DNA from: a bacterium
GTDB lineage: Bacteria > Muiribacteriota > UBA9980
Direction: 5' to 3'
Assembly (NCBI GenBank): GCA_029557635.1
Contig: JAKQIG010000287.1
Coordinates: forward strand, 1-25,601
Length of the DNA: 25,601 nucleotides
In this document: one piece after another, positions 1 through 25,601 of the stretch
How the letters are laid out: the number at the start of each line of letters is the position of its first letter
How positions within the stretch are numbered: the first letter of the stretch is position 1
Position numbers and translations under genes: made by a program
The notes under the pieces: generated by a model
What the model was told of the DNA's origin: nothing
The model's database searches: none
Seen by the model: the letters and a program-made list of their open reading frames with translations, nothing else

Positions 1-868
1 CAACTTATACACCGAAGACGAATCGGACGTTAAAAAAATAAAGGCCCGCGACGAAAAGATTTATTACCCCGGCGTAATTTCTTCCAGCATAACCGGCACT
101 ACCGGCTTAATTTACACGCAGACAGCGCATACGCTCAAAAAAGGGCAGTTCAACATCGGCGCGCACATAGTATATAACACTATCTCAAAGCAAAACAACA
201 ACAAGATATCGTTTTTGAACGACGAATACGCTCACCAGTACCAGTTCCCTATTAACGTAACCGTCGGCGCGCTCGATAACTTCGAACTAGGCTTTATCTT
301 TCCCGGCCAGTCGTGGAAAATCAACTGCTCCTCGCTTAAGCCTCAAAACGACAGCGGCTCGGGCATGGGCGATATAGGCATGAAAATGAAATATAAACTT
401 CCCATGCAGCCGGAATCGCCCACTTCGCTCGCGGTAGGCTGGGGCGTTAAATTTCCGACCGCGGACAAAAAGACGATGTATGTCATGGGCGCCACCGGCG
501 AAGCCGACTACGACGTATTCGCGGCGCTTTCGCAAAAACTTTCATCGGCCAACGTCCATATCAACCTGGGCTACACCTCCACCGGCGACCCGCGCTCTTC
601 TCAGGCCGGCCAGAGGCTCTTCGTCGACGATAAATTCGTATATAACCTCGGCGTGGATTTTTCCAAAACCGACGACCTGACGCTCAGCTTCGAATTGAAC
701 GGCGAAAACTGGGGCGCCATGGGCACAAAGCTTGATTTCACCCCCGCGCTCAGAACGCGCGTAAATAAAGACCTTATTCTCGACGCGGCGCTGCCCGTAT
801 CGTTTTATAACGATCAGGAATACGGATATAACTTTAAATTCATAATGGGCGCCACTTACATGTTCTAA
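1..868 (+). CDS. Outer-membrane beta-barrel protein (porin-like), 5'-truncated by the window edge.
   Basis: The reading frame is open from nt 2 and continuous with the listed 215..868 ORF, whose listed start is only an internal TTG. Alternating amphipathic beta-strand pattern and a C-terminal ...GATYMF ending in Phe, typical of OM beta-barrels. The overlapping minus-strand 542..1030 ORF is a shadow ORF. Confidence 0.55.
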   Translation, partial: NLYTEDESDVKKIKARDEKIYYPGVISSSITGTTGLIYTQTAHTLKKGQFNIGAHIVYNTISKQNNNKISFLNDEYAHQYQFPINVTVGALDNFELGFIFPGQSWKINCSSLKPQNDSGSGMGDIGMKMKYKLPMQPESPTSLAVGWGVKFPTADKKTMYVMGATGEADYDVFAALSQKLSSANVHINLGYTSTGDPRSSQAGQRLFVDDKFVYNLGVDFSKTDDLTLSFELNGENWGAMGTKLDFTPALRTRVNKDLILDAALPVSFYNDQEYGYNFKFIMGATYMF

Positions 869-934
869 CCTTAAAGCAAAATTAAAGCGTAAATTAAAGA
901 AAATATAAATTCTGTAAATCGAGTATGAAGTAAA

Positions 935-968
935 AAGACGGCGTCGCCCCAAAGGCGCGCCGTTTTTT
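935..968 (+). terminator. Candidate rho-independent terminator after the OMP gene.
   Basis: GC-rich hairpin ACGGCG...CGCCGT followed by TTTTTT (gacggcgtcgccccaaaggcgcgccgtttttt). Confidence 0.45.
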
Positions 969-1030
969 AATTTCCGCTTTCGCTTTTTAAAAACGCCGCC
1001 GCCGCGATTATAAGCGCCGCTGCGGACCAT

Positions 1031-1059
1031 TTGATTTTACCCGTTCGTTGTGTTATAAT
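1031..1059 (+). promoter_or_regulatory. Sigma-70-type promoter candidate for xylF.
   Basis: -35 TTGATT (1031-1036), 17-nt spacer, extended -10 TGtTATAAT (1051-1059). A GGAGG Shine-Dalgarno lies 8 nt before the ATG at 1130. Confidence 0.45.
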
Positions 1060-1129
1060 ATTATCCAGTTAAAAATTCATGGCGTAAAAAACAATCACAG
1101 ATCTTTAAATAAAATCGGAGGTTTTATCA

Positions 1130-2161
1130 ATGTCGTTTATTTCCAGAAGTTATCGTTCGATCATAATCGCCGTTATAACCGTCATCCTCGCGGCGTCGGC
1201 CGCGTACTGCCAGCAGGCTAAAAAAATCACCGTCGGCGTTTCCCTTCCCACACAGCGTGAAGAACGCTGGGTGCGCGACGCCAGGCAGCTCGAAGATGAA
1301 GCTAAAAAACGCGGAATCGAGATAAAAATGCAGATTTCCGACAACGACGCCATGAAACAGGTCGCCCAGTGCGAAAATTTAATCGCGGGCGGAATCGATA
1401 TTCTCATACTCGCCCCTCACGACGCCACCGGCGCCGCCCCCATCGTAGAAAACGCCCATAACGCCGGAATAAAAGTCATATCCTACGACAGGCTCATATT
1501 AAACGCCGACTGCGACCTCTACGTTTCATTCGATAACGAAAAAGTCGGCGAGCTCCAGGGAGAATTCATAACCAGAACCGTGCCCAAAGGCAATTATATA
1601 ATACTTTCAGGCTCGCCCACCGATAATAACGCCGCTATGTTTAAAGCCGGCGCCATGAAGATTATAAAACCGCTCGCAGATAAGGGCGATATCAAAATAG
1701 TTATGGAACAGGCAGTTAAAGACTGGCAGCCCTCCGAAGCCATGAAAATCGTAGAAAACGCCCTCACGGCCAACGATAATAAAATAGACGCCGTGCTCGC
1801 GCCAAACGACGGCACCGCCGGCGGCGCAATACAGGCCCTCGCCGCGCAAAAAATGGACGGCAAAGTAACCGTAACCGGTCAGGACTCGGAACTTTCCGGC
1901 GCGCAGAGAATCGCCGAAGGCTCCCAATCCATGACCGTCTTTAAAGACACCCGCAAACTGGCCATAGCCGCAATCGACGCCGCGGAAAAAATCCTTTCTT
2001 CAAAAGAAGTCGAAATCACAAAAAAAATCAATAACAATAAAAGCGATATCCCGGCGCTGCTTCTCACCCCCGTCGCCGTCGATAAAAGCAATATAGACAA
2101 AGAACTGATAGAAAGCGGTTACCTCACTAAAGAAGAAGTCTATAAAAACGTTAAAAAATAA
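1130..2161 (+). CDS. xylF: D-xylose ABC transporter periplasmic substrate-binding protein (XylF-like), with signal peptide.
   Basis: N-terminal hydrophobic signal peptide. From memory, strong identity to E. coli XylF, including YDRLI, ISFDNEKVGELQ, NNKIDAV...APNDGTAGGAIQAL and LLTP(V/I)...KNNI blocks. Periplasmic-binding-protein type I fold family. Confidence 0.85.
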   Translation: MSFISRSYRSIIIAVITVILAASAAYCQQAKKITVGVSLPTQREERWVRDARQLEDEAKKRGIEIKMQISDNDAMKQVAQCENLIAGGIDILILAPHDATGAAPIVENAHNAGIKVISYDRLILNADCDLYVSFDNEKVGELQGEFITRTVPKGNYIILSGSPTDNNAAMFKAGAMKIIKPLADKGDIKIVMEQAVKDWQPSEAMKIVENALTANDNKIDAVLAPNDGTAGGAIQALAAQKMDGKVTVTGQDSELSGAQRIAEGSQSMTVFKDTRKLAIAAIDAAEKILSSKEVEITKKINNNKSDIPALLLTPVAVDKSNIDKELIESGYLTKEEVYKNVKK

Positions 2162-2167
2162 CGAGAG

Positions 2168-3700
2168 TTGATAAATTTGAACGAAACTAACGCACTCGCA
2201 ATGAAAAATATTACCAAAACTTTTCCCGGCGTCAAAGCGCTTTCCGAAGTGAGCTTCAGCGTGAAAAAAGGCGAAATACACGCGCTGGTCGGCGAAAACG
2301 GCGCCGGCAAATCCACGCTTATGAAAGTGCTCAGCGGCGTATATCCCGGCGGAACCTTCGAAGGCGAAATAACGGTCGGCGGCGCCGCAAAGGACTTTCA
2401 AGGCATAAAAGACAGCGAAGCGGCCGGAATAGCCATAATTTATCAGGAACTGGCCCTGGTAGGACAGTTGAGCGTATGCGAAAATATCCTTCTGGGACAC
2501 GAAATATGCGACGGCTTCGGTAAAATCGACTGGAACGCTTCGTTCGAAAAAGCTTCGCGCGCCCTGAAAAAAGTCGGCCTGAACATCAGCCCGGCCCATA
2601 AAACCATGAACCTGGGAGTCGGCGAGCAGCAGCTGGTAGAAATAGCCAAGGCGCTGGCCAAAAACAGCGATATACTTATACTTGACGAGCCTACCGCCGC
2701 TCTCACCGAAAGCGAATCCAACAGGCTCATCGCGATATTAAAAGAACTCCGTAAAGAAGGAATAACGTGCATTTACATATCGCACAGGCTTAAAGAAGTT
2801 TTCGAACTGGCCGATACCATAACGGTTTTAAGAGACGGCCGGACCGTCGCTACCGCGGCTGCGAAGGATTTCGACGAACAAAAACTCATAGCCACCATGG
2901 TCGGACGCGAACTCAAACAAATATACCCGCGCAAAAAACGCGAATGCGGAAAAATAATATTCGAAATCAAAGATTACACAGTCTACGACCCCGCGCGCGG
3001 CGCCGACTCGGTCAAAAATGTCAGCTTCACGCTGCACCAGGGCGAAATACTCGGCTTTTCAGGCCTGGTGGGCGCGGGCCGCAGCGAACTTTTCATGAAT
3101 TTAATTAACGCCTCCGGCCGAAAAACCGGCGGAGAAGTTTTTCTCGAAGGCAAAAAAATCGATATACGCGACGTAAACGACGCCATCCAAAAGAAAATCA
3201 TGCTCGTTTCAGAAGACCGTAAACGCTACGGCCTCGTTTTAATGATGGATATCAATAAAAATATATCCCTGGCAAGCCTCGAAAAAGTTTCGAGACATTC
3301 AGTCATTAACGCTAACGCCGAAATCAAAAACGCCGAAAAATACACCGCCGCGCTTAAAATCAAAACGCCCTCCGTCGAACAGAAAACCCGTAACTTGAGC
3401 GGCGGCAATCAACAGAAAGTCGTGCTGGCAAAATCGCTGATGATCGAACCCCGCATCCTGATACTCGACGAACCCACGCGCGGCATAGACGTCGGAGCAA
3501 AATTAGAAATTTATAATATTATTAACGAACTCGTCGATTCGGGAGTGGGCGTCATAATCATATCTTCCGATCTTCCGGAAATAATCGGCATGAGCGACCG
3601 TGTGGCGGTTATGCACGAAGGGCGCCTTAAAGCCGTGCTGGATATTTCCGAAGCCACGCAGGAAAATATTATGCGCCACGCCACCGGAACGGCGGCATAA
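2168..3700 (+). CDS. xylG: Sugar (xylose) ABC transporter ATP-binding protein with two ABC cassettes (XylG-like).
   Basis: Two Walker A motifs (GENGAGKST, GLVGAGRS), two signature motifs (LGVGEQQLVEIAKAL, LSGGNQQKVVLAKSL) and Walker B motifs LILDEPT (x2). Length and collinearity match XylG. The listed ORF starts at a TTG (2168); the ATG at 2201 (MKNITKTF...) aligns with the XylG N-terminus and is the more likely true start. Confidence 0.85.
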   Translation: MINLNETNALAMKNITKTFPGVKALSEVSFSVKKGEIHALVGENGAGKSTLMKVLSGVYPGGTFEGEITVGGAAKDFQGIKDSEAAGIAIIYQELALVGQLSVCENILLGHEICDGFGKIDWNASFEKASRALKKVGLNISPAHKTMNLGVGEQQLVEIAKALAKNSDILILDEPTAALTESESNRLIAILKELRKEGITCIYISHRLKEVFELADTITVLRDGRTVATAAAKDFDEQKLIATMVGRELKQIYPRKKRECGKIIFEIKDYTVYDPARGADSVKNVSFTLHQGEILGFSGLVGAGRSELFMNLINASGRKTGGEVFLEGKKIDIRDVNDAIQKKIMLVSEDRKRYGLVLMMDINKNISLASLEKVSRHSVINANAEIKNAEKYTAALKIKTPSVEQKTRNLSGGNQQKVVLAKSLMIEPRILILDEPTRGIDVGAKLEIYNIINELVDSGVGVIIISSDLPEIIGMSDRVAVMHEGRLKAVLDISEATQENIMRHATGTAA

Positions 3701-3752
3701 CGAAGGCTTATAATTATAAGCCGCTTAAAATAATAAAACGAAAGGGTAATTT

Positions 3753-4937
3753 ATGCAGGATAACGAAACGTCCCTATATCAAACCGCCGTAAATTCGTTC
3801 AAAAACAATTTCCGGCAGTACACCATGATAATAGCCCTGGCGGCCATATGGATAATATTCACTTTCGCCACGAACCACATATTTATCACGCCCCGGAACC
3901 TTTCAAATCTATTCCTGCAGACCGTTCCGGTCGCAATACTGGCCGCCGGAATGACGCTTATCATAGTCACCGGCAATATTGACCTTTCGGTCGGCGCGCT
4001 CGCCGGATTTTGCGGCGCCGTGGCCGCCGTTTTACAGGTCAAATACCAGTTCGGCACTTTCAGCGTTATCCTCGCCGCGCTCGGCGTCGGATTGGTAATA
4101 GGCCTCTGGCACGGTTTCTGGATCGCATATCAGAAGGTCCCGGCTTTCATAGTTACGCTTTCAAGCATGCTCGCCCTGCGCGGCGCAGTGCTCGGCGTCA
4201 CCGACGGAATGACCATCGGACCCATGCAGGACTCGTTCAAGGCAATCGGCCAGAAATACCTGCCGCCTTACTTTTCCGCCGGAGCCGGTTTTAACGATTC
4301 AAGCCTCGCGGTGGCCCTGATATGCATAACGCTTTTTCTAATATTCGACTGGAACGGCCGCAGAGCCAGAATTAAATTCGGTTTCGAAGTCCTTCCACTC
4401 AACGCCCAGATCCTCAGAATGACGCTTATAGCTCTGGCCATGGCGGCTTTCTTTTCAGTAATGATCTTCTACCAGGGCATAGCCTACAGCGTCCTGCTGC
4501 TTATCGCCATAACGGTTGTTTTCAGCTTCGTCTCCACCGACACCGTATTCGGCCGCAGGCTTTATGCGATAGGCGGAAACGCCGACGCCGCCAGGCTCTC
4601 CGGAATAAATATCGAGAAAAATATCCTGATGCTATACCTGATCTACGGCGTCCTCACCGCCGTGGCCGGAGTCGTCCTCACCGCACGCCTCAACGCCGCC
4701 ACAACATCGGCCGGCACTAATATGGAACTCGACGCGATCGCCGCCGCCGTTATAGGCGGAACAAGCCTGCTCGGCGGCGAAGGTACCATCGTCGGCGCGA
4801 TAATCGGCGCGCTTATAATGGCAAGCCTCGATAACGGAATGAGCCTTATGAATATGAATATCACTTACCAGTATATAATAAAGGGCATGATCCTGCTGTT
4901 CGCGGTCTGGCTCGATATTTACAACCGCAGAAAATAA
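3753..4937 (+). CDS. xylH: Sugar ABC transporter permease (XylH-like).
   Basis: About 10 predicted TM helices. Length (394 aa) and position directly after xylG match XylH. Conserved AraH/XylH-type C-terminal region (ARLNAAT...[10 protein letters not shown]). Confidence 0.85.
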
Positions 4938-4965
4938 GCCGTTTTAAATACTTTGTTTTTTGATA

Positions 4966-5000
4966 AGGGAAGGCAAGGGACCAAAGGCCCCTTCCTTCCC
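4966..5000 (+). terminator. Candidate terminator hairpin after xylH.
   Basis: GGGAAGG-CAAGGG...CCCTT-CCTTCCC stem-loop followed by TTAAAAT. A second small hairpin CCGGC-ttttct-GCCGG at 5052..5068 is followed by a U-rich tract. Confidence 0.4.
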
Positions 5001-5191
5001 TTAAAATCCCTTCCAACCCCAAATCAGCCTGACGCTTTATTAATGTGAAGTGCCGGCTTTTCTGCCGGATCTTTAATTCTGCTATGCTTTTTTCTTAAAT
5101 CGCTACAAATTCTTTTTTGATTATCCTTTATTTTCCTTAACTGCCAAAATTTCTTTTCGCTTTGTTTTTCTGTTTTTTGTTTCTGTTTTTT

Positions 5192-5220
5192 GCAGACGCG
5201 CGCTTACGCTCGCGTCTGCG
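5192..5220. other. Perfect 9-bp inverted repeat / stem-loop (GCAGACGCG-cgcttacgct-CGCGTCTGC) preceded by a ~100-nt pyrimidine-rich tract.
   Basis: Seen directly in the sequence; the hairpin is not followed by a U-run on either strand, so it is not a canonical terminator. Confidence 0.5.
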
Positions 5221-5311
5221 CTGCAATAATGGCTTGCTGGTTAGTTAACTTAAGGGTTTTATATTTACTTTTCGGTTAATCAACTTTTATTTAATTTGCT
5301 TTTAAGCTTGT

Positions 5312-5453
5312 AGCAGGGGCCAGACAAAATTTTTGAGGAGCGTTGCGGAGGCCCTGGAGCCCAGGGAGGGGCGAGAAGGGCCGAGCACGAGCGGCAAAAA
5401 TCCCGGAGGGATTTTTGAACGAGTCTCCGAAAAAACTTGTCTGGTACCCTGCC
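5312..5453 (+). ncRNA. Structured ncRNA candidate, copy 1 (rod-like, 6S-RNA-like architecture).
   Basis: The 5' end AGCAGGGGCCAGACAAAATTTTTGAGGAGCG pairs with the 3' end CGAGTCTCCGAAAAAACTTGTCTGGTACCCTGC, giving a long interrupted closing helix. Internal hairpins CCCTGG-AGC-CCAGGG and AAAAATCCC-GGA-GGGATTTTT. No ORF. Paralogous to 5559..5754. Confidence 0.5.
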
Positions 5454-5558
5454 CAAAACTACCAGCTAAAATACAAAAGTTCTTGTTTAAAAAACGATAA
5501 ATTTTTATAAAAAAACTTTCAGGTTAAAATCCATTGTTTAAATTGTTTTTAAGCTTTT

Positions 5559-5754
5559 AGCAGGGGCCAGAATAATTTTTGAAGGGGTGTAGCGGAATCG
5601 CCGGAGCCCAGGGATGGGCGAGATCGGGGCACGGATGCCCTAATGCAGCACGCGCCATGGACGGCAACGGCGTGCTGCGGCGCTGAGCTCAAGCGGCTAA
5701 AATCCCGGAGGGATTTTAGAACGCGTCCCCTAAAAAAATTATCTGGCGCCCTGC
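5559..5754 (+). ncRNA. Structured ncRNA candidate, copy 2 (paralog of copy 1 with a ~55-nt GC-rich insertion).
   Basis: Same terminal sequences as copy 1 (AGCAGGGGCCAGA...TCTGGCGCCCTGC). Compensatory changes relative to copy 1 maintain the helix (ACAA:TTGT becomes ATAA:TTAT; GGAG:CTCC becomes AGGGG:CCCCT). Conserved AAAATCCC-GGA-GGGATTTT hairpin. Extra hairpins at 5626..5640 (GGGCA-cgga-TGCCC) and 5645..5678 (GCAGCACGC...GCGTGCTGC). Confidence 0.5.
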
Positions 5755-5776
5755 CCAAACTACTAGCTAAAATGCA

Positions 5777-5952
5777 AAAGAACCTGTTTTAAGTTTTAAT
5801 AATGGTCATATAAAATTTTAAGAGCTGATACATGAAGCGTTTTAATTTATATAAAGCTCGCTGGGCGAGCCCCAGCCTTAACTATTCACTATCCACTCTG
5901 CACTATTCACTGATAAATTTCCCGAAAGAACCTGTTTTAAGTTTTAATAATG
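5777..5952 (+). repeat. 28-nt direct repeat AAAGAACCTGTTTTAAGTTTTAATAATG at 5777..5804 and 5925..5952; a variant (AAAGTTCTTGTTTAA) follows ncRNA copy 1 at ~5474..5490.
   Basis: Exact 28/28 match read directly. Each occurrence sits just 3' of a (g/c)caaaag tail that follows the ncRNA copies. The third occurrence, with the conserved ccc + aaagaacc context, looks like a 3' remnant of a further ncRNA copy. Confidence 0.5.
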
Positions 5953-6049
5953 AAAATAAAACAATAATTTAACTCGTAAATTTTAATTGAAATTAAAGAT
6001 AATTCAAAGTATAATATACTGATTAATTTTATAAAATTTCGGAGGCGCA

Positions 6050-7366
6050 ATGTATATTAAAAACGAAAAACTCGGCAGCGAAAAACTTAGATTATATAAT
6101 CTTTTCCCTCGCCTCGCCGGCAATATGACCGAGTGGGCCAAACACCTGCCACGCATCGCGGCGATGAACTTCAACTCCGTTTATATCAACCCTTTTCACT
6201 ATGCCGGATTTTCGGGTTCCCTTTACAGCCCTTCGGATTACTACCGTTTTAATGATCTTTTTATCGACGGCTCTTCAAAATTAAAGCCGGTGGAGCAGCT
6301 TAAACGCTTTATAGACGAGGCGCATAAACTCAACCTGAAAGTCATAATGGACCTGGTAATAAACCACACGGCCATCGATTCGCCACTTACTAAAGAACAC
6401 CCCGACTGGTATCTGAAAAACGCCGAAGGAAAGATAAAAAACCCCGGCGCCATGCACGACGGTAAAATGGTCCTGTGGGGCGATCTCGCCGAAATCGATA
6501 ACGCCGCTTCTAAAGATATCGATAACCTCTACGAATTCTGGCGCAAACTTGTAATGTACCACCTGGACCTCGGTTTCGACGGGTTCAGATGCGACGCCGC
6601 ATACCAGGTGCCTTCTAAATTATGGAAGTTTTTAACGCGCCACGCCAAAAGCAAATATCCCGAAACTTTATTTATCGCCGAAAGCCTCGGCTGCACTATA
6701 GAAGACGCTATCGTCCTCGCGGAATCCGGCTTCGACTACACGTTCAACAGCTCGAAATACTGGAACTTCAACGAACCATGGCTCATCAAACAATATAAAG
6801 ACTCTTTCGAAAAAGTCCGCGGCGTGCCTTCTATCGGTTTCGCCGAATCGCACGATACGCCGAGGCTCTTCAACGAATTAAAAGGCAATGTGGACGCGAT
6901 TTACCAGCGCTGCCAGTTCGTTTCGTTCTTCGCCAGCGGCCTCATGGTCCCCTGCGGCCTCGAATTCGGCTTCAAAAAAGAAATGAACGTAGTCACCACC
7001 ATGCCGTCCGACTGGGAAAACACCGGCATAGACATAAGCGGTTTCTTCAAGAAAATCAACGATATCAAAAACCGTTACAAAATTTTAAACGAGGAATGCG
7101 AGCTTCAGGTGGTAGATCAACCCAACTGGATGAACGTTTTCTGCTTCAGAAAAATATCTTTCGACTCCTCCGAACGCATACTTTGCATTGTAAATAAAGA
7201 CGTTCATAGCCATCAGTTCGTGCAGTTCAGCGATATAAACGCCGCCATCGGCTCCGCCGGCGAAGTTATCGACATTTCTCCGCTTTATACGCTCGAATCC
7301 GTTAATAGAAATTTCGAATATAATCTCAGGCCCGGACAGCTGATATTGCTTTACGCAAAAAATTAA
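6050..7366 (+). CDS. GH13-family alpha-glucan enzyme, GlgE-like (alpha-1,4-glucan:maltose-1-phosphate maltosyltransferase catalytic domain only).
   Basis: GGAGG SD 7 nt upstream. LFPR motif, LPRIAAMNFNSVYINP, VIMDLVINHT (GH13 region I, DxxxNH) and GFDGFRCDAAYQVP (region II GFRxD). Good collinearity with the GlgE catalytic core recalled from Mycobacterium/Streptomyces, without the N-terminal GlgE domains. Confidence 0.7.
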   Translation: MYIKNEKLGSEKLRLYNLFPRLAGNMTEWAKHLPRIAAMNFNSVYINPFHYAGFSGSLYSPSDYYRFNDLFIDGSSKLKPVEQLKRFIDEAHKLNLKVIMDLVINHTAIDSPLTKEHPDWYLKNAEGKIKNPGAMHDGKMVLWGDLAEIDNAASKDIDNLYEFWRKLVMYHLDLGFDGFRCDAAYQVPSKLWKFLTRHAKSKYPETLFIAESLGCTIEDAIVLAESGFDYTFNSSKYWNFNEPWLIKQYKDSFEKVRGVPSIGFAESHDTPRLFNELKGNVDAIYQRCQFVSFFASGLMVPCGLEFGFKKEMNVVTTMPSDWENTGIDISGFFKKINDIKNRYKILNEECELQVVDQPNWMNVFCFRKISFDSSERILCIVNKDVHSHQFVQFSDINAAIGSAGEVIDISPLYTLESVNRNFEYNLRPGQLILLYAKN

Positions 7367-7384
7367 AGCCGGACGGTATATGCT

Positions 7385-7768
7385 ATGAAGAAAAAAATCG
7401 CGGTTTTCATTACAGGGCTTCTCGTTATAATCGCAGTATATATTTTAGAAGTTAAGCCGCGGCTCCAGGCTTATGAATACGTTAGAAATATGCCCATAGG
7501 CGCCGTAGATATCCAAAAACTCGCGGACGCCACAAAAGAAGGCGAATTCAGCCTTTCCGACATTTATTGCAAGGTAAGGGTGCGCGTCAAAAACAAGAAA
7601 ATAGAAAGCATCGAAATCGTTAAAAACGCGACTAACGACCTGGCTAAAAAAGCCGAAAAAGTTACGGAAAAAGTCATAGCCGCTCAATCCTTGAACGTAG
7701 AATGCATAACAGGCGCCACAGCCACTTCGAAAGCCATATTAAAAGCGGTCGAAAACGCTTTAAAATAA
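7385..7768 (+). CDS. Small membrane-anchored FMN-binding-domain protein.
   Basis: N-terminal TM/signal anchor (KKIAVFITGLLVIIAVYIL). C-terminal ITGATATSKAILKAVENAL matches the FMN_bind hallmark (GAT.TS.A...AV..AL) seen in RnfG/NqrC-type proteins. Confidence 0.55.
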   Translation: MKKKIAVFITGLLVIIAVYILEVKPRLQAYEYVRNMPIGAVDIQKLADATKEGEFSLSDIYCKVRVRVKNKKIESIEIVKNATNDLAKKAEKVTEKVIAAQSLNVECITGATATSKAILKAVENALK

Positions 7769-7829
7769 AAAACCAAAAATAAAAATATACAATTTAAAAG
7801 AAATTTAAGGAATAGCTAATTATTAAGAT

Positions 7830-9230
7830 ATGAAAAAATATAACGCGTTAAACGAATCTATTATCAGTCAACTAAAAGCCATAGCGGGCGAAAAATCAGT
7901 TATCACCGAAACCGAAAGAATGGAAGCGTACTCTCACGACGAGCTTCTGGAACCAGCCTGCATGAAATATCCAGAAGCGGTTGTTTTAGCTAAAAACGCC
8001 GGCGAAATTTCTGAAATATTAAAACTTGCCAACCGCGAAAACATTCCGGTAATACCGCGGGGCGCCGGAACCGGACTCACTTCGGCGTCGGTAGCCTGCT
8101 TCGGCGGCATCGTCCTGTCGCTCGAAAAAATGGATAAAATAATCGAAATAGATTCCAGCAATATGTTCATGACGGCGGAAGCCGGAGTTCGCACCGCTGA
8201 AATACAGCGCGCCGCGCGCGAACACGGCATGCTCTACGCCGGAGACCCGTGCAGCGGGGAAAGTTCGTTTATCGGCGGAAACGCCGCCACTAACGCCGGC
8301 GGAAATAAAGCCGTAAAATACGGCACCACGCGCAGGCAGATATACGGCCTTGAAATAGTGACCGCAACGGGTGAAATATTAAATATCGGCGGCAAATGCA
8401 TGAAAGATTCCACCGGATACAGCCTTTTAAACCTCATAATAGGCTCCGAAGGCACGCTCGCCGTTATAACGAAAGTATGCCTTAAATTAATGCCGCTTCC
8501 GCCCAATTCCATAGACCTTCTGATAGTATTCGACGATTTCCAAAAAGCCATCGGAACCGTCCCTGAAATAATAAAACTCGGAGTAAACCCCACATGCGTC
8601 GAATTTATGGATAACACGGTGGTTAAAAACTGCGAAAAATTCTTAAAAGAAAAACTGCCGCACAGCGAAAACGGGCACTATATCATAGTCAAAATCGAGG
8701 GCCCGGGCATGGAAGCGCTCGAAGAAGACTCGGTTAAAATCGACGAACTCTGCTCTAAAAGAGGATCGCTCGAAACGCTTGTGGCCGATCCCGCCAGAAT
8801 ATGGAAAGCCCGCAACGCCTTCGCGGAAGCGGATAGGGCCGAAAGCCCCGTTTTTTCGGCCGAAGACCTGGTCGTCCCTCCGGCGATGATACCCGAGGCG
8901 GTTAAATATATATCAGAACTCGCCGCAAAATACGGCCTCGTCGTCCACTGCGCCGGACATGCCGCGGACGGCAACGTCCACGCCCATATTTTAAAAGGCG
9001 CGCTCGCCGAAGGCGACTGGCGTGAAAAATTAAACTCGCTTCAAAAAGAACTATACGCAACAGTATATTCAATGGGCGGAAAACTGTCCGGCGAACACGG
9101 AATCGGATATAAACGCGTAGAACTTATGAGTCAATTCTGCCCGGAGCATGAATTGAACATGATGAAATCTATCAAACAAGCTCTTGATCCTAATTTAATC
9201 TTAAATCCAGGTAAAATATTTAAAATTTAA
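7830..9230 (+). CDS. FAD-linked oxidase, GlcD / D-lactate dehydrogenase family (FAD-binding PCMH domain).
   Basis: N-terminal region typical of GlcD (IPVIPRGAGTGLTSASVA FAD-binding motif) and a C-terminal FAD-oxidase_C region (GGKLSGEHGIG). 466 aa. Confidence 0.8.
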   Translation: MKKYNALNESIISQLKAIAGEKSVITETERMEAYSHDELLEPACMKYPEAVVLAKNAGEISEILKLANRENIPVIPRGAGTGLTSASVACFGGIVLSLEKMDKIIEIDSSNMFMTAEAGVRTAEIQRAAREHGMLYAGDPCSGESSFIGGNAATNAGGNKAVKYGTTRRQIYGLEIVTATGEILNIGGKCMKDSTGYSLLNLIIGSEGTLAVITKVCLKLMPLPPNSIDLLIVFDDFQKAIGTVPEIIKLGVNPTCVEFMDNTVVKNCEKFLKEKLPHSENGHYIIVKIEGPGMEALEEDSVKIDELCSKRGSLETLVADPARIWKARNAFAEADRAESPVFSAEDLVVPPAMIPEAVKYISELAAKYGLVVHCAGHAADGNVHAHILKGALAEGDWREKLNSLQKELYATVYSMGGKLSGEHGIGYKRVELMSQFCPEHELNMMKSIKQALDPNLILNPGKIFKI

Positions 9231-9246
9231 ACAACGGAGCTTAATT

Positions 9247-9600
9247 ATGGAAGAATTAAAAACATTCGACGCCGAAAAATTTATGAAACATGTCTTAAAT
9301 AAAAAAGACCTGGCTAACGAAATAATTAATATATTCTTCGAAGACCTTAATATGTTCATGGGAATCATCCGCTCGTCAATCGAATCCGGAGATTATGCGA
9401 CGCTGCGTAAAACCGCTCACCGTTTAAAAGGCTCTTCCATCAATGTAAGCGCCGAAAAATTAAGCGCGCTGTTTTTTAAGCTTGAAACTATCGGAAAAGC
9501 CAATTCAATTGTTGGCGCAAATGCTGTTCTCGATGAACTGTTCACCGAAATTGAGGGCTTTAAAGCAGAAATCTCTTCATGGAAAACCGCCTCTCATTAG
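9247..9600 (+). CDS. Stand-alone histidine phosphotransfer (Hpt) domain protein.
   Basis: GGAG SD. Hpt signature around the phospho-accepting His: AHRLKGSSINVSAEKL. 117 aa all-helical protein, 16 nt downstream of the oxidase gene. Confidence 0.7.
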   Translation: MEELKTFDAEKFMKHVLNKKDLANEIINIFFEDLNMFMGIIRSSIESGDYATLRKTAHRLKGSSINVSAEKLSALFFKLETIGKANSIVGANAVLDELFTEIEGFKAEISSWKTASH

Positions 9601-9644
9601 CCTTTAACATTTTATTTCGCTCATAAAATCAGCATAAAAACGTA

Positions 9645-9891
9645 TGATCGAATCACGATGACTGAATTTTAATCAACAAAATGTGTTTTAATTCATACTC
9701 TTCAGTATTGCGTTTTTGACGATAAACATAGTATAAGCGTTTTATTTACAGGTGTTTTGCAATTATGGCATGTTAATTGCCTAATAAAATGCAGAAGCGC
9801 AAATTATCGAGAATGCAGAATAAAATCCACTATATACACCTGAAGTAATACGCTGAAAATTTTTATCGGTTAAAAGCGATTGATCGAATCA
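9645..9891. promoter_or_regulatory. Two copies of the palindromic 11-mer TGATCGAATCA (9645..9655 and 9881..9891), one upstream and one downstream of the sigma-54-type promoter.
   Basis: Exact repeat of TGAT-CGA-ATCA (imperfect palindrome) 236 nt apart in a non-coding region; candidate transcription-factor or enhancer-binding-protein sites. Confidence 0.3.
9766..9781 (+). promoter_or_regulatory. Sigma-54 (RpoN)-type promoter candidate.
   Basis: TGGCATgttaaTTGCc matches the -24/-12 consensus TGGCAC-N5-TTGCW, with GG and GC correctly spaced. It lies ~140 nt upstream of the ATG at 9918. Confidence 0.45.
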
Positions 9892-9917
9892 ACCGCAAAG
9901 AAAGAGAGTGAAATTAA

Positions 9918-10478
9918 ATGTTCAATTATATCAATTACAATGTTTTAAATGCGATCCTAATGGCGGCAGTTTTATTTAACGCCATGATGGTTTATACTTC
10001 CAGCGCCGCCGCTGAAACTTTAAGCAAAATTAGAAACGGAATGCCGGCCCTTTACTTTACCTATAGCGGCGAAAACCAAAAATACAGCCACTTCACGGCC
10101 GAAGGCAGCCTTGTGGCCGGCCGGAACGCCAGAATCGTTTACGACGTTAAAAGAAAAGATGTTTTATTTAAAAATAACTCCGTCGTTTATATGAGATATT
10201 CCTTTGATTTCTGGCAAACCTGCCAGGACGTGGAATTAAAGCGCTCCGCTTCCGGCGGCCTCGAAACGGTAATAAAGTTGCCGGCTAACGTAAGCACCAT
10301 ACAGATAGCCTTTTTCGCGGCTTACCCCTACGACAATTACAGGGCATGGGGCTTTATATGGGATTCTAATTACGGTAAAAATTTCAGCGCTAACATCATA
10401 TCCGTAAAAGAACTCGAAGATAAGAAAAAATTCGAAAGTTTAAACGGCGCCGCGGAAAAATTTACGGAGAATATTTAA
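9918..10478 (+). CDS. Secreted protein with a starch/glycogen-binding CBM-like domain (CBM21/25/53-like); product otherwise hypothetical.
   Basis: N-terminal signal peptide (an alternative in-frame start MAAVLFNAMMVYTSSAAA also gives a signal peptide). Beta-rich domain ending in ...GFIWDSNYGKNFSANI, resembling the W(D/N)NN.G.NY C-terminal hallmark of starch-binding CBMs, plus a FDFWQ motif. The stop overlaps the next start (TAATG). Confidence 0.45.
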   Translation: MFNYINYNVLNAILMAAVLFNAMMVYTSSAAAETLSKIRNGMPALYFTYSGENQKYSHFTAEGSLVAGRNARIVYDVKRKDVLFKNNSVVYMRYSFDFWQTCQDVELKRSASGGLETVIKLPANVSTIQIAFFAAYPYDNYRAWGFIWDSNYGKNFSANIISVKELEDKKKFESLNGAAEKFTENI

Positions 10479-11026
10479 TGGCTCTAAAAAGGCTATTTAT
10501 CGCTAGCTTTGTCGATTCAAAACTTCTCGCCGATTTTTATAAAAATATCAAAACCGATTTTAAAAACGCGGTCGGCGGAAAATGGGTTGACGAAAATAAT
10601 CTGCACATTACGCATAAATTTCTCGGCGATGTCGAAGAAAATAAAATAGCGTCTATTAAAGAAGCTTTAATGCCGGAGATAGACCGCGCGCATGAATGCG
10701 AACTATATTTCAGCGGCCCTGATACTTTCAGTTTGAAAAATCCAAGAATTTTATTTATTAAAGCCGAAGATAAAAAAAATACGCTTGCCGGATTAAATTC
10801 GGCCTGTGAACGCGCGATGGTTAAAGCGGGCTTTCCGCCCGAAGACAAGCCCTTTAATCCTCATATAACCATCATGCGCATGAAAAGCGTCAACGCAAAT
10901 GTTTTTTGCGAGCTTATAAATAAGCGCCGGGCTGAAACATTTAAGAAAGGCCCGCAGCGCGAAATCAAGCTGAGCCTTATAGAAAGCCTTCTAACCCCCG
11001 CCGGGCCGGTTTATAAAATAATCTGA
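10478..11026 (+). CDS. thpR: RNA 2',3'-cyclic phosphodiesterase (2H phosphoesterase, ThpR/LigT family).
   Basis: Two H-x-T-x motifs at the expected spacing (LHITHKFLG and PHITIMR). ~180 aa, matching the LigT/ThpR size and pattern. Confidence 0.75.
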   Translation: MALKRLFIASFVDSKLLADFYKNIKTDFKNAVGGKWVDENNLHITHKFLGDVEENKIASIKEALMPEIDRAHECELYFSGPDTFSLKNPRILFIKAEDKKNTLAGLNSACERAMVKAGFPPEDKPFNPHITIMRMKSVNANVFCELINKRRAETFKKGPQREIKLSLIESLLTPAGPVYKII

Positions 11027-11076
11027 CGTTCAGGCCGCGCTGCTAAGTAAAAAAATTTAATCAATACATAAAGAAA

Positions 11077-11107
11077 GACCGCCGGAAATTAATCCGGCGG
11101 CTTTTTT
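11077..11107. terminator. Bidirectional rho-independent terminator between convergent genes.
   Basis: Perfect 8-bp GC stem CCGCCGGA-aattaa-TCCGGCGG followed by TTTTTT on the plus strand and preceded by an A/T-rich run, so it is U-rich on the minus strand as well. Confidence 0.7.
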
Positions 11108-11139
11108 ATTTTACTCGATATATAAACTTTATAAGGCTC

Positions 11140-11751
11140 TTATTTCATAAGTTTTATAGTATTCAATCCAGATTCGAAACCGGCGATTTTATAATTCAAT
11201 TCAGGTTTATAGAGCTCGATTCCCGAAATGATAGTAGCGATATTATTTAAAGCGGTTTCTTTAACATGCGCGGTTTTTTCTTCCCTGACGCCGCTTAATA
11301 TCGAATCCCCGAAAACGTATATTACGTTGGCATATTTTTCATAATTCACGGACTTCGCCGAAGCCAGATCGTCGTTTGAAAACAAAGAATATGCGCGATT
11401 TTTCAGACTCATCTGATCGTTTTCGATATTTTTCAAAGCGGTGATAGAAGCGCTTTGCTTTTCAATTTCATATAATAAAAAATCGTTGATTTTTATCTGG
11501 GTCTGCCTGTGATATTTAGAGATGATGACGTGAAAAAACTCCACCATGCCGTTAATGCCGTTTATTTTAACATATTCCACTTTTTCGACCCTTACTTTTA
11601 CGCTCGGGCTTTCGTATAGTTCGGAAAAATTTTTGTAACAGTGCGACATGGCTATTTTAGCGGCGTCTTCTTCGCAGATATTCGCGAAACTCTGGCTGGA
11701 ACTCAAAAGGACTATTAAAAGAGAAAAAACTAAAAATCTGAATTTAAACAT
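11140..11751 (-). CDS. Hypothetical secreted protein.
   Basis: Clear signal peptide (MFKFRFLVFSLLIVLLSSSQSFA), AT-rich gene, no recognisable catalytic motif. Confidence 0.45.
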   Translation of the reverse strand: MFKFRFLVFSLLIVLLSSSQSFANICEEDAAKIAMSHCYKNFSELYESPSVKVRVEKVEYVKINGINGMVEFFHVIISKYHRQTQIKINDFLLYEIEKQSASITALKNIENDQMSLKNRAYSLFSNDDLASAKSVNYEKYANVIYVFGDSILSGVREEKTAHVKETALNNIATIISGIELYKPELNYKIAGFESGLNTIKLMK

Positions 11752-11864
11752 GAAATCTCAACCCCTCTTATTTTTATATATAAGAGTAGTATCGAAAATT
11801 TTTTTTGAAAATTTAGCGAAAACCGAAAAAAATATTAAATAAATATTTGTTATGCGTCAATCAA

Positions 11865-14621
11865 TTACTGGCCGCAGTGCCTTTTTAAAGCCTCCATAAG
11901 CGTTGATTTTTTTATCGGCTTGGCCAGGTAATCGGTGCAGCCCGAATCCATGCTTTTTTGAACGTCTTCCTTGAAGGCGAAAGCAGTTAAAGCTATGATG
12001 GGTTTAGGCGGCCTGCCGTTTTCCGCTTCAAATTCCCGAATCAGTTTTGTAGAAGTATATCCGTCCATAACCGGCATCTGCATATCCATAAATACCAGAT
12101 CGTAATCTCCGTTTTTATATTTATCGAGCGCCGCCGAGCCGTTTTCTGCGACGTCAAGAACGTGCGGAGTGTTTTTGAAATATGCCTGCACGAGCATTTT
12201 ATTGGTTTCCGAATCTTCGGCCAGCAATATCTTCAAAGGCCCGACTTCCGGCGTTTCTTTATCCTGGCGGACATTAAAGAACGCCCTGGTGTCGAGGTCC
12301 GCCACTTTTCTTTTCTTCAGCGCAGTATATAAAGTTTCAAACAGCGCCGAATATTTTACCGGCTTAATTATATAAAATTCTATCTCGTGATTTTTAAGCA
12401 GCGTTATTTCATCGCTCAATTCGTCCGTAGTAAGCATTAATATTATTATTCTGGATAATTCGTTATGTTTTTTTAAATAATATATTTCTTCTTTGTTATC
12501 TTTAAAAACATGATTATCCACAAAAACGAAATGATATGCATGCCCGGAAGCGGCTGCCGACTTAAGAGCCTGCATGCCCGCGTATATATTTTGCGTACAA
12601 TCTACGGCCGCGCCAAGAACTTCGAGCGTGGATTTTATGAAATACGCGCTCGAAGTGTTATGATCTATTATAAGAGATTTTAATCCGTTTAATTTGAATT
12701 CCGCCGTCGAAGATATGGTGTTCGAATCCTTCGCCGCGCCGAAACAAGCCGTAAAGAAAAACTCGCTGCCGCTTCCCGGAACGCTTTTCACCCATATTTC
12801 GCCCTGCATCATCTCTACGAGCCTCTTTGAAATAGAAAGGCCGAGCCCGCTGCCTCCGTGCTTACGGGTGGTCGATGAGTCGGCCTGCGTGAATTCGTTA
12901 AAAATATTCTCCAGCTTTTCTTCGGAAATGCCTATGCCGGTATCCGTTATTGAAAATATCAATTTATACCCTTTTGTTAAATCTTTCTGCGTTTTAACCC
13001 TGAAGACGATTTCGCCCGATTCCGTAAATTTAATCGCGTTTCCGACCAGATTTATTATAATCTGCCTGAGCCGCAACGGATCGCCGGTCAGGTTCAGTTT
13101 AACGTCGAAATCAATAAAATACAATAACTCCAGGCTTTTTTCATGCGCCTTGATGGAAAGGACCTCGAAAGCTTTTTCTATGAGCTCGAGCAGGTTGAAC
13201 TCGATACTTTCCAGCTCGAGATGGCCCGATTCTATTTTGGATATGTCGAGTATATCGTTTATCAGATCGAGAAGGGACTGGCCGGCTGTCCGGAATATCT
13301 GCACGTATTTCTGCTGCTCTTCCGTGAGCGCGGTATCCCATAAAAGTTCCGCCATCCCTATTATTGCGTTAAGCGGAGTCCTTATCTCGTGGCTCATTCC
13401 GGCCAGAAAATCGCTTTTCGCGCGGTTCGCCTCGTCGGCGGCGTTTTTAGCGTCGCTCGCGGCGCGTTCGGCCAGCTTTCGCTCGGTAATGTTCTCATGC
13501 GAAACCACTACTCTGATCGTACCGGATGACGCGAACCTGGTAATATTTACCAGAAACCACATTTTTTCGCGCGTAAAATCGCTCTGATATTCGGTTCTGT
13601 AATTTTTTATTTCGCCTTTTATTATTTTATTTATGTTTTCAGCCACCAGGCCGGCCGTTTCCACACCGTCGCGCGCGGCCCTGAGGCAGACGTCCAGATA
13701 GTTGACCCCTATCCACGAAAACAACGCGTCGTTTTGATGCGCGAAATTTTTCCACGCAGTATTAGCGTGCACTATAACGCCTTTTTCATCGAGTATCACA
13801 ATATTAGCCGTCAGAGAGTCTATTACATTTTTTAAAAATTCTCTGGATTTCTGGAGCTCTTTCCCGCTTTTGACAGCTTCGCTTATATCCCTTATTACGC
13901 CTACTATTTCAATTAAAGCGCCGCTTTCGTTCTTTACCGCGGTAAGAGAAAGGCTGGCCGGAAACTCCCGGCCGTCTTTTTTTATGCTGCTGATATCGCT
14001 CTTCCAGCCGGCGTTATAGTTTTTTAAAAACAATTCTTTAACGCGCTCGCCTTCGCAGGCGTCGGCGAATATTAATTCAAAAGCGTCGACGCCCGTAATT
14101 TCATTTTCGCAAAAGCCGTATGAATCGCAAAACGCTTTGTTGGCGAATAAAATGCCGCATTGCTGATCGAAAATAAATACGCAGTCGCTGATAGTCGCTA
14201 CGGCGTGGGAAACCATCCTGGATTTTTTTTCCGACCGCTTTTTATTTATAGCGCGTTCTATGCTTAAAGGCAGTACTTTTATATAATTTCTTTCGATGTC
14301 TTTTATTAAATATTCATCGGCGCCGGATTGAAGCGCCTTCACCGCGATGGCCTCGTCCCCGACCGAAGTAATGAATATGACCGGATAATCCATTATAGAT
14401 TCCATTAAATCAAATGAAGTGCCGTCCGGCAGAATATAATCGGTTATTACCGCGTCATAAAAGTTTTTAGATAACAATAAAAAAGCTTCGTTAATTGACG
14501 AGGCTATATCGAGGCCGAAATCGAGGTTTTCAGCCTTGATATAGCGTTTGAAAGCTATCTGGTCTATGATGTCGTCTTCGATCATCAATATTTTAAGAGG
14601 ACTGCCTGTGTCGCTCATCAT
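11865..14621 (-). CDS. Hybrid sensor histidine kinase/response regulator (REC - PAS repeats - HisKA - HATPase - degenerate REC - REC).
   Basis: N-terminal receiver (ILMIEDD...ITDY...LIKD), H-box AGMSHEIRTPLNAIIGM, and an ATPase region with the N box IINLVGNAIKFT and the G boxes DTGIGI and GGSGLGLSI. A receiver-like segment lacks the canonical acidic pocket (LIIDHN...VFVDNHV). The C-terminal canonical receiver has LLAEDSETN...FMDMQMPVMDG...LAKP. Confidence 0.85.
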   Translation of the reverse strand: MMSDTGSPLKILMIEDDIIDQIAFKRYIKAENLDFGLDIASSINEAFLLLSKNFYDAVITDYILPDGTSFDLMESIMDYPVIFITSVGDEAIAVKALQSGADEYLIKDIERNYIKVLPLSIERAINKKRSEKKSRMVSHAVATISDCVFIFDQQCGILFANKAFCDSYGFCENEITGVDAFELIFADACEGERVKELFLKNYNAGWKSDISSIKKDGREFPASLSLTAVKNESGALIEIVGVIRDISEAVKSGKELQKSREFLKNVIDSLTANIVILDEKGVIVHANTAWKNFAHQNDALFSWIGVNYLDVCLRAARDGVETAGLVAENINKIIKGEIKNYRTEYQSDFTREKMWFLVNITRFASSGTIRVVVSHENITERKLAERAASDAKNAADEANRAKSDFLAGMSHEIRTPLNAIIGMAELLWDTALTEEQQKYVQIFRTAGQSLLDLINDILDISKIESGHLELESIEFNLLELIEKAFEVLSIKAHEKSLELLYFIDFDVKLNLTGDPLRLRQIIINLVGNAIKFTESGEIVFRVKTQKDLTKGYKLIFSITDTGIGISEEKLENIFNEFTQADSSTTRKHGGSGLGLSISKRLVEMMQGEIWVKSVPGSGSEFFFTACFGAAKDSNTISSTAEFKLNGLKSLIIDHNTSSAYFIKSTLEVLGAAVDCTQNIYAGMQALKSAAASGHAYHFVFVDNHVFKDNKEEIYYLKKHNELSRIIILMLTTDELSDEITLLKNHEIEFYIIKPVKYSALFETLYTALKKRKVADLDTRAFFNVRQDKETPEVGPLKILLAEDSETNKMLVQAYFKNTPHVLDVAENGSAALDKYKNGDYDLVFMDMQMPVMDGYTSTKLIREFEAENGRPPKPIIALTAFAFKEDVQKSMDSGCTDYLAKPIKKSTLMEALKRHCGQ

Positions 14622-14738
14622 AATTTATAAACCGCTTTTTATAATATTATACTCGATAATTAACACGGGTAAATTATAAAAACAATAACCCGTAACATCA
14701 ATTATCGGCAGGCATTTATTAATGATGAGCCGCAAAGG

Positions 14739-17700
14739 TTATTTATCGACGAAAAATTCGGAAACGCTCACTTCGTTTTTATATATGTCGATTTGCTCCA
14801 CCAGTTTTGAATAAAGCGAAACGCACTCTTCGACGCCGCCGCTTTTAGCGAAAATTTCTATTTTCAAAAGCAGGTTCGCCACTCGAAGCGCGCAGGCGTT
14901 AAGCGAAGTACCTTTAAATTTATGAGCGGCGCGCTTGATCCTTTCCGGATTTTTTTCATCCAGGGCGTCTTTGACTTCTTTAAGATAAGCGGCGCTGTAT
15001 TCTAAAAACATATTGACGGAATCCACGGCGAGTTCTTTAATTCCGCCCATATTAAACATCAGCTTTTCCGGATCGAATATTTTAAGGTCGCTTTCATCGG
15101 CAGGCTGGGAAACCAGGCCTGGTATTTTCGCGGCCGCGCGCTCCAAAGCCGCGTCGTTATGCGAAATATCGCGGGGTTTTTCATCTTTTTGCTCTGCCGG
15201 AAAGGCGGGCAAGGATTTTTTCGCGCCCGCCTTAAGGCTCGTGCGGGCTAATACGGTTTCGATAGTGGCGTTGATTTCCGTAATATTAATCGGCTTGGGA
15301 ATATAACCGTCCATTCCGACCGCCATGCACGCTTCATGATCGCCTTTCATGGCGGACGCCGTCATGGCTATTATAGGTATTTCGTCGCCGCGGCTTCTTA
15401 TAGCCCTGGTGGCCTCAAAGCCGTCCATGACGGGCATTTGAATATCCATCAAAATAAGGTCGTACGAATGCTTCAAGCTCATAGACACGGCTTCTTCGCC
15501 GTTTACCGCCACGGCTACGTTATGGCCGAATTTAATGAGCACCTTTGTCGTAAGCGCGATATTGGAGGGATTGTCTTCGACGAGCAATATATTAAATTTC
15601 TTACGGTACGGCGCTTTTGCAAAAACCGCTCCGCCATGGCCTGAATCGGAATAATTTATGGCGCTTCCCTTTTTCATCCTGAGCGTAAAATAAAAATCGC
15701 TTCCCGCCCCTTCCGCGCTTCTGACTTTTATGCCTTCGGCGCCCATGAGCTTGATTATATGATTGGAAATCGTAAGGCCCAGGCCGGTACCGCCATATTT
15801 TCTGGTTATGGAAGTATCGGACTGCATGAACGACATAAAAATCGTGCCTATTTTACTTTCCGGTATTCCGATCCCTTCGTCTGAAACCATAAATTTCACA
15901 TCGGCCGTTTCAGGCGTTTCGGACTCCAGCGATATTATTATTTTGACGTTTTTGGTGGTCTCGGTAAATTTAATCGCGTTATCCACGAGGTTTAAAAGCA
16001 CCTGCCTGAGCCTGGTGGGGTCTGAAAAGACGCTGAAATTAATTGCAGAATCCAGCATATATGTGAACCTTATGCCTTTTTTGGCGGCGTTTACGCGGGT
16101 AATGCCTATGACCTGGTCTAAAATGGAGTTCAGCTCGAATTCCGCGTTATCTATTTCAAGTTTTCCGGCCTCGATTTTTGAAAGGTCGAGTATGTCGTTG
16201 ATTAAAGAAAGCAGCGCGCCGGAGCTTGTTTTAACATATTCAAGCAGCTCCTGCTGCTCTTCGTTTAAAGCCGTCGAAGAAAGCATATCGGTAAATCCTA
16301 TTATGCTGTTCATCGGAGTCCTTATCTCATGGCTCATATTGGCCAGAAATCTGCTTTTGGCGGTGCTGGCGTCTTCGGCGGCCACACGGGCTTCGTCGGC
16401 TTCGAGTTTGGATTTTTTCAGTTCCTCTTCGATCGATTTTTTTATGCCTATATCTTCTTTAAGGGCCACGAAATGAGTTATAAGGCCTTCGTCTCCCACG
16501 ATAGGAGTTATAGAAGCGGATTCCCAATAAAGTTCGCCGTTTTTCTTTTTGTTGCGGAACTCCCCTCTCCACTCCATTCCGGATTTAATAGTCCGCCAGA
16601 GGTTGGAATAATAATCCGCGGGATGAAAGCCGGATTTTAAAAATCGCGGAGTTTGCCCGACGGCTTCTTCGATACTGTATTGAGTTAAATCGACGAATTT
16701 TTGATTCACGTATTCGATCACGCCTTCTGAATCGGTTATGATAACCGCTGCAGGACTCTGTTCTACGGCCATGGAAAGTTTTCTTATTTTTTCTTCGGAC
16801 TGCTTGCGCAGAGTAATATCTTCAAACGCGAGTATAGTTCTGTACGTTTCCGGCCATTCAAAAAGGCGCGGGGTAACGCGGAAATAGCCGTCGCCAATCT
16901 TCACTTCACGCGATACGTCGAGACTTTTAGCGAGCATCGTTTCTTCTATAAGCGTTTCGATAATTGTGGCGGCCTGGGCTAACGCCCCATCGCCATGAAC
17001 GCCTTTTACTGCTTCATTGCACAATTCGAAATAATTCATCCCGACGCGGCAATCCGGCCCCAGCAGATAACAGCCGGCTTTCTGCCGCTTCCATGAATCG
17101 TTCAACTGCACTATCATTCCGTTTTCATCCAGAATGGCTATGGATATATGCAGAGTATTGAATATTGATTTTAAAAATTGGTGGGACTCGCTTAAAGATT
17201 TTTCAAATAGTTTCTGGCTGGTGACGTCGTTTATCATCACGACGAAATATCCGTGAGCGGGGCTGAAATAATTAATTTTAAGCCATTTATCGATGCACGA
17301 AAAATATTTCACGCTGTGCGCGGGCTCGCTCAAAGTATTCACGGCGCATAAAAGAGGCGCTATATCTTCGGAGAGTTCCCTCAGGCGCGGAATAGCTTCG
17401 GCAAAATCGCAGTTGAGTATTTCTTCGGCTTTAACGTTAAATAATTCTTCAAACGCGTCATTGACTTCGAGTATTTCGAACTTCATCGAGCTTTTATCGG
17501 TACGGCTAAAACTCTTGCAGTACGCGAAGGCTTCCGACATATTTTTGAAAAGCTGCCTGTATCTTTGCTCGGAATTATATAGTTCTTTATAAACCCTGTT
17601 TCTTTCGGTTATATCTATTATGGCCGACTGAATATAAATTTTTTCCTGGACCGGCACTATATTAGTATAAACCTCTACGTCGCGGATATCGCCGGACGCC

Positions 17701-25601: not shown

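Follow-up and report, generated by a model that had tools for sequence, protein, structure and literature searches.

A multicopy structured module with candidate CsrA-binding loops inside a composite intergenic repeat of uncultured bacteria

Described systems closest to the locus

The RNAs of the Csr/Rsm type (CsrB and CsrC; RsmX, RsmY, and RsmZ) are small, with lengths of 100-350 nt. They present several GGA motifs, some in linkers and others in hairpin loops with a closing C-G pair (CANGGANG). They are often paralogous and sometimes adjacent to each other. The known sets reach at most ~9 copies per genome. These RNAs are known only from the Gammaproteobacteria and are driven by BarA-UvrY/GacA. 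RNA antagonists of CsrA are established only in this class, and elsewhere FliW is thought to take their place (PMC7652899). No use of sponge RNAs is known from FliW-bearing lineages; moreover, the presence of fliW is anti-correlated with that of BarA-UvrY (PMC7652899). PMC6849547, citing Schubert 2007, gives CANGGANG, or C-ANGGAN-G, as the Rsm/CsrA consensus. Hairpins with AYGGAY loops were also proposed as CsrA binders, among them those of the TwoAYGGAY motif, which was assigned to Clostridia (PMC4333381).

We analysed a window of 25,601 nucleotides, which covers positions 1 to 25,601 of the contig JAKQIG010000287.1 in the assembly GCA_029557635.1. One of its intergenic spacers holds two structured units. 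They resemble the Csr/Rsm RNAs in size, in their C-G-closed GGA loops, and in being adjacent paralogues; the host also encodes CsrA. In contrast, the units share no sequence or covariance-model similarity with these RNAs, and their host is a candidate phylum with FliW. Each unit has a long closing helix that joins its ends and sits in a dispersed composite repeat. Furthermore, two relatives contain at least 33-43 units per genome, several times the number in any known Csr/Rsm set.

The TwoAYGGAY motif (RF01731) consists of two neighbouring hairpins with AYGGAY loops. The insert of the second unit has the same layout, with a short hairpin, a linker of 3-4 nt, and a long hairpin. However, this insert is a sub-module that only some units have, within a larger fold, and the taxa differ.

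Finally, some intergenic repeats are comparable in their distribution. Pneumococcal BOX (boxA-boxB(n)-boxC), enterobacterial BIME/REP, and Neisseria Correia elements exist in dozens to hundreds of intergenic copies. They have a strong tendency to form hairpins, do not encode a transposase themselves, and are perhaps transcribed. The repeat described here is built from modules in the same A-B(n)-C order, and its inner units vary in number. Nevertheless, its inner unit is much larger (150-200 nt), with a covarying multi-helix fold and invariant loop motifs. The units also occur solo, with promoter-like and terminator-like signals, and there is no sequence relationship with those families.

The two units and their composite repeat

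The units occupy the spacer between an ABC permease gene (3753-4937) and a GH13-like gene (6050-7366). They are paralogous, with very stable folds and compensatory changes (Table 1). Their alignment shows 81% identity and a 55-nt insertion in copy 2. The sequence GCAGGGGCCAGA is present in both copies, at 5313 and 5560, and the same is true of AAATCCCGGAGGGATTT, at 5398 and 5700. A sequence-only reading of this DNA had reported near-identical ends, hairpins, and other sequence features, and all of them were found at their positions. Likewise, the conserved upstream block that it described in both copies is real: 5287-5312 aligns with the block before copy 2.

The predicted RNA fold of copy 1 (5310-5455) has an energy of -72.3 kcal/mol (z = -6.05). 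For copy 2 (5557-5758), these values are -102.8 kcal/mol and z = -5.96. In both cases, the reference consisted of 200 dinucleotide-preserving shuffles, none of which was as stable as the copy. The pairing of the 5' and 3' ends proposed for each copy corresponds to a long closing helix, P1/P1b/P2, found in both folds (z ~ -6). This helix leads to a junction with two arms, P3-P4-P5 and P6. The unit is Y-shaped, which corrects the earlier description of a rod with an internal bubble. The tip of the arm P3-P4-P5 is a hexaloop, and the tip of P6 is a GGA triloop. Copy 2 has two further hairpins inserted within P4, and an insert of this type was found in many other units as well.

The compensatory differences first noticed between the copies, ACAA:TTGT against ATAA:TTAT and GGAG:CTCC against GGGG:CCCC, are real, and more of them exist in P3 and P4. 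The pair that closes the stem of P6 covaries across units as A:U, G:C, or U:A. After the closing helix, the 3' tail of the unit, CUACCNGCUAAAAUGCAAAGGAAC, is conserved and unpaired.

Table 1. Features of the spacer, with positions in the window.
Feature	Position	Strand	Basis
Left arm (modules L1-L2)	4955..5262	+	~40 other loci match from ~4955; 38 arms aligned
Terminal hairpin of the left arm, AAGGGAAGGC-N-AGG...CCU-N'-CCUUCCCUU	4965..5002	+	Fold
Near-invariant GC-rich L2 hairpin, GCAGACGCGCGC-ttac-GCTCGCGTCTGC, then GCTGCAATAATGGCTTGCTGG	5192..5219	+	Alignment; fold
Conserved 5' block of unit 1, TTTAATTTGCTTTTAAGCTTGTA	5287..5312	+	Aligns with blocks upstream of copy 2 and other units
Structured unit, copy 1 (short class)	5313..5452	+	Fold; covariance-model score 175 bits; covariation
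P5 hexaloop of copy 1, CAGGGAGG, matching CANGGANG	5362..5369	+	Fold and motif scan
P6 hairpin of copy 1, AAAAAUCCC-GGA-GGGAUUUUU	5396..5416	+	Fold; sequence match
Conserved single-stranded 3' tail of copy 1, CCAAAACUACCAGCUAAAAUACAAAAG...	5453..5492	+	Alignments
-10-like box GGTTAAAAT, ~30 nt upstream of copy 2 (putative function)	5522..5530	+	Homologous to the GGGTAAA(A/T) box of relatives' solo units
Structured unit, copy 2 (class with insert)	5560..5754	+	Fold; covariance-model score 124.6 bits
Insert of copy 2: hairpins with loops ACGGAU (5626-5640) and AUGGAC (5645-5678)	5624..5680	+	Fold; motif scan
Trailer module T1, after the last unit	5776..5832	+	Matches at other loci
Module X: hairpin GCTCGC-TGG-GCGAGC (5856-5870) and four heptads TNCACTN (5885-5912)	5848..5915	+	Matches at other loci
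Second copy of the T1 start (direct repeat of 5776-5806), bracketing module X	5917..5947	+	Sequence

The spacer from ~4955 to ~5920 is one copy of a composite intergenic repeat of ~1 kb. It is formed by a left arm, one to three structured units, and a trailer. About 40 other loci match nearly all of it. The tandem pair described previously in a gene-free spacer is therefore confirmed as a pair, but its limits (5296-5790) are not, because the whole of ~4955-5920 recurs elsewhere.

The left boundary of the composite is sharp. It consists of a T-run and TTGAT (4960-4964 here), followed by a strong hairpin. This boundary is identical in 41 independent and unrelated flanking contexts, with TTGAT in 31 of them. 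In the alignment of 38 arms, the pair N:N' of the terminal hairpin appears as G:C, A:U, C:G, or U:A. At the other end of the arm, the region of the L2 hairpin (5180-5290) folds with z = -4.8.

The order of the modules is constant in ~40 loci: L1-L2, one to three units (plus partial units), T1, and an optional X. The right side of the composite is a mosaic of T1, partial units, and the small module X. This last module is also seen alone or on the left side of an L1 arm (L033 and L038). It is probably a separate small repeat that forms the right end of the present copy. Complete copies of the composite end in ...CACTRAT (CTGAT or CTAAT). All copies are intergenic, with no clear orientation bias toward the neighbouring genes. 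By BLAST, the units are often in tandem, with a period of ~240 nt. Units are also frequent break points of contigs, with at least 15 contig ends inside them, and the repeat explains the assembly breaks of these uncultured bacteria at such sites.

We searched for other copies with an exact scan of the 19-mer of the P6 hairpin, using one genome per species. It gave 89 loci. Two MAGs, 'bacterium ADurb.Bin243' and 'JPNA_metabat.86', present ~35 loci each. Five more are in Candidatus Wallbacteria GWC2_49_35, and two are in another MAG. The other loci come from unrelated taxa; the covariance model places no unit in them, and a match by chance is their likeliest explanation. This model was built from 22 short units. 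Applied to the fetched loci (604 kb), it gave 66 full-length and ~20 partial units. It found none in the chance loci and, in the window, the two known units only. The counts per genome consider the fetched loci only and are lower bounds: at least 33 units for ADurb.Bin243 (26 loci) and at least 43 for JPNA_metabat.86 (36 loci).

Both MAGs have the element at their orthologous loci, but not with the same number and type of units. At L014, for instance, there is a single unit, and its orthologue L092 has two units and a fragment. Orthologous units of the same type exceeded the adjacent intergenic DNA in conservation: 92.5 vs 85.4%, 99.3 vs 96.5%, and 84.5 vs 76.1%.

Relatives at a greater distance have the repeat too, as does one phage-like contig. 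The window was traced to GCA_022703765.1, a MAG from a digester. The CsrA proteins of this lineage carry the NCBI label Wallbacteria. In a metagenome scan with a degenerate P3-P5 pattern, true units were present solely in contigs of the same lineages, from digesters, aquifers, and activated sludge, and the matches from soil were chance. Among the units obtained from an independent P3-P5 seed, P6 variants CCU-GGA-GGG with U-G pairs were observed. The curated phage and plasmid collections that we searched matched no unit. An IMG/VR contig of 38.8 kb (L110) carries one unit, next to the gene of a phage tail assembly chaperone; this unit scores 114 bits and presents compensated changes.

Selection on the fold

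Covariation was estimated with two sets of homologues. The first one contains 22 short units. In this set, pairing holds in 97% of the cells, and 10 pairs have changes in both partners. The score for covariation was 0.147, compared with 0.055 in the shuffles (0 of 500 reach it) and 0.01-0.03 with slid partners. The second set contains 30 diverse units aligned with MAFFT, including a divergent clade with P1 GCGGGUG...CACCCGC. RNAalifold recovered the same helices de novo from this alignment. Here, 99.4% of the cells are paired and 11 pairs covary, with a score of 0.197 against 0.069 in the shuffles (again 0 of 500) and 0.02-0.03 in the slid controls. The helix P4 shows covariation at five of its six pairs and exists in at least seven fully complementary versions.

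The unpaired loops and junctions are near-invariant, and they are better conserved than the stems. Invariant loops with covarying stems are the pattern of a single-stranded molecule recognized by a sequence-specific partner. The proposal that selection maintains a helix here is supported, since covariation is strong after adding homologues and no shuffle matches it. The module is an undescribed, covariation-supported structured family under selection for a single-strand fold. An undescribed sRNA family had been suggested previously; the undescribed family and its selected fold stand, and it is most likely a family of small RNAs. The counts of G-U and A-C pairs (3 vs 2, and 26 vs 25) were uninformative about the strand. 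Taken alone, they cannot separate RNA from single-stranded DNA.

An Rfam search, which the sequence-only reading had proposed, found no family at the gathering threshold in the whole window. With E up to 10, the region 4900-6100 gave chance-level matches only, none of them to 6S. In the loci of four relatives, no family reached the threshold and TwoAYGGAY gave no match. More precisely, none of the Csr, Rsm, and TwoAYGGAY models reached the threshold in the window or in these loci. The insert of copy 2 has a weak partial match to TwoAYGGAY (18.8 bits, E = 8.5, where the threshold is 43 bits), and membership in that family was rejected on this score. A search for tRNA or tmRNA genes found none. 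Protein coding was also set aside as improbable. The region has only short ORFs, of 46-69 aa on both strands, and neither the 55-nt insertion nor the paired substitutions fit a coding sequence. A known repeat family had been considered as an explanation of the region. The region does belong to a family of repeats, although to none described so far.

Candidate roles of the units

The best reading is an amplified family of small RNAs that would titrate CsrA within a mosaic repeat. We give it a probability of roughly 40%, judging from sequence features. Each unit would resemble a gene whose product, read on the + strand, is a structured sRNA with a length of ~150-250 nt. The closing helix P1/P1b/P2 joins both ends, and the two arms above it present the GGA loops. 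The longer units have two more C-ANGGAN-G hairpins inside P4. These RNAs would act as decoys, binding CsrA dimers and keeping CsrA off mRNAs, like RsmZ and CsrB. The module has been amplified to dozens of copies in this Wallbacteria lineage, where it forms the inner part of the composite repeat and varies in number. The changes in unit number and type between orthologous loci would presumably occur via recombination.

The hexaloop CANGGANG is present once in copy 1 and three times in copy 2, always on the + strand, in addition to one GGA triloop in each copy. Across the family, the loop pattern C-ANGGAN-G appears one to three times per unit, and its N positions are free to vary. In 58 of 62 units, the P5 loop reads C-[A-N-GGA-K]-G, with U (34), G (14), C (8), or A (2) at the position N. 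Likewise, the insert loops of copy 2, ACGGAU and AUGGAC, are closed by C-G. These loops match the optimal CsrA/RsmE site, which would make CsrA decoys the likeliest role of the RNAs. The number of GGA motifs is not significantly enriched over dinucleotide-preserving shuffles (5.7 vs 5.3 per unit), so the CsrA case relies on the position and conservation of GGA. Two of the four conserved GGAs, located in purine-rich internal loops, may be structural. We propose the binding and titration of CsrA by the units tentatively.

The relatives provide signals that would fit transcription. Their solo units and the units of the more distant Wallbacteria-like contigs, which have unrelated flanks, share a block YTCTTWTTCRTTT..TRGGTAAA at 13-30 nt before P1. 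At four loci (L136, L120, L158, and L069), a hairpin with a U-run follows 45-90 nt downstream, on the same strand as the GGA motifs. In the window, copy 2 has the -10-like box listed in Table 1, copy 1 is without one, and no terminator was found downstream of the two copies (z = -0.4). The units are probably transcribed from the + strand. The C-ANGGAN-G loops, the CsrA of the host, and the promoter-like and terminator-like signals in relatives together favour + strand RNAs that would sequester CsrA.

The CsrA encoded in L069, from JPNA_metabat.86, is canonical, with 51% identity to the CsrA of Bacillus subtilis over 59 residues. Its gene is downstream of two fliW genes. In the assembly that contains the window, csrA also adjoins two fliW genes (L101). 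One unit lies ~140 nt from csrA in L069. A conserved synteny between units and csrA was considered and rejected, since this adjacency is not matched elsewhere. With four Wallbacteria CsrA proteins, we fetched ten csrA loci, including the locus of the window's genome, and they contain no unit. The neighbouring unit of L069 was not found in four other Wallbacteria csrA loci.

A broader claim would be that Wallbacteria with FliW use a new structural class of CsrA RNA decoys, amplified by a repeat to dozens of genes per genome and carried at least once by a phage. We consider it doubtful. If true, it would be the first Csr/Rsm-type sponge system outside Proteobacteria, with a sponge capacity set by the copy number of the repeat. 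A covarying RNA family with the motif, beside CsrA and FliW, allows a direct test of sponges outside Proteobacteria. Independently of CsrA, the module is a clean example of a large structured module behaving as a dispersed repeat, and more than 60 natural sequence variants are on hand for structure work.

The main rival to CsrA titration is a mosaic repeat of intergenic DNA, either selfish or structural, of the BOX, BIME/REP, or Correia type, or a non-autonomous derivative similar to IS200/IS605. The GGA loops would be incidental in such an element. We see this as possible, although somewhat unlikely. Its hairpins might be kept for ssDNA or cruciform recognition during spread, or for stabilising or terminating neighbouring transcripts. 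Several observations favour a mosaic repeat. Dispersed intergenic A-B(n)-C copies were found in ~40 loci, which amounts to dozens per genome without orientation bias. At least 15 contig ends fall inside a unit. The element is modular, with one to three inner units, partial units, and unit types swapped at orthologous sites. In addition, the composite is polar, with a sharp left end after the T-run and TTGAT, and one copy is on a phage-like contig.

The ends of the type ...CACTRAT recall the cleavage sites of IS200/IS605. Elements derived from these insert 3' of a constant tetra- or pentanucleotide, carry subterminal hairpins, and produce no duplication. In the comparison with such (PATE-like) elements, the TTGAT before the left hairpin in 31 of 41 copies is maybe part of the element, and the end hairpins are mutually unrelated. 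No Y1 transposase was seen near the loci. A MITE or another non-autonomous IS would have terminal inverted repeats; the composite ends, AAGGGAAGG... and ...CACTRAT, show no such relationship. The helix P1 is internal as well, since the conserved sequence runs 25-45 nt past it on both sides.

On the other hand, several observations speak against this rival. There is no target-site duplication at the 41 left flanks or at the inspected right flanks. A clean empty site was not found either; the sole candidate pair (L024 and L078) is too diverged to set the ends. No transposase-like multicopy ORF exists near ~75 loci: in ~600 kb of flanking sequence, the search for multicopy ORFs gave only kinases, ABC ATPases, and orthologues. 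Furthermore, covariation is centred on an internal 6-bp helix of a multi-branch fold, and the loops are invariant. This is the pattern of a protein-bound RNA and is unlike that of transposon ends. Finally, the armless solo units keep the promoter-like block and the terminator-like hairpin.

A structured small RNA with a partner other than CsrA is unlikely, and less so than the remaining alternatives. The partner could be another RNA-binding protein or an RNase; the RNA could also regulate by antisense or base pairing via the tail, or serve in a phage-host conflict. The evidence of structure and conservation is the same as for CsrA decoys. The conserved and unpaired tail, the copy on the phage-like contig, and the lack of statistical enrichment in GGA also agree with such an RNA. 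Against it, the sole recognizable motif is C-ANGGAN-G, at one to three per unit, and this is exactly the CsrA consensus (PMC6849547).

It is very improbable that the units control the GH13-like gene in cis as a leader, for instance as a tandem riboswitch or attenuator. They are upstream of this gene and on the same strand; however, the same units occur beside unrelated genes in either orientation, and no consistent functional class was seen among the genes downstream of units. No riboswitch family matched in the Rfam searches. Downstream of the element, at 5987-6015, the GH13-like gene also has a promoter-like site for itself, with 11 of 12 consensus positions.

The 6S-like fold suggested by the sequence-only reading would mean a 6S RNA, or a pair of 6S paralogues, binding the RNA polymerase holoenzyme; the size (140-195 nt) and the paired ends are similar, but this idea has a negligible probability, given that no 6S model matches 4900-6100 even at E up to 10, that 6S is a rod with a large central bubble mimicking an open promoter where the consensus here has a closing helix, two arms (P3-P5 and P6), and small internal loops, and that 6S exists in one or two copies per genome, compared with the dozens of units in each of the two relatives.

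Components of the composite repeat

The left arm L1-L2 is conserved and structured in its own right. Across copies, a single pair of its terminal hairpin is seen in all four Watson-Crick forms. The arm also carries a near-invariant 12-bp GC hairpin. Each of these two hairpins has its T-run in front rather than behind, so neither resembles a terminator on either strand. L1 is rich in GGA on its minus strand, which gives a very weak match to PrrB_RsmZ (11.8 bits, E = 6.3). Within the arm lies a leftward promoter-like site (5147-5120) that matches 10 of 12 consensus positions.

In module X, a hairpin (GCTCGC-nnn-GCGAGC) precedes four heptads of the form TNCACTN, namely TTCACTA, TCCACTC, TGCACTA and TTCACTG. 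Read on the minus strand, UUUAUAU comes directly after the hairpin. The module is probably a separate small repeat, since it is found both with and without the remainder of the composite. In addition, an L1 arm in one fetched locus (L033) has the module on its left.

Downstream of the repeat and shortly before the GH13-like gene is a promoter-like site close to the consensus (TTGAAA, 17 nt, TATAAT). With this predicted promoter between repeat and gene, the GH13-like gene would probably be independent of transcription through the element.

Features in the window and in fetched loci (locus coordinates are internal to each locus)
Feature	Location	Strand	Remark
Left arm L1-L2	window 4955-5262
Module X	window 5848-5915
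Module X	L033 2872-2939
Module X	L038 4670-4737
Promoter-like site	window 5987-6015
Solo unit	L069 1174-1371	+	JPNA_metabat.86
csrA	L069 1514-1768	-	JPNA_metabat.86
Divergent but clear unit	L110 4746-4887	-	114 bits
Short hairpin	L024 ~2060-2085
Short hairpin	L078 ~2480-2505

Units beside csrA and on a phage-like contig

In the related MAG JPNA_metabat.86, a solo unit and csrA are convergent, and the csrA stop codon lies about 140 nt from the unit. A flagellin-like gene and two fliW paralogues precede csrA. The intergenic gap beside csrA measures 522 nt with the unit, compared with 238 nt at the equivalent place in the window's own genome. That 238-nt gap holds no unit.

Another unit (L110) is carried by an IMG/VR contig of 38.8 kb, where its neighbour is a gene for a phage tail assembly chaperone (PF16778). 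Two direct repeats of gataattattac are placed immediately upstream of it.

Variant copies and motif counts

Two loci present short hairpins, GGGCCAGATAAT-ATT-TATCTGGCCC, which resemble the P1 closing helix of the unit with the entire core missing. They may be deletion footprints. In many loci (L027, L092, L076, L045 and others), the trailer ends, downstream of T1, in GCAUCCAUG, which exactly complements the CAUGGAUG loop of the partial unit that comes next; in those copies, pairing would bury the GGA loop in a stem.

In the whole window, CANGGANG occurs 18 times against 5.4 expected from shuffles. Outside the units there are 14 sites, mostly on the minus strand and within large genes (~11.2-23.4 kb). 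These are probably a codon effect. Among them, CATGGACG recurs several times.
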